Both the position numbers and the translations under genes were made by a program. This document shows positions 1 to 64,000 of a stretch of 64,000 nt of DNA, in pieces. The stretch covers positions 13,420 to 77,419 of the forward strand of contig JACRMP010000015.1 in the NCBI GenBank assembly GCA_016214885.1, read 5' to 3'. Numbering within the stretch: the stretch's first letter is position 1; each line of letters opens with the position of its first letter. This DNA is from Candidatus Gottesmanbacteria bacterium (lineage in GTDB: Bacteria; Patescibacteriota; Microgenomatia; UBA10105; UBA927). The notes under the pieces are model-generated. The model saw only the letters and a program-made list of their open reading frames with translations. It did not search any database and had not been told where the DNA came from.

Positions 1-663
1 GTTCTCGACGTAATTCCCGAAGGGGATCGCCGTTGGAAAGTATTATTGGATAAAACGGTTTTTTACCCTATGGGAGGCGGACAACCGACAGATCAGGGCA
101 TACTTTCCGGCTCGGATTGGTCCGGCAAGGTGTATCAGGTGCTGACCCGAGAGGGGGAAATTCTCCATTTTGTCGAAAGTGTTGCTCCTCCTGTAATCGG
201 GAGTGCCGTTCATGGGGTCATCGATTGGGACCGGAGGTATAAGCATATGCGGCTTCATTCAGCCGGACATGTTATTGATTTTGCCATGCATGTGTTGGGG
301 TACTCGCCGAAGCCCTTATATCCCCAGAAGGGAGATCACGGGAAAAAGCCATATATTGTTTATTCAGGTGTTACCGGATCGGATATAACCCGAGAACTAA
401 CCGACAAGAGCAACGAACTGGTGACAAAAGCAATGCCGCTCACCACTGCATTTGTACCGCTTGCCGAGCTTGAGAAAGAAGCAATTTACCTTCAGCCGGG
501 ACTGCCCGCGGATAAACCGCTCCGCAAGCTCACACTGGAAGGAGTGGGATCCGTCGCCGACGGAGGTACACAGGTGAAAAATACCAGTGAAGTGGGGTTA
601 ATTACGATTGCGTCTGTTACCGCGATGGATGATACTACAGTAGTCTCTTACTCACTGGGATAA
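1..663 (+). CDS. alaX: AlaX-like alanyl-tRNA editing protein (AlaRS editing-domain homolog), 5' end outside window
   Basis: Reading frame is open from base 1. It carries the MRLHSAGHV (HxxxH) editing motif and a GGT-containing core that aligns to the AlaRS editing domain. The CxxxH position reads DGGTQ. Confidence 0.6.
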   Translation, partial: VLDVIPEGDRRWKVLLDKTVFYPMGGGQPTDQGILSGSDWSGKVYQVLTREGEILHFVESVAPPVIGSAVHGVIDWDRRYKHMRLHSAGHVIDFAMHVLGYSPKPLYPQKGDHGKKPYIVYSGVTGSDITRELTDKSNELVTKAMPLTTAFVPLAELEKEAIYLQPGLPADKPLRKLTLEGVGSVADGGTQVKNTSEVGLITIASVTAMDDTTVVSYSLG

Positions 664-667
664 AAAT

Positions 668-1066
668 ATGTTTGTAAAATTATATTTTCTGACACTTCCT
701 GTTTTTTTCGCCATTGATCTGTTGTGGCTAGGTGTGGTGGCAAAACAATTTTACGGAAAATATCTGGGGTTTCTCATGAGTCCCTCTCCGAACTGGGCGG
801 CCGCGGTTTTATTTTATCTGCTGTTTATCGCGGGGCTTGTTTTTTTTGTTATACAGCCAGCTGTTGAGCGGGGGCAGTGGGGGTATGCGTTGGGAGCAGG
901 CATATTCTTCGGGCTTATTACATATGCTACCTATGATCTGACGAACCTTGCGACAATTAAGCAGTGGCCGTTTATTGTGACTGTCGTGGATCTAATGTGG
1001 GGCATGGTGTTATCGGGAAGTGTTTCGGTTATCGCATTTTTTGCCGCCCGGAGGATAGGGATGTGA
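668..1066 (+). CDS. small polytopic membrane protein (about 4 TM, possibly DUF2177-like)
   Basis: 132-aa hydrophobic ORF. Its stop overlaps the next gene start (ATGTGA). Confidence 0.4.
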   Translation: MFVKLYFLTLPVFFAIDLLWLGVVAKQFYGKYLGFLMSPSPNWAAAVLFYLLFIAGLVFFVIQPAVERGQWGYALGAGIFFGLITYATYDLTNLATIKQWPFIVTVVDLMWGMVLSGSVSVIAFFAARRIGM

Positions 1067-1839
1067 ACGGATATTTTTTCCTGTTTGTTGCGGTGTGCGT
1101 TTATATGTCTCTTTGGTTTGTGATTTCCCTTGTGACGAGACGCAATGATGTCGCGGACATTGCCTGGGGATTGGGATTTGTCGGTTTGTCTTGGGTGGGG
1201 TATGCGTTATCTCCCTACCAGACCTTGCCTGCGTTATTTACCACTTTGCTTGTTACTTTGTGGGGTATTCGATTGTCGTGGCATATTTTCCAGCGGAACC
1301 GTAGAAAACCGGAAGATTACCGGTATAAAGCGTGGCGTGATCAATGGGGGTCATGGTTTTATCTCCGTTCATTCCTGCAGGTATATCTTCTGCAGGGAAC
1401 ACTGCTTTACCTTATCGCGCTACCGGTAACGTATCAACATATGGTCAGGGCTTCTGGCGACTTTACGATATGGGACGGCATCGGATTTTTATTATGGGCG
1501 ACAGGGTTTTGTATGGAAGCGGTTGCTGATCAACAGCTGCGCAATTTTATTTCCCACCCCGAGAACAAAGGGAAAATAATGATGTCAGGGTTATGGCAAT
1601 ACAGCAGGCATCCCAATTATTTTGGTGAAGTATTGCAATGGTGGGGTATATATTTGTATGCAGTATCAGTCCCGGGAGGACTTCTTACGGTAATAGGACC
1701 GATTACCATTACGTTTCTTATATTATTTGTTTCGGGTATTCCTCTGTTGGAGAAGAAATATGTGGGGCGCCAGGATTTTGCCCGTTATGCGCGCCAGACC
1801 AGCATATTTATTCCGCTGCCCCCGCGGCGTATTTCATGA
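1063..1839 (+). CDS. DUF1295 / steroid-5-alpha-reductase / ICMT-like membrane protein
   Basis: Multi-TM protein with an RHPNYFGE motif near the C-terminus. GTG start overlaps the upstream stop, and its own stop overlaps the next start (ATGA). Confidence 0.55.
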   Translation: MNGYFFLFVAVCVYMSLWFVISLVTRRNDVADIAWGLGFVGLSWVGYALSPYQTLPALFTTLLVTLWGIRLSWHIFQRNRRKPEDYRYKAWRDQWGSWFYLRSFLQVYLLQGTLLYLIALPVTYQHMVRASGDFTIWDGIGFLLWATGFCMEAVADQQLRNFISHPENKGKIMMSGLWQYSRHPNYFGEVLQWWGIYLYAVSVPGGLLTVIGPITITFLILFVSGIPLLEKKYVGRQDFARYARQTSIFIPLPPRRIS

Positions 1840-2345
1840 AGCCTAAAAAAATCGTTGTAAATGACCGGATGCAGCAAGGATATAGTTACTACCGTACTGC
1901 TCCGGAAGGCAAAGATTTTGATCCGCGTTTTGTACCAGACCTGACACCAAAGCAGATGCTCGAAATGGGAGTATTCGGGGGAAAATATATGACGGATTGC
2001 CGTGATGAATTTCCAAAAAGCTGGTTTACCGGGGCAAAACTTTCTCCCAAGATTTCTGATCCCAAACTTAATTTTTTTGGTATCGGCGCCAGCCAGCCGC
2101 TCCGGGAATGGAGGAGGAAAGACTGGATTCACCCTGACGACCCCCGCGGATGGTTTCAGTGGTATTGCCGTTATTATTCAGGCCGGCGAATGCCGGAAGA
2201 AGATAACCGGCAGATTGCCCGTTGGCTGGCGATCCGGCGGCATATGGCACAGATCCGGCATAATTGTGCTCCCGGGGATTGGTCATGCCGCCCCCGTCAG
2301 CGGCAGGCGCTGCTTCACTGGGCGTATGATGCGAGGCGGATTTAG
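1836..2345 (+). CDS. conserved hypothetical cytoplasmic protein (Trp/Arg-rich, no TM)
   Basis: 169-aa ORF, translationally coupled to the upstream gene. No family could be recognised from memory. Confidence 0.4.
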   Translation: MKPKKIVVNDRMQQGYSYYRTAPEGKDFDPRFVPDLTPKQMLEMGVFGGKYMTDCRDEFPKSWFTGAKLSPKISDPKLNFFGIGASQPLREWRRKDWIHPDDPRGWFQWYCRYYSGRRMPEEDNRQIARWLAIRRHMAQIRHNCAPGDWSCRPRQRQALLHWAYDARRI

Positions 2346-2348
2346 CGG

Positions 2349-3536
2349 TTGTATAATTTGCGTTCAGCGTTTTATAATCAGCGTTATATGAATAGCGAAA
2401 CAAAACTTTTTGCCGGTATTATCGCAGCAACGTTTGTCATTATTGTAGGGGCAGCATTTTTTTTCAGCAGACCGACTAATGCCCCGAAAGTAGACCCCAA
2501 ATTATTAGTTGCAGAGGACAGCTACAAATTCGGTTCACCGTCGGCGACCGTCACCCTTGTGGAATTCGGCGATTTCCAATGCCCGGCATGCGGTGCATAC
2601 CATCTGGTCGTCAAACAACTGTTGGATAAGTACAAGGATTCACTTAGTTTAGTATTCCGGCATTTCCCCCTCAATATCCATCCAAATGCAATGCCCGCTT
2701 CCATAGCGGTAGAGGCTGCGGGTAAACAGGGTAAGTTCTGGGAAATGTATAACAAAATATACGAAAGCCAAAACGCCTGGTCATCGGAAAAGAATACAGT
2801 AAATATTTTTTCTGAGTACGCCCAGGGCTTAGGACTCAATGTCGAACAATTTAAAAAAGATCTGGAGGATAGTACACTCCGGAAAAAGATTGAACGCGAT
2901 ATGGCAGATGCGGCAAAGCTTGGTATAAATTCGACGCCGTCGTTTTATCTTAACAACGAAAGGATCCAGAATCCGGCAAGCCTGGAGGATTTTGAGACGC
3001 TCATTAAAGCGGCTATTCTCAAAGCCCCGAAACCGGAAATTTCCAGCGAAGGAGCCTATCATGCACATGCGGATATCCGTGTTGTTCTCGAGGGGAAACC
3101 CGTTGATTTTAGCCAGAGCAAATACCAGTCCAAGGAAGGCGCTGAGTTAAATGAATTTATACACTTCCATGATGGGGTAGGGAGTATATTTCATATACAT
3201 AAAAAGGGAATGCTCCTTAAGGATCTGTTCGGATCTTTGGGGATGACGCTTACCAAGGACTGTCTGACCACTGACACGAAGCAAACCTACTGCACAACAG
3301 GAGATAAAACGCTCAAGCTGTATGTCAATAATAAAGTGAGCACGTTAAATGAAATGTTTGAGCCGCAGGATCTGGACCGTATCCTCATAAGTTATGGCAC
3401 TGAAACCGGTCCGGCATTTGTAAGCCAGCTTGAAAGCGTTTCTGATGACGCATGCATCTATTCGGAGAAGTGCCCAGAGCGGGGAACCCCGCCAACTGAA
3501 GAATGTGTCGGCGGATTGGGAACAGACTGCAAATAA
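2349..3536 (+). CDS. DsbA-family thiol:disulfide oxidoreductase with a ~170-aa His/Cys-rich C-terminal extension
   Basis: N-terminal TM anchor. Thioredoxin-fold signature FGDFQCPACG...FRHFPL...GKFWE...GINSTPSFYLN, then a tail rich in HxH, HFHDG, HIH and Cys pairs. Confidence 0.7.
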   Translation: MYNLRSAFYNQRYMNSETKLFAGIIAATFVIIVGAAFFFSRPTNAPKVDPKLLVAEDSYKFGSPSATVTLVEFGDFQCPACGAYHLVVKQLLDKYKDSLSLVFRHFPLNIHPNAMPASIAVEAAGKQGKFWEMYNKIYESQNAWSSEKNTVNIFSEYAQGLGLNVEQFKKDLEDSTLRKKIERDMADAAKLGINSTPSFYLNNERIQNPASLEDFETLIKAAILKAPKPEISSEGAYHAHADIRVVLEGKPVDFSQSKYQSKEGAELNEFIHFHDGVGSIFHIHKKGMLLKDLFGSLGMTLTKDCLTTDTKQTYCTTGDKTLKLYVNNKVSTLNEMFEPQDLDRILISYGTETGPAFVSQLESVSDDACIYSEKCPERGTPPTEECVGGLGTDCK

Positions 3537-3633
3537 AAACTCGTGGCTTTTAAGGAATGAGAGCGGCGGCTGTTTTTGTCCGGTTTAGCCGGACGCCACA
3601 TCGAGAGAAAACCCTGGTGTTCTCTCGAAATGA

Positions 3634-4833
3634 CTATTCGTATCGTAACGCCTCGATGGGATCAAGTCGGGCTGCGCGTATGGCAGGGGCAACTCCGAAT
3701 ATAATACCTATTGCCGCGGAAAACCCGAATGACAGGAGCACCGACCAAGCGGTTACCGAGGTGGAGATAAACTGGCTCATAGCAAGTGACCCCAAAGCGC
3801 CCAGCCCAATGCCGATGCCTCCGCCGAATAACGACAGGATAACCGATTCGATAAGAAACTGCATGAGGATATCTTTGGGGGTTGCCCCCACTGCTTTGCG
3901 GAGACCGATTTCGCGGGTGCGCTCCGTCACCGATACCAGCATGATATTCATAATACCGATTCCTCCGACGAGGAGTGATATGCCGGCTATACCCCCGAGT
4001 GCCGCTGTGATGACACTTAAAAACTGGGTGATGGTGTCCAGAAGCTGGGTGGATTCCAGAACAGTAAACTCATCGTCTTTAAGCCGTTTGGCAAGAATGC
4101 GCTCGGCGTCCTGCTGGGCCTGTGTCACCTCGTCGGCGCTGTTTGCCTCAACAAAAATCATAAACGGCCGGTCCTGATTAAAATGGCGCATGGCAGTAGT
4201 TAACGGTATGGCGGTGAAATCATCCGCACTTCCCATAGCGCCGCCGCCGCCTTTCGATTTGATGACGCCGACTATTTCGAATTGGATTTCGTTGAGGGTA
4301 ATTTTTTTACCGACCGGGTTAACTCCCTCCCCGAACAGATCGGTCGCCGGTTTGTTACCGAGTACTATGACGCGGCGGGTGCGCTCCACGTCGTTCTGGG
4401 TAATGATGCGTCCGTATTCGGGCTCGTATTTGGCAAGGTCAAAATAGTTTTCCCAAAGCCCCCAAACTTCCGTAGATACGGTTTTGCCCCCATAGGAAAA
4501 TGTGCCGAAGCCCTGCACCATGGGGGATGCCTGTTTGATAGCATCGCTGCCGCTTTCCAGATCAGACGCATCAGACAATTCAAATTTGCTTGCCGACATC
4601 ATGGCACCCCGGGGTCCCTGACTTACGTCTACATCTCCCGCCATGACCATAATGGTATTTGAGCCTAAGCTGGCAAACTGTTCGGTGACATAGTTTTGGA
4701 GTCCTGTGCCTATAGAAACCAGTAATATCACTGATGAAACACCGATGATGATGCCGAGCATGGTGAGAAGCGACCTCACCTTGTTGGTGCGTAGGGCATT
4801 GAGCGCTAATTTGATATATTCGGCAAAGTTCAT
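3634..4833 (-). CDS. ABC transporter permease, MacB/FtsX-like
   Basis: N-terminal TM, a large periplasmic domain, then an FtsX-like 3-TM C-terminus. Translationally coupled to the ATPase gene. Confidence 0.8.
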   Translation of the reverse strand: MNFAEYIKLALNALRTNKVRSLLTMLGIIIGVSSVILLVSIGTGLQNYVTEQFASLGSNTIMVMAGDVDVSQGPRGAMMSASKFELSDASDLESGSDAIKQASPMVQGFGTFSYGGKTVSTEVWGLWENYFDLAKYEPEYGRIITQNDVERTRRVIVLGNKPATDLFGEGVNPVGKKITLNEIQFEIVGVIKSKGGGGAMGSADDFTAIPLTTAMRHFNQDRPFMIFVEANSADEVTQAQQDAERILAKRLKDDEFTVLESTQLLDTITQFLSVITAALGGIAGISLLVGGIGIMNIMLVSVTERTREIGLRKAVGATPKDILMQFLIESVILSLFGGGIGIGLGALGSLAMSQFISTSVTAWSVLLSFGFSAAIGIIFGVAPAIRAARLDPIEALRYE

Positions 4834-5522
4834 ATGCGCTTGCTTTTTCCGTCGGAAATTATTTTCCCGTCTGTAATCCGTATAATCCGTTTGGCATGAT
4901 GGGCGACATCTTCGTCATGCGTGACGAGTACAATGGTGCTCCCTTTGCGATAGAGCGACTCAAAAATATCCATAATATCCCGGCCTGATTTACTATCGAG
5001 GTTGCCCGTTGGTTCGTCGGCAAGAATAATACTCGGCCGGGAAACAAGCGCCCGGGCTATTGCGACGCGCTGCTGCTGACCTCCGGATAGCTGGGATGGA
5101 AAGTTGGACATTTTTTCTGCAAGCCCCACTTCTTTGAGCATATCGATTGCCCGCGATTTACGTTCCCGCGGCGCTACTTTGGCGTATACCAGGGGAAGCA
5201 TCACATTATCAAGGGAACTCGTGCGCCGCAGCAGATTAAACTGCTGGAATACAAATCCTATGTGGGTATTCCTGATTTCCGCCAGTTCCGCATCGTTAGC
5301 GGTGAATATGTCATGTTCTTCTATATAGACATTGCCGGAAGTCGGCCGGTCAAGACATCCGATGATATGCATGAGCGTGGATTTACCAGATCCCGAAGGG
5401 CCCATGATGGCAACAAATTCACCCTTTTTTATCGTGAGCGATACGTTATTGAGCGCCTGGAAGACAACTCCATCCATGACATATTGTTTGGAGACGTTTT
5501 TTATCCTGAGAAGGTCAGTCAT
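4830..5522 (-). CDS. ABC transporter ATP-binding protein (MacB/LolD type)
   Basis: Walker A GPSGSGKST, signature LSGGQQQRVAIARAL, Walker B ILADEPTGNLD. Confidence 0.85.
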   Translation of the reverse strand: MTDLLRIKNVSKQYVMDGVVFQALNNVSLTIKKGEFVAIMGPSGSGKSTLMHIIGCLDRPTSGNVYIEEHDIFTANDAELAEIRNTHIGFVFQQFNLLRRTSSLDNVMLPLVYAKVAPRERKSRAIDMLKEVGLAEKMSNFPSQLSGGQQQRVAIARALVSRPSIILADEPTGNLDSKSGRDIMDIFESLYRKGSTIVLVTHDEDVAHHAKRIIRITDGKIISDGKSKRI

Positions 5523-6565
5523 TTTGGAATGTTAGTAAACCCTTTGGTTACGATGAGGTCACCTTCGGCAATGCCTCCGGTGACGATGATGTCATCTTCG
5601 TTTTTGGCTCCGGTACTGATTGCCGTTTTTTCGTATTTATTGTTTATTTTTTTGTAGACAAACGAAGTACCCTTTTCTTCCCGAATGGCTTCGGTCGGCA
5701 CGGTGAGGACATCGTCCCTGCGGTCGGTGACGATCGTTATATCACCGTTTAATCCGATCCGGAGATTTTCCGGCTGATCAAATGACACCTTGACCGGGAA
5801 TACGGTAGCCCCTCCGCTGGATTGCTGGGATATGTAGGAAATATACGCAATAGTTCCTGAATATGTGGCTTCAGGGAATGCATCAAGCGTAATGGTTGCC
5901 TTTTGGCCAACAACCAGGCTCCCTACGTCTGTTTCATCGACTGTTGCCTCAAAGACCAGGCTCTTGGGGTCAGCAACGGCAAATACCGCGGCGGCCGGGG
6001 TGATATTAACTCCGGCAACCGGGGTATCTATACGAGTGATGATGCCTGCTATCGGTGTAACCAGGGAGGCGAATTCCACCGCCAAGTGTTTAAGTTCTAC
6101 ATCCAGGACGCTGGATTCCAGATCCCATTGGTTTTTTTCGAGGATTCTGCGCACGGTATCATTAAAGGCATCGCTTGGTCTTTTGCCATCATAGGTTACC
6201 CGCCAGGTTTGCTCGTAATCATTACGCTCGCTGCTGTAGGCACGGAGCGCTTTTTCAAGATTTTTTTGGACCTCGCGGCTGTCGAGGGTGGCCAGGGTTT
6301 GATAGGCGGCGACTGTATCACCTTCTTTTACCCCGACCCAAGTGAGTTTGCCTGATGTTTGGAATTTGAGTTCTACCGAGACGTCTGCTTTTGTTTTGCC
6401 GGATGATGACAGTGTTTTTGAGAAGTTTTTTCTCGTCACTTTCGCGGTTGTTATGGCTGCAGCAGCTTTTTGCGCCTGGACGCGTGAATACCAGACGATA
6501 ATCCCCGCAATCAGAACGATGACAACGAGGATAAGTTTCCAATAACGGACAAAAATACCTTTCAT
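5519..6565 (-). CDS. HlyD/MacA-type periplasmic adaptor (membrane fusion protein)
   Basis: N-terminal TM, coiled-coil region and beta-barrel-like C-terminus. It is the first gene of a three-gene minus-strand efflux operon. Confidence 0.7.
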   Translation of the reverse strand: MKGIFVRYWKLILVVIVLIAGIIVWYSRVQAQKAAAAITTAKVTRKNFSKTLSSSGKTKADVSVELKFQTSGKLTWVGVKEGDTVAAYQTLATLDSREVQKNLEKALRAYSSERNDYEQTWRVTYDGKRPSDAFNDTVRRILEKNQWDLESSVLDVELKHLAVEFASLVTPIAGIITRIDTPVAGVNITPAAAVFAVADPKSLVFEATVDETDVGSLVVGQKATITLDAFPEATYSGTIAYISYISQQSSGGATVFPVKVSFDQPENLRIGLNGDITIVTDRRDDVLTVPTEAIREEKGTSFVYKKINNKYEKTAISTGAKNEDDIIVTGGIAEGDLIVTKGFTNIPK

Positions 6566-6610
6566 GAATAAATGATAGCAGTATTACCGATCGTACGCTA
6601 TCGGATACCA

Positions 6611-6645
6611 CACAAAACCCAGCCCCGACGGGGGGGGCTGGGTGA
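6611..6645 (-). terminator. rho-independent terminator downstream of hsp20
   Basis: GC-rich 9-bp stem (CCCAGCCCC/GGGGCTGGG) followed on the minus strand by TTTTGTGTGG. Confidence 0.5.
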
Positions 6646-6693
6646 AAAACAATCCGGGGATCCGCGAAGCCAAAAAATGTCGGCGTAGGCAGA

Positions 6694-7113
6694 CTATTTC
6701 TCCTCTCTGACAGAGATTTTCTTCGGCTGCGCTTTGGGGGATTTGGTGAATGTCACCGTCATTACCCCATTTTTTACCGTGGCTGCCGGTTCCTGATTGG
6801 GATCGATGTCTCCCGGTACGGCGACGCGGTACGAAAATGAGCCAGCGGCTTTGCGGTAGAATTTTTTGTTCTTTTCTTCCGTTTTGGATTCGCCTTTTAT
6901 CCAGACAACTCCGTGGTCTACCGTTACTTCGATGTCCTGGGGATCGACGCCAGGAACTGCCGCCTGGACATAGATACTTTTCTCATCTTCCGAGAGCGAT
7001 AAGCCGCTCGGCCAGTTGGTTACTGCTCCCCAGTCTTCGTCATCTTCCCATAAGGCGGGCAGTGACGGGAGCCGGAAGTAGGAACGGGGAATTAAGTCAG
7101 TCATGTGTCTCAC
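6694..7113 (-). CDS. Hsp20/alpha-crystallin family small heat-shock protein
   Basis: 139 aa with alpha-crystallin domain pattern (AVPGVDPQDIEVTVDHGVVWIKGE...GSFSYRVAVPGDID). Strong SD sequence AAAGGAGGTG. Confidence 0.85.
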   Translation of the reverse strand: MRHMTDLIPRSYFRLPSLPALWEDDEDWGAVTNWPSGLSLSEDEKSIYVQAAVPGVDPQDIEVTVDHGVVWIKGESKTEEKNKKFYRKAAGSFSYRVAVPGDIDPNQEPAATVKNGVMTVTFTKSPKAQPKKISVREEK

Positions 7114-7142
7114 CTCCTTTTAATTTGCCCCTCTATTGGGGT

Positions 7143-7180
7143 CTAGCACTCTTATATCACGAGTGCTAAAAAGTTGTCAA
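7143..7180 (-). promoter_or_regulatory. CIRCE (HrcA operator) overlapping the hsp20 promoter
   Basis: CTAGCACTC-N9-GAGTGCTAA differs from the CIRCE consensus TTAGCACTC-N9-GAGTGCTAA by one base. On the minus strand a -35 TTGACA and -10 TATAAG flank and overlap it, 30-60 nt upstream of the hsp20 ATG. Confidence 0.7.
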
Positions 7181-7249
7181 GATAGATTTTTGGGGTATTG
7201 AAAATTTGTGTATTGCGTTACATTTGGTCATTCCTTACAATGCCTATAT

Positions 7250-8020
7250 ATGAAAGAAACACCAGTTGCCCCGCAGCCAAGATGGATAATGGTCTCACTC
7301 GTCGGTCTTCTTATGGTAGCCTCATTTCTTGTAGGATCACTCTATACAAAAGTGCAGTATCTTGAAGCAGGCGGAGCGCCGGCCGGAGGAGTAGCAGCAA
7401 AATCCAAGTATAAAACATTCGACGAGGCTATGACGGCATTGGCTAAAGATGCCAAACTTGATGCCAAGAAGCTTGTTTCGTGCATGAATAGCGGAGAAAA
7501 GAAAGCTGTTGTTGACGCGGAATCAGCAGAGGCTGCAGCTGTAGATGTAACCGGTACTCCTGCGTTTTTTATAAACGGTAAGCTACTGGGCGGAGCATTC
7601 CCGTTTGAAAGCTTTAAGGAAGTCATCGATAAAGAGCTTGCAGGAACCGGGTCAGAAAAAGTAACCGATTATTCCCAGACACTGCAGGATGCTAATAAAA
7701 GCGGCGCCTTTGATCCTAAGCCAAGAACGCTTACGATCGGTACTTCCAGCAGTAAGGGAGCGGATAAAGCACCCATAACCATTATTGAATTTTCTGATTT
7801 CCAGTGTCCGTTCTGCAGCAGGGCACACCCGACAGTCAAGCAGGTACTTAATGAGTACAAGGATAAAGTAAGATTTGTGTATAAACATATGCCGCTTGTG
7901 AGTATCCACCCGCGCGCGCATATCACCGCCCAGGCGGCTGAATGTGCCAAGGATCAGGGGAAGTTCTGGGAATTTCATGACCAGCTCTTCGAGAAGCAGA
8001 CCGATTGGTCGTCACTCTAA
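7250..8020 (+). CDS. DsbA-like thioredoxin-fold protein with apparently circularly permuted domain order
   Basis: N-terminal TM anchor. Residues ~60-130 match the C-terminal half of a DsbA domain (...VTGTPAFFINGKLLGG). The C-terminal part carries the N-terminal half (FSDFQCPFCS...FVYKHMPL...GKFWEF) and ends soon after. Start could be 7208 or 7250. Confidence 0.55.
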   Translation: MKETPVAPQPRWIMVSLVGLLMVASFLVGSLYTKVQYLEAGGAPAGGVAAKSKYKTFDEAMTALAKDAKLDAKKLVSCMNSGEKKAVVDAESAEAAAVDVTGTPAFFINGKLLGGAFPFESFKEVIDKELAGTGSEKVTDYSQTLQDANKSGAFDPKPRTLTIGTSSSKGADKAPITIIEFSDFQCPFCSRAHPTVKQVLNEYKDKVRFVYKHMPLVSIHPRAHITAQAAECAKDQGKFWEFHDQLFEKQTDWSSL

Positions 8021-8023
8021 AAC

Positions 8024-9058
8024 TTAAAATAGTTCTTCCTGTTGTTTTTTGGTGGGAGTTTTTCCCAGGTGGGCAAATGCTGAAGCGGTGGCAGATCTGC
8101 CACGGGGAGTGCGTTTCAGAAAACCTACCTGCATAAGGTATGGTTCCAGCACATCTTCTACTGTGCCGATGTCTTCAGAAAGTGCTGCAGCAAGTGTTTC
8201 TATTCCCACCGGACCGCCTGAAAATTTATCGATAAGAAGGGTGAGCAGTCTTCTGTCTGAGTTATCGAGTCCTACACTATCTACTTCATAGAGCGTAAGT
8301 GAGTGGGTAAGAATAGGCATATCAATTTTCCCGTTGCCCTCAACTTGTGCCACATCGAGCACCCGCTTGAGGAGCCGTAATGCTATCCGGGGAGTGCCCC
8401 GGCTGCGTTTGGCAAGTTCTTTCCTGGCTGTTGCGTCGAGTTCAATATCCAGTTTTTTGGCGGCTCTGGCGAGTATGTTTTCTATATCCGCGGGTTCATA
8501 AAAAGAAAGCCGGGCAACTACGCCGAAGCGGTCACGCATAGGACTGGAGAGAAGCCCCACCCGGGTGGTAGCGCCAATTATGGTAAACGGGGGAAGATCA
8601 AGGCGCAGTGTTTTGGCAGCAGGTCCTTTGCCCAGCACTATATCGAGTGCATAATCCTCCATGGCAGGATAGAGTGTTTCTTCTACCACCTTATTAAGCC
8701 TATGGATTTCATCGATAAATAAAATATCGTTGGGTTCAAGGTTAGTAAGTATTGCCGCAACATCTCCCGCGCGCTCAATGGCGGGGCCTGAGGTTACCCG
8801 GACATTAACACCAAGCTCTTTGCCGATAAGGTGCGCCATAGTGGTTTTACCAAGCCCCGGAGGTCCGTACAGGAGAATATGTTCAAGCGGCTCTTTGCGC
8901 TTTTTAGCTGCGGCAATAGCTATGTGGAGCGTGCGTTTAACCTGCTCCTGCCCGGCGAATTCCGGCCAACTGGCTGCTCTGAGGGAGACTAATAAGTTCT
9001 GCTCCTCGGGAGTTACCGTGGTTTCCAGAATATGTTCCGAAGGATTTGCTTTTTTCAT
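8024..9058 (-). CDS. ruvB: Holliday junction branch-migration helicase RuvB
   Basis: AAA+ Walker A GPPGLGKTT, FIDEIHRL and the RuvB C-terminal winged helix. Confidence 0.95.
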   Translation of the reverse strand: MKKANPSEHILETTVTPEEQNLLVSLRAASWPEFAGQEQVKRTLHIAIAAAKKRKEPLEHILLYGPPGLGKTTMAHLIGKELGVNVRVTSGPAIERAGDVAAILTNLEPNDILFIDEIHRLNKVVEETLYPAMEDYALDIVLGKGPAAKTLRLDLPPFTIIGATTRVGLLSSPMRDRFGVVARLSFYEPADIENILARAAKKLDIELDATARKELAKRSRGTPRIALRLLKRVLDVAQVEGNGKIDMPILTHSLTLYEVDSVGLDNSDRRLLTLLIDKFSGGPVGIETLAAALSEDIGTVEDVLEPYLMQVGFLKRTPRGRSATASAFAHLGKTPTKKQQEELF

Positions 9059-9071
9059 AAACGTGTTCCGG

Positions 9072-9638
9072 TTAACCCAGCATTTTGAGGGCTGATTTTA
9101 TTTTGTGTTCGAGTGATCCCTCTATGGGTACCTTTTTGGCTGCCTCTTTTGCCTCTTTGCGGTCAAAGCCCATGGACATGAGAGCCGCGATCACTTGGTT
9201 TGTTTCCGGATTTTCTTCGCCGGAAAGGTCGAGGTCGGACGTACTCCCTAATTTGCTTTTGAGTTCTATGATTATTTTTTGCGCGTTCTTTTTTCCCAGG
9301 CGGGGGACAGCGGTAAAAAATTCGACATCAGATGCAATAATCGCCCGTTTGATGGTATCACTTCCCCGATCGAGTACCCCAAGTGCTGTTTTGGGGCCGA
9401 TGCCGGAAACACCCAAAAGCAGTTCAAAAAGACTCAGTTCGTCTTCGGTGGAAAATCCGAAGAGTATCAGCGCATCCTCGCGGACATGGGTGTAGGTAAG
9501 TAAGGAGATTTTTTCCCCAAGAATTGCCGTAGTGAGTAGCCGCTGCGGCACGTAAACCGCATATCCCACATCATGTACATCCAGCACGAGGGGATTATGG
9601 TGCATGCGGACAATGGTTCCGGTAAGTTGAGCGATCAT
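9072..9638 (-). CDS. ruvA: Holliday junction DNA-binding protein RuvA
   Basis: MIAQLTGTI... N-terminus, HhH motifs (GIGPKTA), order ruvC-ruvA-ruvB. Confidence 0.9.
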   Translation of the reverse strand: MIAQLTGTIVRMHHNPLVLDVHDVGYAVYVPQRLLTTAILGEKISLLTYTHVREDALILFGFSTEDELSLFELLLGVSGIGPKTALGVLDRGSDTIKRAIIASDVEFFTAVPRLGKKNAQKIIIELKSKLGSTSDLDLSGEENPETNQVIAALMSMGFDRKEAKEAAKKVPIEGSLEHKIKSALKMLG

Positions 9639-10135
9639 GATGTCTTTGTCTTTAACTTATACGAGAATCCATGGGTAACTGCAATAGCAAGGGCGTCGGC
9701 CGTGTCGTCGGGAGTGGGAACTTCTTTAAGCCGAAGGATGCGTGTTACCATTTTGCCTACCTGGGCTTTTTCTGCCGACCCGCTGCCGCAGATTGTTTTT
9801 TTGACGGTGCCGGGGCTGTATGAAGCAAGCGGAATATGCGCTTGGGCTGCCACCAGGAGGATAACGCCGCGCGCTTGGCCTACCGCAATTGCTGTTTTTG
9901 CATTGGTGGAAAAGTATAGGTCTTCGACCCCTATTTCGTCGGGGTGGTAAGTGTTGAGGAGTTTGGTGAACGAAGCATAAATCTGTGCCAAACGGTCCTG
10001 AGGCAGATCGATTTTATCGGTGGTTATGCATCCGTATGCCTTAGCGCGGATCACTCCCTTATCATCTTCTATAACACCCCACCCGACGCGCGCTGTCCCG
10101 GGATCTACACCTAGTATCGTTTTCATGTGTTCCAT
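9635..10135 (-). CDS. ruvC: crossover junction endodeoxyribonuclease RuvC
   Basis: ILGVDPGTARVGWGVI RNase-H-like N-terminus. Stop/start overlaps ruvA. Confidence 0.9.
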   Translation of the reverse strand: MEHMKTILGVDPGTARVGWGVIEDDKGVIRAKAYGCITTDKIDLPQDRLAQIYASFTKLLNTYHPDEIGVEDLYFSTNAKTAIAVGQARGVILLVAAQAHIPLASYSPGTVKKTICGSGSAEKAQVGKMVTRILRLKEVPTPDDTADALAIAVTHGFSYKLKTKTS

Positions 10136-10219
10136 TTATAACATGAGGGGTACTGTATTGCCATTGCCGGGGGGACAGGGTGTGTTTATGATATAGTCGA
10201 AGATAAGGAAGAGGTACGT

Positions 10220-12019
10220 GTGATGCCAAAGAAATTATTTATGTGGAAATGGGATATCCTCACCGTGCTGTGGGGTATATGGCTACTCACCATTATTTTA
10301 TTTTGCGTATTCATTATATATGCGTATCTCGTTGGCGCTGCAAAAATACCCCGGTTAGTTACAGACGCCTTCATACAAACAGCAATATTGGTTGATATAA
10401 CCGCAGGAGGAATTGCATTTGGGCTACTCGTATTCGTCGGTCTTTACCGGGTGTTCCTTAAAAGCAATATTGTCCGCGCGGGAAGCCCCGGTGCCATGGG
10501 AGTTATTTCATCTTATGTCCGGTATAGCGGTATACTGCTTATACTCCCGCTGTATCTTTTTTTCCGTCTCCTGAATCTGCCGAAGTTTATAGTACTTATC
10601 AGGACAAATAAACTCAGCTTAATACGGCCGGGATCGGTAATAAAACGGGTCGCCGAAATAATCACCGTCATTCTTATACTTCTTCCTGTTTGGATGGGTG
10701 TTTATTATCTCGCTGGATACGCCGTAGTAAATGCATTGGGATATGTCGCTGAGCCGCAGGCAATTTCAGGAACTGGATCCATGTATCCGACATTTCCCAA
10801 AGGAGAGGGTGATGATAAATTGGCATTATCCAAACAAGTGGTCGGTACTCCGGGAATGTTCCGGTATCCCAATGGATTGGTGGCTTTCGGCAAAAGATAT
10901 TTCGGGTATGAGCTGGGAAGAGGGGATATCGTCGTAGCGGAAAACAATGAGATCAGGGAGCGAACCCGGGAAACCTACGGCGAACCGGGTGGCTGGGTGA
11001 AACGGATTATCGGACTCCCGGGCGACACGCTGGAGCTGCGCAGCGGAACCGTATACCTTAACGGTGAGCCGATGAGGGAGAAATACACTGCCAAGCCCCA
11101 GTCTACCTTCGGCCAGGCATTTTTAGGGGAATGTAAAAAAATAACCGTTCCGGAAAATTCCTTATTCCTTATGGGCGATAATAGAAAAGGAAGCGGTGAT
11201 TCACGGGATATGGGGTTTGTCGGGGTTAATGCCGTTAATCACGTTATCCCCCTCAAAAGCCAGATCGGTGTGCTGGATCACGGATGGCGCGATACGGCTG
11301 CTGACTTTGATGACACAAATAAAATACGGCTGGATGTGGAGGAATATATCAGACTTCTCAACGAGAAACGGAGGGAAGCAGGAGTCAAGCCGGTTTCGTA
11401 TCAGGCAAAACTTGCTATATCAGCTGAGAAGCGCGGGGAAGTAATGCTCAAATACGACGATTTTTCCTTTGAAGCGACCCGCAGCGGCTATACAATGTCC
11501 GACGCCATGCGGGATGCAAATTACTCCAATATTGTTTGGGGCGAAGCGCCAACACTAGGGTATTATGAAGCGGAGGAGCTCATAGAAAATCAGTTTCAGT
11601 TTCCGGAATCCAAAAAGTTTTTGCTTGATGCTACGTTCCAGGATGTGGGGGTAAGTGAAGTTGTTGGTGCCATAAACGGGTGCCCCACCCAGGTTATCGT
11701 GGCGCATTTTGCCGGCTATGTGCCGCCTAATTATACGAAAGAAGTGGTGGACTCATGGAAGCTCGCCCTTACCCGGCTTATGGAGATACAGCCGGGGTGG
11801 AATAGTCTCACTAACGTGTTTTCCGTGTATGATGCCCATAAAGAGGAAGTAAACCGCATGAACGAAATCATCGCCATACGGATAACGAATATCCGCAGTA
11901 TTGTATCCAGGATGGAAGCAAACCAATGGCTTACGGCGGAGCAGAATGCATTTATACGTATTGATGAACAATTAGCCAAAGAGCAGGATTCATTGGCCAC
12001 AAAATTGAACAGTTACTGA
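10220..12019 (+). CDS. lepB: signal peptidase I (S26) with polytopic N-terminal region and C-terminal CAP/SCP (YkwD-like) domain
   Basis: ~170 aa holding 4-5 TM segments. S26 boxes SMYPTF (catalytic Ser), RGDIVV, GDNRKGSGDSR. C-terminal ~230 aa has a CAP-domain-like pattern (...VIVAHFAGY). Confidence 0.7.
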   Translation: MMPKKLFMWKWDILTVLWGIWLLTIILFCVFIIYAYLVGAAKIPRLVTDAFIQTAILVDITAGGIAFGLLVFVGLYRVFLKSNIVRAGSPGAMGVISSYVRYSGILLILPLYLFFRLLNLPKFIVLIRTNKLSLIRPGSVIKRVAEIITVILILLPVWMGVYYLAGYAVVNALGYVAEPQAISGTGSMYPTFPKGEGDDKLALSKQVVGTPGMFRYPNGLVAFGKRYFGYELGRGDIVVAENNEIRERTRETYGEPGGWVKRIIGLPGDTLELRSGTVYLNGEPMREKYTAKPQSTFGQAFLGECKKITVPENSLFLMGDNRKGSGDSRDMGFVGVNAVNHVIPLKSQIGVLDHGWRDTAADFDDTNKIRLDVEEYIRLLNEKRREAGVKPVSYQAKLAISAEKRGEVMLKYDDFSFEATRSGYTMSDAMRDANYSNIVWGEAPTLGYYEAEELIENQFQFPESKKFLLDATFQDVGVSEVVGAINGCPTQVIVAHFAGYVPPNYTKEVVDSWKLALTRLMEIQPGWNSLTNVFSVYDAHKEEVNRMNEIIAIRITNIRSIVSRMEANQWLTAEQNAFIRIDEQLAKEQDSLATKLNSY

Positions 12020-12042
12020 TTAAAAAACGGTATACTAGTCTT

Positions 12043-12423
12043 ATGCCACTATTTCAGTTTATCGGGGCAGCAATCGGAGGAAGTGTTGTCATCGCTTTTG
12101 CCAGTCTCATATGGCCGAGGATCTCGTCTGACCCGAGGCCTACAGCGCTAACCAAAGTGAGGGATATGGTCATAGAAACACCAGCCGGGGCCAATCTTGC
12201 CAACGTGCTCGGTGTAGCCGATGAATCAGCCGCTGAGCCCATAAATATAAGCGACCTCGTAACCACCGGTACCAATGCGGTTATCAATACGGTGGCAACC
12301 ACGGCGCAACGGACAGTGACTAACCGGATGCTAGAGACGTTAGCGGGCCAGTTTAACGGTCTTCCTGAAGAGGATAAGGCTTCATTCCGCGCGCAGATCT
12401 GTGATCCCGCGCCCCAGCAATAA
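12043..12423 (+). CDS. hypothetical secreted/membrane-anchored protein
   Basis: 126 aa with an N-terminal hydrophobic segment. TATACT sits 6 nt upstream of the ATG. An antisense ORF overlaps it, so strand choice is uncertain. Confidence 0.35.
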   Translation: MPLFQFIGAAIGGSVVIAFASLIWPRISSDPRPTALTKVRDMVIETPAGANLANVLGVADESAAEPINISDLVTTGTNAVINTVATTAQRTVTNRMLETLAGQFNGLPEEDKASFRAQICDPAPQQ

Positions 12424-12426
12424 TGG

Positions 12427-13530
12427 TCATTTTTTTTTGGTGCTGACAAGGCTCCATGATGCAATAAGTGTGGTAAGGGGAACGGCTATAATAAGTCCGA
12501 AGCTGCCCGACAGTGTGCGTACAATTTCTTCCACAATCAATTCACTATTAAGTATCGACCAAAGAGGGTAATGGTTAGGATTGGTTACCAGAATGATAAA
12601 AATAGGCAGTGATGCTCCCGCATAGGCAAGTACTAATGTATTTACCAGTGACGATACATGTTCCCTTCCTACGCGGAGACCGGCACCCATCAGTTCAATG
12701 AACGTAAGTTTTGCATTTGCCCGGTAGAGTTCAAATACGGCTGCCGTAAGCCCGGTCGTCACATCGTCCAAAACACCAAGCGCACCGATCAGAATACCTC
12801 CCAGCAATAAACCGCGGAAGTTGACGATAGACAGCGCACCTAATTTGAGCGAGTATGCATCCTCACTCCCAAGTCCTGTCAGGTGGAGTGAATGTACAAA
12901 GAATACGGAAAGTATTCCCGTAATGAGAAGTGTCAACGCGGTAGCGGCAAGGGCAACGGTGGTTTGTCGGGAAAACCCGTGAGCCAGATATATGGTTGTG
13001 ATCATGATGGCAAGTGACCCAAGTATGCTGATGGTGAGTGGATCATGACCCGCAAGAATACTGGGGACTATGTATTTGGCGATAACCAACAGGCTTATTC
13101 CCATGCCGATTATTGATCCGATGCCCCGCCATTGGCTGAGCAGGATAACACCCGCCGCAAATGCGACAAGAAATGGAACGAGGAGGTTAAGGCGGTAACG
13201 GTCGATAATCTGAAAAGTTGGAGCACCGTCGGTTCCCGTTGTTTCAAGCACGACTACTGTTTGTCCCGGTGCTACAAATTTGTCCTTATCTATGGAAAAA
13301 AGCGATCCATGATCCACTGTAATTGTTTTGTTCCTCAGATTGCCGTCAAGAAAGGTGACTTCTACAATCTGATAGGGAAGGCTCATGCCGTTATTGGTGC
13401 GCACTCCTTCTTCTGCCACCTTTTCTACACGTGCCCGGTGCTGGGAGTCCTGCAACTGCTGGGCGTATACGGGAGGAACTATAACAGAGAGAAAAATAAC
13501 GACCGCGGAGACGAATAGCAGTATGCGCAT
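12427..13530 (-). CDS. YibE/F-family membrane protein
   Basis: Signal/TM, a ~110-aa extracytoplasmic domain, then about 8 TM segments. Confidence 0.5.
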   Translation of the reverse strand: MRILLFVSAVVIFLSVIVPPVYAQQLQDSQHRARVEKVAEEGVRTNNGMSLPYQIVEVTFLDGNLRNKTITVDHGSLFSIDKDKFVAPGQTVVVLETTGTDGAPTFQIIDRYRLNLLVPFLVAFAAGVILLSQWRGIGSIIGMGISLLVIAKYIVPSILAGHDPLTISILGSLAIMITTIYLAHGFSRQTTVALAATALTLLITGILSVFFVHSLHLTGLGSEDAYSLKLGALSIVNFRGLLLGGILIGALGVLDDVTTGLTAAVFELYRANAKLTFIELMGAGLRVGREHVSSLVNTLVLAYAGASLPIFIILVTNPNHYPLWSILNSELIVEEIVRTLSGSFGLIIAVPLTTLIASWSLVSTKKK

Positions 13531-13591
13531 GGTGCTATTTTAGCAGGATAATTACATAGCGTGAACCATGGGGTAAACGGTTTGCCATATA

Positions 13592-13620
13592 TTGACAAAT
13601 GCAAGTTACTTGCATATACT
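13592..13620 (+). promoter_or_regulatory. sigma70-like promoter with embedded palindromic operator (putative Zur/Fur box)
   Basis: TTGACA, 17-nt spacer, TATACT. The spacer and -10 contain the perfect palindrome ATGCAAGT-T-ACTTGCAT (13599-13615). The ATG of the Fur-family gene lies 7 nt after the -10. Confidence 0.5.
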
Positions 13621-13627
13621 GCAGTTA

Positions 13628-14059
13628 ATGAAATCCGTTTCCAATCCACATGATTGTAGGGAAGAGCTTCGTAGGCTTGAAATGCGGGTTACACCTGCGC
13701 GTTTAGGGGTGCTTGATGTTTTGGAACACGCCGAAGTACCGCTCGATGTATCCACCGTTATTGCTTATTTGGACAAGCAACAGATACCGGCCGATGAAGT
13801 AACCGTATTCCGGATACTGAACGCATTCAGCAAAAAGGGTCTCATTCGTCCGGTGCAGTTTAACGAAGGCAAGCTCCGTTATGAATATGCGGATAAACCA
13901 CCGCATCACCATTTTATCTGTGAGCAGTGCGGGAGTGTGTCTGATGTTGAGGGATGTGTTGTGGGGGAATTGGAAAAGCAAATTGAAAAAAAGACAGGTG
14001 CCCGGGTGACCAGGCATTCGTTGGAATTTTTCGGAATCTGCCGGAGGTGCGGGGTATGA
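13628..14059 (+). CDS. zur: Fur-family metalloregulator (probably Zur)
   Basis: Winged-helix N-terminus, HHHFICEQCG...C metal-binding motifs, co-operonic with a ZIP transporter. Confidence 0.75.
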   Translation: MKSVSNPHDCREELRRLEMRVTPARLGVLDVLEHAEVPLDVSTVIAYLDKQQIPADEVTVFRILNAFSKKGLIRPVQFNEGKLRYEYADKPPHHHFICEQCGSVSDVEGCVVGELEKQIEKKTGARVTRHSLEFFGICRRCGV

Positions 14060-14802
14060 CAACGTTTTATGTGATGCTGTCCGTTATTATAGTAAGTCTT
14101 TTATCGCTCGTCGGTGCAGGATTTATTATTTTCCGGAGAAAAAGTATCACCTCCATGATTACGTATGCCTTGGCATTTTCGTCCGGCGTCATGTTGGGTT
14201 CTACCTTCTTTGACCTGCTTCCTGAAAGTGTAGAGCTCCTCCCTGATGCAGCATTTACCTATGTCCTTGCCGGATTTGTATCTTTTTTTGCACTGGAAAA
14301 ACTTATTTCATGGCACCACCATGTTGAGGGGCGTCACGTACATGAGGAAAAGCCGGTGGCAATCCTTACACTTATTGGGGACGCCATCCATAATTTTGTT
14401 GATGGTGCTGTTATTGCCGGAGCTTATTTGGTGTCGGTGCCGTTGGGGGTGACGACTACCCTTGCTGTTATTGCACATGAGATTCCGCATGAGCTTAGTG
14501 ATTTTCTGATTCTTATCCACGGGGGATTATCCAACAGAAGGGCGCTTGTATATAACTATATTTCCGCGGCAACGGCCATTTTGGGAGCTATGGTTGTGCT
14601 GTTTGTTTCGGATAGAGTCGGTATTCTGGAACAGTATCTTATCCCGGTGGCTGCGGGTAATTTTCTTTACATCGTGGCGAGCGATCTTATCCCCGAGCTC
14701 TTAACGAAGCGAAAGGGAAGTGAATCAGTGTGGCAGCTCTTGCTTTTGGCTGCAGGTCTTATGGTGGTGCCCCTCGTTTCCCGCCTCTTTGGCGCCGTGT
14801 AA
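14056..14802 (+). CDS. zupT: ZIP-family zinc/iron permease (ZupT-like)
   Basis: 8 [15 protein letters not shown] and [14 protein letters not shown] signatures. ATGA overlap with zur. Confidence 0.8.
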
Positions 14803-14824
14803 TCATGCTACAATAAGTAGCAAC

Positions 14825-15832
14825 ATGGACGAAGATCTTAAAAAACGCGCCACGGAACTCCTTATACGCCTTGATATGGACGGAATGCGTAAGCATATCC
14901 GTGAGCTGGAAGCGCAAAGTATGCATGAAAATTTCTGGAAAGATCCGGAAACTGCTGCAGGAATTATGCAGGAGCTTGCAGCTTTGCAAAAAGAACTATC
15001 CGAAGCTGAAGACTTTTCCCTGCTTCTCGAACTCGGGGAGGAAGAAAAGCTGCGGAGTGAAATAACCCGGCTTGAATTTGCTCTCTATTTGTCCGGCGAG
15101 TATGACAAAGGCAACGCGATCATAGCGCTTCATGCCGGCCAGGGAGGCACCGAAGCCATGGATTGGACACAGATGTTATACCGGATGTATACGCGCTATA
15201 TAGAGCGTAAAGGATGGAAGATGGAGGAAATGGATTATACCCCGGGGGACGAGGCGGGAATAAAAAGTGTCACTTTAGAGGTAACGGGGCGGTTTGCCTT
15301 CGGTTTTCTGAAAGCTGAGGCGGGTGTACACCGTTTGGTGCGTCAGTCGCCGTTTAACGCGGATAAGCTTAGACAGACATCGTTTGCCATGGTGGAGGTG
15401 CTCCCTATCGTCAACGAAGTGGGGGTAGAGTTCCGTGAAGAAGATTTGGAATGGGAGTTTTATAGAAGCGGAGGAAAAGGCGGGCAGAATGTAAATAAGG
15501 TTTCTACCGCCGTACGGCTTAAACATAAGCCTACCGGTATTATTGTCGCGAGCCAGGCACAGCGGTATCAGGGGCAAAACCGTGAGTTTGCCATCAAAAT
15601 GCTGAAGGCTAAACTGTGGGAGATGGAAGAAGCGAAACGGAGAAGCCAGGATAAGGCATTCAGAGGTGAGTATAAAACTCCCGGCTGGGGCAATCAAATA
15701 CGTTCGTATGTTCTTCACCCGTATCATATGGTAAAGGATTTGCGCACTGAATACGAAACAAGTGCAACAGACAAAGTGCTCGACGGTGATTTGGAAGATT
15801 TCATCCTGGCATACTTGAAAAAATATTCATAA
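14825..15832 (+). CDS. prfB: peptide chain release factor 2
   Basis: SPF tripeptide (RQSPFNADK), GGQ motif in the context [13 protein letters not shown]2 domain order. Single open frame, no frameshift site. Confidence 0.85.
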
Positions 15833-15835
15833 GCC

Positions 15836-16318
15836 GTGATAATGGATAATATGAGACAAACACCACAGGAAGTTCCTCAGGATAATGTACTCCGTCCGCT
15901 TGATGCAAAAGGAAATGCCATAGATATGAAGCAGACAAAAAAAGATGCCGTAGTTGTATTGGTGGTATATATCGTGCTTATGCTCTTTGGAGTAGGAACA
16001 GGATACCTTCTGAGTCAAAAGAGTAGTAGCGTACTTACCCCTAAGGGAACGCCGATTACTACCAATAAAGTCGTGGGTGTCCAGGACGCCTCGACGTTTA
16101 AGGACTGTGCGACAGGTAAAATCGAAAAAGAGGGATTTGAAGGAGAGGGAACCCATAAGCTTATCCGTGATGGTGGACCGTCACAGACGGCATATCTTAT
16201 TTCATCCATCGTAGATCTTGATCAGTATGTTAATTTAACCGTGAAAGTATGCGGCCAGACACTGGGTGCCAAAAAAGTTTCGTGGCTCATGGATGTAGGC
16301 CGCCTTGAACTTGAATGA
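15836..16318 (+). CDS. hypothetical membrane-anchored protein
   Basis: 160 aa, one TM then a soluble domain. Lies between prfB and ftsE. Confidence 0.4.
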   Translation: MIMDNMRQTPQEVPQDNVLRPLDAKGNAIDMKQTKKDAVVVLVVYIVLMLFGVGTGYLLSQKSSSVLTPKGTPITTNKVVGVQDASTFKDCATGKIEKEGFEGEGTHKLIRDGGPSQTAYLISSIVDLDQYVNLTVKVCGQTLGAKKVSWLMDVGRLELE

Positions 16319-17043
16319 TTAACTTCAATAACGTCTCCAAATATTATCCCGGTAAAGTTCCGGGACTCGTTGACGTAACCCTGGAAATACCGGCAGGTGA
16401 TTTTGTATTTTTGATCGGTCCGTCAGGCAGCGGTAAAACAACATTCCTGCGCCTCCTTATCCGGGATCTGGTTGCATCTGCCGGCACGCTTACTATTGAT
16501 GAAACTGACGTAAGCCGTTTAACCAGCAGTAACCTGTATTTACTGCGGAGAAAAGTCGGTATCGTATTCCAGGATTTTAAATTACTTCTCGACCGCACGG
16601 TGTTTGAAAATGTAGCGATGGTTTTGGAGATACTCGGTAAACCGGATAAAGAAATAGAGCAGGGGGTTATGAATGTGCTGCAGCTGGTGGGACTAGCTGA
16701 TAAAAAAAATCTTTTTCCTATGCAGCTTTCGGCGGGTGAAATGCAGCGGACAGCAATAGCCCGAGCAATCGTCGGAGGACCTAAGATTCTTTTAGCTGAC
16801 GAACCGACCGGTAATCTGGATCCAGACACTGCGTGGGGAATTATGGATATTCTGCAGGAGATTCATGGACTGGGGACCACGGTCATTGTTGCCAGCCACA
16901 ACGCCGATATTGTAAACAAAATGAGGAAAAGGACGCTTACCGTCCAGCATGGTAAAGTTGTACGCGACGAGGCCAAGGGGCACTATCATCTCGAAAAACA
17001 TACCAAGTCAGCCAAGGGAGGAAAACACGATGCCGCTCACTAG
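16315..17043 (+). CDS. ftsE: cell-division ABC ATPase FtsE
   Basis: Walker A GPSGSGKTT, LSAGEMQRTAIARAI, Walker B LLADEPTGNLD, followed by ftsX. Confidence 0.85.
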   Translation: MINFNNVSKYYPGKVPGLVDVTLEIPAGDFVFLIGPSGSGKTTFLRLLIRDLVASAGTLTIDETDVSRLTSSNLYLLRRKVGIVFQDFKLLLDRTVFENVAMVLEILGKPDKEIEQGVMNVLQLVGLADKKNLFPMQLSAGEMQRTAIARAIVGGPKILLADEPTGNLDPDTAWGIMDILQEIHGLGTTVIVASHNADIVNKMRKRTLTVQHGKVVRDEAKGHYHLEKHTKSAKGGKHDAAH

Positions 17044-17923
17044 AGAAGTACGCACCCATATACGAAGAAGCCCATACCAGGCGATGGCAGCAACACTTAC
17101 CATGTTTCTGACGTTTTTGGTTGGGGGCGTATTCTTTTTGGCGACGATGGCGTCGGTAAGCATCCTCGGCTATTTTGAGGGTAAACCCCAAGTTACGGTA
17201 TTTTTTACCCCAAAGGCAGGAGTGGTTGAAGCGGATAAGCTGAAAGCAACACTTGAAGCGACGGGTAAGGTATCAGGAACCCATTTTGTTTCAAAGGAGG
17301 ATGCGCTTGCCATATACCGCCAGCAAAACCAGAACGATCCGTTGCTTCTTGAGATGGTAACGGCGGATATTCTTCCCGCTTCACTCGAAATATCGGCAAA
17401 TAACCCGCAGGACTTGTCGGAGCTGGCGCGGGTTATCGAAGGTAGCGAAGGGGTGGATGAAGTGGTGTACCAACGGGATGTTGTGGACTCATTATTATCT
17501 TGGACAAATGCTATACGCCTGGTAGGCGGCATACTTGCCTTACTGTTAGTCCTTGATTCACTGCTTATCATCGGAACGGTTATTGCCATGAAGATAGCCC
17601 TTAAGCGCGACGAAATAGAAATATTAACCCTTGTCGGCGCCTCCCCCTGGACTATACGAGCCCCCTTTATCCTTGAAGGAGGATTCTACGGATTGGTCGG
17701 GGCAGGAAGTGCTTCGCTTTTATTAAGCGCGCTTTTGATTTGGCTCCGGCCGTATTTATATGCGTTTTTAAGTTCCATACCCGCGCTGAAAACGCTTTTA
17801 AGCAGCGCCGTAGCTTCTGAGTTTCTTATTGCTGTGGCCGTATTTTTAGCGGGTAATGTACTTATCGGATTTTGCCTGGGAGCGCTTGGTAGCTCGATCG
17901 CTATCAGGAGATATCTAAAATAG
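17030..17923 (+). CDS. ftsX: cell-division permease-like protein FtsX
   Basis: N-terminal TM, periplasmic domain, C-terminal 3-TM FtsX fold. GGGAGG SD. 14-nt overlap with ftsE. Confidence 0.8.
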   Translation: MPLTREVRTHIRRSPYQAMAATLTMFLTFLVGGVFFLATMASVSILGYFEGKPQVTVFFTPKAGVVEADKLKATLEATGKVSGTHFVSKEDALAIYRQQNQNDPLLLEMVTADILPASLEISANNPQDLSELARVIEGSEGVDEVVYQRDVVDSLLSWTNAIRLVGGILALLLVLDSLLIIGTVIAMKIALKRDEIEILTLVGASPWTIRAPFILEGGFYGLVGAGSASLLLSALLIWLRPYLYAFLSSIPALKTLLSSAVASEFLIAVAVFLAGNVLIGFCLGALGSSIAIRRYLK

Positions 17924-17937
17924 TATCAGTACCCCGC

Positions 17938-19077
17938 ATGAGAACATTACTTCGGACGGTCACCATACTGCTCCTTCTCCTGCTCGTAGTATCACGGGTT
18001 TCTGCCCAGACGGCTGAACAAAATGAAAAGACAATTCAGGAGCTTAAGGATAAAATTTCCAGTCTTCAGACAGAGCAGAATACATTGTCAAAGCAGATAA
18101 CGCTTCTGGATTCCCAGATAAAGCTAACCGAGCTTCAGATCGGTTCCACGGAGAAAAAAATTGACGTCCTGGAAAATGAAATCGGGGAGTTGGCAGGAGA
18201 AATAAGCAGGTTGGAGGATCTTAAAACCAAACGGCTGGAGCTTGTGCTTCACCGGATACCACAGTCATATAAGCGGGCGTCTTCATCCCAATTTGGGTGG
18301 CTGCTTTTTAGCGACAACTTTTCCGAGCTTCTGACGCGCGCTAAGTATCTTGTTCAGGTGCAGGAGGAGGATACGACGCTGTATAAACAGCTTCAGCTGA
18401 CCCAAATGAACTATAACGAGCGGCGCGACGTCCGCGAGGCAAAAAAACTGGAACAGGAAACGCTGCGGAAAACACTTGAAAAACACACGAAAGACCTGGC
18501 TACCCAAAAAAAGCAGAAACAGGGCTTACTGGATCAGACCAAAAGCAGCGAGGTGGTATATCAGCGGTTGCTCGCCCAGGCTTTGGCGGAAAAGCAGGCG
18601 TTGGAGCGTGCTCTTGTAGATTCGGTTAAAGTTGGTCCGGTAAAGAAGGGTGACCCTATTGCCCTTGTGGGTAATACCGGTTTTCCCGGCTGTTCAACAG
18701 GCGCTCACCTCCATTTTGAAGTCCGGCAGGGGAGTAGCTGGGTGGATCCTTCTTCGTATCTTTCTAACAAAACGGTGAAGGATGAGCAGGGGGGCGGCGA
18801 TTGGACCGTGGGGAGCGGCAGCTGGAATTGGCCGTTATCCGATACGATCCGTTTAACCCAGCACTTCGGTAAAACTCCCTGGTCCTGGCGTTACGGCTAT
18901 TCGGGCGGCATCCATACGGGTTTTGACATGATATCGACGGGCAGCGAGGTGATACGCGCCCCCGCTGATGGTGATTTGTATTCTTCTTCTCAGTCATGCG
19001 GAACAAGCAGTGTTATAAAGATTAAATATATAGAACACGGGGGCGGTCTTATTAGTTTTTATCTTCATGTGCAATAA
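17938..19077 (+). CDS. M23 family metallopeptidase with N-terminal coiled coil (EnvC-like activator/peptidase)
   Basis: Signal peptide, ~200-aa heptad-rich coiled coil, then the M23 signature GNTGFPGCSTGAHLHFEV. Position right after ftsEX matches the ftsE-ftsX-envC arrangement. Confidence 0.8.
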   Translation: MRTLLRTVTILLLLLLVVSRVSAQTAEQNEKTIQELKDKISSLQTEQNTLSKQITLLDSQIKLTELQIGSTEKKIDVLENEIGELAGEISRLEDLKTKRLELVLHRIPQSYKRASSSQFGWLLFSDNFSELLTRAKYLVQVQEEDTTLYKQLQLTQMNYNERRDVREAKKLEQETLRKTLEKHTKDLATQKKQKQGLLDQTKSSEVVYQRLLAQALAEKQALERALVDSVKVGPVKKGDPIALVGNTGFPGCSTGAHLHFEVRQGSSWVDPSSYLSNKTVKDEQGGGDWTVGSGSWNWPLSDTIRLTQHFGKTPWSWRYGYSGGIHTGFDMISTGSEVIRAPADGDLYSSSQSCGTSSVIKIKYIEHGGGLISFYLHVQ

Positions 19078-19122
19078 ATCATACAGAAGCATCGCATCTG
19101 TACTGATACACTTATATTCCGC

Positions 19123-19947
19123 ATGCACCCCATCCTGCGGTACGCGCTTCTCGTAATAGTTTTTGTGCTGTCTCCTGTCAGTGTACAAGCGGCACGCGCC
19201 ATAACTATTTCAGTTTCACCCGACCAACTTACCGGGGATGAGCCGCTTACCATAACTGCATCACCATCGGGATTTACTGAGGGGGAGACGGTATATATAA
19301 AGGGTGCATTTTTTGCACCCGGTTCAACAAATTATTTCGGTTTTTCACGGGTGGGGGATGCTTCCTGGGTAAAAAATATAGAAACAGCACTTACCCAGCC
19401 AAAAGTAATAATGGGACTTTGGAATAATTATCTTTCGGTAAAAAACGACATATCGGATAGCGGGTATTTGGGAGAAGGGGAGTATTCACTGAAGCTGGGG
19501 TTTTATTATGTAACGGGAGGTAACGCTCTGTCGCCGGTGCAGTGGTCAACCAATTCGGTCACGGTGGTGTTGCGTGAGCCTCCACCCACTCCCACGGAAG
19601 TTCCTACAGCAACTCCCACCTGCACGCCGAGTCCAGTACCCACTGCTACTTTGTCGCCAACCAAAACACCGTCACCTACGGTAACGCTCACTCCGTTTCC
19701 CGTTGTCATAAGGCAAAAAATCGGGAGAACGGCCACCCGTTCGTCTGATATACTGGGAATAAGCAATCAGCCGTCATCGGCAGAGGTGGCACGACCAGAA
19801 TTGATTGTTCAGCCAACGGAGCAGAATGCATCGCAAAATATTGTTTTTGCATTACTTGCTATCGGTGTCGGATTGGGGCTGTTAGCCAGTGCAATAGCTC
19901 TGCAGCAAAGTCCGTTATGGAAAAACAAACAAAAAAAGAACGGTTGA
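19123..19947 (+). CDS. cell-surface protein with Pro/Thr-rich linker and C-terminal TM anchor
   Basis: Signal peptide, a ~150-aa globular region, the linker PPPTPTEVPTATPTCTPSPVPTATLSPTKTPSPTVTLTP, a C-terminal hydrophobic helix and a basic tail. Confidence 0.5.
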   Translation: MHPILRYALLVIVFVLSPVSVQAARAITISVSPDQLTGDEPLTITASPSGFTEGETVYIKGAFFAPGSTNYFGFSRVGDASWVKNIETALTQPKVIMGLWNNYLSVKNDISDSGYLGEGEYSLKLGFYYVTGGNALSPVQWSTNSVTVVLREPPPTPTEVPTATPTCTPSPVPTATLSPTKTPSPTVTLTPFPVVIRQKIGRTATRSSDILGISNQPSSAEVARPELIVQPTEQNASQNIVFALLAIGVGLGLLASAIALQQSPLWKNKQKKNG

Positions 19948-20378
19948 ACATCAATGTGAGCACTCCTGTTTGGGTGTATTGGCTTCCTGTAGTATGTTGG
20001 ATGGCGGTTATTTTTTTTCTGTCGAGCCGACACAGCGTGACGGTTTCCCCTGAATATTTTTGGAACTTCATGTTTTTTAAAACGCTCCACATCATAGAGT
20101 ATGCCGTACTCTTTACTCTGACATTGCGCGCTACACATCGTTCCGGCGGGACATCCATGAAAAAGTCGGCTTATCTGCGGGCATATATTATTACCGTGCT
20201 CTATGCGATGACAGACGAGATACATCAGCAATTCGTGCCGAGTCGGCAGGGGGCTGTCCGCGATGTTATAATTGACGCCATCGGTGCAGGAGTCGTATGG
20301 TATTACCTTTTGACACAATTACCCAAAGCGCAAAAGACACTCAAAAACTGGGCGAATCGTTTGGAAATTCCTTATTGA
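19917..20378 (+). CDS. VanZ-family membrane protein
   Basis: 153 aa, 4 TM, VanZ-like pattern (...LYAMTDEIHQQFVPSRQGAVRDVIIDAIGA). Confidence 0.6.
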   Translation: MEKQTKKERLNINVSTPVWVYWLPVVCWMAVIFFLSSRHSVTVSPEYFWNFMFFKTLHIIEYAVLFTLTLRATHRSGGTSMKKSAYLRAYIITVLYAMTDEIHQQFVPSRQGAVRDVIIDAIGAGVVWYYLLTQLPKAQKTLKNWANRLEIPY

Positions 20379-20761
20379 AGGGGAGTGGGATCCGCGGGGA
20401 ACCTGCAAAGGTTGTATGTCTCCGGGGAGATTTAGGGAGCGGCAAGACCACCTTTGTCCAGGGAGTGGCCAGAGGACTTGGTGTTACCTCGCGTCTCCTC
20501 TCCCCCACATTTATCATTGTGCGACGTTATGCTATTCCACAACAAACAGGAGAGTTATATCATCTGGATTTATACCGGACGGAAAACGAGAAGGATGCCG
20601 AAGCTATCGGATTTTCGGATATGATTAGTTATCCCGGTGCTGTTGTTATCATTGAGTGGCCGGAGCGATTGGAGGGGTTGTTGCCGAAGAAGCGTACTGA
20701 AATTAATTTTTGGGTGTTGCCCGACGGTGCCCACAGAATATCCGGGAGGAATTATGGATAA
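20297..20761 (+). CDS. tsaE: tRNA t6A37 biosynthesis protein TsaE
   Basis: P-loop LRGDLGSGKTTFVQG, conserved TsaE N-terminus. The long ORF overlaps the VanZ gene by 82 nt. Confidence 0.8.
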   Translation: MVLPFDTITQSAKDTQKLGESFGNSLLKGSGIRGEPAKVVCLRGDLGSGKTTFVQGVARGLGVTSRLLSPTFIIVRRYAIPQQTGELYHLDLYRTENEKDAEAIGFSDMISYPGAVVIIEWPERLEGLLPKKRTEINFWVLPDGAHRISGRNYG

Positions 20762-21344
20762 CCAGGTGCGTCGTGCCATTGAGGTATTGTCTCAAGGGGG
20801 AATTATTATTTTTCCTACTGATACGGCGTTCGGCATAGGGTGCCGGCTTGATAAACCCCAAAGCGTAGAACGGCTGTTTACTCTCCGTGAGCGTCCGCTC
20901 ACGCAGGCCATGCCCGTGCTTGTTGATTCTATAGATATGGCACTCGCCTACCTCGATCGTCCATCAGACATTGTGCGACGTATGATGCAAGCCCATTGGC
21001 CGGGTGGGTTGACGATTGTTGCTCCCTGCAAAAAAAAATTAGTGTACTCCCCTATCCGCGGGGGTGGTGAAACTATCGGTGTCCGACAGCCGGATCATGA
21101 AACGACTATCAGTATTATCCGCGGGGCGGGTGTACCCATCCTGGGGTCGTCTGCTAATTTCCACGGGAAAACAACACCCTTTACGTTTGCCGATCTTGAT
21201 CCGGAGCTTACCGCTTTGGTTGACTATGTCGTGCCGGGGGTAGGGAAAACAACTACAGCCTCCACCGTCGTGGATACAACACGCACTCCCGCTGTGGTTA
21301 TCCGTCAGGGGGCGGTTCTCCTGCGGGAGGATGAGCTGCTATGA
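20754..21344 (+). CDS. tsaC: L-threonylcarbamoyladenylate synthase TsaC (YrdC domain)
   Basis: YrdC fold motifs: IIIFPTDTAFGIGC, KxR, HWPGGLTIV, SSANFHGK. Confidence 0.8.
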   Translation: MDNQVRRAIEVLSQGGIIIFPTDTAFGIGCRLDKPQSVERLFTLRERPLTQAMPVLVDSIDMALAYLDRPSDIVRRMMQAHWPGGLTIVAPCKKKLVYSPIRGGGETIGVRQPDHETTISIIRGAGVPILGSSANFHGKTTPFTFADLDPELTALVDYVVPGVGKTTTASTVVDTTRTPAVVIRQGAVLLREDELL

Positions 21345-21661
21345 AAAAAAATAAAGTAACCTTATTTATAGACACAACCGGCATTCGTGAGGCGCGCGTA
21401 GCCATAGAGGTTAACGGTAAACGTTATGAGAGGGAATCATCCTCTGCTGCCCTGCGGTCACAGGCTGTGCTGCCGCTTATTGAAGAGCTAACTGGCGATG
21501 CCAGCATACAGCTAAGCGATATAACAGGAATTACTGTAGGAGAAGGGCCTGGTTCATTCACCGGCCTTCGGGTGGGTCTTGCAGTTGCCAATATGCTTGG
21601 CGTTCTTCTGGAGGTGCCGGTAAACGGCAAAAAAGCCCTTGTGACTCCCCGGTATTCGTGA
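21341..21661 (+). CDS. tsaB: minimal TsaB-like protein (inactive Kae1/YeaZ paralog, 106 aa)
   Basis: LFIDTTG...ITVGEGPGSFTGLRVGLAVANMLG matches the N-terminal ASKHA half of TsaB. The C-terminal half is missing. Confidence 0.55.
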   Translation: MKKNKVTLFIDTTGIREARVAIEVNGKRYERESSSAALRSQAVLPLIEELTGDASIQLSDITGITVGEGPGSFTGLRVGLAVANMLGVLLEVPVNGKKALVTPRYS

Positions 21662-21724
21662 TACCAATAAAGATACGTAATTATTCCCGCCGTTATTATA
21701 TTTGGCGGGGTAAAGGAGTCATAT

Positions 21725-22306
21725 ATGACCAAAGCAAAAGAAGCCGCAGCACCAGCGAAGAAAACAACAAATCCGTTAGTGTTTGTGGGAGTGGGTTGTC
21801 TTGTTTTATTGGTGCTTCTGGGTGTCGGAAGTGCATTAGCCATGAAATTTTTTGCAAATACGGTAGGAAAGAATCTTGTCGAAAAGGCCATAGAATCCAA
21901 AACAGGGGTGAAAACCAATATTAGTGATCTGGAGAACGGAAAAATGACGTTTACCGACAGCAAAACAGGCGCTAAGGTAAATATCGGTAGCGGCGAGGTT
22001 CCCGATACATTTCCCAAAGATTTCCCTTTGTATCCCGGGGCGAAAGTAACAAGCTCACTATCCGGTGCTGAGTCAGGTGAAGGAAGCGGCTTTTGGCTGA
22101 CGCTTGCGACTCCCGATGCATTGGATAAAGTGACCGCGTATTACAAAAAAGAACTTGCCGCAAGCGGCTGGAATACCGAGTCAACATTTTCGGCAAATGA
22201 TACCACCACCCAGGGGATAAAAAAGGGTGACTGGCAGGGATCTCTTTCCATCGGGAAATCCGATGATGAAACCCAGATAGTTATCATCCTGGGTGAGGAT
22301 AAATGA
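21725..22306 (+). CDS. hypothetical membrane-anchored extracytoplasmic protein
   Basis: N-terminal TM then a Gly/Ser/Thr-rich soluble domain. Good SD (AAAGGAG). Confidence 0.4.
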   Translation: MTKAKEAAAPAKKTTNPLVFVGVGCLVLLVLLGVGSALAMKFFANTVGKNLVEKAIESKTGVKTNISDLENGKMTFTDSKTGAKVNIGSGEVPDTFPKDFPLYPGAKVTSSLSGAESGEGSGFWLTLATPDALDKVTAYYKKELAASGWNTESTFSANDTTTQGIKKGDWQGSLSIGKSDDETQIVIILGEDK

Positions 22307-22370
22307 TCCTGCAGTATAGCTAGGTGCCGTGCCTCTTGCAGGAAATTGGGCTATAGTGGAGTATAGATAT

Positions 22371-23342
22371 ATGCGTCTGTTCCGATTGCTCCACCATTGG
22401 CTTGTTCCCCATGAGGCGAATAACCACCGCGCGAAAGCGCTTCATCATGAGGCGCTTTTTGCCTATGTCCTGCTTCTTGCCGTGTTTAACCTCGGTATAC
22501 GTTATTTCCATGGCAAAATGCCTGACGTTTTGGGATATGCCACGGATATCCGGGTTGAACAGCTCGTTGCAGCAACTAATGCCAAACGCGCCGAATATGG
22601 TTTATCACCGGTCTCGCTAAACGGCGCCCTTTCCGCCGCCGCCGCGGCAAAAGCAGCCGATATGTTTGCCAATAATTATTGGGCGCACAACAGCCCGGGA
22701 GGTAAGACTCCGTGGGATTTTATTATCGGGGCAGGCTACCGCTATACACTTGCCGGAGAAAATCTGGCTAAAAATTTCCAAACGAGCGACGGCGTTGTTG
22801 AGGCCTGGATGAATAGCGAAACGCATAGAGCAAATATCGTTAAAGGGGGTTATAAAGAAGTGGGATTTGCGGTAGTAAACGGCGTATTAAACGGAGAAGA
22901 AACAACACTGGTGGTACAGATGTTCGGAACCACCTCAGCGCCTATTGCCCAGATTCCCAAAGCAGAAGCCGCAGGACCCGCGCCTACTGTCGCACCAACT
23001 ACCGCCCCGGTAGTTGAGGAGGTTGTGCCGGAACCTGTCGCCCTGGTGCCGGCAGAGCCTGCCGCGGTGAACACGACGCCGGCTCCGGCGCCTGCTGCCA
23101 ATTTCGGCTCAGGATTTTCTTTCGAACGGGTGGTTTCAGTGCCAAAGATCAATATTTCAACGCTCACAAGCAACGTAGCACTTGTTGTTGTAGGCCTTTT
23201 GATAGGACTACTTGCCGTTGACGCGTTTGTGATTAGAAAGAAGCGCGTGGTCAGATTGGCAGGTCATAACATCGCTCATATATTATTTTTAATAACCATG
23301 GTGATAAGTGGACTTGGCATCGTCCGCGGGAGTCTCTTATGA
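22371..23342 (+). CDS. CAP/SCP (YkwD-like) domain protein with Ala/Pro-rich linker and C-terminal TM segments
   Basis: N-terminal TM, then CAP signature ANNYWAHNSPGGKTPWDFI...GENLAKNF...AWMNSETHRANIV. Linker PAPTVAPTTAPVVEEVVPEPVALVPAEPAAVNTTPAPAPAA, then two TM helices. Alternative start at 22329. Confidence 0.65.
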   Translation: MRLFRLLHHWLVPHEANNHRAKALHHEALFAYVLLLAVFNLGIRYFHGKMPDVLGYATDIRVEQLVAATNAKRAEYGLSPVSLNGALSAAAAAKAADMFANNYWAHNSPGGKTPWDFIIGAGYRYTLAGENLAKNFQTSDGVVEAWMNSETHRANIVKGGYKEVGFAVVNGVLNGEETTLVVQMFGTTSAPIAQIPKAEAAGPAPTVAPTTAPVVEEVVPEPVALVPAEPAAVNTTPAPAPAANFGSGFSFERVVSVPKINISTLTSNVALVVVGLLIGLLAVDAFVIRKKRVVRLAGHNIAHILFLITMVISGLGIVRGSLL

Positions 23343-23587
23343 AACAGCAGGATTTGCTTAACGCAATTATATTAATCTGTATTTTGGGCGGCGGCCTGTT
23401 TACCTTCTGGACAGCATCGGGCAATATCCCCCTCCAGCTGGTGATTGGAGGAATTACCACCGTAGCGTATGTTGTGTGGGGAATTGTCCATCACATCTTA
23501 TCCGGGGATTTCCATCGGAAGGTTGTGATAGAATATGTCCTCGTGGGCCTGATAGCATTAGTGTTATTGGCCACATTAGCAGTATAA
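23339..23587 (+). CDS. small membrane protein (2-3 TM)
   Basis: 82-aa hydrophobic ORF. ATGA overlap with the upstream gene. Confidence 0.35.
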   Translation: MKQQDLLNAIILICILGGGLFTFWTASGNIPLQLVIGGITTVAYVVWGIVHHILSGDFHRKVVIEYVLVGLIALVLLATLAV

Positions 23588-23601
23588 GAAAGGAGTACGT
23601 C

Positions 23602-24351
23602 ATGAAAGGTGTCATACTTGCCGGAGGATTAGCCACGAGACTGCGTCCGCTTACTGCGGTAACCAATAAGCATTTACTGCCGGTATATAACAAGCCGATG
23701 ATTTATTATCCCCTGGAGATGATGAAGCGGATAGGGATGAAAGAAGTGCTTCTTATAACCAGCGGCGGTCATGTGGGTGATTTTGCCAACCTTTTGCTTT
23801 CGGGAGAAGAATTCGGGCTCCGGTTGTATTATGCCATTCAACAGAACCCGACGGGGGGAATTGCCGATGGCCTCAAGCTCGCTGAGGAGTTTGCGCATAA
23901 CGAACCTATCATGGTTATTTTAGGGGACAATATATTTAACTTTGATCTTACTGCTTCAATAAAGCGGTTTAATGACACCATAGAAAAGGATAAAAAAGGC
24001 GCAATGGTGTTTGGTGTGCATCGGGAAAAACTCGCCCAGCAGTATGGGGTTATCGAAATGGATAACGAGGGTAAGGTGATAAGCATCGAGGAAAAGCCGG
24101 AACACCCCAAGTCTGATATCGCCCAAACGGGCATTTATGTTTATGACAACAGGGTGTTTGATTTCACCAGAACGCTTAAACCCTCTGACCGCGGACAACT
24201 CGAAGTGACCGATCTTAACAATATGTATCTGGCTGAACACTCACTCATGTGCGAGCTTATAGATTGGTGGGTAGACGCAGGTACATCTCATGATGAATTA
24301 CTGCAGGCAAATGTGCAGGTTGCTGAATTTGTAAAACAAGGAAAACTCTAA
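23602..24351 (+). CDS. rfbA: glucose-1-phosphate thymidylyltransferase (short RmlA-type sugar nucleotidyltransferase)
   Basis: MKGVILAGGLATRLRPLT...KHLLPV nucleotidyltransferase N-terminus. Followed directly by rfbB. SD AAGGAG. Confidence 0.8.
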   Translation: MKGVILAGGLATRLRPLTAVTNKHLLPVYNKPMIYYPLEMMKRIGMKEVLLITSGGHVGDFANLLLSGEEFGLRLYYAIQQNPTGGIADGLKLAEEFAHNEPIMVILGDNIFNFDLTASIKRFNDTIEKDKKGAMVFGVHREKLAQQYGVIEMDNEGKVISIEEKPEHPKSDIAQTGIYVYDNRVFDFTRTLKPSDRGQLEVTDLNNMYLAEHSLMCELIDWWVDAGTSHDELLQANVQVAEFVKQGKL

Positions 24352-25367
24352 TGCGATTACTCGTAACCGGGGGAGCCGGATTCATAGGGGCAAACTTCAT
24401 CCTTTATTGGCTGAAGCATCATCCTGACGATGAGATAGTAAACTTCGATAAATTGACCTACGCCGGGAATTTGGAAAATTTGTCCAGTGTTGAAAAAAAT
24501 CCCCGCTACCGGTTTGTACAGGGGGATATTTGTGTATCAAAGGATGTTGTTGCCGCAATGGATGGCATCGATACGGTTGTTCATTTTGCCGCGGAAAGCC
24601 ACGTGGACCGTTCCATTCTTGAGGCGGCACCGTTTATCACCACAAATGTCACTGGCACTCAAGTGCTATTGGATGCTTCCCTCAAAGCAAAGGTAAAACG
24701 TTTCCATCATGTGTCAACAGATGAAGTGTTTGGCGCGCTGCCGCTTAATACGCCTGATAAGTTTAATGAGGCTACGGCATATGACCCCAGGAGTCCGTAT
24801 TCAGCTAGTAAAGCAGGATCGGACCATTTGGTGCGGGCATACTTCCACACGTTCGGACTCCCAGTCACTATAACCAATTGCTCCAATAATTACGGCCCAT
24901 TCCAGTTTCCGGAAAAACTTATTCCGCTTGCTGTCACAAATCTTCTGGAAGGCAGGAAAGTGCCGGTTTATGGGGATGGCAAATACGTGCGTGACTGGCT
25001 ATATGTCGATGACCATTGCAGGGCAATAGATGCAGTGCTCACCCGCGGACGCGTGGGGGAAACATATTGTGTGGGGGGGCTAACCGAAGATGTAGACAAC
25101 CTCACCATCATCAAAAATATTTTAACGATTATGGGTAAGGATGAGTCACAAATTGAATATGTCACCGATCGGCCGGGCCATGACCGCAGGTATGCAGTGG
25201 ACTGGACAAAAATTAATAAGGAGTTGGGATGGAAGCCGGAAAATGATTTCCAAACATGGCTCAATCTTACGGTTGCCTGGTATCGGGATCATGAGGATTG
25301 GTGGAAACGGGTAAAGAGCGGCGCGTATAAAGAATATTACGCAAAACAATACAAAAGCGCCTTATGA
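24351..25367 (+). CDS. rfbB: dTDP-glucose 4,6-dehydratase
   Basis: TGGAGFIG Rossmann motif, YSASK catalytic motif, RmlB-specific TNCSNNYGPFQFPEKLIP. Confidence 0.9.
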   Translation: MRLLVTGGAGFIGANFILYWLKHHPDDEIVNFDKLTYAGNLENLSSVEKNPRYRFVQGDICVSKDVVAAMDGIDTVVHFAAESHVDRSILEAAPFITTNVTGTQVLLDASLKAKVKRFHHVSTDEVFGALPLNTPDKFNEATAYDPRSPYSASKAGSDHLVRAYFHTFGLPVTITNCSNNYGPFQFPEKLIPLAVTNLLEGRKVPVYGDGKYVRDWLYVDDHCRAIDAVLTRGRVGETYCVGGLTEDVDNLTIIKNILTIMGKDESQIEYVTDRPGHDRRYAVDWTKINKELGWKPENDFQTWLNLTVAWYRDHEDWWKRVKSGAYKEYYAKQYKSAL

Positions 25368-25388
25368 CCGGGTAGTGAAACTTCAGAT

Positions 25389-25486
25389 GATTCTGTTCTT
25401 TTCATCCCGTACATAGGCGTTACATGAATAGTGAGGTGCGTGTAAATAGAATAGTGTCATGGGTTGTTAAGGAAAAGAGCAGAATC
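25389..25486. repeat. long-range inverted repeat (15-bp arms, 68-bp spacer) in the rfbB / rmlD-like intergenic region
   Basis: GATTCTGTTCTTTTC (25389-25403) versus GAAAAGAGCAGAATC (25472-25486), 14/15 complementary. Shares the core TGTTCTTTTC/GAAAAGARCA with the repeat at 58088-58178. Confidence 0.6.
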
Positions 25487-25609
25487 AGGTAAATTTATGC
25501 AAAATGCCGTATCACGACTGGAATATAGATTGATTATGGAAGCTTCTGAATCGCTGTCGAAGCGAATGTTACTTCGCGCGGCGTTTTGCCTGAAGTTCTA
25601 CTACCCGGT

Positions 25610-26308
25610 ATGAAACTTCTGGGAACCGGCTTATCAGGGTTGGTTGGGTCGCGTATTGTGGCGCTTCTGTCACAGCATACATTCACCAATTTCAGCCTGG
25701 AAAACGGCGTTGATATAACCGACAGTGCTTCGATTACCCCCCGTATTACCGGTGACACTGATTCCCCTTGGGTATTGCACCTTGCGGCCTACACCAATGT
25801 CCAGCAGGCAGAGGCAGATGCGTTGTTGGGTGAGAATAGTACGGCGTGGAAGGTAAACGTCGCCGCTACCCAAACGCTCGTTGATGCATGCCGCATCACG
25901 GGCAAGCATTTGCTGTATATCGATACCGATTATGCATTTGACGGGGCTAAAGACGTATATTCTGAAGAGGACACACCGCATCCGCTGGGCTGGTACGCCA
26001 AGACTAAATCCGAAGGGGCAATCGCAGCAGCCATAGACGCACTCATGTCCCGCCAAGCCAGCGGTATCTATCATGTGGTGGGGAGTGAAGCCCTTTCTCC
26101 TTATATAGCTGCAGGTATTGTGGCAAAAACATACGGACTCGATGAAGCGCTAGTGAAGCCCACCACCTTTGCTTCTTATTTTGCAGGCAAAGCTCCAATT
26201 CCCCAAAAAGCCGTATTAACAAACGGAAAAATCCGTGCATTGGGGGTTAGCATGCGTGGGTTTGCTGACGGGGTTTCTGAGATGAAACGTCAGGAAGAGA
26301 ATTCCTGA
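25610..26308 (+). CDS. RmlD-like NAD(P)-dependent dTDP-4-keto-6-deoxyhexose reductase (short form)
   Basis: GTGLSGLVG Rossmann motif, VLHLAAYTNVQQAEAD, and catalytic YAKTK. These align to RmlD HxAAxTxVDxAE and YGKTK. Alternative upstream start at 25586. Confidence 0.55.
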   Translation: MKLLGTGLSGLVGSRIVALLSQHTFTNFSLENGVDITDSASITPRITGDTDSPWVLHLAAYTNVQQAEADALLGENSTAWKVNVAATQTLVDACRITGKHLLYIDTDYAFDGAKDVYSEEDTPHPLGWYAKTKSEGAIAAAIDALMSRQASGIYHVVGSEALSPYIAAGIVAKTYGLDEALVKPTTFASYFAGKAPIPQKAVLTNGKIRALGVSMRGFADGVSEMKRQEENS

Positions 26309-26362
26309 AGCTGACGGCACAACGCTGTACACAGAACGATTTATTTCGTATACTATTTGCCT

Positions 26363-27658
26363 ATGACGATAGCATTTGTTGGTCACGGATATGTCGGTTT
26401 AGTAACTGCTGCTGTGTTTGCCGATTTAGGCAATACGGTATGGGTAGTCGGGAGAACGAAAGAGAAAATTGAACGGTTGAAAAAAGGCGACCCGCTTATT
26501 TATGAACCGGGACTTGACGAGCTCCTCAAGAGAAATCTTGCCGCAGGAAGGCTTAAATTTACCCTAGATTATAAGGAAGCGGTAGTAGCATCGGCTGTCA
26601 TATTTATCGCGGTAGGGACCCCTTCTAAGCCAAACGGCGAAGCGGATCTGAGTCAGGTATTTGCCGCCGCAGAAGAAATCGGCAAATCACTGGTAGGATA
26701 CAAAGTGGTGGTCACCAAGAGTACCGTACCTCCGGGAACGGGTAAGAAAGTCGCGGCAATTGTTGAGAAAGTGAAGCCGGACGGATCTTCGTTTGCGATC
26801 GCTTCATGTCCGGAGTTTCTCCGTGAGGGAACGGGGTTATCCGATACACTGCATCCTGACCGGGTAGTGATCGGCACCAATTCCGACCGGGCGCGCGATA
26901 TTCTGGTTGAGCTCCATAAATCCATCGACGGAAAAGCGGTACTTAGTAATGTAGAAACAGCCGAGCTTATTAAATACGCCTCAAACTCCATGCTGGCGAC
27001 TAAAATATCGTTTGCCAACGCCATTTCATTTTTGGCGGAGAAAGTGGGCGCTGATGTGGAAAAGGTACTCGAAGGCGTGGGTCTGGATAAACGCATCGGC
27101 AGAAGTTTTCTGTATCCCGGGGTGGGGTACGGCGGAAGCTGTTTTCCTAAAGATGTCAAAGCGCTTATCGCCATTGCGGGAGAATATGAGTATGACTTCA
27201 AGCTTCTGAGGGCTGTCCACGAAGTAAATAACGAAGCGAGGAGTAATTTTGTCGGAAAAATTGTCCAGCATTTTACCTCGCTTAAGGGAAAAACAATAGC
27301 CGTATTGGGATTGGCATTTAAGCCGGATACCGATGATATGCGCGAGGCGCCATCTACGGATATTATCCACTCGCTTATCGAGAAGGGTGCCAAAATTGCC
27401 GTATATGATCCCATCGCCATGAATAAGGCAAAAGAAAAGTTACCGTCAGGAATACGATTTGCCAAGGATCCGTACGATGCAGCCCGCGACGCGGATGCTG
27501 TGGCAATTGTCACCGAATGGAATGAATTCCGCCAGATCGATCTTGTACGTCTAGCCAAAGGCATGAAACATCTGGTATTATTTGATGGAAGAAACATTTA
27601 CGAGCCCGCGAGAGTGCGGGAGCTCGGCTTCATGTATTACGGTGTCGGTAGAATGTAA
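26363..27658 (+). CDS. ugd: UDP-glucose 6-dehydrogenase
   Basis: IAFVGHGYVGL N-terminal Rossmann, catalytic GGSCFPKDV, UDPG/MGDP dehydrogenase C-terminal domain. TATACT sits 8 nt upstream of the ATG. Confidence 0.85.
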   Translation: MTIAFVGHGYVGLVTAAVFADLGNTVWVVGRTKEKIERLKKGDPLIYEPGLDELLKRNLAAGRLKFTLDYKEAVVASAVIFIAVGTPSKPNGEADLSQVFAAAEEIGKSLVGYKVVVTKSTVPPGTGKKVAAIVEKVKPDGSSFAIASCPEFLREGTGLSDTLHPDRVVIGTNSDRARDILVELHKSIDGKAVLSNVETAELIKYASNSMLATKISFANAISFLAEKVGADVEKVLEGVGLDKRIGRSFLYPGVGYGGSCFPKDVKALIAIAGEYEYDFKLLRAVHEVNNEARSNFVGKIVQHFTSLKGKTIAVLGLAFKPDTDDMREAPSTDIIHSLIEKGAKIAVYDPIAMNKAKEKLPSGIRFAKDPYDAARDADAVAIVTEWNEFRQIDLVRLAKGMKHLVLFDGRNIYEPARVRELGFMYYGVGRM

Positions 27659-27679
27659 AAATTTTTAAGGAGGAAAGAT

Positions 27680-28636
27680 ATGGCCAAAAAAGCATTGATC
27701 ACCGGTATAGCTGGTTTTGTAGGAAGTCATATGGCAGAACTGCTTCTGTCACAGGGGTATGAGGTTTATGGGTTGAGCCGGCCGCGGAGCAAAATGGATC
27801 ACATTGAATCCATCAAGTCCAAAATCCAGCTTGAGGACGCGGATCTTTTGGATAGCCACAGTCTGTACACGACGATCAACAAAATCAGGCCGGATTATAT
27901 TTTCCATTTAGCCGCTCAGTCATTTGTTCCGACATCATGGGGGTCACCCGCCGTGACACTTGAAGTGAACATCGTGGGGAGTGCAAATGTATTTGAGGCC
28001 GTGCGACAGGTGGGGATTGACCCTGTGATTCAGATTGCCTGTTCTTCTGAAGAATACGGACTGGTACACGCAGACGAAGTACCGATAAAGGAAACCAATC
28101 CATTGCGTCCGCTTTCCCCATATGCGGTAAGCAAGCTTGCGATGGATTACCTGGGATACCAGTATTTTGAGTCATACAAGATGCGCATTATCCGAACCCG
28201 CGGATTTAACCATACTGGCCCGCGCCGCGGAGACACCTTTGCGGAATCCACGTTCGCAAAACAGATTGCCATGATAGAAAAAGGCAAACAGGAGCCGGTG
28301 ATTTATGTCGGCAACCTGGAAGCGGAACGTGATTACACCGATGTCCGTGATATGGTGCGTGCGTACTTATTGGCAGTAGATAAATGTGATGCGGGCGACG
28401 TATATAATATTTCGACCGGTACCGCGATAAAAATAGCTGACGTCTTAAAGCTCATGCTCTCCATGAGTAAGGTGAAAGTGGAGATCAAAGAGGATCCGAA
28501 ACGCATGCGTCCTTCCGATGTCCCGATACTTATCGGTGACAACTCCAAGTTTGTCGCCAAAACCGGATGGAAGCCGGAGATTCCCTTCACTAAAACCGCT
28601 GAGGATCTGCTCAACTATTGGCGCGAACGCGTTTAA
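27680..28636 (+). CDS. gmd: GDP-mannose 4,6-dehydratase (short form)
   Basis: Colinear with E. coli Gmd along its length: ALITGIAGFVGSH..., SSEEYGLV, PLSPYAVSK, NHTGPRRGDTF, GNLEAERDYTDVRD, GWKPEI. Confidence 0.8.
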   Translation: MAKKALITGIAGFVGSHMAELLLSQGYEVYGLSRPRSKMDHIESIKSKIQLEDADLLDSHSLYTTINKIRPDYIFHLAAQSFVPTSWGSPAVTLEVNIVGSANVFEAVRQVGIDPVIQIACSSEEYGLVHADEVPIKETNPLRPLSPYAVSKLAMDYLGYQYFESYKMRIIRTRGFNHTGPRRGDTFAESTFAKQIAMIEKGKQEPVIYVGNLEAERDYTDVRDMVRAYLLAVDKCDAGDVYNISTGTAIKIADVLKLMLSMSKVKVEIKEDPKRMRPSDVPILIGDNSKFVAKTGWKPEIPFTKTAEDLLNYWRERV

Positions 28637-28657
28637 TCCGAAAGGCTCAGCGTTATT

Positions 28658-29770
28658 ATGAAAGCCGTCATTATTCTGCCGACGTTTAACGAGCGGGAAA
28701 ACATTACCAGCATGCTCACTAAGCTGGTTACCGTGATGGCGACGGTGAAAGGATATACATACGCAATCCTTGTCGTTGACGATAATTCTCCTGACGGTAC
28801 TGCTGACGAGGTGCGTGAATTTGCCAAGAAGCACCCCAATATCCACATCCTTACCGGTAAGAAAGAGGGGCTAGGTAAAGCGCTTCTCCGGGGGATGACC
28901 CATGCCATCGATTCGATGCAGGCAGATGTTATTGCACAACTGGATGCCGATTTGTCCCATGACCCGTCGGCGTTGCCGAAGTTTTTTCAAAAAATCAGCA
29001 ATGGGGACGGTTTTGTGGTGGGTAGTAGATATATCCCCGGCGGATCCATTCCGGAAAACTGGGGTATTCACCGGAAAATTTTCAGTATTGTCGGAAACTC
29101 CATCGTGCGGTTCGGTTTGGGATTTCCGTATGTCCATGACTGGACGGGGGGATACCGTGTTTTCAGAAAAGAATATTTTGAGATGGCTAAACCAAAAGTG
29201 GCAAGATACAGCGGGTATGTTTATCAAATCGCATTTCTTCATAATGCGATCCTCGACGGCGCCAAAGTGGGGGAAGTTCCTATTCACTTTACCGACCGGA
29301 AATTCGGCCGAAGCAAAATTGCACCGCTCCAGTATATACGGAATGTTTTTCTTTATGTGGGGCGTGCGAGACTTCACCAGCTTCGTCACGGATCATTTGC
29401 TAAATTTGCCGTAGTGGGAACCGTAGGATTCACTATAAACACCACTATTTTGGAATTACTGGTACGAAGCGGATTCCATCCCGCTGTGGGAAGCGCCCTT
29501 GGCGCCGAGTGCGCAATTATTTCTAATTTTTTCTTTAACAACAGCTGGACATTCAAAGGTAAAAAAATACACGGCCTCCGCCTTATACCCAAGTTTTTGC
29601 AGTTTAATCTGACTTCATTGGGCGCCCTCCTTATCCAGTCGGGTACCGTGGCGTTTGGAACCTTTATGTTTGGGGAAGAAGTATACCGGTGGTTTTATCT
29701 ATTAGGGGTAGGTATCGGGCTTATCTGGAACTACACCATGTATTCGAAAGTAATTTGGAAGAATAAATAA
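28658..29770 (+). CDS. GT2 polyprenyl-phosphate glycosyltransferase (DPM1/CsbB/GtrB-like) fused to a C-terminal GtrA-like 4-TM domain
   Basis: PTFNEREN start, VVDDNSPDGT, and QLDADLSHDP DxD region match the GT2/DPM1 signature. A C-terminal 4-helix GtrA-like domain follows (FAKFAVVGTVGF...LLIQSGTVAFG). Confidence 0.8.
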   Translation: MKAVIILPTFNERENITSMLTKLVTVMATVKGYTYAILVVDDNSPDGTADEVREFAKKHPNIHILTGKKEGLGKALLRGMTHAIDSMQADVIAQLDADLSHDPSALPKFFQKISNGDGFVVGSRYIPGGSIPENWGIHRKIFSIVGNSIVRFGLGFPYVHDWTGGYRVFRKEYFEMAKPKVARYSGYVYQIAFLHNAILDGAKVGEVPIHFTDRKFGRSKIAPLQYIRNVFLYVGRARLHQLRHGSFAKFAVVGTVGFTINTTILELLVRSGFHPAVGSALGAECAIISNFFFNNSWTFKGKKIHGLRLIPKFLQFNLTSLGALLIQSGTVAFGTFMFGEEVYRWFYLLGVGIGLIWNYTMYSKVIWKNK

Positions 29771-29772
29771 GC

Positions 29773-31356
29773 ATGACGACATTTATACGGCGTCTCACCC
29801 CATACATCCCCGTAATCATTCTAGTCTGTATTTTGCTGTTAGGGGCATACCTCAGGCTTTATAAAATTTCCGAGTATATGACATTTCTTGGAGATGAAGG
29901 CAGGGATATGCTGGTCATTAAACGGATGATTGTGGATCATAAGTTTACCCTTCTGGGGCCGACAGCCTCGGTAGGCGGATTTTTTCTGGGACCTATTTAT
30001 TATTATTTCATGCTCCCGTTTGTGTGGGTTTCCGGCCTTAATCCGGCGGGGGCGGCGGTCATGGTTGCATTGTTTGGTATAGCCACAATCTATGCCGTAT
30101 ATCGGTTGGGGCGTGACGCCTTTGATGAATGGGTGGGGCTTACAGCAGCATCTTTATACGCGGTGTCACCTGTGGTTATCGCGTATTCCCGTTCATCGTG
30201 GAACCCCAATCTGGTGCCGTTTTTTTCGACCGTACTAATATACCTCTTATGGAGATCGGTTGTCAGAACTGAACCCCGTTTATTGTTTTGGATTGGTATT
30301 TGTCTCGGTATCGGATTACAGCTTCATTATTTGTTTCTTTTCCTGTTTCCTGTTGTGGGGGTATGGTTCCTCTTGTACGGGCGTAAAAAGGGATGGCTCA
30401 TCCATTACGGATACGGTGTGGTAGGATTTCTCGTAGGGTATGGACCGTTTTTGGCATTTGAGCTCCGCCACGGATTCCCCAATACTATTTCTATAATAAA
30501 TTTTTTGCGTGAAGGGGAGGGGACAGGGCTTGTAGTTTCTACTTTTTGGAATAACATAGTTGATGTTTCGTACCGGTTGTTCGGGCGTCTGGTTTTTAGA
30601 CTTCCGCCGCCTGAGCAAATGCGTGATCTTGCCGTTTGGCAGCAAACAGCATGGTCGTATACGGTAACCTCATCTATCGCTGTTTCTATTGGTCTTTTGG
30701 TGGCCTGGGCTTCCCGGTTATTCAGCGCTCCCTGGTTAACTAAGAAAAAAGAAGAGTCTGCCGTGCTTGCTAAAGCCGCGGTATTATTGTTACTTTGGCT
30801 ATTTGTTCCCTTGGTGCTTTTTGGATTTTATAAAAAGGGAATATACGATTATTACTTCGGTTTATTCTTTGTCCTGCCGTTTTTGTCTGTGGCACTTATC
30901 CTTCGGGTTCTTAAAACGAGTAAACTCGGGCAATTGATTGCTTACGTCATACTGCTGGGGCTATTATATTTGAATTGGGAAGGAAGACCTTTTAAATTTA
31001 TCCCGAATAATCAGTTGGCGCAGGCGCGAGCGATAGCAAAAGTGGCTTTCGAAAAAACTGACGGTAAACCGTATAATTTTGCATTAATAACAAGCGGTAA
31101 CTCCGATCATGCATACCGGTACTTTTTTGAGATCTGGGGTAATCCTCCAACACCTATCGAGAATGAAGTTATTGATCCGGAAAGGAAAAGTGTAACTGAC
31201 CAGCTCATTATTATCTGCGAGCAGCCGGAATGTAAACCATTGGGGCATCCGCTATGGGAAATCGCCGGGTTCGGCAGGGCAGAAATCGTCGGCGAGTGGC
31301 CGGCATCTTTTGTGAAGGTCATGAAATTAGTACACTACAAAGAGGGCGGCTTATGA
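29773..31356 (+). CDS. GT-C-fold membrane glycosyltransferase, ArnT/PMT-like (paralog group D)
   Basis: ~12 TM with an FLGDEGRD loop motif after TM1. Paralog of 59878-61380, which has FLGDQGRT. Confidence 0.6.
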   Translation: MTTFIRRLTPYIPVIILVCILLLGAYLRLYKISEYMTFLGDEGRDMLVIKRMIVDHKFTLLGPTASVGGFFLGPIYYYFMLPFVWVSGLNPAGAAVMVALFGIATIYAVYRLGRDAFDEWVGLTAASLYAVSPVVIAYSRSSWNPNLVPFFSTVLIYLLWRSVVRTEPRLLFWIGICLGIGLQLHYLFLFLFPVVGVWFLLYGRKKGWLIHYGYGVVGFLVGYGPFLAFELRHGFPNTISIINFLREGEGTGLVVSTFWNNIVDVSYRLFGRLVFRLPPPEQMRDLAVWQQTAWSYTVTSSIAVSIGLLVAWASRLFSAPWLTKKKEESAVLAKAAVLLLLWLFVPLVLFGFYKKGIYDYYFGLFFVLPFLSVALILRVLKTSKLGQLIAYVILLGLLYLNWEGRPFKFIPNNQLAQARAIAKVAFEKTDGKPYNFALITSGNSDHAYRYFFEIWGNPPTPIENEVIDPERKSVTDQLIIICEQPECKPLGHPLWEIAGFGRAEIVGEWPASFVKVMKLVHYKEGGL

Positions 31357-32105
31357 CAAATCCTTTTCTTTCTGTAGTCATCCCTTCATACAATGAAGAA
31401 ACTAATATCCGTTTAGGAAGCCTGGATAAAGTCTCTCGGTATCTCGAACGGCAGCCATATGCCTGGGAAGCGATCCTTGTGGATGATGGTTCGACCGACG
31501 GCTCACCCGAACTTATGGATGCGTTTGCCAAAGCAAACCCGGGATTCTCCGTCATGCACAATATGCATCGCGGTAAAGCAGAAACCGTCGTTTCCGGCGT
31601 TATCAAAGCTAAAGGTTCCATTGTGCTATTTTCGGATTTGGATCAGGCAACACCCATATCGGAATTGGAAAAAATACTTCCGTGGTTTGATAAAGGATTT
31701 GATGTGGTAATAGGCAGCCGTAACCGGAAACGTGAAGGTGCGCCTTTGTCGCGGATTATTATGGCGCGCGGATTCATGATACTTAGGGGGCTTATATTGG
31801 GTCTTAAGGGGATCACTGATACACAGTGCGGATTTAAGGCGTTTAAGCGTCACGTAGCAAAAGACATCTTTGCCCGGCTGGAACTGTATGCTTCCCATCA
31901 GGAGGTGCATGGACCCATGGTGACCGCGGGGTTTGATATAGAGACGCTATTTTTAGCCAAACAGTTGGGATTTAAAATTAAAGAAGTTCCTGTGGAGTGG
32001 CATTATGTGGAAACCAGAAGGGTAAATCCCATAAAAGATTCGATACAGGGATTTGTAGATATGTTGAGGATCCGTATAAACGCATGGCAGGGCAAATACC
32101 GTTAA
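31353..32105 (+). CDS. GT2 polyprenyl-phosphate glycosyltransferase (DPM1/GtrB-like)
   Basis: VVIPSYNEE, VDDGSTDGS, DLDQATP, QCGFKAF motifs. ATGA-coupled to the upstream GT-C gene. Confidence 0.8.
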   Translation: MTNPFLSVVIPSYNEETNIRLGSLDKVSRYLERQPYAWEAILVDDGSTDGSPELMDAFAKANPGFSVMHNMHRGKAETVVSGVIKAKGSIVLFSDLDQATPISELEKILPWFDKGFDVVIGSRNRKREGAPLSRIIMARGFMILRGLILGLKGITDTQCGFKAFKRHVAKDIFARLELYASHQEVHGPMVTAGFDIETLFLAKQLGFKIKEVPVEWHYVETRRVNPIKDSIQGFVDMLRIRINAWQGKYR

Positions 32106-32133
32106 CATAGGGTGCGGCTCCGCACACATTCGC

Positions 32134-33276
32134 ATGAAGAAATCACAAGGTCTGTTAATGGGATATATAGCAGTCTCCCTGGCGTTATTTTTATTTTCGT
32201 ATACCCAGGTGGACTTAAATCTTACCCTTTCCCGGGTGGGACCAATGCAGGTTATCCAAAAAGCATTCCAGCATATTGGATTTTACCAGCGTCCGCTGTC
32301 GGCCGGCATATATATTGGGATAATTGCGGCACTCTTTTTTCTCTATGGCAGAGTGCTCACACTTACCAGAACCGGTGTTTTAGGGATCCGCGACCTATCA
32401 AAGATCATCGTTTGTGCCGTTGTAATTCTCGTATTCTCATACCCAGCGGCGTTTTCATACGATTTTTTTAACTATCTGTTTACTGCAAAAACGGTACTTG
32501 TGTATCACCAGAATCCTTACACGGTGACTCCGCTTCAGTTTTCTGGCATTGATCCCTGGACAAACTTTATGCGGTGGACGCATTTAACCAGCGCCTATAC
32601 GCCGCTATGGATAGGTTTAAGCCTGGTGCCTTATATTGTAGGATTGGGTTATTTTATAACCGTACTGTTTGCGACAAAAATAATGGTTGCCGGTTTTTAT
32701 GTTCTTGCCGTGTACGCGCTTGCAAAAGCAGTAAATAAAAGCGGAACAATGCATCCGGCATACCCGGTGGCAATGGTTGCCCTTAACCCGCTTATTCTTA
32801 TCGAATCATTAGTCAGCGGGCACAATGATATTGTTCTGGTCTCGCTGGCTATGCTTTCCGTGTGGATGTACATGGATAAAAAAATATACGCCTCCTGGCT
32901 ATATTTGGGGTTATCGGTTGCGGCCAAACTTATGACGATATTTTTAATTCCCGTGTATTTGCTCCGCAAAAATAAAGATTGGATGCTTGCAGCCATGGCA
33001 CTAGGCCTTGTTGCGGTATTACTTCAGCGTGAATTTTTACCGTGGTACGGGGTATGGGTGCTGCCGTTTGTCGCGCTCAATTATGAAATGACGAAAATAG
33101 TGCGATTGTCCATAATTGTTTCGGTGGGTTTGCTCCTAAGCTATGTACCGTATCTGTATTTAGGTGAATACTCGGTAACGGAGTCCCTGTGGAAAACTGG
33201 TTTCGTTTGGGGCGGTATTGTGCTGGGATTGATGTCGCTTATTTTACCGGATAGATCACAAATCAGCGGGAAATAA
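32134..33276 (+). CDS. polytopic membrane protein, GT87/DUF2029-like putative glycosyltransferase
   Basis: ~10 TM. Loop motif HNDIVLVSLAMLSVWMY...AAKLMTIFLIPVYL resembles one in 61428-62699. Confidence 0.4.
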   Translation: MKKSQGLLMGYIAVSLALFLFSYTQVDLNLTLSRVGPMQVIQKAFQHIGFYQRPLSAGIYIGIIAALFFLYGRVLTLTRTGVLGIRDLSKIIVCAVVILVFSYPAAFSYDFFNYLFTAKTVLVYHQNPYTVTPLQFSGIDPWTNFMRWTHLTSAYTPLWIGLSLVPYIVGLGYFITVLFATKIMVAGFYVLAVYALAKAVNKSGTMHPAYPVAMVALNPLILIESLVSGHNDIVLVSLAMLSVWMYMDKKIYASWLYLGLSVAAKLMTIFLIPVYLLRKNKDWMLAAMALGLVAVLLQREFLPWYGVWVLPFVALNYEMTKIVRLSIIVSVGLLLSYVPYLYLGEYSVTESLWKTGFVWGGIVLGLMSLILPDRSQISGK

Positions 33277-33607
33277 TCCCAACAACGATAAGGAATTGTA
33301 CTACGATAAGCATGCCATTGATGGCAATAATGGGTTTTTCCCGGTGAAGTATACCGTAATAAAGCCAAAAACAAGATGCGAGAAGAAATCCTGTCCATGA
33401 TATAAGCGAGACACCCCCGGTGTCGGGAACAGTCCAAACTGAGACAAGCTGGGGGATATTGACGGCAACGGTAAGAGCCCCCATAAGATATGCTGATTTA
33501 TCGATAAAGGTGATAAGATTTTTTTTGCCGCTTTTGCCGTGTTTATGTGTTTTTACAGCGTGATGAAATCCTGTCTGCATACGTAAAATCAGTGTAGCAC
33601 ACTGCAT
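33263..33607 (-). CDS. SemiSWEET (PQ-loop) small sugar transporter
   Basis: C-terminal 74 aa form 3 TM with the PQ motif (VNIPQLVSVW) and WLYYGIL, closely matching bacterial SemiSWEETs. The true start is probably the internal Met near 33484. Confidence 0.55.
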   Translation of the reverse strand: MQCATLILRMQTGFHHAVKTHKHGKSGKKNLITFIDKSAYLMGALTVAVNIPQLVSVWTVPDTGGVSLISWTGFLLASCFWLYYGILHREKPIIAINGMLIVVQFLIVVGIISR

Positions 33608-33664
33608 TCATTTACCGGAGTTCCGCAGTTTCGGAAGAATCTGCTAGTTTTCACGCATTTAGGA

Positions 33665-33670
33665 TATAAT
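33665..33670 (+). promoter_or_regulatory. -10 element (TATAAT) 7 nt upstream of an ATG, putative leaderless promoter
   Basis: TATAAT-N7-ATG with no SD. The same architecture occurs at 12031, 13615 and 26349. Confidence 0.35.
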
Positions 33671-33677
33671 CATAAGT

Positions 33678-35201
33678 ATGCGATGGAATGCAAAATGGCT
33701 CCTGTTTGCGTTGGGGGTAATTGCCCTGGCAACAGCGTACGCCGTAACCCGGCTTAGCAATCTTACGGCGCTACCCATATTTACCGATGAAGCCATATAT
33801 ATCCGCTGGTCCCAGATCGGCATGCGGGATGCCGCGTGGCGGTTTATTTCCCTGTCTGACGGCAAACAGCCGATGTTTACCTGGGTGATGATGATCCTCC
33901 TTAAGGTGTTTGAGGGGATGGACCCGTTGTTTATTGGCAGGCTGACCTCTGTTATTGCGGGGGCAGGAACACTTATCGGGTTATGGCTTGTTTCCAATGA
34001 TTTGTTCAGGGATAAGCGGGTAGCCTGGATGACCGGAGTTATTTATGTATTACTGCCGTTTAGCACCTGGTACGACCGGGTAGCGCTGTATGACTCCATG
34101 GTGGGCACGTTTGCGGTATGGAGCCTGCTTCTGGCCATACGATTGGTACGTAAGCCTCAACTGGATACCGCCCTTATTCTCGGTATGGTACTGGGAGCCG
34201 GTATGCTTAATAAAAGCTCGGGATTTTTGTCGCTGTACTTTTTGCCGGTAACACTTTTGCTGTTTGACTGGCAGGCAAAAAATATTCGTCGCAGACTGAT
34301 TACCTGGGCGGGACTGGTACTATTGGCAGCGTTACTATCCCAGGTGTTTTACAGCGTGCTGAGGCTCTCGCCACTCTTCCACATGGTAGGGCAAAAAGAC
34401 AATGTATTTATTTTCTCCATGAGCGAATGGCTTAACCAACCATTCCGGTTTTTGGAAGGGAACCTCCGGGGAATGTTTGACTGGCTCAGGCATTACATGA
34501 CCCTCCCGCTGTTTATTGCTGCATTCGTACCTATTTTTATGCGGTGGCCCAAAACACGGGAAACATGGCTTCTGTATTTTTGGTGGGCGCTGCCGTTTGC
34601 AGCACTTGCTAACTTTGCCAAGATTCTTTATCCGAGATTTATTTTTTTCATGACCCTGCCGCTAGTTATGGCGGCGGCATTTACCGCCATAATGCTGTGG
34701 GATAAGCTCAAGAATCGGTCCATGCGCTACATTATGCTGGCCGCACTTCTCATTCCAAGTATATATACGACCTGGTTTGTGGTCACCCAGCCTAAAGCCG
34801 CTCCCATACCCCTTGCTGAGCGAGGGCAATTTATCGATGACTGGCCTGCGGGAGGCGGGGTAAAAGAAGTGGTTTCCTATCTTGCCGCTGAATCAGCGTA
34901 TCAGAAGATTAACGTGTTTACCGAGGGAACATTCGGTTTGCTGCCCTACGCTCTCGAAATATACCTGGTTGACCGGCCGAACGTGACGATTACCGGCATT
35001 TGGCCGATCCCGCCGGTGATTCCTGATGAGATTGCCCGCGCCGCCAGCAGTTCAGCAACCTATTTTGTCATGAATGAATCACAGGTTGCTCCTGACTGGC
35101 CGATTATATTAATCGGTGAATATGAGAAGGGGAACAGGGCTGACCACAAGAAACTGCGTTTTTACCGGGTAAATACTCCGCCGTTTTCTGACCCGCAGTA
35201 G
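33678..35201 (+). CDS. GT-C-fold membrane glycosyltransferase, ArnT/PMT-like (group E)
   Basis: ~12 TM. FTDEAIYIRW matches the DE motif in the first extracytoplasmic loop typical of the ArnT/PMT_2 family. Confidence 0.6.
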   Translation: MRWNAKWLLFALGVIALATAYAVTRLSNLTALPIFTDEAIYIRWSQIGMRDAAWRFISLSDGKQPMFTWVMMILLKVFEGMDPLFIGRLTSVIAGAGTLIGLWLVSNDLFRDKRVAWMTGVIYVLLPFSTWYDRVALYDSMVGTFAVWSLLLAIRLVRKPQLDTALILGMVLGAGMLNKSSGFLSLYFLPVTLLLFDWQAKNIRRRLITWAGLVLLAALLSQVFYSVLRLSPLFHMVGQKDNVFIFSMSEWLNQPFRFLEGNLRGMFDWLRHYMTLPLFIAAFVPIFMRWPKTRETWLLYFWWALPFAALANFAKILYPRFIFFMTLPLVMAAAFTAIMLWDKLKNRSMRYIMLAALLIPSIYTTWFVVTQPKAAPIPLAERGQFIDDWPAGGGVKEVVSYLAAESAYQKINVFTEGTFGLLPYALEIYLVDRPNVTITGIWPIPPVIPDEIARAASSSATYFVMNESQVAPDWPIILIGEYEKGNRADHKKLRFYRVNTPPFSDPQ

Positions 35202-35221
35202 CAGACTGAGCCTGATGATAT

Positions 35222-36811
35222 ATGAAAAAAAAGTACCACCCCCACCCCTCTCCGTCAAAAGAAGCAGATAGTAATCCATCCATATCGGGGAGGCGGCGTT
35301 TGCCGGTTATATGGCCGGTACTACTTATTGGTATAGCCCTTTTTGCCGTTTTGTATCCGCTCATGCGTCCGGGATTTTTTGTGTCTGATGACGGCGAGTG
35401 GATGATCATACGGCTATCCGCGTTTTATCAGAGCCTTGCCGACGGACAGTTTCCCGTGCGGTACCTAGGAAGACTCAACAATAGTTATGGGTATCCCGTT
35501 GCCAATTTTTTGTATCCTTGATTTATGTATATCGGTTCATTTATCCGCCTTCTGGGTCCGACATTCACCGACGCAGTGAAAATTATTCTGGCGGGTTCGG
35601 TAATCGCCGGAGCGGGAGCGATTTTTGCCGCACTCCGTGTACGGCGAGGTATCTTGCCGAGTCTCACCGGGGCGCTAAGTTTTATTTTTGCCCCTTACCT
35701 TTTGTATGACCTCTATCACCGCGGATCGGTGGGAGAGGTGCTGGCAATAAGCGCTGCCGCGTTTGCCCTGCTTGCGCTGTCGCGCGGGTGGACCTGGTTG
35801 TTTGCACCCGCGGTAGGACTGCTTATCATTAGCCACAACACGGTTGCAATGCTTATGGGTGTTGTGTTGTTGTCCCTTGTATTGGTTCACTCTGCCCGGG
35901 TCAGGTTTCTCATTTCAGGGATACTCGGGGTAGGGTTCGCCGCGTTTTTTTGGTTACCGGCGCTCGTAGAAAAAAATCTGGTTCGGTTTGATCTGGTAAC
36001 GGTATCGGATCCTTCTGCATACTTCGTAACTCTTGCAAACGCAGGACTTCTCGGAGTTGCGGTAATTGTTTCCTTGGCGGTTATGCTCAGGCTGAAGAAT
36101 ACTCTGACTGCAGAGGATAAGGTAATGACGCTATGGACAACTGTCGGTTTATTGTTGAGCCTGCCCATCAGTATGCCACTGTGGAAGGTAACTGAATTTT
36201 CATCGCTTATCCAGTTTCCTTACCGTCTGCTCGTGCTTCCCGTGCTATTGGGGCCCTGGATGGTGAGTTTTGTGACGGAAAAACTGAAGGGTTGGGCGCA
36301 GCGAGCGTTTGTAGGAGTATTAATTATCATATGGATGATCGGTATTATTCCGCCTCTTAACCGTATTAAGTATGTGGTTCGCTCTGAGGGGTTTTACACC
36401 ACCAATGAGGCAACTACAAATGTGGCTAATGAATATATGCCCCGGTGGGTGACTGACGTGCCTGTTACCCGTCCCGTAGAAACATTGGAAGTAATTGACG
36501 GCGATGTAACACTCTCCGGCCGGACGTTTTCCGGTGAACGAATCCTGTTTACTGCAGATGCAAAAGTGGAAAGTAAAGTGCAGATAAATAAGGTCTATTA
36601 TCCCGGTTGGGGAGTAACCATAGATAATCGTCTTATCCCCATCAATTATCATAACGCCCTGGGTGTAATGCAAATCGAAATTCCTCAGGGAAATCATACT
36701 GTCTCAATACAGTTCCGGGAAACGCCGTTTAGATTTATAGCTGATCTTATCAGTCTGATTTCATTTATCGTTTATTTGATTCTTATAAGAAGGTTGCAAA
36801 AGTCATCATGA
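35222..36811 (+). pseudogene. YfhO-like GT-C membrane protein (group A) interrupted by one in-frame TGA at 35519-35521
   Basis: ORFs 35222-35521 and 35525-36811 lie in the same frame, separated only by TGA (...NFLYP*FMYIGS...). Together they align colinearly with paralogs 36808-38460 and 58201-59832. Confidence 0.6.
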
Positions 36812-38460
36812 AGCGGAATGTGGGGGTATTATTTATTTTACTGTTAGGAGTACTGTCGGTTATTCCTCTTTTTTCCCCGGGATATTTTCCTATGCATGAT
36901 GACACCCAGGTCGCCCGTGTAATCGGAATGGGCAACGCACTCCGCGAAGGACAATTTCCGGTGCGTTGGGTGGCGGATTTGGGATACGGATACGGGTATC
37001 CGATATTTAATTTTTATGCTCCTTTACCTTACTATTTCGGGGGGCTCCTTTATGCACTGGGAGTGTCGTCGCTTGTTGCCACAAAAATAATGTTTGCCAT
37101 TGGGGTAATTGCTCCTGCAGTTATCCTGGGGCTGGTTATGGGATTTCCGGCAGGTGTACTCTCCGCAGCGCTGTATCTTCTGGCTCCGTATCATGCAGTA
37201 CAAATTTATGTCCGGGGGGCTGTCGGTGAATACTGGTCGCTTATGTTTTGGCCGCTGATAGCCGCGGCATTTATCGGGAGCGACACCGGGCGGGGGCAAA
37301 AGTTAAATTTGCTGCTGGGGGTTATTGGTATTAGCGGGGTAATACTGTCACATACGTTAATGGGATATGTTTCGGTGTTATTTTTGGCGGCTGTGGTTCT
37401 TATTACCTGGTTTACCCGACTGATACGGGGGAATTTTGTTGCCGCAGATTTTTTTTATCACGTTAAGACTATCGGTCTGGGGGTTGGGGCCGCTGCGTTT
37501 TTCTGGCTTCCGGCAATTGCCGAGATGGGGTATACCAGTGTGGCCGGGCAAGTGAGTGCTACCGCTCATTATGCCGACCATTTTGTGTGCATAAGTCAGT
37601 TATGGAGCTCATTGTGGGGGTTTGCCGGCTCGGCTCCCGGTTGCACCGATGGCATGTCGTTTATGTTGGGTAAAGCCCACCTTCTAGCAGGTGTTCTGGG
37701 TCTGGCAGCGTGGATTATGGTGCGGCCAAAAGAACACCGGGGGTTAGTCATTGCCGGCATCGGGAGTATTATCGTCGGCTTGTTTTTTGCAACAGAATAT
37801 TCCGCTTTTCTTTGGAGAATACTGCCCGGGTTTGCGTATCTGCAGTATCCATGGAGATTTTTGTCACTCGTTTCGTTCGGGTTTTCCATTATCGGAGGGA
37901 TTGCGGTGTATCATGCTCCCCGCGGCTTGATAAGGGCGGCCGTTGCAGCGGCACTAACCCTTTTTATTGTCTTCATGAACCTTAAATGGTTCACTCCGCA
38001 GTATATTGATAGCCGGAAAAGCACCGATTTTGAGGCTGTTTCCGACATGCGTTGGCGGGTATCCAAAATATCGGATGAATATCTTCCCCGCGACCTGGTC
38101 CGTCCGAAAGACGCTTCTGAGGTTGTTTTTGGTACAATAGATGAGTCCGATTCGCTTCTGGTAAGGACACTGAGTAAAACCGCTACCAGAGAGCATCTTT
38201 CAGTGATATCAGTGGTCGAAGACGTTGTGAAGATCAATAAAGCATATTTTCCGGGATGGCGTTATTTTGTAAACGGTAAGGAGGTTAAGCCCATCATAAC
38301 TAACGGACTGCCCGGTATAGCAATCGGCGTAGGGAAGTCGGAAATTGTAATGGTACTGACTGACACACCGGTACGTATTTTGGGTAACATCATATCGCTT
38401 TTATCAGTCATTATGGTGGGGATACCATTATATGGAAAACGAATCAAAACCAAGCGTTAA
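36808..38460 (+). CDS. YfhO-like GT-C membrane glycosyltransferase (group A, ~550 aa)
   Basis: N-terminal HDD...EGQFPVRW...GYGYP motif, ~12 TM. C-terminal AYFPGWRYFVNGKEV...TM module is shared with the long YfhO-like group B. Confidence 0.6.
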   Translation: MKRNVGVLFILLLGVLSVIPLFSPGYFPMHDDTQVARVIGMGNALREGQFPVRWVADLGYGYGYPIFNFYAPLPYYFGGLLYALGVSSLVATKIMFAIGVIAPAVILGLVMGFPAGVLSAALYLLAPYHAVQIYVRGAVGEYWSLMFWPLIAAAFIGSDTGRGQKLNLLLGVIGISGVILSHTLMGYVSVLFLAAVVLITWFTRLIRGNFVAADFFYHVKTIGLGVGAAAFFWLPAIAEMGYTSVAGQVSATAHYADHFVCISQLWSSLWGFAGSAPGCTDGMSFMLGKAHLLAGVLGLAAWIMVRPKEHRGLVIAGIGSIIVGLFFATEYSAFLWRILPGFAYLQYPWRFLSLVSFGFSIIGGIAVYHAPRGLIRAAVAAALTLFIVFMNLKWFTPQYIDSRKSTDFEAVSDMRWRVSKISDEYLPRDLVRPKDASEVVFGTIDESDSLLVRTLSKTATREHLSVISVVEDVVKINKAYFPGWRYFVNGKEVKPIITNGLPGIAIGVGKSEIVMVLTDTPVRILGNIISLLSVIMVGIPLYGKRIKTKR

Positions 38461-39181
38461 TATCGTGCTGCCGGTGTATAACGAGTCGGCAGAGTTACGG
38501 GGCAGTGTAACCACTCTCGTAAGGTTTTTAACGAAAAATCTTACGGATTTTTCGTGGCATATCACCATTGCCGATAATGCCAGCACAGACGATACGCTCA
38601 AAATCGGCAGGGATTTAAGCCGCACATACTCAAGGGTTTCCGTCGAGCACTTGTCTCAAAAAGGACGGGGAAGAGCTGTTAAGCATGTATGGAGAAAAGG
38701 CACGTATGACTATTTGGCATACATGGATATCGATCTTTCGACGGACCTTAAGCATTTTCCTCCGCTGCTTCATGCACTTGAGCGTGGCCTGGATATGGCC
38801 ATTGGCAGCAGGAATACCCGGGGATCCCGCGTATCCGGAAGGAGTGCCCTGCGTTCAGTTACTTCAAAGGGGTATATAAGTCTTATAAAGTTGTTTTTCT
38901 GGGTTCATTTTACCGACGCACAATGCGGGTTTAAGGCAGTAACCAGGAAGGTCGTTACCGATCTTATGCCGCACATTAAGGATAACGAGTGGTTTTTTGA
39001 CAGTGAACTTTTGATCGTCGGGGAAAAGAGCGGGTTTAGAATTTACGAGGAGCCGGTAACGTGGATCGATAACCCCGGTTCAACGGTGAGGGTTATGCGG
39101 ACAGCATTGGGAGATCTGAAGGGTCTATGGCGGTTGTTTGTAACCCGACCATGGAGAAAGATCGAGTATGCCAGACATTGA
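38432..39181 (+). CDS. GT2 polyprenyl-phosphate glycosyltransferase (DPM1/GtrB-like)
   Basis: VLPVYNES, ADNASTDDT, DIDLSTD, QCGFKAV motifs. Confidence 0.8.
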   Translation: MENESKPSVNIVLPVYNESAELRGSVTTLVRFLTKNLTDFSWHITIADNASTDDTLKIGRDLSRTYSRVSVEHLSQKGRGRAVKHVWRKGTYDYLAYMDIDLSTDLKHFPPLLHALERGLDMAIGSRNTRGSRVSGRSALRSVTSKGYISLIKLFFWVHFTDAQCGFKAVTRKVVTDLMPHIKDNEWFFDSELLIVGEKSGFRIYEEPVTWIDNPGSTVRVMRTALGDLKGLWRLFVTRPWRKIEYARH

Positions 39182-40619
39182 TATAGAGCTTATCAAGCGC
39201 CGGTCGGTGGTTGGTGTTGTGGCGCTCACCGCAAGAACGTTTTTGCTTCAGATTGTGGCGTTTGCCGCAACCTTCCTCCTTACGTTGTTTTTGTCTCCCG
39301 ATATATTCGGTGTTTTTTACGTAATATCCGCGATTATTTCTTTTTTGGCATACTTTTCCGATATCGGACTGGCCGCCGCATTAGTGCAGAAAAAAGAAGA
39401 AGTAACGCGTGAGGATCTGAGTACTACGTTCATCATCCAGCAGGCGTTGGTGATAACGCTTGTACTTATAAGTCTTATTTTTTCCGGGTATATTGCATCA
39501 TTTTACCGGCTGGATGAAGCTGGTGTGTGGCTTTTCCGGGCGCTCGCAGTGTCGTTTTTCTTTTCAAGCCTTAAGACAATTCCTTCGGTACTTCTGGAGC
39601 GCAGGCTTGCATTTGACCGTCTGGTGATCCCGCATATTGTGGAGACGCTGGGGTTTTATGGTGTTGCGGTATACCTTGCCTGGAAAGGCTTCGGTATCAC
39701 GAGTTTTACGTGGGCCGTGCTCATCCGCGGCATATTGGGGCTTATTACCATGTATATGGTGGAGCCATGGGTGCCGACGTTTGCTTTATCAAGGGAGAGC
39801 GCAAGAAAGCTTATGCGGTTCGGTCTGCCGTTCCAGATGAATTCATTTTTAGCCCTTCTTAAAGATGATCTGCTCACGGTATTTTTAGGCAGGGTGCTGC
39901 CGTTTGCACATGTCGGATATATCGGTTGGGCAAAAAAATGGGCAGAGGTGCCCCTTAGGCTTATCATGGATTCCGTGATCCGGGTGACTTTCCCGGCATA
40001 TTCACGTCTCCAACATGATAAGAAGCTGCTTGAGAAAGCCATAGATAAAACAATGTTCGGATTGTCCGCTGCGATTTTGCCCATATCAACCGGGTTGCTG
40101 TTCTTTGTTCATCCCATGGTGGAGCTTATTCCCAAGTACGCAAAATGGGAGCCCGCGTTGGTCTCGTTTTACCTGTTTGTATTTTCTTCGGCAATCGCTG
40201 CGTTATCAACACCTTTAATGAACGCCTTAAATGCCGTGGGCAATATCCGCACCACGTTAAAATTTATGGTGGGCTGGACAATATTCACCTGGGCATTTAC
40301 GCTGCTGTTCATGCAGTTTTTCGGCTATAACGGGGTAGCCCTTGCCCTCCTTGTCGTATCGCTGTCCATAACGCTGGTTATCAGGGAGGCAAAAAAGATA
40401 ACAGGGTTTTCGTTTATTGATAATACAAAAGGACCGGTTGCAGCAGCGGTAATTCAGGGGATTTTTTACTGGCAGCTGCTTCCTGCAGTCCCGCATACAT
40501 TTCCTGTTCTTTTGGTGAGCGGGATAAGCGGGGTTATACTATACGGGGGGGTTATGGGTATGCTGGAGAAAAACAGAATTAACGCGTTTATCAGCACCAT
40601 AAGAAGGAGTACACAATGA
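39168..40619 (+). CDS. wzx: Wzx-type MOP/PST-family oligosaccharide flippase
   Basis: 483 aa, ~12-14 TM, with a PST-family N-terminal pattern. Confidence 0.75.
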   Translation: MPDIDIELIKRRSVVGVVALTARTFLLQIVAFAATFLLTLFLSPDIFGVFYVISAIISFLAYFSDIGLAAALVQKKEEVTREDLSTTFIIQQALVITLVLISLIFSGYIASFYRLDEAGVWLFRALAVSFFFSSLKTIPSVLLERRLAFDRLVIPHIVETLGFYGVAVYLAWKGFGITSFTWAVLIRGILGLITMYMVEPWVPTFALSRESARKLMRFGLPFQMNSFLALLKDDLLTVFLGRVLPFAHVGYIGWAKKWAEVPLRLIMDSVIRVTFPAYSRLQHDKKLLEKAIDKTMFGLSAAILPISTGLLFFVHPMVELIPKYAKWEPALVSFYLFVFSSAIAALSTPLMNALNAVGNIRTTLKFMVGWTIFTWAFTLLFMQFFGYNGVALALLVVSLSITLVIREAKKITGFSFIDNTKGPVAAAVIQGIFYWQLLPAVPHTFPVLLVSGISGVILYGGVMGMLEKNRINAFISTIRRSTQ

Positions 40620-41521
40620 ATATAAGTGTTGTTATCAGTACCTACAACAGAGCTGACAGTCTGGCAAGAACGCTTGCCTCCCTGCGTCCGCTGGATCCTG
40701 AAATAATTGTTATTGATAACGAGTCTTCTGATGCAACTTCCGAAGTGGCGAAGCGATACCACGCCAAAGTGTTTAAGCGGCCGAATAATCTGATGCTTAA
40801 TGTGAACAAAAACTTCGGTTTTTCCAAAGCTACCGGCGACTGGATTCTTTGTTTGGATGACGACGAAGAACTGACCCCTGAGTTAGCACGCGAGATAAAG
40901 GATGCAATAAAGACCGACAGGGTTGCAGGATTCTGGATTCCGAGGAAAAACATCATCTTCGGCAAGTGGATGAAGTATGGCATTTGGTGGCCGGACCGGC
41001 AGCTTCGGCTTTTCCGTCGCGGGGAAGGCAAGTATGCGGAAAAGCATGTCCATGAGTATGTTGAGGTAGCCGGTATGACCGAAACGCTTACCAGCGCGTA
41101 TACCCACCATAACTACGATTCTATCAGTCAGTATCTCAACAAAATGCAGAACATATACACGGAAAACGAATTAAAGAAATACGAAGCCGCAGGCTATCGG
41201 GTGAGCTGGCGTGATGCGGTACGGTTTCCGGTTTCTGATTTTCTGAAGCTATATTTCGCGCAGAGTGGTTACAAGGATGGTTTGCACGGGTTGGTACTGG
41301 CTATGTTGCAGGCGTTTTATTCGTTCGTAATTTTTGTAAAACTCTGGGAGAAAGAAAAATTCCGCGAGATAGATATCTACCCTGATCACGCAATGGGGGA
41401 ATTCGCTCATTCCGGCAAAGAGATTTCGTATTGGATAACTACAACAAAAATCCGCGAAGCAACAAACCCGCTTGCTAAGTGGTGGTATACGATTATCCGT
41501 AAAGTGCTCAATACACCATGA
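40616..41521 (+). CDS. GT2 family glycosyltransferase
   Basis: VVISTYNRADSL, IDNESSD, and LCLDDDE DxD motif, with an ATGA-type start overlap. Confidence 0.8.
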   Translation: MNISVVISTYNRADSLARTLASLRPLDPEIIVIDNESSDATSEVAKRYHAKVFKRPNNLMLNVNKNFGFSKATGDWILCLDDDEELTPELAREIKDAIKTDRVAGFWIPRKNIIFGKWMKYGIWWPDRQLRLFRRGEGKYAEKHVHEYVEVAGMTETLTSAYTHHNYDSISQYLNKMQNIYTENELKKYEAAGYRVSWRDAVRFPVSDFLKLYFAQSGYKDGLHGLVLAMLQAFYSFVIFVKLWEKEKFREIDIYPDHAMGEFAHSGKEISYWITTTKIREATNPLAKWWYTIIRKVLNTP

Positions 41522-42438
41522 CAAACGTCGCGATAGTTATCGTAAATTGGAACGGGTATGCCGATACCTCGGCGAGCCTCGCGTCGCTTCTTAAACTGAA
41601 TAAACGGGGAATGAATGTGGAAACTATCGTTGTTGATAACGGTTCCACCAACGGCTCTGTGGCGATATTATCTAAAGCGCACCCGTGGGTTACTCTCTTG
41701 CGCCTGGATGAAAACTTGGGATTTACGGGAGGAAATAATACAGGGATAACCTATGCGATGAAGCGCGGTGCAGACTACATCTGGCTTATTAATAACGATA
41801 CGATTGTTGATCCCGGCGCGTTAAGTCTCGTAGATGCATTTGAGGATCCTGCCGTCGGTATTGCCGGTTCTAAGATTTATTTTGCACCAGGACATGAATA
41901 TCATAGCGACCGGTATAAAAAAAACGAGCGAGGACGTGTGTTTTGGTTTGCCGGAGGGCTCATTGACTGGGCAAATATATATGCATCACATCGCGGGGTA
42001 GATGAGGTTGACCGGGGGCAATACGATGAGGCGATGGATACCCCATTTGTGACGGGTTGTTCGATGATGATTAAAAGGAGCGTTGTGGAAAAAATCGGCC
42101 TACTGGATAACAAGTTTTATCTGTATCTTGAGGACTTGGATTATTGCCTTAGGGCAAATGCCAAAGGCTTCCGGCTCCGTTATTTCCCCAAGTCGGTGAT
42201 TTGGCATGTAAATGCGGGTTCATCAGGAGGAGCGGGAAGTCCGTTACATGACTATTACATCACCAGGAATAGATTATTGGTCGGGATGCGGTATGCATCG
42301 TTCAGAACTAAAATAGCGCTTCTGCGTGAAGGAATCACATTTTTAAAAAGTGGCAATCGGGAGAAGAAAAAAGCAGTGTCAGATTTTATATGGGGCCGGT
42401 GGGGGAAACAATATGAGTCCAAAAAAACAAACGCTTAG
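41518..42438 (+). CDS. GT2 family glycosyltransferase (WbbL/rhamnosyltransferase-like)
   Basis: IVIVNWNG, VVDNGSTNGS, GGNNTG, and C-terminal CSMMIKRSV...YLEDLDYC. Confidence 0.8.
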   Translation: MTNVAIVIVNWNGYADTSASLASLLKLNKRGMNVETIVVDNGSTNGSVAILSKAHPWVTLLRLDENLGFTGGNNTGITYAMKRGADYIWLINNDTIVDPGALSLVDAFEDPAVGIAGSKIYFAPGHEYHSDRYKKNERGRVFWFAGGLIDWANIYASHRGVDEVDRGQYDEAMDTPFVTGCSMMIKRSVVEKIGLLDNKFYLYLEDLDYCLRANAKGFRLRYFPKSVIWHVNAGSSGGAGSPLHDYYITRNRLLVGMRYASFRTKIALLREGITFLKSGNREKKKAVSDFIWGRWGKQYESKKTNA

Positions 42439-43174
42439 CGCTGTAGTCATCGCAAAGAACGAAGAACCGCGTATTGCCAAGTGCATTGCGGCGCTCACGT
42501 TTGCCGATGAAATAATTGTCGTTGATAACAGCTCGACAGATAAGACCGCAGCTCTTGCCAAAAAAGCAGGCGCGGTCGTGAAGCTATTGAAAGCTGACGG
42601 GTTTGCGAAGATCCGTAATACCGCGGCGGAATATATTTCTACCGATTGGGTGCTCTATGTGGATGCGGACGAGGTGGTGACATCGCGACTTGCTTCAGAA
42701 ATTTCCCGCGTAATAAATATTAAGGGAAGTGAGACGGGATTTGAGATATACAGAAAAAATTACTATCTGGGAGAGCCCTGGCCAGCCGGAGAATGGATGC
42801 TCCGGTTATTCCGTAAAGATGCGCTTGTCGGTTGGCAGGGGGAACTCCATGAAACTGCAGTAATAAAGGGTCCGGTGGGGAGGATAAAGGGTGAACTTCT
42901 CCATGATACCCATAGAACTTTAGCCGGAATGGTGGAGAAAACAAACGAATGGAGCGAAACAGAAGCAGCGCTCCGGTTTGCCGCGCGTCACCCGCCGATT
43001 ACCTGGTGGCGGATAATCCGGGTGACACTCACCGGGTTTTGGAATTCGTATATCGGACAGCAGGGATTCCGGGCAGGAACAGTAGGTTGGATAGAGAGCA
43101 TCTACCAGGGGTTCAGTCTGTTTATTACCTACGCAAAATTGTGGGAATTACAGCAAAGACGACCGCATGAATAA
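42413..43174 (+). CDS. GT2 family glycosyltransferase
   Basis: LSAVVIAKNEE, VVDNSSTDKT, YVDADE. Confidence 0.75.
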   Translation: MSPKKQTLSAVVIAKNEEPRIAKCIAALTFADEIIVVDNSSTDKTAALAKKAGAVVKLLKADGFAKIRNTAAEYISTDWVLYVDADEVVTSRLASEISRVINIKGSETGFEIYRKNYYLGEPWPAGEWMLRLFRKDALVGWQGELHETAVIKGPVGRIKGELLHDTHRTLAGMVEKTNEWSETEAALRFAARHPPITWWRIIRVTLTGFWNSYIGQQGFRAGTVGWIESIYQGFSLFITYAKLWELQQRRPHE

Positions 43175-45479
43175 ATTATTTTTACGATTTTGGCCGGTTG
43201 GAATCATTCTTGTACTGTGGCTTATGTTCAGTGCTCCGTATGTAATCCGCGGGCATATTCCTTTTCCGTCTACCTATCTTGTTACCTTTTTTACCCCGTG
43301 GGCAGCAACCCATGGCATGCCGGTCAAAAATAACGCAATGCCTGATGTTATCACGCAAATTTATCCCTGGAAGCGCGTGACCATAGATGCATGGAAAAAC
43401 GGTGAAATCCCGTTGTGGAACCCATATAGCTTCTCCGGAACAAGTCATGTCGGCACGTATCAGAGCGCAGTATTTTCTCCAGTTAATGCATTATTTTTGT
43501 GGCTTCCGGAGAAAGATGCATGGAGTATTATGATACTTCTGCAGCCGCTGCTTGCCGGAATATTTATGTACGGATATCTGCGGCTACTTTCTGTTAGCCG
43601 TACCAGCGCAGTTGTAGGATCTACAGCGTTTATGTTCTGCGGGTTTATGACCGTGTGGCTGGCGTACGGCACCCTCTCCTACGCGGTACTGTATTTGCCG
43701 CTTATCCTTTATGGAATCCACCGGTATATGACGGAAGAAGTCCGCATGGGAGGAATAGTTGCCGCGGCAGGGCTGATGCTTTCGTTTGTGTCGGGGCATT
43801 TCCAGATGAGTGCGTACGTCCTGTTGTTTAGCGTAAGTTACGCGTTGTACCTCGGGTTGCGGGCAGGAAATAGCCGCAGGCTTTTGTGGATGCTGCTGCC
43901 GCTCCTCTGCGGAGTAGGTTTGGCAGCTCCCCAGCTTTTCCCCGGCTTTATGGCATACAAAGAAGCAGTGAGGAGTAGCTTGTTCCTCAAGGGTGAGGTG
44001 ATTCCCTGGCAGTATATCGTTACGCTGTTTTCTCCCGATTTTTACGGCAATCCGGTGACAAGAAACGATTGGTTCGGGCATTATGCCGAATGGGCAGGCT
44101 ATGTAGGAGTGGCACCATTGTTACTTGCGGCTTTCGCGCTTATAGGTAAAGGGAAAAAATATCCCGCCGTTTTTTTTGCAGCTGCAGCGGGGGTAATCCT
44201 GCTTTTCGCATTCCAAACTCCTTTAGTTGATCTGTTATTTGCATTAAAGATACCCGTTTTATCGACCAGTTCGGCTTCACGGATTATCGTCCTTTTAAGT
44301 TTTTCGCTTGCTGTACTTTCGGCTATTGGTCTTGATGAGTTGGTAGTCCGGTGGGATAAACGTGAATTCACCTCCGTCCGCCGCTGGTTGATTGGCACTG
44401 GCATTATCCTTGTCGTGATTTGGTCAGTGGTAGTACTGGTGAAGCCTTTGCCTACGGATAAGCTTACCGTGGCAGTAAGAAATACGATACTTCCTACCTT
44501 ATTTGCTGTAGCGAGTTTGGCTGTTGCAGGATTAGGTATGTATCTGCCAAAAAAAATCCGGAGCGTACTCCCTTTTGTGCTTGTGCTGATTACCGGAATA
44601 GATATGTACAGGTTTTCATCAAAATGGATGCCGTTTGATCCTGCTGAATTTGTGTATCCCACTATTCCCGTTATCGGGAAACTGCAGTCGCTTGTTGCCG
44701 TTACCAGGGGAAGGGTTTTCGGAAATATCGGAAACGAACTAGGATCTGCGTTCGGTATTCCGCTTATCGAGGGATATGATGCCGTATATCAATACCGTTA
44801 TGGCAGATTTATGTCTGCGGCAAGCAACGGCACAATCCGGGGGGTAGACCGGTCGGTTGTCGTGTTCGATAAACACGGCCAGTATACCGAGGACATTCTG
44901 CAGCTCTTGGGTGTGCGGTATTATGCCCATAAAAAAAGTGACGGCAGATTCCCTTGGGCATATCCGTTTTGGGAATACCCGCAGTATCAGCGGATTTGGG
45001 AAGATGAACATTTTGAGATATTGGAAAATGCCGAAAGCTTTCCGCGAGCATTTCTTGCTTCCTCCTATGTAGTAAAAACTGAAGAGCAGGAAATACTGAA
45101 TGCATTGTTTGAAGACACGCTGGACAGACGGGAAACACTTGTTCTGGAAAAGAAGCCAAAACTGGAACCGCAGTCAGGGATGGGTACCGCAACCATATCA
45201 TCCTACCGGCCGGCGGAAGTTGTGATAGACGTTGCGACAGAGAAGCCGAAATTATTATTTCTTTCCGACGTATACGATGAAGGATGGAGGGCATCTGTTG
45301 ATGGCAGGGAAACGGAGATTTACAGGGCAGATTTTGATTTTCGCGCCGTCGCAGTACCGGAAGGATCCCATACCGTCCGTATGTGGTATGCCCCGCTCAG
45401 TATTTATTGGGGATATGCAGGTACGGGATTTGCTACACTGGGATTAGTGCTATTCATGGTATGGAAACGAAAAAAATGA
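43167..45479 (+). CDS. YfhO-family GT-C membrane glycosyltransferase (group B, 770 aa)
   Basis: N-terminal IPFP...PW...IPLWNPYSFSGT motif, ~14 TM, a large C-terminal extracytoplasmic domain ending DEGWRASVDGRETEIYRADFDFRAVAVPEGSHTV, then a TM helix. Confidence 0.65.
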   Translation: MNKLFLRFWPVGIILVLWLMFSAPYVIRGHIPFPSTYLVTFFTPWAATHGMPVKNNAMPDVITQIYPWKRVTIDAWKNGEIPLWNPYSFSGTSHVGTYQSAVFSPVNALFLWLPEKDAWSIMILLQPLLAGIFMYGYLRLLSVSRTSAVVGSTAFMFCGFMTVWLAYGTLSYAVLYLPLILYGIHRYMTEEVRMGGIVAAAGLMLSFVSGHFQMSAYVLLFSVSYALYLGLRAGNSRRLLWMLLPLLCGVGLAAPQLFPGFMAYKEAVRSSLFLKGEVIPWQYIVTLFSPDFYGNPVTRNDWFGHYAEWAGYVGVAPLLLAAFALIGKGKKYPAVFFAAAAGVILLFAFQTPLVDLLFALKIPVLSTSSASRIIVLLSFSLAVLSAIGLDELVVRWDKREFTSVRRWLIGTGIILVVIWSVVVLVKPLPTDKLTVAVRNTILPTLFAVASLAVAGLGMYLPKKIRSVLPFVLVLITGIDMYRFSSKWMPFDPAEFVYPTIPVIGKLQSLVAVTRGRVFGNIGNELGSAFGIPLIEGYDAVYQYRYGRFMSAASNGTIRGVDRSVVVFDKHGQYTEDILQLLGVRYYAHKKSDGRFPWAYPFWEYPQYQRIWEDEHFEILENAESFPRAFLASSYVVKTEEQEILNALFEDTLDRRETLVLEKKPKLEPQSGMGTATISSYRPAEVVIDVATEKPKLLFLSDVYDEGWRASVDGRETEIYRADFDFRAVAVPEGSHTVRMWYAPLSIYWGYAGTGFATLGLVLFMVWKRKK

Positions 45480-46528
45480 AAATTGGTTTTTATAACCCAT
45501 ATTTTGACGGAATGGGCGGCGGCGAACGGTATACCCTCACACTTGCGGGGCATTGGTCGCAACCCCACGACGTTGTTTTGTTCTGGGACGATCCGAAAAT
45601 TATCAGCAAGTCAGAAAAGCGCTTTGGTCTGGATTTAAGCCGTGTTCGGGTGACGCCGAATATATTTAAGAATGCCAATATTTTTGAGAAGTTGTGGCAG
45701 TCCAGAAAATATGATTTGATTTTTTTTCTGAGTGACGGCAGCATACCTGCGACCATGGCTAAGCATAACATTCTTCATTTCCAGGTGCCGTTTGCATCGG
45801 TGTTAGCCGACCCTTGGAAGTTAAAGCGCTATGATGCAGTGGTTTGTAATTCGGAATTTACGAAAAATGAATTGGATCCTCAGGTAGGTATGAATGCGGT
45901 GGTGATATATCCACCGGTTCAGCGGATTCCCGCCGGAAGGAACGTAGAACGGAATAATCAAATTCTTTCAGTCGGCAGATTTACCGGTCATTTTCAGGCA
46001 AAAAAACAGGAAGTGCTTATTTCGGCATTCCGTGAGGGGTATCAAAGCGGCGCGCTCAGGGACTGGGAATTGGTATTGGCAGGCGGGCTACTTGCTTCCG
46101 ATCAGGAGTATTTCGAAAAACTTTCGCGGCTTGTAACAGGTATTCCTGTCCGCCTTATGGCGAATATTACTAATGATGAGCTGATAGCCCTGTATCAGAC
46201 AAGCAGAGTTTACTGGCACGCTGCCGGGTACGGGGAAACAGATCCTGCCAATATGGAACATTTCGGTATTACGACCGCCGAAGCGATGGGGGCAGGGGTA
46301 GTCCCGGTGGTGTATGGTGCAGGCGGGCAGTTGGAAATCGTTACTGACAATATAAACGGTATGATCTGGCAAACCCCAAATGAACTGATTGAAAAAACAA
46401 AGATACTAGGGGAAGACAAGAAACTCTATGAAAAATTAGTGAGTGGTGGACGGGTGAGATCCGATGACTTCAGTGTCACCGAGTTTACGCGTGCCTTTGA
46501 TGTGTTGATTGCCGGTTGGGGGAAATAG
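45476..46528 (+). CDS. GT4 family glycosyltransferase
   Basis: GT-B fold with EX7E-type C-terminal motif (FGITTAEAMGAGVVPV). ATGA-coupled to the upstream gene. Confidence 0.75.
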   Translation: MKIGFYNPYFDGMGGGERYTLTLAGHWSQPHDVVLFWDDPKIISKSEKRFGLDLSRVRVTPNIFKNANIFEKLWQSRKYDLIFFLSDGSIPATMAKHNILHFQVPFASVLADPWKLKRYDAVVCNSEFTKNELDPQVGMNAVVIYPPVQRIPAGRNVERNNQILSVGRFTGHFQAKKQEVLISAFREGYQSGALRDWELVLAGGLLASDQEYFEKLSRLVTGIPVRLMANITNDELIALYQTSRVYWHAAGYGETDPANMEHFGITTAEAMGAGVVPVVYGAGGQLEIVTDNINGMIWQTPNELIEKTKILGEDKKLYEKLVSGGRVRSDDFSVTEFTRAFDVLIAGWGK

Positions 46529-46531
46529 GGT

Positions 46532-48781
46532 ATGAAATACTTACGCGTGTGGTATGTACTAGGAGCGTCTATTGCACTGATTTGTGTATTTTTTTACCAA
46601 ACGCTATTTTACGGCAAGCTCCCTGTCCCATCGGATACGCTTGTCGGGTTGTATCATCCGTGGCGTGATTTGTATGCCAAAGAATACCCCCGCGGGATAC
46701 CGTATAAAAATTTTCTTATCACTGACCCCGTACGTCAGCAGATACCGTGGCGCAAAGTCGTAATGGATGCATGGAAAAACGGCAGCGCTCCCACGATAAA
46801 TGCATTCACATTTGCGGGAGCACCCATAGATGCGAATGTACAGGCTGCTCCGTTTTATCCTTTAAATATTCTGTTCCTTCTGCTGCCATTTTCCGCGGCG
46901 TGGACCCTGCTTATCATGCTTCAGCCCTTTTTAGCCGGGATTTTTCTTTATATGTATCTACGGCGCCATGCACTTTCGGTGGCAGCGGCTTTTACCGGGG
47001 CTATGTCGTGGGCTTTTGGGGGGTTCGCGGTAGCCTGGCTTACCTGGGGCACCATCATGCATACTGCGTTATGGCTTCCCCTTATGCTACTGTCCGTGGA
47101 CAATCTAGTTCTTGCCGATAAAAAGAAGGCATTTTATGCCAAATGGACGATGGTGTTGGCTACCGCAGGTATCATGACAATTCTTGCAGGGCACATCCAG
47201 GTAGCGCTTTATAGCGGCCTTGCAGTGTGTGCGTACATGATATGGAAGCGGAAGGATATCACGGGCAGGCGGCATTATCCATGGATAGTGCTCGCGATCC
47301 TTGCCGTTGTGGTGGTGACGGCTATCCAATGGGTACCCCTCGTTTCATTTTTTTCTGAATCGGGAAGGGCGTCCGCTTCGGCTTCTTATCTTAAAGCCGG
47401 CTGGTTTGTGCCTTGGCAGCATTTGGCACAGTTTGTGGCTCCCGATTTTTTCGGGAATCCGGCGACCCTCAATTACTGGGGCGAGTGGAATTACGGGGAA
47501 TTTGTGGGCTACGTCGGTATAATTCCTTTGGTGTTTGCAATAAGTGCGTTGTTTTCGGGCGGCATACCGGGATTCTTCACCAGTGTCATCATAGTATGTC
47601 TTTTGGGTATACTGCAAAGCCCGCTAAGCCGCTTGCCGTTTGTCTTGGAGCTGCCGGTTCTATCGGTCATGCAGCCTACCCGGCTTATGGTACTCCTGGA
47701 TTTTGCTCTTTCTGTGCTTGCCGCATATGGCCTCGATACATTTCTCAAAGGGGGGCGGCGAAAATTACGTGTTGGCGTCGCGGTAACCGCCGTATTTTTG
47801 GGTATACTTTGGGTGATAGTGCTTGGGGCTAAATATATAGGCGCTGACTCAGCGACCCTTGCCAATCTTACGGTCGCAAAACGGAATCTTGTGATACCGA
47901 CCGGTATATTCGGCTTTTTGGCCATCTTGCTTGTTATATTTTCACGTGTCAGATATGCGTTATGGAAATATCTGGGAATTACCGCTGTATGCATGGTTAT
48001 TGTATTTGACCTGTTCCGGTTCGGGTGGAAGTTTACTCCGTTTACCGATCCCGCGTACTTTTTCCCCAAAACAGGCATTATCAGTTTTTTGGAGCAGCAG
48101 GATCCTCCGTTTAGAGTGATGAGTCTTGATGACAGGATTCTACCACCGAATGTAAGCGCATATTACGGTATCGAATCGGTAGAAGGGTATGATCCGGTAG
48201 CATCGGTGCTGTACGAGAATTTTTTGGCGGCCAGCGAACGGGGAAATGCAAATGTTATGCAAGGATCCGGATTTAATCGGATTTATACTGCTCACAATAT
48301 CGATTCGGTTCTTTTGCCGTATCTTAACGTAAAGTATGTTTTGACACTTACCGATATTTCCCGTCCCTTTTTACGGGAAGTTATGCGTGAAGGGGAAACA
48401 AGGCTATATGAATATACGCAAAGCTATCCACGGGTATATCTTGCTGACGCGGTACAGGTTGCCAAGGGGGCTGATACGCTGGCTAAACTATTTGCATCGG
48501 AAACTAAATATACAGCAGTGTATGACGGATATCCGCATGTGGTAAACATGCCTCTTACCGGCAACGAATCTGCGGAAATACTATCATATAGCGCCGGTAG
48601 CATTGCTGTACGGGTGCACGCAGAAAATGAACGCCTCCTTGTCTTATTAAACCGTTTTGACCGCCGGTGGACCGCCACGGTAGACGGACTAAAGGCACCC
48701 AATCTCACCCGGGTGAACTATCTTTTTATGGGATTAAAAGTATCTCCCGGCAGTCATGATATTATATTGTCGTACCGTTGA
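46532..48781 (+). CDS. YfhO-family GT-C membrane glycosyltransferase (group B, 749 aa)
   Basis: Paralog of 43167-45479: LPVPSDTL...IPWRKVVMDAWKNG..., and C-terminal RRWTATVDGLKAP...SPGSHDI. Confidence 0.65.
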   Translation: MKYLRVWYVLGASIALICVFFYQTLFYGKLPVPSDTLVGLYHPWRDLYAKEYPRGIPYKNFLITDPVRQQIPWRKVVMDAWKNGSAPTINAFTFAGAPIDANVQAAPFYPLNILFLLLPFSAAWTLLIMLQPFLAGIFLYMYLRRHALSVAAAFTGAMSWAFGGFAVAWLTWGTIMHTALWLPLMLLSVDNLVLADKKKAFYAKWTMVLATAGIMTILAGHIQVALYSGLAVCAYMIWKRKDITGRRHYPWIVLAILAVVVVTAIQWVPLVSFFSESGRASASASYLKAGWFVPWQHLAQFVAPDFFGNPATLNYWGEWNYGEFVGYVGIIPLVFAISALFSGGIPGFFTSVIIVCLLGILQSPLSRLPFVLELPVLSVMQPTRLMVLLDFALSVLAAYGLDTFLKGGRRKLRVGVAVTAVFLGILWVIVLGAKYIGADSATLANLTVAKRNLVIPTGIFGFLAILLVIFSRVRYALWKYLGITAVCMVIVFDLFRFGWKFTPFTDPAYFFPKTGIISFLEQQDPPFRVMSLDDRILPPNVSAYYGIESVEGYDPVASVLYENFLAASERGNANVMQGSGFNRIYTAHNIDSVLLPYLNVKYVLTLTDISRPFLREVMREGETRLYEYTQSYPRVYLADAVQVAKGADTLAKLFASETKYTAVYDGYPHVVNMPLTGNESAEILSYSAGSIAVRVHAENERLLVLLNRFDRRWTATVDGLKAPNLTRVNYLFMGLKVSPGSHDIILSYR

Positions 48782-48793
48782 GTTACTTCACCC

Positions 48794-49711
48794 ATGAAAA
48801 AAGCACCATTATCCGTAAGCATTGTTATCCCTAATTGGAACGGGGCGGCATTACTCCGTAAAAATCTTCCTGCGGTTATTGCAGCAGCAAACGGCGCTCA
48901 AATAATAGTTGCCGATGATGCATCAGAGGACGAATCGGTGAAACTTCTTGCGGATTTGTTTCCGGAAGTGTCCGTTGTTGCCAGCTCTACCCGTCAGGGT
49001 TTTTCCGGAAATATAAACAACGGGGTAGCCAATGCAACCGGTGACATTATCATTCTTCTTAACACTGATGTGCGGCCGAATAAGGATTTTATTCCTCCCC
49101 TGATCGCCCGGTTTTCTGATCCGAGAGTGGCGGCAGTGGGGTGTTTAGAAGAAAGCCATGAGCCGGAGGGCGTGGTGAAACGCGGCAGGGGAATCGCACG
49201 GTGGGAAAAAGGGTTCTTTGTGCATTCCCGCGGAGAAGTAAACGCTACTGATACCGCATGGGTTTCCGGAGGAAGCAGCGCTTTCAGAAGAAGTGTCTGG
49301 CAGGAACTGGGAGGCATGGATACCGTGTATAATCCGTTTTATTGGGAAGATATAGATCTATCTTACCAGATACTTAAATCGGGGTATACCATTATGTTTG
49401 AACCAAAAAGTGTCGTAGGGCATTACCATGAGGAAGGAAAAATAAAAACATCGTTTACCCCTTCGGACATTAAGCGTATTGTTTACAGAAACCAGTTTAT
49501 TTTTCTTTGGAAAAACATCTCAGACCCTTCGCTATGGGCAGTTCATTGCCTATGGATGCCGGTACGGCTGGCGCAGGCGCTGCTTCGTGGTGACATGCTT
49601 ATGTTGCAGGGGTATGGTATGGTACTACCCCGCTTAATAGATGTGTATAAAAGCAGAAACAGGGCGTCCGTCCACTGGCGCCGTAAAGACCGCGAAATAT
49701 TCCCATACTAA
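48794..49711 (+). CDS. GT2 family glycosyltransferase
   Basis: VSIVIPNWNG, VADDASEDES, LNTDV motifs. Confidence 0.75.
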   Translation: MKKAPLSVSIVIPNWNGAALLRKNLPAVIAAANGAQIIVADDASEDESVKLLADLFPEVSVVASSTRQGFSGNINNGVANATGDIIILLNTDVRPNKDFIPPLIARFSDPRVAAVGCLEESHEPEGVVKRGRGIARWEKGFFVHSRGEVNATDTAWVSGGSSAFRRSVWQELGGMDTVYNPFYWEDIDLSYQILKSGYTIMFEPKSVVGHYHEEGKIKTSFTPSDIKRIVYRNQFIFLWKNISDPSLWAVHCLWMPVRLAQALLRGDMLMLQGYGMVLPRLIDVYKSRNRASVHWRRKDREIFPY

Positions 49712-49717
49712 CCCACT

Positions 49718-50581
49718 ATGCAATGCATACTTTGTGATATCCCTTTGGAAAAATACCTATATAAAAACGGGTATTGGATACAGAGGTGTCCATCATGCCA
49801 TCTGGGGGAAACTGATCTTAAGCGCGATTACACCAAATTCGTGAAGGAATTTTATTCGCAGGGATATTATGAAGGAGATCCGACAAGAAGCGCCTATGCC
49901 GATTATGAGTTGGATAAGCCCCTTATTGTCAAAAACATGCAGAAGTTCCTTTCCTTTATCGCCAAAAAGAAACCAACAGGCAAACTGCTGGATGTAGGGT
50001 GTGCGTTCGGATTTGTGGTGGAACTGGCCGTCAAAAGGGGTTACGACGCCTACGGATTTGACCCGTCTACGTTTGCGGCAAAAAAAGCGGGAGAGCTTGT
50101 AGGAAATGACAGGATCCAGGAGGGGACTATCCAACAGGTGCGTTATCCGAAATCAAGCTTTGACATAATCACCATGTTTGACGTATTTGAACATCTGCAG
50201 GATCCTCTTTCGGATATGCGGAAACTCCACTCACTGCTTAAGCCGGATGGTATCATTATCATCGCGACCGGAGACACCCGGAGTTTGGCGGCCAGAATTA
50301 TGAAGCGGCGCTGGACGTTTTTTATTCCTCCCCAGCATATATTCTTTTTCCACCGTAAGAATATTGCAGTGCTTCTTAACAAAGCGGGATTTACGCCGCG
50401 GAAGTGGCATAGGGTAGGTAAATGGCTGAGCCTGGGGTATGTGCTTCATCTTGCACGAACCACAGGGGAGAGCGCGTTTGCGAATATAATTTATGCACTG
50501 GTCCGCTACACTCCCCTCATGCGGTTCCCGCTCTATATCCCGATGAAGGATAATATGGTGATTCTTGCAGAGAAACGGTAA
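49718..50581 (+). CDS. class I SAM-dependent methyltransferase with N-terminal Zn-ribbon
   Basis: CxxC...CxxC N-terminus, then SAM-binding motif I LLDVGCAFG and ITMFDVFEHL. Confidence 0.75.
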   Translation: MQCILCDIPLEKYLYKNGYWIQRCPSCHLGETDLKRDYTKFVKEFYSQGYYEGDPTRSAYADYELDKPLIVKNMQKFLSFIAKKKPTGKLLDVGCAFGFVVELAVKRGYDAYGFDPSTFAAKKAGELVGNDRIQEGTIQQVRYPKSSFDIITMFDVFEHLQDPLSDMRKLHSLLKPDGIIIIATGDTRSLAARIMKRRWTFFIPPQHIFFFHRKNIAVLLNKAGFTPRKWHRVGKWLSLGYVLHLARTTGESAFANIIYALVRYTPLMRFPLYIPMKDNMVILAEKR

Positions 50582-50605
50582 TCCGCGATATGATGGGGTG
50601 AACGT

Positions 50606-52318
50606 ATGAATTTATTCCGCAGGCACTGGAAAACCGTTCTTTTTTTTGTACTTCTTCTTGCCATTTTTGTCACCAATGCGTTCCATGAAAAATATCCGGA
50701 TGAATTCGACAGTATCGTTGGCGGCAGATACATAACGGAGGGGCGCCTCCCGTACCGTGACTGGTTCCAGCATCACCAGCCGGGGGCATATGTCATGGCG
50801 GCCACAATCCTTCCGTTTACGGGTTATTCGTTTGTAAAATTCAGGGTTGGTTGGGAGATTGTTCTTTTTGCACTTCTCGTAGGATCGTACTTCCTTATAA
50901 AAAGCAGGCTGCCGAAGCGGGATCTTTCGTTTTATGTTGTTCTTCTTTTTGTGATAGGGCTATCCGGAACATACTTTTGGGGGCATATGCTGCTTGCCGA
51001 TACACTTGCAGGCTACTTTATCCTGCCTTCGTTTGCCCTCCTGTTTCTTAAGGATTATTACCGGGAGAAGTTTGACAGGACTGACCTTATCATCGTCGGA
51101 GGTTTTGCATTTTTAAGCTGGTTTACCTCCATGACCTATATATTTATCGTCGCCGCTATTTCCCTCTATGCGCTGTATCTTTTTATTCTTTCGTCAGGCA
51201 AGGCAACGTTTAAAGGGGTATTGAGCGGTGTTGCCACGCTCGCTTTCCCATATGTGGTATTCGGGCTTTATTTACTCTTCACCGGAAGTATTGCCGATTA
51301 TTACTGGGCAAACATTGTCTATAACACCAATTATTATATTTATAATTACCCGCACGCCCCGGGTGCGCCCATAAACCCCATCCGGTATGCGGCAGTTATT
51401 TTTGATACGTTCATCAACAACTATCTCCTCGCAGTTTGGGGAGCCAAGGATTTTCCGCTCGGGAGCCCGGTTCAGGTAACCTTAGCATTTTCTTCCGCTG
51501 CGGCAATTGTGCTGGTAATACTGCGCAAACGGCTGTTATTCCTTATTCCGCTCCTTACCGTGCTTGTGTTTTCCAATGCCCGGAGCAATCCGCAGTCCAT
51601 CCGCGAAACTGATTATCAGGCATTTGTGTATATTATTACCTCCATGTTTAACGGATTGTTTTCCCTTTGGGCAGTGCGGGAGCTTCTGGACGATAAAGTG
51701 CGGGCGTTTTCTTCTAAAATTGCCCTGTCCGGACTTTTTCTTACACTTCTTTTTTACTGGATAGCAACACCGCTTCACTTTTTTATGAAAATGGAACAGA
51801 AGTTTTTCCCCAAGTATATGGGGACAGCCCCTCTTATCTACAGCAGACCGCAGATAGCGCCTTATGTAAATGCCATCGTGACACCGAACGATTATGTGTA
51901 CATCGGCCCGTTTGAGTTTGAAGAACTGTTCTATCTCACCAGCAAAAAACAACCGAGTAAATACCACTGGTTCCTTGACCATGCGGCAAAAAGCAAAATA
52001 AAGGACGAATTGCTTGCTGATCTTAATAAAAACAAACCCAAGCTTATCGTATTTCAGCGTGACTTTGCCCCATGGGGAGGAGATCCCAAAACATATAACT
52101 GGTGGATGACCGAGTTTCTGGACGATAATTATTTCAGACTATTTACCCTAAACGGCACGCTCACCGACGTGCAGTACAAATGGAAACTCGATAAAACCCA
52201 GAACTTTGATATTGACGGGACGTTTAATTTTGACAAGCGCTACCAGAAGGAGATCATCGATAAACTTCTCTCGTTAGGGTATATAGAAGCACTTCCCAAG
52301 ATACAAAAATCTAACTAA
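50606..52318 (+). CDS. polytopic membrane protein with C-terminal soluble domain (unclassified, GT-C-like by context)
   Basis: ~11 TM. YPDEFDS acidic loop after TM1. ~150-aa hydrophilic C-terminus. Confidence 0.4.
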   Translation: MNLFRRHWKTVLFFVLLLAIFVTNAFHEKYPDEFDSIVGGRYITEGRLPYRDWFQHHQPGAYVMAATILPFTGYSFVKFRVGWEIVLFALLVGSYFLIKSRLPKRDLSFYVVLLFVIGLSGTYFWGHMLLADTLAGYFILPSFALLFLKDYYREKFDRTDLIIVGGFAFLSWFTSMTYIFIVAAISLYALYLFILSSGKATFKGVLSGVATLAFPYVVFGLYLLFTGSIADYYWANIVYNTNYYIYNYPHAPGAPINPIRYAAVIFDTFINNYLLAVWGAKDFPLGSPVQVTLAFSSAAAIVLVILRKRLLFLIPLLTVLVFSNARSNPQSIRETDYQAFVYIITSMFNGLFSLWAVRELLDDKVRAFSSKIALSGLFLTLLFYWIATPLHFFMKMEQKFFPKYMGTAPLIYSRPQIAPYVNAIVTPNDYVYIGPFEFEELFYLTSKKQPSKYHWFLDHAAKSKIKDELLADLNKNKPKLIVFQRDFAPWGGDPKTYNWWMTEFLDDNYFRLFTLNGTLTDVQYKWKLDKTQNFDIDGTFNFDKRYQKEIIDKLLSLGYIEALPKIQKSN

Positions 52319-52327
52319 AAATACTTC

Positions 52328-53971
52328 TCAGCGGAGGGTTGCCGCGATAAATACCCCGGGTGTGTATCTGCCTGATATGTCTCCCACCTTTTCAAATGCT
52401 TTCTCGTGGACAGCATATTCCGGTTTAGAAAGGATAAATAATGTTTTCTCTCCCTCAGTAAGTGCCGTCAGGTCAAGTTTGGGATCCATAAGCTTGATGC
52501 CGTTAGTGTCCCAGGTGGCGGCGGTAAATAGATACTTACCGAAGTGCTCCCTCGTCCCTGATTGCTGATAAAAGGTAGGATCGACGGCATTCCAGTAGAG
52601 CATAAAGACGTAGGGGCGCCAATAATAGCCGGATATGACAACCCTGTCATATTCAGTTTCATGCGCCCTGACATATCCCGCCATTTGTTTATAGCCGTCG
52701 CCGAAGGAAAGCGCGTTTTTGGTTGGATTGTCTACAAAGTACGCGTAGTGAAATTTAGGGAAAACGAGCAAAAATGCGATCCCCATGAGTATTGCGGATA
52801 GCGTTGCTGCTTTAACGGAATTTTTTTGTTTTACATACCCATATAGAGAGAGGATGCCCAAGCCTGTTATAAGAGAAAAGACCGGGGCGGCAATAAGGGT
52901 GCGCAGGGTATTGGGCTGGTTTACACTGAACGCACCAGGCAAAAACGCCGTAAATAGCCAGATGCAAATGAAAACTGCCGCAAACGGCGACAACGTTGTG
53001 AGTGAAAGTAATCCCAATGGAATCAGTATTGCCTCAATAGGATAGAGAGTGCCGTAGGTGCCGGTTCCGGTGACAAACAAATTGTGGGGCGATATATTTT
53101 TCGCGTAATTATCTACTATGGTTTGGGCAAGTGCGACCCTGCGGTTATATACAATTTTTTGGATGAGGGTGGGAGTAATTCCCATTTTATTGACATACTC
53201 TTCCCGCAATTTATGATAGTTGGGGTCATTGACGACGCTTACGATGGAAATCCGCTCCATGCCGCCGGGGGAGAGCATTTCCCTTCCCATGGGAAAGAAA
53301 GCCAAAAGACAAATTACTGCGGTAAGCAGTGTAATTTTCCATTCTTTGATAATTACTTTTCTCAGGTAGATGAGATAAAAAAGTCCGACAAACGGGATAA
53401 CCAGGCGTACGGAATAATAAAAATAAAGCGCGGCAACGAAACTAAGACCTGCAGGCAGAATAAAGGAGTATTTTTTAATACTCCGCAACATGAAATAGGT
53501 GCCAAGCATAAACCAGAACACAGCGCCATTGCTTTCAAAAAGCTGGCGCGAAAAATTTATGTGCCACGGGGATACGGCAAATACCAGCATAGGGATAAGC
53601 GCCTGTTTCCGGTTTTTAAGAATTTCTAGGGCTATCCCATACATGAGTACTACGGAAAGCACACCGAAGATGGCCGATGGAAGCCGTGCGGATAGTTCAG
53701 AAAGACCAAACAACGCTACCATAGGGACGGTAGCATATACCATGCCGGGAAGTTTATAGTCATCGAATGACCGGAAAAGGAGGGGGTAGCCAGCCCCGTA
53801 TTCATCTTTGCCCGTTTTCAGAATTGAATAGGCGTTGTACGCAATAGCAGTTTCGTCATGAGACAGCGACGGGGGGATTTGGGTAAGCCGGTCAAACCGC
53901 AGATAGATACCTACGGTTAGTATGACAGTGAATAACAGCCAAACGGCCGGAGATTTTTTAATTTGTTTCAT
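52328..53971 (-). CDS. GT39/GT83-like (ArnT/PMT_2 family) GT-C membrane glycosyltransferase (group C)
   Basis: SHDETAIAYNAYSILKTGKDEYG DE-loop motif, ~12 TM. Tandem with paralog 53968-55602. Confidence 0.7.
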   Translation of the reverse strand: MKQIKKSPAVWLLFTVILTVGIYLRFDRLTQIPPSLSHDETAIAYNAYSILKTGKDEYGAGYPLLFRSFDDYKLPGMVYATVPMVALFGLSELSARLPSAIFGVLSVVLMYGIALEILKNRKQALIPMLVFAVSPWHINFSRQLFESNGAVFWFMLGTYFMLRSIKKYSFILPAGLSFVAALYFYYSVRLVIPFVGLFYLIYLRKVIIKEWKITLLTAVICLLAFFPMGREMLSPGGMERISIVSVVNDPNYHKLREEYVNKMGITPTLIQKIVYNRRVALAQTIVDNYAKNISPHNLFVTGTGTYGTLYPIEAILIPLGLLSLTTLSPFAAVFICIWLFTAFLPGAFSVNQPNTLRTLIAAPVFSLITGLGILSLYGYVKQKNSVKAATLSAILMGIAFLLVFPKFHYAYFVDNPTKNALSFGDGYKQMAGYVRAHETEYDRVVISGYYWRPYVFMLYWNAVDPTFYQQSGTREHFGKYLFTAATWDTNGIKLMDPKLDLTALTEGEKTLFILSKPEYAVHEKAFEKVGDISGRYTPGVFIAATLR

Positions 53972-55602
53972 TTGTCCGTATCGATTATCGTAAAATGCGG
54001 TGTAGCATCGGGTAGTTGTATTTCAGCAACAACTTTTGGCTGGAGTTCACGCGGCACTTCATCGGATTTGGCAATAAGCAGAGTATTGGGGACGGCAAGA
54101 TCCTTTTGCCAGTCTATGGCTCTGAATGAAAATCTTCCGAAGCCTGATACATCGGAGAATCCGTCTCGCGATATCGGGTAACGGGTAGCCTGTTTTTGAT
54201 AGCTCCCCGGGTTGTATCCGCTGTAAAACATGAGATAGATATACGGGGATGTTTCGGGGTGTGTCATGATGACATTTTTATTTTTATTACTGTCAGAAAA
54301 TAAGACGGGGGTGAGTTTTTTGTATGCGTAGCCCCAGTGGGTAGCTTCGTTTTTGGGGAAGTGGACAAAATATCTGTCAAGATAATATCCCATGGAGCCC
54401 ATGTAGCCTGCTATCAGAACGAGTATCGCAATTTTTTTTCCGTGGGCAGAAGTATATTCCATAAAGAGATGAAATCCGGCACCGGCGGCAATGGCAAACG
54501 ACGGTACGACGGCAAGCATGCGGTTGGAATGGGGCGCATCTTTGGTGATAGCGGCGGCAACTGCACCTGTTGCAATCCACCATAAAATGAATTTTGATTC
54601 CTTTTTCCGGAGCTGAGATATAAGCCATGAAATACCCGCGATGAGAAGCGCTGCTTCTATAGGATGGAGATTGCCATAGCCTTGGATATTATGTGCTCTG
54701 TTGCCGCCTCCCTTGATAAACAAAAATTCTGATCCGTATGACTTGAGGTAGTTTTGGGTAACGGTGATGATAGCGTACGTTACCCTATTGTGCATAAGGC
54801 GGGTAGCTATTGAATTTGGATTGTCGTGCAGAAGACGCGGTAACTCAATTTCTTTGTGAATAACCGTTGGGTCTCCGAATATGGATATGCCGCTTATTTT
54901 GGTGTGATCAGCCGAAAACGTAACGGCAAGTATAGTGAGCGTGAGCGTTCCTCCTGCAGCTAGCGCCACCCACCAGCGGGGAACGCGGATAATATCTTTC
55001 CAGTAGATGATAACAATACCCAGTAGGAGGAGGGTAGTGGATATATGGGTGCCGTGATACGTCCAGTAGGTGAGGGCAAAAAGAATTGCAGCCAACGTGA
55101 GGTACAGCACTGATTTATTGCGGAGCGCAGTAAGAAACAGAAGGGAGCCTGTTATGCAAAAAAATACCGCTGTCACCGCTTCAGATTCCACCCGCGAAAT
55201 ATGGATATGCCACGGCATGAGTGCTAAAGATAAGGCCGCCACTAATGCTATTGAAGATGAGGAGAATAGCATTCTCGCCAGGAAAAATAAGAGAGCGACG
55301 GAGGCAGAGCCTGCAAGCGCCGACGGAAGACGGACAGCAAGCTCCGAAAGTCCAAATATCTTCACAAACGGTATGGTCATGTAAATATATAACGGCAATT
55401 TCCAGTCTCCGAATGACTCAAATGATAGAGGAAACGTTCTCCCGTATTCATCTTTACCCGTGGTCATCAGGGAGTATGCAGTTACACCGATGCTTGCTTC
55501 ATCGCGATTGACACCGGGCGGGGTGTTACGTAATCCGTAAAGCCTGAGTATGGCTGCTATTATGATGATGGAAATTAACGAGTATCTGACGAACGGTTTC
55601 AT
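53968..55602 (-). CDS. GT39/GT83-like (ArnT/PMT_2 family) GT-C membrane glycosyltransferase (group C)
   Basis: NRDEASIGVTAYSLMTTGKDEYG motif. Stop/start overlap with both neighbours. Confidence 0.7.
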   Translation of the reverse strand: MKPFVRYSLISIIIIAAILRLYGLRNTPPGVNRDEASIGVTAYSLMTTGKDEYGRTFPLSFESFGDWKLPLYIYMTIPFVKIFGLSELAVRLPSALAGSASVALLFFLARMLFSSSSIALVAALSLALMPWHIHISRVESEAVTAVFFCITGSLLFLTALRNKSVLYLTLAAILFALTYWTYHGTHISTTLLLLGIVIIYWKDIIRVPRWWVALAAGGTLTLTILAVTFSADHTKISGISIFGDPTVIHKEIELPRLLHDNPNSIATRLMHNRVTYAIITVTQNYLKSYGSEFLFIKGGGNRAHNIQGYGNLHPIEAALLIAGISWLISQLRKKESKFILWWIATGAVAAAITKDAPHSNRMLAVVPSFAIAAGAGFHLFMEYTSAHGKKIAILVLIAGYMGSMGYYLDRYFVHFPKNEATHWGYAYKKLTPVLFSDSNKNKNVIMTHPETSPYIYLMFYSGYNPGSYQKQATRYPISRDGFSDVSGFGRFSFRAIDWQKDLAVPNTLLIAKSDEVPRELQPKVVAEIQLPDATPHFTIIDTDK

Positions 55603-57977
55603 AGTCTCTTTTTTTGTATGATGAGGAGCAATATAATTGTCGCACCTAGGCTAGCGGCACTCAAGAGTATACCCAGGGTGACACTGAAGGGTGCATAGAT
55701 CATGATAACTTCATGTTTGCCTGAAGGAACGTTAATTCCCCGCATGGTCCAATTTACCCGCGCTATAGCGGTGGGTTTGCCGTCTACGGTTGCAATCCAT
55801 CCGGGGTAAAACGTATCCGTCACGACCAGTGTTCCTGACACAGAACTCTCTGTTTTGACCATAACCCTCTCAGGTTCGTAAGAGGTGATGGCAGCGCTTC
55901 CTGTGGCAGGGAAGCCTTTGACTATACTTACCCCCTCAGGGAAAAGGGCGGTGGTAATGGGATTAAATCCATCAGAAAAAAATATGTCGGTGAAATCCCT
56001 GCTATTTTCATATGTTTTTGATTCTCCTGCAACGAATGCGCGGGGAAGAGCCTCGGTATTTTCATATATTGCCCAGTCGTCGAAGCTGTGGATTTTTTTG
56101 ATGACGTGGGGAGGATACGTCTGTTCACTGCTGGCGTTTTCCATCCGATCCAGAATATACCTGACACTGAGGGCGCTTAACACTTTCCGCTTCGTTTCAT
56201 CGGAGAGACCGCCGTCCCCGAACCGGGATGAGATGGCTGCGTCGGAGCGCGATGCGTTGTCAAATATTTCCATGAGCTGGCCGTTTCTGTATGCATACAA
56301 AAACTCACCGTACCACTTGGGATACAGGGGATCATATCCTTCCGGTGAAAAAAGACGGTATTGCGACGCAAAGTTTGCGCTTATATTTGCCGTTCCGTAG
56401 CCCCAGTACCGCCCTAATTGGGCAGAAGACAGGTATGCTATCGTTTTGTGTTCGGGGAACACGAGCTCTTTTGACACAAACGGATTAAACCGGTTGAAAA
56501 ACACAAAAAGATCCATGACATGGATGACTAATAGTACGGTTATGGCTAACGTGCGCATTTTCGGGAGCGCAATAGCAATCCAGAATAAGCCCAATGTGGC
56601 TGCAGACAAAGCCATTCCGTATATGAGAGCCCGTACTGCCACGCCTGCATGGAGCGACAGCTCCGGGGTAAACGGAAGTTTGGTGCCGATAAACAATACG
56701 GCGAAGATTCCCGCCACCTCGATAGTTCTTCTGAATAGTTTTTTAAGCGAGTGCTTATCACGCATCCAGAAGTCTAAGCCTAAACCGCACATCATGGAAA
56801 GTGAGAATGCCAGTAAAAATGACATAAGCGTAGGGCTGCTGGAGGTGAAAAGAGGAATCGGCACCCGATAGAGAATCTGTGTAATCGGATTAGTGGTAAG
56901 GAGTAGTGCGGTGGTCAGCACTGCCAGGATAAACCATTTGGATATCGTATCTTTCCGGCGCAGCGCTGACAGTGAAAAGAATAGCGGAATAAGTCCTATG
57001 GTGGTCACCTTCCCCACAAAGGTATCGCTTGGCCAATAGGTGCGGGTTGCCGGGTTGCCGAATAGATTGGGGAAGGGAAGCGCAAACAACTGACCCGGAT
57101 GGATGAGTATTTTTGCAAATAGATTACCCGGATCATGCGGGCTCCTGGCAGCATGACTGACAAGTTCCATACCGGGGACAACCTGAATGCCCGCAATTCC
57201 GATTCCTAGTGCGGTAAATCCGAGTAAATACGGCCACATAGTTCGGTGCATCCTGAACAATCCGTAGGTGACAGAAAATGCACAGGCATATGCATAGACC
57301 TGGGGGTGTCCAGCAAGAAGCGACATGACGTGGGACAATGTGTATATGCCGAGCCATAGCGGGCTGATTCGTTCCCGTAAGTGTTCTATGGCAAGCAGTA
57401 TGAGTGGGAGCCATAGAACGACGTGGCCTATGGTGTTGTATTCAAGCCAGACTGCCATAAATCCGGAGAATCCGTATGAAGTCGCGGCCAACCAGCTTCC
57501 TAGTGGTCTCATGCCGATTTTTCTGCTAAAGAGATAGGTAAAAAGAACCGCAAGCAGTGGTTGGGTGATCACCAGGATAGTCCATGCGTCAATCTGCGCC
57601 ATGAACAGGTAGAGAATGCCCAGGGGATATACGGCGGCACTTTGGAAGTTTGCAAGGAGCGGGGAGCCGGAAAAATTATACGGATTCCAGAGGGGTAGCC
57701 GTCCTTTCTGAAGCGAATTTATTACTGCCGTTTTCCACGGGTACATTTGACGGATGGTGTCGGGGTATTGCGCCTTGTTGGGTATCCCGCCCGCACCGTA
57801 CCCCAAGTAGGAAGTTGACCGCCACGGCTGGAAGTCGCTTACCAGAATATCCCCGGGGAACGGGACTTTACCACGGAATACAGTCTGATAAAAAAACAGG
57901 GAAATAACGGCAGAAAGTATAACAAGAACCAACATCCATTCGTTTCGTTTCATACCGGGTAGTAGAGCTTCTGGCAA
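55599..57977 (-). CDS. YfhO-family GT-C membrane glycosyltransferase (group B, 792 aa)
   Basis: VPFPGDIL...MYPWK...LPLWNPYNFSGSP N-terminus, and C-terminal DTFYPGWIATVDGKPT...PSGKHEV plus a TM anchor. Confidence 0.65.
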   Translation of the reverse strand: MPEALLPGMKRNEWMLVLVILSAVISLFFYQTVFRGKVPFPGDILVSDFQPWRSTSYLGYGAGGIPNKAQYPDTIRQMYPWKTAVINSLQKGRLPLWNPYNFSGSPLLANFQSAAVYPLGILYLFMAQIDAWTILVITQPLLAVLFTYLFSRKIGMRPLGSWLAATSYGFSGFMAVWLEYNTIGHVVLWLPLILLAIEHLRERISPLWLGIYTLSHVMSLLAGHPQVYAYACAFSVTYGLFRMHRTMWPYLLGFTALGIGIAGIQVVPGMELVSHAARSPHDPGNLFAKILIHPGQLFALPFPNLFGNPATRTYWPSDTFVGKVTTIGLIPLFFSLSALRRKDTISKWFILAVLTTALLLTTNPITQILYRVPIPLFTSSSPTLMSFLLAFSLSMMCGLGLDFWMRDKHSLKKLFRRTIEVAGIFAVLFIGTKLPFTPELSLHAGVAVRALIYGMALSAATLGLFWIAIALPKMRTLAITVLLVIHVMDLFVFFNRFNPFVSKELVFPEHKTIAYLSSAQLGRYWGYGTANISANFASQYRLFSPEGYDPLYPKWYGEFLYAYRNGQLMEIFDNASRSDAAISSRFGDGGLSDETKRKVLSALSVRYILDRMENASSEQTYPPHVIKKIHSFDDWAIYENTEALPRAFVAGESKTYENSRDFTDIFFSDGFNPITTALFPEGVSIVKGFPATGSAAITSYEPERVMVKTESSVSGTLVVTDTFYPGWIATVDGKPTAIARVNWTMRGINVPSGKHEVIMIYAPFSVTLGILLSAASLGATIILLLIIQKKRL

Positions 57978-58087
57978 AACGCCTCTCTTAGAGAATATAC
58001 TCTTAATCGGCTTTTGAGAAGTCTCCTTCCTTAATGGTTATTGCGTTAGATTGTCCGGCGTTTTGCATAAATAAATTAAATTATGTT

Positions 58088-58178
58088 CTTTTCCATTACA
58101 ATCCTATTTCTTTATCTTGTTTATTTTCTTTATGCGCAGACTGCAGTACTGTGACCGGACAGAAAAGAACATAATTTC
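58088..58178. repeat. long-range inverted repeat (16-bp perfect arms, 59-bp spacer) between two minus-strand YfhO-like genes
   Basis: AAATTATGTTCTTTTC (58088-58103) versus GAAAAGAACATAATTT (58163-58178). The spacer contains the 8-bp palindrome CAGTACTG. Core TGTTCTTTTC/GAAAAGAACA is shared with 25389-25486. Confidence 0.65.
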
Positions 58179-58200
58179 CGAAGTTTCACTACCCGGCATA

Positions 58201-59832
58201 TTACGATTTTTTGCGTATTCCCAATGCATATAACGCCGCGGCGGCTATAAGAGAGAATAATGTTACCGTTTCTGCGATACGCCGCACCGGCGACTCCTCC
58301 CATACTACACGGACATGATGGGTTCCCCCGGGCAAACGGAAAGTGATAAGCCCCCTCCAATTTTGATCCTGGAATTCTACCGGAATTTTTTTGCCCCCCG
58401 CATACACCCGCCAGCCGGGGAAATACTGGGTGCGGTCAACTACCTGGACGTCATTTGCAGCTGTTACCGTGAATGTATGAAGGGTTCCTTTTTTAACGGG
58501 ATTACTGATGGTACCTGTCCCTCCCACAATTTCAAAACGGTTTTCGGGATACGATCCTGCGGGGCCTGCTGACCAGATAACATCCGTTTCCCCGAAGTAT
58601 GTGGTGTTCAGAGGATAATCCCAAAAATACCGTTCATCGATTTTATCCATCCCCAGCGGCGGACGGAAATACACCGCAGTCGAGGCAACGGTCATCGTTA
58701 TCAATATGACAATAAGATACAAAGGCGTCTTTTTGTTGATGTATACTACTCCACCAAGAATAGCCAGGGAAAATGCAGTAATATTAAGAAGCCTCCACGG
58801 AAACTGGAACATCCGCAGGATGGGGATATTAGTCCAGAGAAATTGGGAAACGGGCTGCATGACAAAAAGAGCTAATCCTGTTAAAAAGAGCGCAAACCAT
58901 ACCGTCTTTTTTTCGGTAGCACTGTTTATTTTTTTCCGGAGGATAAGAGTAATCGCATAAAAAAGCGACACTACCTGGGTGAGCCCCAACGAAACGGCTA
59001 TGCCGCCTGTTTGGAGACTTGCGGCATTAGTGAGGTTGGGGATAAAAAAATTAACAAACGGTGCAAAGTGTGATTTATACATGTCCTTCATAAATAAATC
59101 GCCGTAGGTATACCGTCGTTCAATAATTGCGGGTATCCAATAAAAGGCGGACAAAGTGAGTCCGAGGGTAAGACCCATAAACCCCTCGATACGTTTTTGG
59201 TGGTTAGGGCTGAACAGAAGCACAAACAGGGTAATGACCCCGAAAAATACGAGGCTTATGGCATTGTGGGAAGTGATAAGAAGCAGGGTGGAAACTCCGG
59301 TAAACAGTACGTTAAGGTAGCTGTTATTTTGTGTAAATCCACGGGTGACGGCATACAGCACCAATGGAAGGAATGCCAGCGCATAGCCCTCAGCCATGTC
59401 GCCGCGTACTAAAAGGTCGATCAGATGAAATGGGGCAAACTGGTAGAGTATGGTCGCAAGCAGTGCTTTCCCTTCATGTTTGAAAAACCGCAGACTGAAA
59501 AGGTACATGAAAATCCCTGAAAGCAAAAAGCTTACCGTAAGGGAAATTTTGAATGCAAAAACCAATCCGCCACCCAGGGCGACAACCGCAGAGGCGACTA
59601 CATACGGAACATGGTAAATAAAGTTGAATAGCGGCATACCATAGCCGTAATTGAGTTCGCCTGCCCACCGCGGGAGAATCTGTCCTTCGGACAACGCTTT
59701 ATAGTAGGCGGCAATACGGGCGAAATGAACAGGGCTGTCGTGTGTATGGGGGGCCAGATCAGTGATAAAAAGGGATATAAACGGGAGAAGCGAAATTGCA
59801 ATAACAAGGATATAGTGCTTAAATGATTTCAT
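58201..59832 (-). CDS. YfhO-like GT-C membrane glycosyltransferase (group A, 543 aa)
   Basis: HTHDS...EGQILPRW...GYGMP N-terminus, and C-terminal TQYFPGWRVYAGGKKI...GGTHHV plus a TM anchor. Confidence 0.6.
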   Translation of the reverse strand: MKSFKHYILVIAISLLPFISLFITDLAPHTHDSPVHFARIAAYYKALSEGQILPRWAGELNYGYGMPLFNFIYHVPYVVASAVVALGGGLVFAFKISLTVSFLLSGIFMYLFSLRFFKHEGKALLATILYQFAPFHLIDLLVRGDMAEGYALAFLPLVLYAVTRGFTQNNSYLNVLFTGVSTLLLITSHNAISLVFFGVITLFVLLFSPNHQKRIEGFMGLTLGLTLSAFYWIPAIIERRYTYGDLFMKDMYKSHFAPFVNFFIPNLTNAASLQTGGIAVSLGLTQVVSLFYAITLILRKKINSATEKKTVWFALFLTGLALFVMQPVSQFLWTNIPILRMFQFPWRLLNITAFSLAILGGVVYINKKTPLYLIVILITMTVASTAVYFRPPLGMDKIDERYFWDYPLNTTYFGETDVIWSAGPAGSYPENRFEIVGGTGTISNPVKKGTLHTFTVTAANDVQVVDRTQYFPGWRVYAGGKKIPVEFQDQNWRGLITFRLPGGTHHVRVVWEESPVRRIAETVTLFSLIAAAALYALGIRKKS

Positions 59833-59877
59833 AGAAAGCTAGGGATTAACCGCATTATAGCAAAGTATAACCAAATA

Positions 59878-61380
59878 ATGAGCAAGGTGCGCGCGATTGA
59901 TTGGGTTAAGGTTGGAATTATTTATATAGCCACACTACTCCGGGTGTACAGGCTTGATTCACTCACCGAATTTTTGGGAGACCAAGGCAGGACGATGCTT
60001 GTTATGCGCCGATTTATAGAAGACGGCGTTGTCCCGCTGTCGGGGCCCACTACCCTGAGCGGACATAATCTTGGTCCCATATTTTATTATCTGCTTGCCC
60101 CCGGTTATCTTATTTCCCATGGCCCGTTTGGTGTATCCATGTGGAGTGCTCTATTAGGAGTTTTGTCGGTTGCTATCCTTTACCGGGCTGTTACCCTGAT
60201 GTTTGGCATATGGCCAGCAAGGGTGGTTTCGCTTCTATGGGCGGTGTCTCCTGTTATTATTTCTGCTGACCGCACTATCTGGGAGCCTAATCTGGTGCCG
60301 CTTTGGTCAGTGCTGTTTATCTTTCTATTATATAGGGCATACCGGAAATGGCACGGTATCCTTTGGGTAGGAGTGGGAGCCTCGGTAGGAGTGCTTATCC
60401 AGCTTCATTATCCGAATATATACTTCTTGGGGCTTACTGCCTTGGCCTTGGCAGGGGCAAAGATATACCGCAAAAAAAGCAATAACGATATATTTCGGAG
60501 TCTAATATGGTGTACGGGGGGATTTGTCGCAGTGTTGCTTCCGTTTCTTTGGTATGAGTTTACGGTGGGATTTAAAGATATCACCGGAATTGCATCTATA
60601 ATAGCCGACGGAGCGGGTGCCACGATGGGCAAGCGCGTCATGCTCTGGCAAAGCCTTGATTACAGCTACCGCGTATTAGGAAGAATGATTCCTGAAATGA
60701 GCAGGATTCCGGCGGCGGTACTCCTTTTGTTGTGGGGAATATTTGTGTTGTTCCGCCCGACGCCCAAAAATATATTTTTTTCGCTTTGGTTTGCCGGAGG
60801 AATTGCCGCAATGGTGCGGTATGCGGGAGTTGTCCACGATCATTATTTGTTTTTCCTTACCCCCGTTCCGTTTTTTATGCTCGCCTCGGTGGTATCGTCG
60901 GTGACCAATCCTGTTTGGAAAAAAGCAGTTTTACTTTGTTTAACCGGGCTTATTCTGTATCAATTTATGCAGACAGACATCGCAGACTACGGGAAAAATG
61001 ACCTTGCACGGGTAAGCATGGCGGTTGCCAGGATGAAAGCGGATGCAGGGCAAGAGCGTTTTTCATTTACCCTCATTAACACCAGATCATTTTCCGATCT
61101 TCATTACCGGTATTATATGCGTGTAATGGGGGTGACTCCCATGCCGGTCGGGGAAGCTAATTACCGGAAGCTATATGTTATGTGCGAGAGTTCCCGCTGT
61201 CCTACTGTTACCCAAATCACCTCTATCACTACGTTGCCGGTGCTTTGTTATGACGAGCACTGTGCTGATACCTACACAGGTATTCCCCTGTGGGATTCCT
61301 GGTCATATATCCGCCATGAGCGTGTAGTGGATAGTGGGCGTATTCTGGGAACGCTGTATGTATTCGAGCGCCGGCAGTGA
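59878..61380 (+). CDS. GT-C-fold membrane glycosyltransferase, ArnT/PMT-like (group D)
   Basis: Paralog of 29773-31356 (FLGDQGRTMLV, ...WEPNLVPLWS...). Confidence 0.6.
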   Translation: MSKVRAIDWVKVGIIYIATLLRVYRLDSLTEFLGDQGRTMLVMRRFIEDGVVPLSGPTTLSGHNLGPIFYYLLAPGYLISHGPFGVSMWSALLGVLSVAILYRAVTLMFGIWPARVVSLLWAVSPVIISADRTIWEPNLVPLWSVLFIFLLYRAYRKWHGILWVGVGASVGVLIQLHYPNIYFLGLTALALAGAKIYRKKSNNDIFRSLIWCTGGFVAVLLPFLWYEFTVGFKDITGIASIIADGAGATMGKRVMLWQSLDYSYRVLGRMIPEMSRIPAAVLLLLWGIFVLFRPTPKNIFFSLWFAGGIAAMVRYAGVVHDHYLFFLTPVPFFMLASVVSSVTNPVWKKAVLLCLTGLILYQFMQTDIADYGKNDLARVSMAVARMKADAGQERFSFTLINTRSFSDLHYRYYMRVMGVTPMPVGEANYRKLYVMCESSRCPTVTQITSITTLPVLCYDEHCADTYTGIPLWDSWSYIRHERVVDSGRILGTLYVFERRQ

Positions 61381-61427
61381 TGACGGAATCAATAGTCAAG
61401 GATAAATGTATCTAGTACAATAACGGT

Positions 61428-62699
61428 ATGTTAAGCAGTGTAATAGACTCGGTGCTTCTTTTTGCGTTTTCGATCCCCGTTGTCATGCAATACCGGATTC
61501 TTCCGGTTGACGGTACTCCATACTGGCTGTTCGGTTTGTTGTTCTTGATGCTGACCCTTCACTGTTTCGTGTCACTTTATCCTGAGGTGCTTGGCCGCTG
61601 GAAGAAACAAGCCGCCAAACTTAAGATGTTTTTTTTGATAACTACGCTCGTAATAACCCTGGGGGGAGCGAGTGTTACCGCTATGTTCGACCGGGCGCGC
61701 ACCGCCCCCGTTTACGGCGTCCACGACATCATTCTTCAGCAGGAGTCCGCTATGCGGTATCTTATCGTAGGGAAAAATCCGTATAAAGAAACATATTTTG
61801 GCACCCAGGTAGAAAGCTTCCGTTATGCGGAGCTGGGGCGCGATGCAGTTAACCCGGCGCTCTACCACTTCGTCATGCCGCCGTGGTATCTGTTGTTTCC
61901 GTATATTTTTTACTACACGTCAATACCGGTGCTGGGATTTTTTGACGGGAGAATGGCGCTTCTTTTCACCATGGTGATGCTGCTTGTTTTTGTCTGGTTT
62001 TGGCTCAAAGACAAAGCGCTTGCCAGGGTAGCAATAGTACTCACTGCATTGTCACCTTCTGTTGTCGATTATTTTGTGGAGGGCAGGAGCGATGTGTTTG
62101 CATTGTCCTGGCTTATGGGGGCAATGGTGCTTCTTGCTAACAGGCGGTATGTACTAAGTGGTGTGGTATTGGCATTAGCACTCCTTAGCAAACAAACCAT
62201 ATGGTTTGTGGTCCCCTTTTACGGTGTGTATCTGTGGCAGGAGACTGCTAATTCCAGAGTTATCTTTTGGAAGACTGCCGCTGCCTGTGCCGCAGTGAGT
62301 GTCATATTGGTTCTCCCGTTTGTGATGTGGGACAGTAACGCTTTCATGAACAGTGTTGTTTTTTACCTTACAGGCAATACTGCAACGAGTTACCCTGTTT
62401 CGGGGTACGGGCTCGGAATGATGCTGTATGATTTTGGAGTAATTCGCGATATCCATGCGTATTATCCGTTTATTTACTGGCAGATAGGGATAGCACTGCC
62501 TGTTTTTATCACCCTTGTTTATTGGTTGTGGCGGAAGCCTTCAGCATCACGGCTTATCATATCGTATGCGGTTTTTCTGATGGTATATTGGTATTTAAGC
62601 CGGTATTTCAATAACAGCCATTTGGGATATCTATCCATGCTGTTTGCCCTGGGAGTACTTAAAGCAGTGGATGAAAAAAATCTCCATGAAACAAATTAA
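61428..62699 (+). CDS. polytopic membrane protein, GT87/DUF2029-like putative glycosyltransferase
   Basis: ~11 TM. Loop motif VEGRSDVFALSWLMGAMVLL...LLSKQTIWFVVPFY resembles that of 32134-33276. Confidence 0.4.
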   Translation: MLSSVIDSVLLFAFSIPVVMQYRILPVDGTPYWLFGLLFLMLTLHCFVSLYPEVLGRWKKQAAKLKMFFLITTLVITLGGASVTAMFDRARTAPVYGVHDIILQQESAMRYLIVGKNPYKETYFGTQVESFRYAELGRDAVNPALYHFVMPPWYLLFPYIFYYTSIPVLGFFDGRMALLFTMVMLLVFVWFWLKDKALARVAIVLTALSPSVVDYFVEGRSDVFALSWLMGAMVLLANRRYVLSGVVLALALLSKQTIWFVVPFYGVYLWQETANSRVIFWKTAAACAAVSVILVLPFVMWDSNAFMNSVVFYLTGNTATSYPVSGYGLGMMLYDFGVIRDIHAYYPFIYWQIGIALPVFITLVYWLWRKPSASRLIISYAVFLMVYWYLSRYFNNSHLGYLSMLFALGVLKAVDEKNLHETN

Positions 62700-64000
62700 C
62701 CGCACCGCCATACTGCTTTTTATAGTGCTGTTGGCTGCATTTTTTTTGCGTACATACCGGATTACCGTAAATCCGCCGGCCATATCATGGGATGAAGCGT
62801 CTATAGGGTATAACGCATACACGATTCTCACCACAGGCCGGGATGAACACGGTAAATTTTTGCCGCTTGATACCTTTGCTGCTTTCGGTGACTACAAGCC
62901 GCCGGTGCCGATATACCTCACCGTTCCGTTTGTAGCAATTTTCGGATTGGGAGAACTTGCCGTGCGGTTGCCATCGGCGCTGGCAGGAGTGCTCACCGTT
63001 TGGGTGTTATTTTTGCTGACCGCCGAATTATTCCGTGAATCCAAGTACGCTAAAACGATAGGTCTGACGAGTTCTCTGCTTCTGACGCTCACACCCTGGC
63101 ACATTATGCTTTCCCGGGCAGGATTTGAGGCAAATATCGCCTTATTGTTTCTGGTTACCGGTATTCTTTTTGTGCTGAAAGGGAGGAGTAGTCCTCATTA
63201 TTTTTATATCGCATGGCTGCCGTTTGTCATGGGTATATATACCTTTAACAGTACGCGTTATGCAGGCCCTCTTATTGCCGTGTCTCTTCTTATTTTGATC
63301 AGAAAACACCTCATTCCCGCTAAAAAACAGGTACTTATGGGATTTGTTATAGCACTCATTGCCCTTATTCCCATAGCTCCGCATCTCGTCTCTAAACAGG
63401 CACGTCTCCGGTTTGAGGAAGTCAGTATATTCACCGATTTACGTACGGTGTTAACGTCCAACGAGCGGCGTAAAGCCGATGCATTTGCCCCATGGGCTGA
63501 TATTCTTCATAACAGAAGAGTGGGGTATGCACGCGAATATTTTGTCCACTTTTTTGACAATTTGGAACCGAGATTTCTGTTTATGACCGGGGACGGCAAT
63601 CCGAAGTTCTCCATCCAGGACACAGGACAATTGTTACTTGTGACAGCACCGTTTGTGCTTCTTGGGTGGCTTATGGTGTTTAAGGATTTTCCGGTTGCCG
63701 GATGGTTTCTTCTGTGGTGGCTTGTGGCAGCTATTGCGCCATCTGCGGTTGCCCGTGAAACGCCTCATGCGCTCCGTATTGAAAACGGTTTACCCGTTTA
63801 TATGATGGTGACGGCATACGGCTTGGTGATGGGAGTTCTCGGTGTAGCACAAAGGAAACGGATTATTGGAATGCTTTTTCTTGCTGCTTTGATCTTGGGG
63901 AATTTTTCCTATTTCTGGCATAACCTGATGGCGCATTACCCGAAAGAATATTCCGGAGAATGGCAGTACGGGTATAAAAATGCCATAGAAGTTGCCCGCA
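62686..64000 (+). CDS. GT39/GT83-like (ArnT/PMT_2 family) GT-C membrane glycosyltransferase (group C), 3' end outside window
   Basis: Frame is open from the ATG at 62686 to the window end. ISWDEASIGYNAYTILTTGRDEHG DE-loop motif. It is missed by the ORF track because no stop falls in the window. Confidence 0.65.
   Translation, partial: MKQINRTAILLFIVLLAAFFLRTYRITVNPPAISWDEASIGYNAYTILTTGRDEHGKFLPLDTFAAFGDYKPPVPIYLTVPFVAIFGLGELAVRLPSALAGVLTVWVLFLLTAELFRESKYAKTIGLTSSLLLTLTPWHIMLSRAGFEANIALLFLVTGILFVLKGRSSPHYFYIAWLPFVMGIYTFNSTRYAGPLIAVSLLILIRKHLIPAKKQVLMGFVIALIALIPIAPHLVSKQARLRFEEVSIFTDLRTVLTSNERRKADAFAPWADILHNRRVGYAREYFVHFFDNLEPRFLFMTGDGNPKFSIQDTGQLLLVTAPFVLLGWLMVFKDFPVAGWFLLWWLVAAIAPSAVARETPHALRIENGLPVYMMVTAYGLVMGVLGVAQRKRIIGMLFLAALILGNFSYFWHNLMAHYPKEYSGEWQYGYKNAIEVAR

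Follow-up and report, generated by a model that had tools for sequence, protein, structure and literature searches.

A conserved DsbA-like protein with exchanged domain halves in Candidatus Gottesmanbacteria, very probably a natural circular permutant

The locus and the order of the DsbA halves

In the window, by which we mean the whole 64-kb stretch of a Candidatus Gottesmanbacteria contig that was analyzed, an open reading frame on the plus strand extends from an ATG at 7250 to a TAA at 8018-8020 and encodes a protein of 256 amino acids, whose MKE... start is common to the aligned homologues. The gene is flanked upstream by the intergenic region next to the divergent hsp20 gene (6694-7113, minus strand, with an HSP20 Pfam match) and downstream by the stop codon of ruvB. 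Another DsbA-like gene, which has the canonical order, is found about 4 kb away, and the TTG at 2349 is merely the mechanical start of its open reading frame. The Pfam scan took in 10 open reading frames of the window, and a scan for promoters and terminators gave nothing beyond the shuffled expectation. The features of the locus are as follows:

2349..3536, plus strand: neighboring canonical-order DsbA-like gene, a reference that is separate from the permuted gene; residues 60-221 match Thioredoxin_4 positions 7-165 in one uninterrupted stretch (Pfam)
7250..8020, plus strand: permuted DsbA-like gene, complete (256 aa plus TAA); list of open reading frames, sequence, and swapped order in Pfam
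7280..7366, plus strand: putative membrane anchor and conserved juxtamembrane helix, residues 11-39, motif GSLYTKVQYLE; AF2 helix 11-39 and hydrophobic segment
7367..7402, plus strand: Gly/Ala-rich flexible tether, residues 40-51; low model confidence and variable length in the alignment
7403..7642, plus strand: DsbA C-terminal half (C-half), residues 52-131 (a4-a6 of the helical insert, cis-Pro loop, b4-b5, a7); DSBA profile and half-domain HMM envelope 52-131
7481..7483, plus strand: Cys78 codon, first of an extra cysteine pair; invariant in the alignment, co-occurs with the Cys232 equivalent
7556..7561, plus strand: Thr103-Pro104 codons, predicted cis-Pro loop of the thioredoxin fold; invariant in the alignment
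7643..7741, plus strand: linker from the ancestral C-terminus to the ancestral N-terminus, residues 132-164; model helix H143-150 with a pLDDT of ~97
7742..8017, plus strand: DsbA N-terminal half (N-half), residues 165-256 (b1-b2, a1 with CxxC, b3, a2-a3); Thioredoxin_4 profile and AF2 elements
7805..7816, plus strand: active site codons Cys186-Pro-Phe-Cys189; read from the sequence, both cysteines invariant
7943..7945, plus strand: Cys232 codon, second of the extra cysteine pair; invariant, co-occurrence counts
8024..9058, minus strand: convergent ruvB, context only; list of open reading frames, with RuvB_N/AAA Pfam matches at the same place in the syntenic relative L087

The sequence-only reading had proposed that, in comparison to the protein encoded by 2349-3536, the segments of this protein are arranged in swapped order, and both Pfam and BLASTP agree with it. 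Residues 165-254 correspond to positions 4-94 of the 165 positions of the Thioredoxin_4 profile (PF13462), and residues 58-126 correspond to positions 121-190 of the 191 positions of the DSBA profile (PF01323). With whole-protein E-values of 1.3e-29 for Thioredoxin_4 and 2e-19 for DSBA (103.9 bits versus a cut-off of 23.2, and 70.6 bits versus 25.6, each in two stretches), the match is far beyond chance. In BLASTP, residues 158-255 aligned with residues 50-146 of the neighboring protein (45% identity, E 3e-28), and residues 88-126 aligned with its residues 181-219. The canonical order, in which the N-half (b1-b2-a1-b3-a2-a3) precedes the C-half (a4-a6-b4-b5-a7), is reversed, and the protein is therefore a homologue with a permuted topology and not a canonical member of the DsbA family.

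The two halves complement each other exactly. When residues 158-256 were joined to residues 47-134, the resulting un-permuted sequence aligned end to end with canonical domains, and the gaps at the junctions consisted only of extra residues on the side of the permutant, mostly tether residues that had been included. As these gaps contain nothing but extra residues, nothing is missing, and the halves make up exactly one domain. The half-domain HMMs detected exactly one C-half and one N-half, which is less than the at least two complete domains by which tandem proteins are recognized. The C-terminus of the protein lies in the a3/a4 loop of the helical insert, which is the position where the C-half begins. 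The linker of 33 amino acids includes a short conserved helix (DYSQxLQxA ... GAFDPKP), and its residues Y141, L145, A148, F154, and P156 are nearly invariant in the alignment. A segment of this linker is deleted in some members (P0096, P0107, and P0110), and the linker length is 11-40 aa across the permuted proteins.

Conservation, selection, and the predicted fold

We searched 5.8 billion proteins and classified the best 120 matches with our own half-domain HMMs. In 115 of these 120, three N-terminally truncated fragments included, a C-half is followed by an N-half with nothing else attached, and the remaining five are tandem proteins, which occur only among the more distant relatives with an identity of ~43% at most. 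With the three fragments left out, the permuted homologues comprise 235-312 aa and share 52-96% identity with the window protein; those whose source is named come from Candidatus Gottesmanbacteria or Patescibacteria. The permuted order is thus kept among the orthologs, and the initial assumption that such an architecture is rare does not apply to the sequence databases. In the homologue alignment, C186, C189, T103, P104, C78, and C232 are invariant, and L20, L21, G29, L31, T33, K34, V35, and L38 in the N-terminal helix are invariant or nearly so. The CxxC motif and the TP dipeptide are kept in all 128 permuted proteins, and 113 of the 128 stop exactly at the end of the N-half envelope. All homologue C-termini lie within a few residues of one position.

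In comparison to the syntenic relative L087, which shares 80% identity, pN amounted to 0.07-0.08 in either half and to 0.16 in the linker, with a pS of 0.64-0.85 across the segments that is at or near saturation. The low pN at such a pS indicates strong purifying selection.

These data bear on the possibility that the gene is a decaying remnant, that is, a tandem DsbA-DsbA gene that was truncated at both ends at this locus and now encodes two non-functional half domains. Tandem DsbA-DsbA proteins exist and align with the window protein across the C-half, the linker, and the N-half, and the gene ends immediately ahead of the ruvB stop codon. The two genes are indeed convergent and adjacent, as had been noticed at first, but their stop codons (8018-8020 and 8024-8026) are 3 nt apart and not 4, and this closeness is irrelevant to the end of the protein: in L087, 59 nt separate the gene from ruvB and the protein ends at the same residue, and P0078, from a Gottesmanbacteria genome with a different gene neighborhood and no ruvB, has the same protein end as well. 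Truncation by ruvB is thereby ruled out. As the same order is found in 115 of 120 matches, down to 52% identity and in different gene contexts, it does not reflect a local truncation. More than 110 clusters share both the architecture and the end point, the catalytic residues are invariant, a pN of ~0.07 is set against a pS at or near saturation, and the exactly complementary halves yield a confident single-domain model. Conservation thus effectively refutes the remnant, to which we assign practically no weight. The earlier idea of a tandem remnant trimmed at both ends holds as well, as the most plausible evolutionary origin of the architecture.

A structure model was generated with AF2 from an alignment of 50 permuted homologues. 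The prediction is a single compact domain with a mean pLDDT of 93.7 and a pTM of 0.80, in which residues 51-256 reach ~97-98, and the predicted structure is thus not disordered. The tether is the sole low-confidence part (residues 40-50 are uncertain, with a pLDDT below 50 at residues 42-46). The C-half contains the elements H57-67, H72-81, H85-97, E105-108, E111-114, and H119-131, and the N-half contains E167-170, E176-182, H187-206, E207-213, H223-235, H239-248, and H250-253. This is the order of the DsbA fold, starting from helix a4 and going round to a3. C186-P-F-C189 is located at the start of the model helix 187-206, and T103-P104 directly precedes strand 105-108, which is the predicted position of the cis-Pro loop. 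The helical insert between b3 and b4 is complete in the model (H223-235, H239-253, H57-67, H72-81, and H85-97), and the chain termini lie inside this insert. The prediction hence has the characteristics of a DsbA permutant, namely a complete fold, termini in the a3/a4 loop, and old termini that are joined by a linker.

When the model was compared with the PDB using Foldseek, the entry 1UN2, entitled "circularly permuted CPDSBA_Q100T99", came first and far ahead of all others, with 207 aligned columns, a target-normalized TM score of 0.61, and an E-value of 6e-5. Natural DsbA proteins (BdbD, C. diphtheriae DsbA, TsdA, and others; rmsd ~3 A) aligned over ~85-100 columns, which corresponds to one half, and longer alignments lower in the list had an rmsd above 10 A. 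As the structures of the Gram-positive type have the canonical N-then-C order, each of them could be matched to just a single half of a model in any one alignment (82-92 columns). A second model, of P0288 from a separate, archaeal-type permuted subfamily, had a moderate pLDDT of 70.9 and the same element order; as it was built from an alignment of eight sequences, it is usable for topology only. 1UN2 was again the first Foldseek match of this model (193 columns, E 3.8e-5).

Based on the conserved order, the selection, and the confidently modeled single fold, the protein is very probably what had been suggested as one of two options, a natural circular permutant of the DsbA fold that is both conserved and folded.

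In addition to the active site, the permuted proteins have a second pair of cysteines, C78 and C232. Both are present in 125 of 128 permuted proteins, and the position of C78 is missing in three, which are probably the three N-terminally truncated fragments. In our sample of canonical domains, which stems largely from Myxococcota MAGs and therefore biases the enrichment of the pair, 104 domains have both equivalents, 578 have none, and just 2 have a single one. Such an all-or-none distribution speaks for a disulfide, and we consider a structural C78-C232 disulfide likely from the sequences. It would tie helix 72-81 near the new N-terminus to helix 223-235 near the new C-terminus. The neighboring protein encoded by 2349-3536 does not have the pair, and in alignments with the four closest solved homologues (4PWO/4PWP and 7UNN/7UNO) an equivalent pair was absent.

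A further question is whether the two halves pack with each other within one chain. In a domain-swapped dimer or oligomer, the C-half would complement the N-half of another chain, or a half of another DsbA-like protein would serve as the complement. AF2 contacts that are learned from co-variation cannot separate packing within a chain from packing between chains, and both the window protein and the neighboring DsbA have an N-terminal hydrophobic segment, which would make encounters of the two likely. Against such a swap, the linker of 11-40 aa always seems sufficient to join the ancestral termini, the monomer model has the pTM given above, and the conserved C78/C232 pair is consistent with a staple inside one molecule. 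The engineered cpDsbA, which has a short linker, was reportedly crystallized with a preserved monomeric global fold. We therefore regard a swap as very unlikely and assume that the permuted protein would fold within one chain, both halves packing intramolecularly into one ordinary DsbA fold.

Distribution and origin of the permuted architecture

The permuted architecture extends beyond the close homologues. In a scan of one genome per species, which is a sample of the taxonomic distribution and not a census, the best identity among the matches listed was 51%, and the close homologues of the protein search were absent. Among these listed matches, the architecture was found in Levyibacteriota (L005), Woesebacteria (L022), Kerfeldbacteria (L012), Saccharibacteria (L062), an unclassified Patescibacteria MAG (L009), a Dehalococcoidia MAG (L019), a Woesearchaeota MAG (L033), and two MAGs labeled Gammaproteobacteria (L006 and L007). 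Each of these proteins has the membrane helix, the C-half, a linker of 11-40 aa, and the N-half, and stops just past the FWExHDxxF helix. A search that was seeded with an archaeal sequence gave eight permuted clusters, including the one of the query itself; the archaeal-type clusters have their own N-terminal motif TITIKKDDLWKYST, a linker of ~12 aa, and the ending ...FxEGV.

Among proteins without the permutation, the closest relatives have two domains (NCNC), and longer arrays such as NCNCNC occur as well. Among the matches listed in a representative search, the top was filled by DsbA arrays of 3-6 domains, as multi-domain arrays sum up the scores of their domains; among the genome loci, such arrays come from Myxococcota and Chloroflexi MAGs. 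The window protein aligns with the tandem proteins in one stretch that leads from the C-half of their first domain through the linker into the N-half of the second, with 42-45% identity over 74-77% of its length. The tandem proteins P0099, P0106, and P0111 comprise 410-415 aa, and in these three as well as in P0114 each of the two domains carries the extra cysteine pair. The tandems contain at least two complete domains with Pro/Ala-rich, unconserved inter-domain linkers, in contrast to the permuted protein, which keeps exactly one domain's worth of sequence. The abundance of tandem arrays among the relatives fits a duplication that was followed by trimming at both ends. In the case of L009, the C-half is nearer to domain 1 and the N-half clearly nearer to domain 2 in three of five compared tandems, which is exactly what duplication and two-end trimming predict. 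In the subfamily of the window protein, both halves resemble domain 1 of the tandems rather than C1 and N2, and a specific tandem ancestor of this subfamily was not found among the available tandem proteins. NCN and NCNCN proteins were considered as intermediates and rejected, as the candidates were contig-end fragments, had a divergent C-half, or had a disrupted or unresolved 3' end. Taken together, an origin from tandem arrays is well supported: a tandem DsbA array would have lost its first N-half and its last C-half, and this may have happened more than once in different lineages.

The latter aspect was addressed by a neighbor-joining bootstrap with un-permuted domains (70 sequences, 169 columns, 200 replicates). 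All permuted proteins formed one clade in 0 of 200 replicates. L019 grouped with Chloroflexi tandem domains, apart from the other permuted proteins, in 195 of 200, and the archaeal-type permutants grouped with canonical or tandem domains, apart from the clade of the window protein, in 173 of 200. These groupings suggest a recurrent origin but come from short sequences and a distance method, and the chances for and against it appear to us about evenly balanced.

A more far-reaching combination of the above would be that the DsbA fold was permuted in nature several independent times, namely in Microgenomates, in DPANN archaea together with Saccharibacteria, in a Kerfeldbacteria/Woesebacteria pair, and in Dehalococcoidia; that the break always occurred at a loop that is viable in laboratory random permutation; that the new chain ends were stapled by a disulfide every time; and that the change was adaptive, as the tether would be attached to the helical insert in place of the thioredoxin core and would thus re-orient the active site to another membrane partner, such as the 6-TM CxxC protein that is encoded next to archaeal-type permuted genes. 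We consider this combination doubtful.

Possible function and relation to known DsbA proteins

The protein keeps every catalytic hallmark of a DsbA-type enzyme and has a hydrophobic N-terminal helix. As K2 and R11 precede the hydrophobic core, the topology is expected to be N-in, with the domain outside of the cytoplasm. The similarity to the Gram-positive-type C. diphtheriae DsbA (4PWO, CPFC) and to B. subtilis BdbD points to an oxidase function, and, judged from these sequence relationships, we rate an extracytoplasmic thiol-disulfide oxidase as somewhat better than an even chance. The membrane helix together with the Gly/Ala tether would hold the catalytic domain outside of the cell, C186/C189 would oxidize cysteines of secreted and membrane proteins, and a quinone-linked membrane partner of the DsbB or VKOR type, encoded elsewhere, would re-oxidize the enzyme. 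A crude screen for open reading frames with at least three TM segments and a CxxC motif detected no DsbB- or VKOR-like gene in the 64-kb window. On the Woesearchaeota contig of L033, a divergent DsbB-family gene (Pfam E 4.5e-14) is found two genes from the permuted gene, and a 6-TM gene sits between the two. An uncharacterized 6-TM protein with a PGCxxC motif inside a membrane helix adjoins the archaeal-type permuted gene in two contigs.

It is conceivable that the fold is genuinely permuted and the protein nevertheless serves as a reductase, an isomerase, or a specialized factor, such as one for metal resistance (as ScsC) or one for cytochrome maturation, and that it is kept reduced by a membrane protein of the CcdA/DsbD type. 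A DsbA-like protein with canonical order is already encoded nearby, the weaker matches by structure and by sequence include proteins of the ScsC and DsbG types, and the conserved 6-TM CxxC neighbor of the archaeal subfamily could be a conduit for reductant. However, the closest characterized relatives by sequence are 4PWO with its CPFC motif, TsdA, and BdbD, and C. diphtheriae DsbA, TsdA, and B. subtilis BdbD act as oxidases. In addition, there is the DsbB-family gene near an archaeal-type permuted gene, and the crude screen of the window showed no CcdA/DsbD-like open reading frame with multiple TM segments and a CxxC motif. A function other than that of an oxidase is therefore unlikely in our view, and we keep to the oxidase as the preferred assignment.

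DsbA serves as the textbook case of a disulfide-forming enzyme, and textbooks also use it to illustrate circular permutation by protein engineering. Full-text searches of the open-access literature, which covered natural circular permutation of DsbA and of the thioredoxin fold as well as the DsbA proteins of Patescibacteria and the Candidate Phyla Radiation, turned up engineered permutants only and no natural one. NCBIfam has no model for the permuted architecture, and the best match there was a canonical family below its cut-off. Within the open-access literature, a natural DsbA permutation thus appears to be undescribed. The permuted DsbA is a topological variant of a very well-known family and not a new kind of system. 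It is of interest because it exactly parallels an engineered protein, because evolutionary intermediates are still visible, and because the permutation may have recurred and may be compensated by a putative disulfide. As tandem arrays, two-domain proteins, and permutants are all still present in the databases, it represents a clean case of duplication and trimming, and the same break point may have arisen repeatedly. The co-occurring cysteine pair suggests a rule, according to which a helical bundle with a break in its chain may be compensated by a disulfide. In practical terms, domain annotation returns two partial matches or just a "thioredoxin domain-containing protein", and sequential structure searches catch only one half of a permuted fold; the disulfide-bond machinery of Patescibacteria and DPANN may for these reasons be mis-described.

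Among solved structures, the closest sequences are those of C. diphtheriae DsbA (4PWO/4PWP), TsdA (7UNN), and B. subtilis BdbD (3EU3), with E-values of 1e-14 to 2e-16. The window protein has in common with them the (S/G)DF(Q/E/K)CPxC region, the GTP cis-Pro loop, and the helical insert. Its active site CPFC is that of the C. diphtheriae proteins, whereas BdbD has CPSC.

With respect to topology, the counterpart is 1UN2 (cpDsbA_Q100T99), which we take to stem from the random-permutation work that Hennecke, Sebbel, and Glockshuber carried out in 1999. Passages of PMC13552848 and PMC11348275 cite this random permutation of DsbA (Hennecke, Sebbel and Glockshuber 1999). 1UN2 and the window protein have the same connectivity, a4-a6, b4-b5, a7, linker, b1-b2, a1 with the CxxC motif, b3, and a2-a3, and no PDB entry other than 1UN2 could be aligned with both of our models from end to end (207 and 193 columns). 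A widespread natural permutant that has the connectivity of a crystallized engineered protein joins laboratory folding studies to real evolution. The two proteins also differ: 1UN2 is man-made, was derived from the periplasmic DsbA of the Gram-negative E. coli, and shares 18% identity with the window protein, whereas the latter carries a membrane anchor and the extra cysteine pair, has a linker that is longer and in part conserved, and belongs to the Thioredoxin_4/BdbD-like branch.

Conserved juxtamembrane segment and relatives of the permuted DsbA-like protein

The membrane helix of the permuted DsbA-like protein encoded at 7250-8020 is followed by a distinct segment:
7280-7366, + strand: membrane helix and, after it, the juxtamembrane segment GSLYTKVQYLE (together residues 11-39 of the permuted DsbA)

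This segment is almost invariant among the permuted DsbA proteins of Microgenomates, and segments of the same type were found again in the permuted proteins of Levyibacteriota (GSLYTKNQYLEQG) and Woesebacteria (GVLWQKVQYLEKGG). Such conservation is unusually high for a mere anchor, and the segment may mark a contact site.

Permuted genes were also found in two loci from MAGs labelled 'uncultured Gammaproteobacteria':
L006, 3971-4798: permuted DsbA gene
L007, 3983-4762: permuted DsbA gene

Both products are 42% identical to the window protein. In the trees, 73 of 200 bootstraps placed them with its clade, which comprises Gottesmanbacteria-like and Levyibacteriota sequences. This leaves two explanations, doubtful taxonomic labels or transfer of the gene.

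For P0078, the permuted homologue located in another gene neighbourhood in Gottesmanbacteria, the downstream region (L002/L003, approximately 6800-11700) comprises about 5 kb almost without called genes, the exception being an ORF for a LAGLIDADG homing endonuclease. This region looks like a putative rRNA operon with an intron-encoded endonuclease.

Tandem arrays of 3-6 DsbA domains per protein (500-1200 aa) are very common among the relatives (P0121-P0270; loci L008-L084), and the listed genome loci with arrays (L008-L084) belong mostly to Myxococcota and Chloroflexi MAGs. The dominant form is NCNCNC, three consecutive domains each composed of an N-half and a C-half, which accounts for 111 of the 150 best representatives (P0121-P0270).

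Other window genes in comparison with the syntenic relative L087

964-1839, + strand: DUF1295/steroid-reductase-like membrane protein (within 964-2345)
1638-2345, + strand: 235-aa ORF overlapping the preceding gene, without Pfam match
2349-3536, + strand: canonical DsbA-like protein with a C-terminal extension of approximately 170 aa (residues ~222-395)
10220-12019, + strand: 599-aa protein with a signal peptidase S26 domain at residues 159-338 only

The extension of the canonical DsbA-like protein, which had no Pfam match, ends in a Cys-rich tail (...DDACIYSEKCPERGTPPTEECVGGLGTDCK). At the syntenic place, L087 encodes a 383-aa protein of similar length, with only the same DsbA matches in Pfam. 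The L087 counterpart of the S26 protein is likewise syntenic, comprises 596 aa, and has the same single S26 match; in the window protein, Pfam matched neither the long membrane region at the N-terminus nor the last ~260 aa or so at the C-terminus. The ORF pair at 964-2345 (+ strand) is placed between a DUF2177-like ORF and the DsbA gene, and as L087 has nothing at this place, the pair may be an insertion in the Gottesmanbacteria window genome.

Gene neighbours of the archaeal-type permuted DsbA

In two separate contigs, the gene of the archaeal-type permuted DsbA, a separate permuted subfamily, adjoins a gene for the same uncharacterised protein:
L033 (Woesearchaeota MAG), 2686-3207, + strand: ~170-aa protein
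L085, 8170-8682, + strand: ~170-aa protein
On L033 there is in addition a nearby gene of the DsbB/BdbC family:
L033, ~1864-2403, - strand: product with the motif NPCVLCWYQR and a match to Pfam DsbB (E 4.5e-14)

Both copies of the ~170-aa protein contain a CxxC within a hydrophobic stretch (PGCATCG in L033, ACPGCFVG in L085). The L033 copy, for which six membrane helices are predicted, had no Pfam match, nor is one recorded for the L085 copy. This protein could be a membrane redox partner. The DsbB/BdbC-family gene precedes the gene for the 6-TM protein and that for the permuted DsbA, upstream of both and in divergent orientation, and together the three genes constitute a candidate for a compact disulfide-formation locus in a DPANN archaeon.

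Follow-up and report, generated by a model that had tools for sequence, protein, structure and literature searches.

In a Candidatus Gottesmanbacteria genome, a gap that contains an inverted repeat separates rfbB from an RmlD-like gene at the start of a glycosyltransferase gene run of about 27 kb. An earlier note on this DNA, having found the core of the repeat a second time near 58 kb, proposed a functional element of the glycosylation genes, either paired operator half-sites or a conserved long stem in an RNA. What is this repeat, how did it come to lie between these two genes, and is it of any use to them? Our analysis of the whole stretch of DNA (64 kb, hereafter the window) and of related loci shows that the repeat in the rfbB-rmlD gap is the middle stem of a 241-nt, MITE-like, non-autonomous derivative of a mobile cassette that occurs across the Patescibacteria.

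A larger element with the repeat as its middle stem

At copy 1, the repeat is as it was first described. The gap from the rfbB stop (25367) to the rmlD ATG (25610) measures 242 nt, and its two arms, GATTCTGTTCTTTTC and GAAAAGAGCAGAATC, stand 68 nt apart and are complementary at 14 of 15 positions. The single mismatch places a T opposite a G, which amounts to a wobble pair on the plus strand. At copy 2, the 16-nt perfect arms were recovered as well, but the span (58088-58178) and the 59-nt spacing given for them earlier are off by about 10 nt; the arms lie at 58078-58093 and 58162-58177 and are separated by 68 nt. The core, TGTTCTTTTC, occurs four times in the 64-kb window against 0.14 expected, and the strongest short-range inverted repeats of the window are all found at these two loci, which together place the repeat beyond chance.

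The recurrence is not restricted to a shared 10-nt core, as had been supposed. The whole gaps of about 241 nt are homologous in opposite orientation, with 25368-25608 aligning end to end with the reverse of 57955-58196. Conserved blocks alternate in this alignment with sequence that is unrelated between the copies, and the blocks correspond to three inverted-repeat pairs, A/A', B/B', and C/C' (Table 1). Identity between the copies is 0.95 for A, 0.87 for B, 0.80 for B', 0.92 for both C and C', and 0.84 for A', as against 0.51-0.55 for the loops. The repeat first noted is B/B'; it is real and recurring but not self-contained, being only the middle stem of the larger element.

The A and A' arms of copy 1 comprise 19-20 nt and are 90% complementary. 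Both copies share a predicted fold in which an outer A/A' stem closes two long hairpins, B/B' and C/C'. The sense strand has a folding energy of -92.9 kcal/mol in copy 1 (z -6.3) and -72.7 kcal/mol in copy 2 (z -5.3), and the antisense folds are weaker (-70.5 and -68.5 kcal/mol, respectively). Copy 2 is located between a gene for a PTPS-related membrane protein and yfhO. Both elements are co-oriented with their operons and extend from 0-4 nt past the upstream stop codon to 1 nt before the downstream start codon. No Rfam 15 family matched the window at its gathering score, and permissive scans of the two loci gave only chance-level hits (E ≥ 0.6). Promoter and terminator scans found no sense-strand signal in either element, and no outward-facing promoter was predicted inside.

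Table 1. Features of the two element copies, in window coordinates.
Feature	Position	Strand	Sequence	Description	Basis
Copy 1, left target-site duplication	25363-25367	+	TATGA	Contains the rfbB stop TGA (25365-25367)	Single TATGA at empty sites
Copy 1, element	25368-25608	+		241 nt; non-autonomous, internally deleted GIY-YIG hairpin cassette	Full-length homology to copy 2 and to intact cassettes
Copy 1, A arm	25368-25386	+	CCGGGTAGTGAAACTTCAG	Left terminal inverted repeat	Pairs with 25590-25608
Copy 1, B arm	25389-25403	+	GATTCTGTTCTTTTC	Former GIY-YIG start-codon region, ATG changed to CTG	Aligns to AGATT-ATG-TTC-TTT-T of intact cassettes
Copy 1, B' arm	25472-25486	+	GAAAAGAGCAGAATC	Former (V)K-E-H-N codons, CAT changed to CAG	Alignment with intact cassettes
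Copy 1, C arm	25499-25509	+	GCAAAATGCCG	Former D-A-K-R-R codons	
Copy 1, C' arm	25579-25589	+	CGGCGTTTTGC	Former (L/R)-R-F-A codons	Covaries with C
Copy 1, A' arm	25590-25608	+	CTGAAGTTCTACTACCCGG	Right terminal inverted repeat; former GIY-YIG stop TGA (25591-25593)	
Copy 1, right target-site duplication	25609-25613	+	TATGA	Contains the rmlD-like start ATG (25610-25612)	
Copy 2, left target-site duplication	58197-58200	-	TATG	Follows directly on the PTPS-related membrane protein gene, which stops at TAA (58201-58203)	
Copy 2, element	57955-58196	-		242 nt; architecture as copy 1	
Copy 2, A arm	58178-58196	-			
Copy 2, B arm	58162-58177	-	AAATTATGTTCTTTTC	Former start ATG still intact	
Copy 2, B' arm	58078-58093	-	GAAAAGAACATAATTT	Former K-E-H-N codons	
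Copy 2, C arm	58057-58066	-	GCAAAACGCC		
Copy 2, C' arm	57974-57983	-	GGCGTTTTGC		
Copy 2, A' arm	57955-57973	-	CAGAAGCTCTACTACCCGG		
Copy 2, right target-site duplication	57951-57954	-	TATG	Contains the yfhO start ATG (57953-57951)	

The element is a decayed GIY-YIG cassette

The stems have counterparts in intact cassettes of about 310 bp, each of which forms one long hairpin whose arms of about 19 bp, CCGGGTAGTGAAAnnnn and nnnnTTCTACTACCCGG, directly bracket a gene for an 89-aa single-domain GIY-YIG nuclease. At its left end, such a cassette reads TATG, then CCGGGTAGTGAAAnnTTCAG-AAGATT-ATG TTC TTT TAT; its inner blocks are GTA AAA GAA CAT AAT CT and GAT GCA AAA CGC AGA G; and its right end reads CTG CGT TTT GCC TGA-AnnTCTACTACCCGG, then TATG. 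This layout identifies the first arm of the noted repeat (B) as the start-codon region of the nuclease gene and the second (B') as its V-K-E-H-N codons. The C arm corresponds to the D-A-K-R-R codons and C' to the L-R-F-A-stop codons, with the stop codon itself falling within A'.

In alignment A3, which comprises both window copies and five intact cassettes, the internal deletions are common to the two copies. Copy 1 has lost about 65 nt of the gene along with its reading frame and has kept all three stems. Copy 2 still translates into the remnants KEHNL and YAKRRTI*RNNH*GRRLLKSRLRVYSLREAF, in frames that are broken by stops. By blastn, copy 2 matches intact GIY-YIG genes with 75% identity over 114-120 nt (E 1e-15), and copy 1 matches the 3' part of such genes (E 1.6e-8). 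The 64-kb window contains no intact GIY-YIG gene; tblastn gave no significant match there, the best within an element being the copy 2 remnant (E 3.8). The element has the traits of a MITE: it is short, lacks a functional ORF, carries terminal inverted repeats, is flanked by a verified target duplication, and has a longer coding parent with the same ends. Two copies are present in the 64-kb window, and other Patescibacteria loci have 3-5 copies per 8 kb.

The arrangement of 19-bp inverted repeats around about 200 nt, directly upstream of surface-glycan operons, is also the classic layout of an inverton, in which a promoter invertible between A and A' would make the glycosylation operons phase variable. 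The interior, however, is a nuclease pseudogene, and in relatives the arms flank the intact gene. Orientation is constant in all 10 of the assemblies with copy 1 or copy 2, and the scans described above predicted neither a sense- nor an outward-facing promoter inside. We give the inverton almost no credence.

Both copies are insertions at start codons

Comparison of filled and empty sites in related genomes reveals how the element entered both loci. Where copy 1 is absent, rfbB and rmlD overlap as ATGA and a single TATGA is present, ..GCTTTATGAAACTT (loci L097-L100 and L184-L186); the empty site ..TTATGAAACTT was predicted from the flanks of copy 1 and then found in relatives. Sites empty of copy 1 belong to relatives whose RmlD is 80%, 77%, 74%, and 72% identical, and the element is present in those with 95% (L095) and 86% (L096) identity. 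For copy 2, empty sites with the sequence TAATATGAAACG, at which the genes are joined as TAATATG, occur in L182 and L183 (YfhO 83% and 77% identical), and the element is present in L181 (YfhO 89% identical). Because TATGA (copy 1) and TATG (copy 2) are duplicated at the filled sites and single at the empty ones, both copies are true insertions. Copy 1 entered where the stop of rfbB and the start of rmlD overlap as ATGA. In each duplication, one copy of the target retains the upstream stop codon and the other retains the downstream start codon. A longer target word common to both sites, TATGAAAC, was considered and rejected, as the flanks are not conserved beyond about 4 nt family-wide; the window also contains TATGAAAC at two other places, neither of which holds an element.

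These results remove one of the grounds on which a function had been proposed, namely that the repeat occupies the only sizeable non-coding regions of the island. In relatives, the genes at both sites overlap or abut, and the two non-coding regions came into being only with the insertion of the element. They bear equally on operator half-sites, or any dedicated cis-element for a regulator of the glycosylation island, a reading that we find highly improbable. Each of the two copies does stand at the head of a long glycosylation operon, but the ancestral loci lack any intergenic region, and the arms are remnants of a GIY-YIG pseudogene whose stem, in intact cassettes, holds the nuclease start and KEHN codons. 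The same arms are found within GIY-YIG genes beside unrelated housekeeping genes.

A family of hairpin-enclosed nuclease genes in Patescibacteria

An exact scan of species-representative genomes with a 17-mer of the A arm returned about as many loci as expected by chance (73), and only the roughly 20 matches in Patescibacteria are real elements. In most of the latter, the partner CGAAGTTCTACTACCCGG follows 40-300 nt downstream of the A arm. The arms of the longest scanned elements (L044 and L076, together with a partly disrupted copy, L047) enclose a small ORF that encodes a GIY-YIG nuclease domain (Pfam PF01541, E 3e-16), and the proteins of intact relatives contain PF01541 alone or with the related T5orf172. 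A protein search yielded 414 homologs; among the matches listed, almost all are 86-97 aa long and named GIY-YIG nuclease. They derive from Gottesmanbacteria, Moranbacteria, and unclassified Patescibacteria. Catalytic-type residues are invariant in the alignment of these homologs, and the nearest solved structures to the cassette nuclease are the UPF0213 proteins 1zg2 and 1ywl (E 1.7e-5).

Metagenomes scanned with the protein alignment contained at least 545 loci, and 80 of these were retained. Complementary arms of about 20 nt abut the GIY-YIG ORF in 44 of the 45 distinct metagenome loci for which both flanks are available. The distal 10 nt of an arm match their own partner at 8.6 of 10 positions versus 5.5 of 10 for the partners of other loci, with 35 distinct variants of the distal arm sequence. 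A tandem G·T and A·C mismatch occupies a constant position in every arm pair, and the gene can have either orientation relative to this asymmetry. Across the whole set of loci, 84 distinct elements fall into three size classes (58-93, 127-152, and 294-323 nt), and 4-nt direct repeats flank 40 of them, 31 of these being TATG. Some family members are hairpin-only minis without B/B' and C/C', which indicates that these inner stems are unnecessary for spread and that their retention in the window copies needs another reason.

The genes immediately downstream of family members encode ribosomal protein S5, DnaG, ParB, an ABC ATPase, and an HMA protein; other elements lie between genes for a sortase and a nucleoside phosphorylase or beside a GalT-like gene. 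Neighbors this unrelated leave no link to glycosylation, and the proposal of such a link fails on the presence of the same stem in at least 70 distinct GIY-YIG cassettes. The motif in relatives is found within coding regions, an outcome that the earlier note itself had named as speaking against its interpretation. A JUMPstart/ops-like site for a NusG paralog, considered on account of GGTAG in the A arm, was also dropped because the arms are the terminal repeats of a cassette that lies beside unrelated genes.

Covariation of the stems

All three stems covary across the family. Around the ATG, B/B' is paired in 52-70 of 70 loci at positions -4 to +6 and in 40-44 of 70 at -6 and -5, with up to four Watson-Crick pair types per position; covariation peaks where the codon following EHN faces the non-coding side. 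Double compensatory changes are seen in C/C' (GCAG/CTGC, GCCG/CGGC, and GTCG/CGAC). In copy 1, ATTATG/CATAAT has become ATTCTG/CAGAAT, so that the start codon is lost and the stem is kept. Pairing of the arms is thus maintained in relatives through compensatory and wobble substitutions, as a check of covariation proposed at the outset had asked, and the conserved long stem suggested as one candidate fits the data. Overall, the original observation was real but partial, and its interpretation is partly supported: correct as to the conserved stem and wrong as to function and context. G·U pairs outnumber A·C pairs in B/B' across the family by 80 to 58, a ratio that decides neither between RNA and DNA nor between the strands. 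Compensatory changes can also arise without selection, through template switching in quasi-palindromes.

Excess conservation of the window copies

Between the window and the SRR22388071 genome, the orthologous elements are 94.2% (copy 1) and 97.5% (copy 2) identical, differing at 5.8% and 2.5% of positions, and adjacent 100-nt bins are 0.71-0.94 identical and the flanking genes 74-91%. Third codon positions differ between these genomes by 30% in rfbB, 33% in yfhO, and 38% in the PTPS-related gene. Given a third-position divergence of about 30%, a neutral fossil is expected to be far more diverged than the elements are. Two explanations may account for this excess conservation: purifying selection on an exapted RNA, or element copies that are younger than the split of their hosts.

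Exaptation would make the element a structured intercistronic RNA under host selection, as an addition to its origin as a mobile element and not a replacement for it. The A/A' stem could possibly set the upstream stop codon beside the downstream start, so that the translational coupling of the former ATGA overlap persists. The high identity of the orthologous copies amid far more diverged flanks is consistent with selection of this kind, as is the retention of pairing through sense-strand G·U at 7 of the 8 variable paired sites among copy 1 orthologs. The better folding of the sense strand in both copies, their co-orientation with the operons and stop-to-start span, and the absence of a Shine-Dalgarno motif from most window genes point the same way. 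Structure alone is insufficient, however, since unpaired element positions are conserved too (about 9% variable versus about 30% for neutral positions). Very close relatives show 5 element changes versus about 1.7 expected, at or above the local rate, and both stem changes between copy 2 and L181 disrupt pairs. The loops of the two paralogs, moreover, differ by about 50%, and no sense-strand promoter or terminator is predicted. We regard exaptation as possible but not likely.

Recent arrival is the other explanation. Mismatches in close relatives cluster in tracts of 100-300 nt, so that element-sized recombination imports are common in the population. All carriers come from the run series SRR2238xxxx, which we take by its accession prefix to be one study, and the non-carriers derive from different samples. 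Against recent arrival, the comparison of 100-nt bins shows no co-converted flank beside the elements.

A small peptide in the B loop of copy 1, MNSEVRVNRIVSWVVKEKSRIR, was considered separately. By eye, all five differences from L096 change an amino acid, and MNSEVRVNRIVSWVVKEKSRIR is on this account not coding.

Relation to known systems

The closest known system is Ssn/NTS (PMC11893778). Ssn proteins are single-domain GIY-YIG nucleases of about 94 aa that cut ssDNA beside hairpin repeats, which flank the gene and are multiplied in the genome (PMC11893778). Chenal et al. (2025, Nat Commun) remark on the IS-like look of NTS-ssnA-NTS and on the analogy to REP/RAYT (PMC11893778). Both systems tie a single-domain GIY-YIG protein of about 90 aa to its own hairpin repeats, here in the intact relatives only, and in both the repeats are mostly located outside genes and multiplied in the genome. 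Complete hairpins of 20-50 nt flank the gene in Ssn/NTS, whereas here each arm is half of one stem that encloses the gene; in a few loci (L117 and L135), a neighboring element abuts the cassette. The SRM consensus HGTCWYN(0-2)YYVSBRHN(0-5)WNVSBRGN(0-2)RNCYNB has no match in the window and one match in ten family loci. The GIY-YIG cassettes are further set apart by start and stop codons built into the stems and by target duplications with filled and empty sites, which the accessible text of the Ssn paper does not report for Ssn; that paper also makes no mention of Patescibacteria (PMC11893778).

The comparison raises the prospect that the hairpins are REP-like repeats spread by another enzyme or by recombination, with the GIY-YIG protein as a domesticated partner or a passenger (cf. 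REP/RAYT and NTS/Ssn) that acts, for instance, on transforming or replicating ssDNA. The Ssn nucleases, single-domain GIY-YIG proteins of the same kind and likewise of about 90 aa, do cut ssDNA beside hairpins and modulate transformation but do not transpose (PMC11893778). The 100-300 nt mismatch tracts attest to frequent short-tract recombination, and hairpin-only copies far exceed gene-bearing ones in some loci, such as the five in 8 kb of L072. The family has nonetheless the layout of an autonomous unit, with the gene inside the hairpin in 44 of 45 loci and its start and stop codons embedded in stems B and A'. A mini nested in a GIY-YIG gene (L047) and the target duplications indicate insertion as a unit, and no other transposase lies beside the elements in the inspected loci. 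A REP-like origin is doubtful in light of these features.

The window copies also resemble MITEs such as Correia, ERIC, RUP, and BOX. Like these, they are short, non-coding, and intergenic, bounded by terminal inverted repeats and flanked by a short target duplication; they are co-oriented and probably co-transcribed with their neighbors, form a long RNA or DNA hairpin, and arose from a coding parent by internal deletion. The parents of known MITEs, however, encode DDE-type transposases, whereas the only ORF here is that of a GIY-YIG nuclease. Unlike these MITEs, the cassette prefers (T)ATG(A) as its target, which places it at start codons and ATGA overlaps, and a tandem mismatch is conserved in its arms. 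IS200/IS605 elements and REP/BIME with RAYT are similar in being hairpin-centered and in having their single strands handled by a small nuclease; their target words are likewise short and specific, and their non-autonomous hairpin derivatives reach high copy number. Their enzyme is an HUH Y1 transposase, in contrast to the GIY-YIG protein present in all 44 bracketed loci, and IS200/IS605 elements insert without a target duplication, as opposed to the duplications of 4-5 bp observed here.

Free-standing and intron-borne GIY-YIG homing endonucleases (I-TevI and the T4 Seg proteins) share the catalytic domain and possibly a homing-like spread into the same site of related genomes. Such lateral spread, if it occurs, would account for the apparent youth of the element relative to its flanks. 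Homing enzymes differ in that they carry an extra DNA-binding domain, recognize long target sites, and lack both terminal inverted repeats and target duplications, whereas the cassette encodes a bare 89-aa domain. Literature searches on MITEs in CPR bacteria and on the arm sequences returned nothing relevant, which bounds the claim of novelty and does not prove it. As far as the searchable literature shows, the family of hairpin-enclosed GIY-YIG elements appears to be undescribed.

A model for movement and decay

The evidence above establishes the origin of the window copies by internal deletion, their insertion at start codons with target duplication, and their conserved three-stem fold. Taken as a whole, with the movement proposed below and a present state as tolerated spacers, a decayed GIY-YIG hairpin mobile element is the best explanation, and we hold it with good confidence. 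By analogy with Ssn and IS200/IS605, the element would move as a folded single strand in which the A/A' stem brings the two junctions together. A family GIY-YIG nuclease supplied in trans might then cut at the base of A/A', as the likeness to Ssn suggests. In intact copies, B/B' would hide the start codon of the nuclease gene and probably throttle its translation.

Three observations count against this explanation, namely the mere two copies in 64 kb, the excess conservation, and the existence of minis without inner stems. Since the 64-kb window lacks an intact GIY-YIG gene, a trans-acting nuclease in the source genome is an assumption. We know of no precedent for a GIY-YIG protein as the sole enzyme of transposition. 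As for the effect on the neighboring genes, the window element most likely acts not as a regulator but as a structured spacer that is co-transcribed and tolerated.

A more far-reaching reading, offered tentatively and at somewhat short of even probability, is that the cassettes form an unrecognized class of mobile element. In such a class, the only protein, an Ssn-like GIY-YIG nuclease of about 89 aa, would be encoded within one long hairpin, with movement as folded ssDNA, insertion at (T)ATG(A) start-codon targets, and duplications of 4-5 bp. The window copies would then have spread laterally, by a homing-like process or short-tract recombination, into the same two start-codon sites of co-occurring Gottesmanbacteria, and would be younger than the split of their hosts.

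Implications

The analysis removes a false lead, in that the repeat is not a control element for glycosylation and both of the supposed intergenic regions are insertions. In its place stands a compact mobile cassette common in Patescibacteria, a bare GIY-YIG gene within one hairpin, with verified insertions and MITE-like derivatives. Its preference for start codons and ATGA overlaps leaves both neighboring genes intact. If the nuclease drives movement, the ssDNA nucleases of the Ssn type would be extended from "repeat-associated" to "mobile," and the family would be a source of new hairpin-specific cutters of ssDNA. The conservation peak of a pseudogenized element, in genomes whose flanking genes differ by about 15%, offers a testable case of exaptation versus lateral spread in bacteria of tiny genome size.

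Arm asymmetry and arrangement of the elements

In a large subfamily of the GIY-YIG cassettes (comparison loci L107-L125 and others), the asymmetry of the outer terminal arms is swapped relative to the gene, with GTAGTAGAA on the left and TTTCACTAC on the right; the nuclease gene can therefore face either way inside the asymmetric hairpin. In a third subfamily the arms are GTAGAGAAA/TTCTTCTAC, and the tandem G·T and A·C mismatch is the same.

Several loci present the elements in nested, solo, or clustered form. Upstream of dnaG in locus L047 (7162-7403), the 5' half of a GIY-YIG cassette has given way to a mini hairpin of 33 nt, CCAGGTAGTGAAAGCAAAGCTTCTACTACCTGG, that belongs to this element family. 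The hairpin is a nested insertion, and the nuclease gene was destroyed by it. Two Yanofskybacteria genomes that share a downstream gene (MSSTKIINVLKDD...), L067 (reverse strand, about position 467) and L044 (reverse strand, 6944-7262), differ in that one has a full cassette and the other only the 17-nt A arm on its own, between copies of the 7-nt direct repeat TATATGT. The solo arm could be a deletion footprint. Back-to-back elements occur in the flanks of the GIY-YIG matches of L117, L135, L150, L158, and L177, where the right arm of each element is divided from its neighbour's left arm by nothing more than a shared TATG or TTG word, an arrangement that resembles the BIME-like clusters of REP elements.

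Target sites and look-alike sequences

The 8-nt word TATGAAAC, found at both occupied sites, also occurs at two more gene starts in the window (23338-23345, plus strand; 55596-55603, minus strand), and neither of these carries an element. Outside the Patescibacteria, the 17-mer A-arm sequence recurs several times within a tandem 21-nt repeat on a Lachnospiraceae contig (L028, 1481-1623). With no partner arm beside it, this repeat appears to be unrelated to the element.

Translation starts and sequence variation in the window

A Shine-Dalgarno-like motif, even loosely defined, lies upstream of only 11 of the 43 likely gene starts in the window, and ATGA overlaps of 4 nt join many of the genes. 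In this genome, translation probably begins largely through coupling or at starts independent of such motifs.

At 26021, inside the RmlD-like gene, an in-frame stretch of 174 bp (58 codons) is missing that the 99.4-99.9% identical contigs L001 and L002 and the copy 1-bearing relative L095 all have, and the NCBI protein has 232 aa versus 290. The gap is either a real deletion in a substrate-binding region or an assembly artefact.

Mismatches to the very close relatives L001 and L095 are bunched in tracts of 100-300 nt and fall mostly at third codon positions. Such bunching is the mark left when short tracts recombine often with diverged alleles in this glycosylation region.

Tracts of clustered mismatches in the window
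Positions	Compared with
24863-24986	L001 and L095
25681-25879	L001 and L095
26596-26851	L001 and L095

What the first reader, a model, noticed from the sequence alone, without database searches (positions are those of the whole stretch)
58088..58178. Intergenic long-range inverted repeat (copy 2) between two YfhO-like genes
The arms are a perfect 16-nt pair AAATTATGTTCTTTTC / GAAAAGAACATAATTT, and the 59-nt spacer holds the 8-bp palindrome CAGTACTG. The repeat lies downstream of the group-A YfhO-like gene (58201-59832, minus) and about 110 nt upstream of the start of the group-B YfhO-like gene (55599-57977, minus). It could be a large terminator-like hairpin, a structured leader, or a looping operator pair. 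It shares its core with the element at 25389-25486.
Basis: seen in the sequence. Interest (0 to 1): 0.6.

Follow-up and report, generated by a model that had tools for sequence, protein, structure and literature searches.

The report
Decayed mini GIY-YIG mobile element (MITE)
The inverted repeat is an internal stem of a 242-bp dead copy of a tiny mobile DNA element that normally carries only an 89-residue GIY-YIG nuclease gene and lands exactly on the start codons of host genes in ultra-small (CPR) bacteria; the repeat itself is ordinary, but I found no description of the element family.

Summary
The perfect 16-nt inverted repeat is real, but it lies at 58078-58093 / 58162-58177 with a 68-nt spacer. 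It is the only such repeat in the window. It is not a terminator, host leader or operator.

It is helix P2 of a 242-bp element (57955-58196, sense on the minus strand). The element has 19-nt terminal inverted repeats and is flanked by a 4-bp duplication, TATG. Orthologous loci at 83% and 77% YfhO identity carry the empty site (TAA-TATG-AAAC).

The second copy (25368-25608, rmlB/rmlD junction) also has empty sites in relatives (ATGA overlap; duplication TATGA). Both copies share the same two internal deletions relative to ~310-bp intact elements. Intact elements have the same terminal repeats around one 89-aa Slx1-like GIY-YIG ORF.

The repeat's arms correspond to the ORF's start-codon region (-5..+11) and codons 28-33. 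The three helices are free of synonymous change in intact genes and carry compensatory changes in the dead copies.

In 11 of 12 family members the right end lies 0-1 nt from a co-oriented host ATG.

What moves the element, and what P2 does, are inferred. I found no published description.

The parts
58197..58200 (-). Left target-site duplication TATG of copy 2 (read on the minus strand)
   Evidence: The filled site reads cgtaaTATG[element]TATGaaacg. The empty sites in L127/L128 (cctaaTATGaaacgc) and L129 (aaataaTATGgtacg) have a single TATG.
58178..58196 (-). Left terminal inverted repeat (P1 5' arm) CCGGGTAGTGAAACTTCGG
   Evidence: 4 matches in the window against 0.15 expected. The same repeat bounds intact GIY-YIG elements.
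58162..58177 (-). P2 5' arm AAATTATGTTCTTTTC.
   Evidence: Intact elements read AGATT-ATG-TTCTTTTA.
58094..58161 (-). 68-nt P2 loop: decayed remnant of codons ~5-27 of the GIY-YIG ORF, no open frame. Contains the chance palindrome CAGTACTG (58144-58151).
58078..58093 (-). P2 3' arm GAAAAGAACATAATTT.
58057..58066 (-). P3 5' arm GCAAAACGCC (ancestral codons D-A-K-R-R)
57984..58056 (-). P3 loop: pseudogenised C-terminal third of the GIY-YIG ORF. It reads ..AKRRTI*RNNH*GRRLLKSRLRVYSLREAF against DAKRRENYLKTSQGGRLLKRRLKEYLFHLRFA in intact copies.
57974..57983 (-). P3 3' arm GGCGTTTTGC (ancestral codons L-R-F-A)
57955..57973 (-). Right terminal inverted repeat (P1 3' arm) CAGAAGCTCTACTACCCGG
57951..57954 (-). 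Right target-site duplication TATG. Its ATG (57953-57951) is the start codon of the YfhO gene 55599-57953.
   Evidence: The protein from this ATG is 100% identical over 784 aa to P0001.
25363..25613 (+). Copy 1 of the same MITE with its duplications: TATGA (25363-25367), left repeat 25368-25386, P2 arms 25388-25403 / 25472-25487, P3 arms 25499-25508 / 25580-25589, right repeat 25590-25608, TATGA (25609-25613). The ATG at 25610 starts rmlD.
   Evidence: nhmmer E 1.3e-48. The empty sites ..ttATGAaa.. are in L140, L141 and L142.

Best explanation
SHOWN. The repeat is helix P2 of a 242-bp non-autonomous (MITE-type) derivative of a ~310-bp mobile element. Intact elements consist of a 19-nt terminal inverted repeat (CCGGGTAGTGAAACTTCAG), 6 nt, one 270-nt ORF for an 89-aa Slx1-like GIY-YIG nuclease, and the matching right repeat, which overlaps the stop codon. 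Insertion duplicates 4-5 bp, (T)ATG(A). Because the target overlaps a start codon, and often the upstream stop codon, both host genes stay intact and the downstream gene uses the ATG of the right-hand duplicate. The whole element can fold, as RNA or single-stranded DNA, into a three-way junction. P1 is the two terminal repeats. P2 pairs the ORF start region with codons 28-33. P3 pairs codons 59-62 with codons 86-89. The two window copies have lost 65 nt and the reading frame but keep all three helices.

INFERRED. (a) The dead copies were mobilised in trans by the machinery that moves the intact elements. The most likely agent is the GIY-YIG nuclease itself, making a 4-5-nt staggered cut at TATG and/or acting on the folded ends as a structure-specific enzyme. 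(b) In intact elements P2 hides the nuclease start codon and limits its translation from host read-through transcripts. P2 persists with compensatory changes in ORF-less copies, which suggests the fold is also needed in cis for mobility. (c) At this locus the copy is probably a near-neutral passenger in the operon transcript.
For: Anatomy: nested inverted repeats and two copies with identical architecture.

Presence/absence: L126 (89% YfhO identity) is filled. L127/L128 (83%) and L129 (77%) are empty with a single TATG. Copy 1 is empty in L140, L141 and L142, where rmlB and rmlD overlap by ATGA.

Homology to the GIY-YIG element: L130 has a 242-nt relative whose frame 1 is 96% identical to the C-terminal 57 aa of the 89-aa P0121. 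Intact elements in L136, L137 (two), L138/L139, L143 and L153 have the same repeats and TATG/ATGA duplications. nhmmer places window copy 2 at E 6e-55.

Shared deletions: copies 1 and 2 share 38-nt and 27-nt deletions, so they have a common non-autonomous ancestor.

Helices: 94.9% of cells are paired, against 37-48% when partners are slid. There are 8 double-change cells (1 of 500 shuffles reach this). In P2, A-U becomes C-G at the former start codon in copy 1 (ATG>CTG with CAT>CAG). In intact ORFs, 0 of 13 conserved-residue codons inside helices show synonymous change against 28 of 46 outside (Fisher p = 6e-5).

The ORF is functional in intact copies: dN/dS 0.10-0.25 with dS 0.5-1.3.

Position: in 11 of 12 members the right end lies 0-1 nt from a co-oriented host ATG.

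Recent movement: copy 2 is 97.5% identical between the window and L126, while the flanks are 81-84% identical.

Protein class: PF01541. The closest sequences and folds are UPF0213 BH0048 and Slx1.
Against: No experiment or transcript data exist. No intact GIY-YIG element lies in the 64-kb window, and the rest of this genome could not be read, so a trans-acting source in this organism is not shown. That the 89-aa nuclease is the mobilising enzyme is pure inference: no GIY-YIG transposase is known to me, and a separate transposase recognising these repeats was not excluded. Only two copies lie in the window. The covariation sample is small (9 sequences, 4 pairs with double changes). Non-Watson-Crick variants show no bias towards G-U on the sense strand (about 4 versus 3), so RNA and DNA function cannot be told apart. 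Between the orthologous window and L126 copies, 2-3 of 6 differences fall in helices, so there is no sign that the host protects the fold after insertion. The duplication length varies (4 or 5 bp). One short relative (L081) sits at TTGA inside an ORF, not at a start codon.
Confidence: 0.88

Rival explanations
1. The element is the same, but it spreads by homing. The GIY-YIG enzyme cuts empty alleles and the filled allele is copied in by recombination, as with free-standing phage homing endonuclease genes. The flanking 4-bp repeats would then be incidental.
For: GIY-YIG is a classic homing-endonuclease fold (weak TIGR01453 match). Copy 2 is far more similar between two lineages (97.5%) than its flanks are (81-84%), at exactly the same site.
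Against: The family occupies many unrelated loci: rmlB/rmlD, PTPS/YfhO, ddl, fusA, HMA, GalT-like, thymidine-phosphorylase-like and others. Each has a site-specific duplication (TATG, ATGA, TATGA, TTGA) that matches a single copy in the empty sites. Terminal inverted repeats and ORF-less derivatives that still spread are transposon features. No co-conversion tract is visible: differences begin 4 nt from the duplication. The protein has no DNA-recognition domain (89 aa).
Confidence: 0.15
2. It is an ordinary MITE family mobilised by a conventional (DDE) transposase encoded elsewhere. The GIY-YIG ORF of the 310-bp form is only a passenger gene.
For: Terminal inverted repeats plus a 4-5-bp duplication are typical of DDE insertion sequences (my own knowledge). 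Family members with unrelated interiors share the repeats (L132, L134, L081).
Against: No larger unit bounded by these repeats was seen in any fetched locus. This is a weak test because the genome scan was saturated by chance hits. The ORF fills the element from end to end and its stop codon overlaps the right repeat. It is under purifying selection. A distant GIY-YIG relative has its own, different repeats (L119), so repeats and ORF co-evolve as a unit.
Confidence: 0.15
3. It is a host cis-regulatory structured RNA upstream of YfhO and rmlD: a leader, a processive-antitermination element or a translational-coupling device. It may have been exapted from the insertion.
For: The sense strand folds strongly (-74.7 and -93.7 kcal/mol, z -5.7 and -7.3). 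Both copies sit in glycan-synthesis operons, co-oriented with the downstream gene. P1 brings the upstream stop codon and the downstream start codon together.
Against: The unit is absent from orthologous sites in near relatives. There is no Rfam match even at E<=1. The antisense strand also folds well. Relatives sit in front of unrelated genes. The orthologous copies show no helix protection.
Confidence: 0.05
4. It is a Rho-independent terminator or a DNA-looping operator pair for the YfhO gene.
For: It is a perfect 16-bp stem downstream of one gene and upstream of another.
Against: The loop is 68 nt, the stem is AT-rich and there is no U run. No terminator-like and no promoter-like site lies in 57700-58500. 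The arms are former coding sequence of a mobile element.
Confidence: 0.02
5. The perfection of the 16-nt arms and the 'compensatory' changes are mechanical rather than selected. Template switching in quasi-palindromes during replication would correct one arm against the other.
For: Quasi-palindrome correction is an established mutational process (my own knowledge). After insertion, the helices show no extra protection in the window/L126 pair.
Against: In intact genes the helix codons show no synonymous change across copies with dS 0.5-1.3. That pattern indicates purifying selection on the nucleotide sequence. All three separate helices behave alike.
Confidence: 0.15

Closest known systems
Bacterial MITEs (for example Correia elements of Neisseria, RUP, Nezha)
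   Same: Small size (242 bp), terminal inverted repeats, short target-site duplication, no intact ORF, insertion at gene junctions, ability to fold into a long hairpin, and derivation by internal deletion from a longer element with the same ends.
   Different: The parent is not an IS with a DDE transposase. It is a ~310-bp unit whose only ORF is an 89-aa GIY-YIG nuclease. Insertion is orientation-specific and falls on start codons. Internal helices are conserved as well as the ends.
Free-standing GIY-YIG homing endonuclease genes (T4 seg genes, I-TevI-type enzymes)
   Same: A selfish GIY-YIG nuclease gene inserted between host genes. The element is more conserved than its flanks.
   Different: The protein is the minimal Slx1/UPF0213 type without any DNA-binding extension. 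The element has terminal inverted repeats, makes target duplications, occupies many unrelated loci and has non-coding derivatives.
Prokaryotic Slx1-like / UPF0213 (YhbQ, BH0048) stand-alone GIY-YIG proteins
   Same: These are the best sequence and fold matches for the element's protein. They are the same minimal size.
   Different: PMC1564403 describes the Slx1 family as showing strong conservation and vertical descent. It cites an earlier prediction that its prokaryotic members act in double-strand break repair, and it places the selfish GIY-YIG members in the other (UvrC+) lineage. Here the gene is bounded by inverted repeats, is polymorphic in location, and leaves dead copies.
IS10/IS50-type fold-back inhibition of transposase translation
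   Same: A stem that hides the start codon of the element's own gene. This would blunt expression from read-through host transcripts. (My own knowledge of IS10/IS50.)
   Different: Here the partner of the start region lies inside the ORF (codons 28-33), not in the element's end. The stem is also kept in copies that have no ORF.
Rickettsia palindromic elements (RPE)
   Same: One short relative (L081, 68 nt) lies in frame inside a protein-coding gene without breaking it.
   Different: No sequence relationship was tested. RPEs have no known coding parent.

Membership tests
MITE (miniature inverted-repeat transposable element) | Small non-coding unit bounded by terminal inverted repeats | tested here: met
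   242 bp with 17-19-nt repeats. Every frame is broken by stop codons and no intact ORF remains.
MITE (miniature inverted-repeat transposable element) | Target-site duplication, with matching empty sites in relatives | tested here: met
   TATG for copy 2 and TATGA for copy 1. Single copies are seen in L127/L128/L129 and in L140/L141/L142.
MITE (miniature inverted-repeat transposable element) | Several copies, and a longer coding element with the same ends | tested here: met
   There are two copies in the window with shared deletions. Intact 310-bp elements are in L136, L137, L138, L143 and L153. The total copy number in this genome is unknown.
MITE (miniature inverted-repeat transposable element) | Mobilised in trans by the parent's enzyme | not testable with these tools
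   Needs a mobility assay.
Rho-independent terminator | Short GC-rich hairpin followed by a U run | tested here: not met
   No terminator-like site in 57700-58500. The loop is 68 nt and the arms are AT-rich.
Any described RNA family (Rfam 15) | Match to a curated covariance model | tested here: not met
   No hit at gathering thresholds in the window. No hit at E<=1 in 57900-58250.
Conserved host regulatory leader of the YfhO gene | Present in orthologous intergenic regions | tested here: not met
   It is absent where YfhO identity is 83% and 77%; there the genes are 1 nt apart.
GIY-YIG nuclease superfamily, Slx1/UPF0213 branch (parent ORF) | GIY-YIG domain by sequence profile | tested here: met
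   PF01541 is recorded for the intact proteins. The L130 remnant scores E 9e-4, below the curated cut-off because it is half a domain.
GIY-YIG nuclease superfamily, Slx1/UPF0213 branch (parent ORF) | Closest solved relatives and fold | tested here: met
   phmmer hits: 1zg2 at 2.5e-4 and Slx1 4xlg at 1.6e-3. The AF2 model has pLDDT 89.1. Foldseek hits: 1zg2 and Slx1 6seh (TM 0.69), ahead of I-TevI and UvrC.
GIY-YIG nuclease superfamily, Slx1/UPF0213 branch (parent ORF) | Nuclease activity and substrate (branched DNA versus sequence-specific) | not testable with these tools
   Needs biochemistry.
Free-standing homing endonuclease gene | One cognate homing site, no terminal repeats or target duplication, DNA-binding extension | tested here: not met
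   There are many unrelated sites with site-specific duplications. The repeats are present, and the protein is 89 aa with the catalytic domain only.
IS200/IS605 or REP/RAYT-type hairpin elements | Subterminal hairpins, no terminal inverted repeats, no target duplication, Y1 transposase | tested here: not met
   Terminal repeats and duplications are present. No Y1 gene was seen. This comparison rests on my own knowledge of those families.

The most novel reading that the evidence does not exclude
The ~310-bp unit is an autonomous transposable element of a new class. Its only protein would be an 89-aa Slx1-like GIY-YIG nuclease acting as the mobility enzyme, recognising (T)ATG(A) and/or the element's own three-way-junction fold. 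By duplicating start and stop codons it would insert harmlessly at gene junctions of streamlined CPR genomes. That would make it the smallest self-mobilising DNA element known, and would recast a large part of the 'stand-alone GIY-YIG / UPF0213-like' proteins of Patescibacteria as selfish genes. The family has 1,138 clusters at 50% identity with E<=1e-10.
Probability: 0.4. Interest if true: 0.9.

Novelty: new variant of a known kind. Interest (0 to 1): 0.72.

Why it matters
For this locus the result is a correction: the intergenic hairpin is a transposon relic, not a regulator of the glycosyltransferase genes.

More broadly, CPR/Patescibacteria genomes are regarded as streamlined, and their many 'GIY-YIG nuclease family protein' genes are annotated as if they were housekeeping genes. 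The data here show that at least one large clade of these genes is bounded by terminal inverted repeats. The genes are polymorphic in location and make target duplications. They insert precisely at start codons so that operons survive, and they leave MITE-like relics.

If the 89-aa nuclease is itself the mobility enzyme, this would be a new transposition chemistry and a new lower size limit for autonomous elements. It would also give a compact nuclease with a defined short target and a structured DNA or RNA partner.

The family offers a natural test of how a start-codon-hiding helix and whole-element folding let a selfish gene ride inside host operons.

Tried and rejected
1. Rfam at gathering thresholds and at E<=1 gave nothing.

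2. The promoter and terminator consensus scan gave nothing.

3. Invertible promoter switch. I considered this because of the nested inverted repeats. I dropped it because the arms are former coding sequence, the spacer is 68 nt, and every copy has the same internal orientation.

4. EAR/LoaP-like antitermination leader in glycan operons. I dropped it once the empty orthologous sites were seen.

Of 120 loci, L081 carries a short form bounded by both repeats and L096 the right repeat at the end of an intact element. A solo right repeat in L119 was found later. The L060 pair is a long perfect palindrome in an unrelated MAG. L077 is a tandem coding repeat.

6. The metagenome two-arm scan returned L133 and L135, which are unrelated long palindromes and were discarded.

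7. Viral contig scans with two element-specific patterns gave no hits. tblastn of P0121 found one weak phage hit (34% identity) and no plasmid hit.

8. My recollection that IS1380 has CC ends and 4-5-bp duplications was not pursued after the GIY-YIG parent was found, and was never tested.

9. The L138 versus L139 comparison of element and flanks was uninformative: the strains are close and differ by an indel and an upstream rearrangement.

10. A G-U versus A-C bias test to decide between RNA and DNA function was inconclusive.

11. Ten literature searches found no description of terminal-repeat-bounded GIY-YIG elements in CPR. This is not proof of novelty.

Full report
OBSERVATION

The window contains a perfect 16-nt inverted repeat, AAATTATGTTCTTTTC / GAAAAGAACATAATTT. 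It lies at 58078-58093 and 58162-58177 with 68 nt between the arms. It is the only perfect inverted repeat of 12 nt or more with a spacer of 100 nt or less in all 64 kb. None of 30 dinucleotide shuffles gave a 16-mer pair. The palindrome CAGTACTG is present at 58144-58151. It is absent from copy 1, and 8-bp palindromes are common, so I give it no weight.

LARGER ANATOMY

The repeat is nested. Three pairs are present.
- An outer pair: CCGGGTAGTAGAGCTTC at 57955-57971 and GAAGTTTCACTACCCGG at 58180-58196.
- A second inner pair: GCAAAACGCC at 57974-57983 and GGCGTTTTGC at 58057-58066.

The same three pairs, in the same order and spacing, occur at 25368-25608 on the other strand. The outer 17-mer matches four times in the window against 0.15 expected.

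Read on the strand of the downstream gene, both copies start just after the stop codon of one gene and end 1 nt before the ATG of the next. Copy 1 separates rmlB (24351-25367) from rmlD (25610-). Copy 2 separates a PTPS_related membrane protein (58201-59832) from a YfhO protein. The YfhO start is most likely ATG 57953: the protein read from there is 100% identical over 784 aa to a database protein.

Both strands fold strongly as RNA, the sense strand somewhat better. There is no Rfam match, even at E<=1. No promoter-like or terminator-like site was found.

ORGANISM

NCBI names the identical YfhO protein as coming from 'Candidatus Gottesmanbacteria bacterium'. The window corresponds to a 242-kb MAG contig, with strain variants at 98-99% identity.

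IT IS AN INSERTION

I fetched orthologous loci through homologues of YfhO. L126 (89% protein identity) has the unit. L127/L128 (83%) and L129 (77%) do not: there the two genes are 1 nt apart.
- Empty site in L127: cgcaaaaaaacctaaTATGaaacgcaacgaatgg
- Filled site in the window: cgcaaaaaatcgtaaTATG[242 nt]TATGaaacgaaacgaatgg

So the unit is bounded by a 4-bp duplication of TATG. The right-hand copy supplies the YfhO start codon.

The same holds for copy 1. In L140, L141 and L142 (85-96% RmlB identity), rmlB and rmlD overlap by ATGA (..ttATGAaac..). The window has ..ttATGA[CCGGG..CCCGG]tATGAaac.., a 5-bp duplication, TATGA.

WHAT THE INSERTION IS

A metagenome scan for the two outer arms at the right spacing returned four real relatives.
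- L130 and L131, identical to each other: 242 nt, ATGA duplication.
- L132: 242 nt, TATG duplication, opposite strand.
- L134: two tandem ~125-nt units, each flanked by TATG.

L130 has an open frame, VGLNRSTKAYVPWKLIYYEACLNEQDAKRRENYLKTSQGGRLLKRRLKEYLFHLRFA*. This frame matches the GIY-YIG profile. It is 96% identical to the C-terminal 57 residues of P0121, an 89-aa 'GIY-YIG nuclease family protein [Candidatus Gottesmanbacteria]'.

The DNA around intact homologues shows the full element. In L138 it reads TATG|CCGGGTAGTGAAACTTCAGAAGATT-ATGTTCTTTTAT...(270-nt ORF)...CGTTTTGCCTGA-AGTTCTACTACCCGG|TATG, about 310 bp in all. Six distinct intact copies (L136, L137a, L137b, L138/L139, L143, L153) have the same ends. 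Four carry an exact TATG or ATGA duplication (L136, L138, L143, L153). In L137b only ATG remains at the left junction. L137a and L139 have degenerate left junctions.

An nhmmer profile of the family finds the window copies at E 6e-55 and 1.3e-48, and nothing else in the window.

Aligned to the intact elements, both window copies lack the same 38 nt and the same 27 nt. They therefore descend from one already-defective 242-bp progenitor that inserted at two sites. This is the definition of a MITE. Their residual frame still shows the ancestry: copy 2 reads ..AKRRTI*RNNH*GRRLLKSRLRVYSLREAF.

In intact elements, the left arm is AGATT-ATG-TTCTTTTA, which is positions -5 to +11 around the nuclease start codon. 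The right arm is TAAAAGAACATAATCT, which is codons 28-33 (VKEHNL). The second inner pair is codons 59-62 against codons 86-89. The outer pair is the terminal repeats. The intact element folds into the same three-way junction (-106.3 kcal/mol, z -6.2).

The helices are constrained at the nucleotide level.
- Among five intact ORFs with dS 0.5-1.3 and dN/dS 0.10-0.25, none of the 13 conserved-residue codons inside helices shows a synonymous change, against 28 of 46 outside (p = 6e-5).
- In the ORF-less copies the pairing is kept through double changes. In copy 1 the former start codon is CTG and its partner CAT has become CAG. The closing A-U is C-G in both window copies. P3 has A-U changed to C-G.
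- On nine sequences, 94.9% of cells pair, against 37-48% when partners are slid. The eight double-change cells are reached by 1 of 500 shuffles. L153, which was not among those nine sequences, adds two more double changes in P1.
- A distant GIY-YIG gene in a Sungiibacteriota MAG (43% identity) has different ~26-nt terminal repeats that again include its start codon.

TARGET BEHAVIOUR

In 11 of 12 family members, the right end lies 0-1 nt from an ATG opening a co-oriented host ORF of 69-784 aa. T precedes that ATG in nearly all cases, more often than at ordinary start codons in this window (about 40%, read by eye).

Because the duplication spans the start codon, and at ATGA overlaps the stop codon too, both neighbours remain intact.

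The exception is a 68-nt short form in a Saccharibacteria MAG (L081). It lies in frame inside a long ORF with a TTGA duplication.

RECENT MOVEMENT

Copy 2 is 97.5% identical (236/242) between the window and L126. The adjacent 300 nt on either side are 81-82% identical, and the two flanking genes 83-84%. Differences begin 4 nt from the duplication. Simple vertical inheritance does not explain this. The alternatives are recent independent insertion at the same TATG or a homing-like transfer with almost no co-conversion. I cannot tell which.

THE PROTEIN

The 89-aa protein is a minimal GIY-YIG domain. The nearest solved sequences are UPF0213 BH0048 (1zg2, E 2.5e-4) and Slx1 (4xlg, 1.6e-3). An AlphaFold model (pLDDT 89.1) matches 1zg2 and Slx1-Slx4 structures (TM up to 0.69), ahead of I-TevI and UvrC. 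The family is large: 7,429 clusters at 50% identity with E<=1e-3 and 1,138 with E<=1e-10. It is essentially absent from the phage and plasmid collections and from viral contigs.

MECHANISM

Shown: a mobile unit with terminal inverted repeats and a 4-5-bp duplication; dead derivatives; conserved helices; and start-codon placement.

Inferred:
- The nuclease of intact copies mobilises both forms. It may do so by a staggered cut at TATG or by acting on the folded ends. Slx1 enzymes cut branched DNA (PMC1564403 and the titles of the matched PDB entries).
- P2 limits translation of the nuclease from host read-through transcripts, in the manner of IS10/IS50 fold-back inhibition (my own knowledge).
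- Because P2 survives in copies with no ORF, the fold is probably also required in cis.
- The window/L126 pair shows 2-3 of 6 differences inside helices. I therefore see no evidence that the host maintains the fold at this locus.

COMPARISON AND NOVELTY

The window feature passes every MITE criterion that can be tested here. The parent differs from every IS family I know. [quoted passage not shown] It differs from homing endonuclease genes in having terminal repeats, duplications, many targets and non-coding derivatives.

The 2006 survey of the superfamily (PMC1564403) describes the Slx1 family as showing strong conservation and vertical descent. It cites an earlier prediction that its prokaryotic members act in double-strand break repair, and it places the selfish GIY-YIG members in the other lineage.

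Ten literature searches found no description of these elements. The library does not cover everything.

I file the finding as a new variant of a known kind: a MITE with an unusual, apparently undescribed parent. The reading that the parent is a new class of autonomous element remains open at about 0.4.

Noticed in passing
window 26021 (rmlD, 25610-26308): The window's rmlD has a 174-nt in-frame deletion relative to strain variants L001, L003 and L004 (232 aa against 290 aa). The junction reads GGGGCAA|TCGCAGC.
   Followed up: partly
window 57955-58196 versus L126 3759-3999: The element is 97.5% identical between two lineages whose flanking genes are only 81-84% identical, right up to the duplication. 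This implies recent transfer, repeated insertion at the same TATG, or homing-like spread.
   Followed up: partly
L081 2573-2640 (Candidatus Saccharibacteria MAG): A 68-nt short form with the same terminal repeats lies in frame inside a long ORF (..ITQ-PGSRTSGSGEAALKKTPEVSLPG-QPEEN..). It is flanked by TCAA on the + strand of the locus (TTGA in the element's sense orientation). This resembles Rickettsia palindromic elements.
   Followed up: partly
L134 2581-2836: Two tandem ~125-nt short forms, each flanked by TATG, lie immediately before a 673-aa ORF. The same start codon was hit repeatedly.
   Followed up: no
L130 9094-9130: The 242-nt relative carries a nested mini-hairpin (CCAGGTAGTGAAAGC / GCTTCTACTACCTGG) that resembles the terminal repeats. 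It replaces the N-terminal half of the GIY-YIG ORF.
   Followed up: no
L119 228-515 and 4066-4082 (Candidatus Sungiibacteriota MAG): A GIY-YIG gene only 43% identical has its own, different ~26-nt terminal repeats that include its start codon. Elsewhere on the same contig, a solo right repeat of the Gottesmanbacteria type abuts a host ATG.
   Followed up: partly
window, starts of most genes (for example 12427-13530, 33678-35201, 58201-59832): Few genes have a Shine-Dalgarno sequence. Many have a TATAAT-like box 6-12 nt before the ATG, which suggests frequent leaderless mRNAs in this organism.
   Followed up: no
P1 helix, window 58184-58185 / 57964-57965 and all relatives: The terminal repeats always differ at the same two adjacent positions (GA on one arm, AG on the other), giving a conserved G-T plus A-C pair in the middle of P1. 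In L136 the two arms are swapped relative to the ORF.
   Followed up: partly
intact elements, codons 65-75 (for example L138 1317-1349); window 58010-58030: The stretch CAAGGAGGGAGRCTTCTC is nearly free of synonymous change and survives in the dead copies. It contains a Shine-Dalgarno-like AAGGAGG and can form a small hairpin. Its role is unknown.
   Followed up: no
window 52328-61380: A cluster of five large membrane glycosyltransferase-like genes (PMT_2 x3, YfhO, PTPS_related) is conserved in order in relatives L126, L127 and L129.
   Followed up: no
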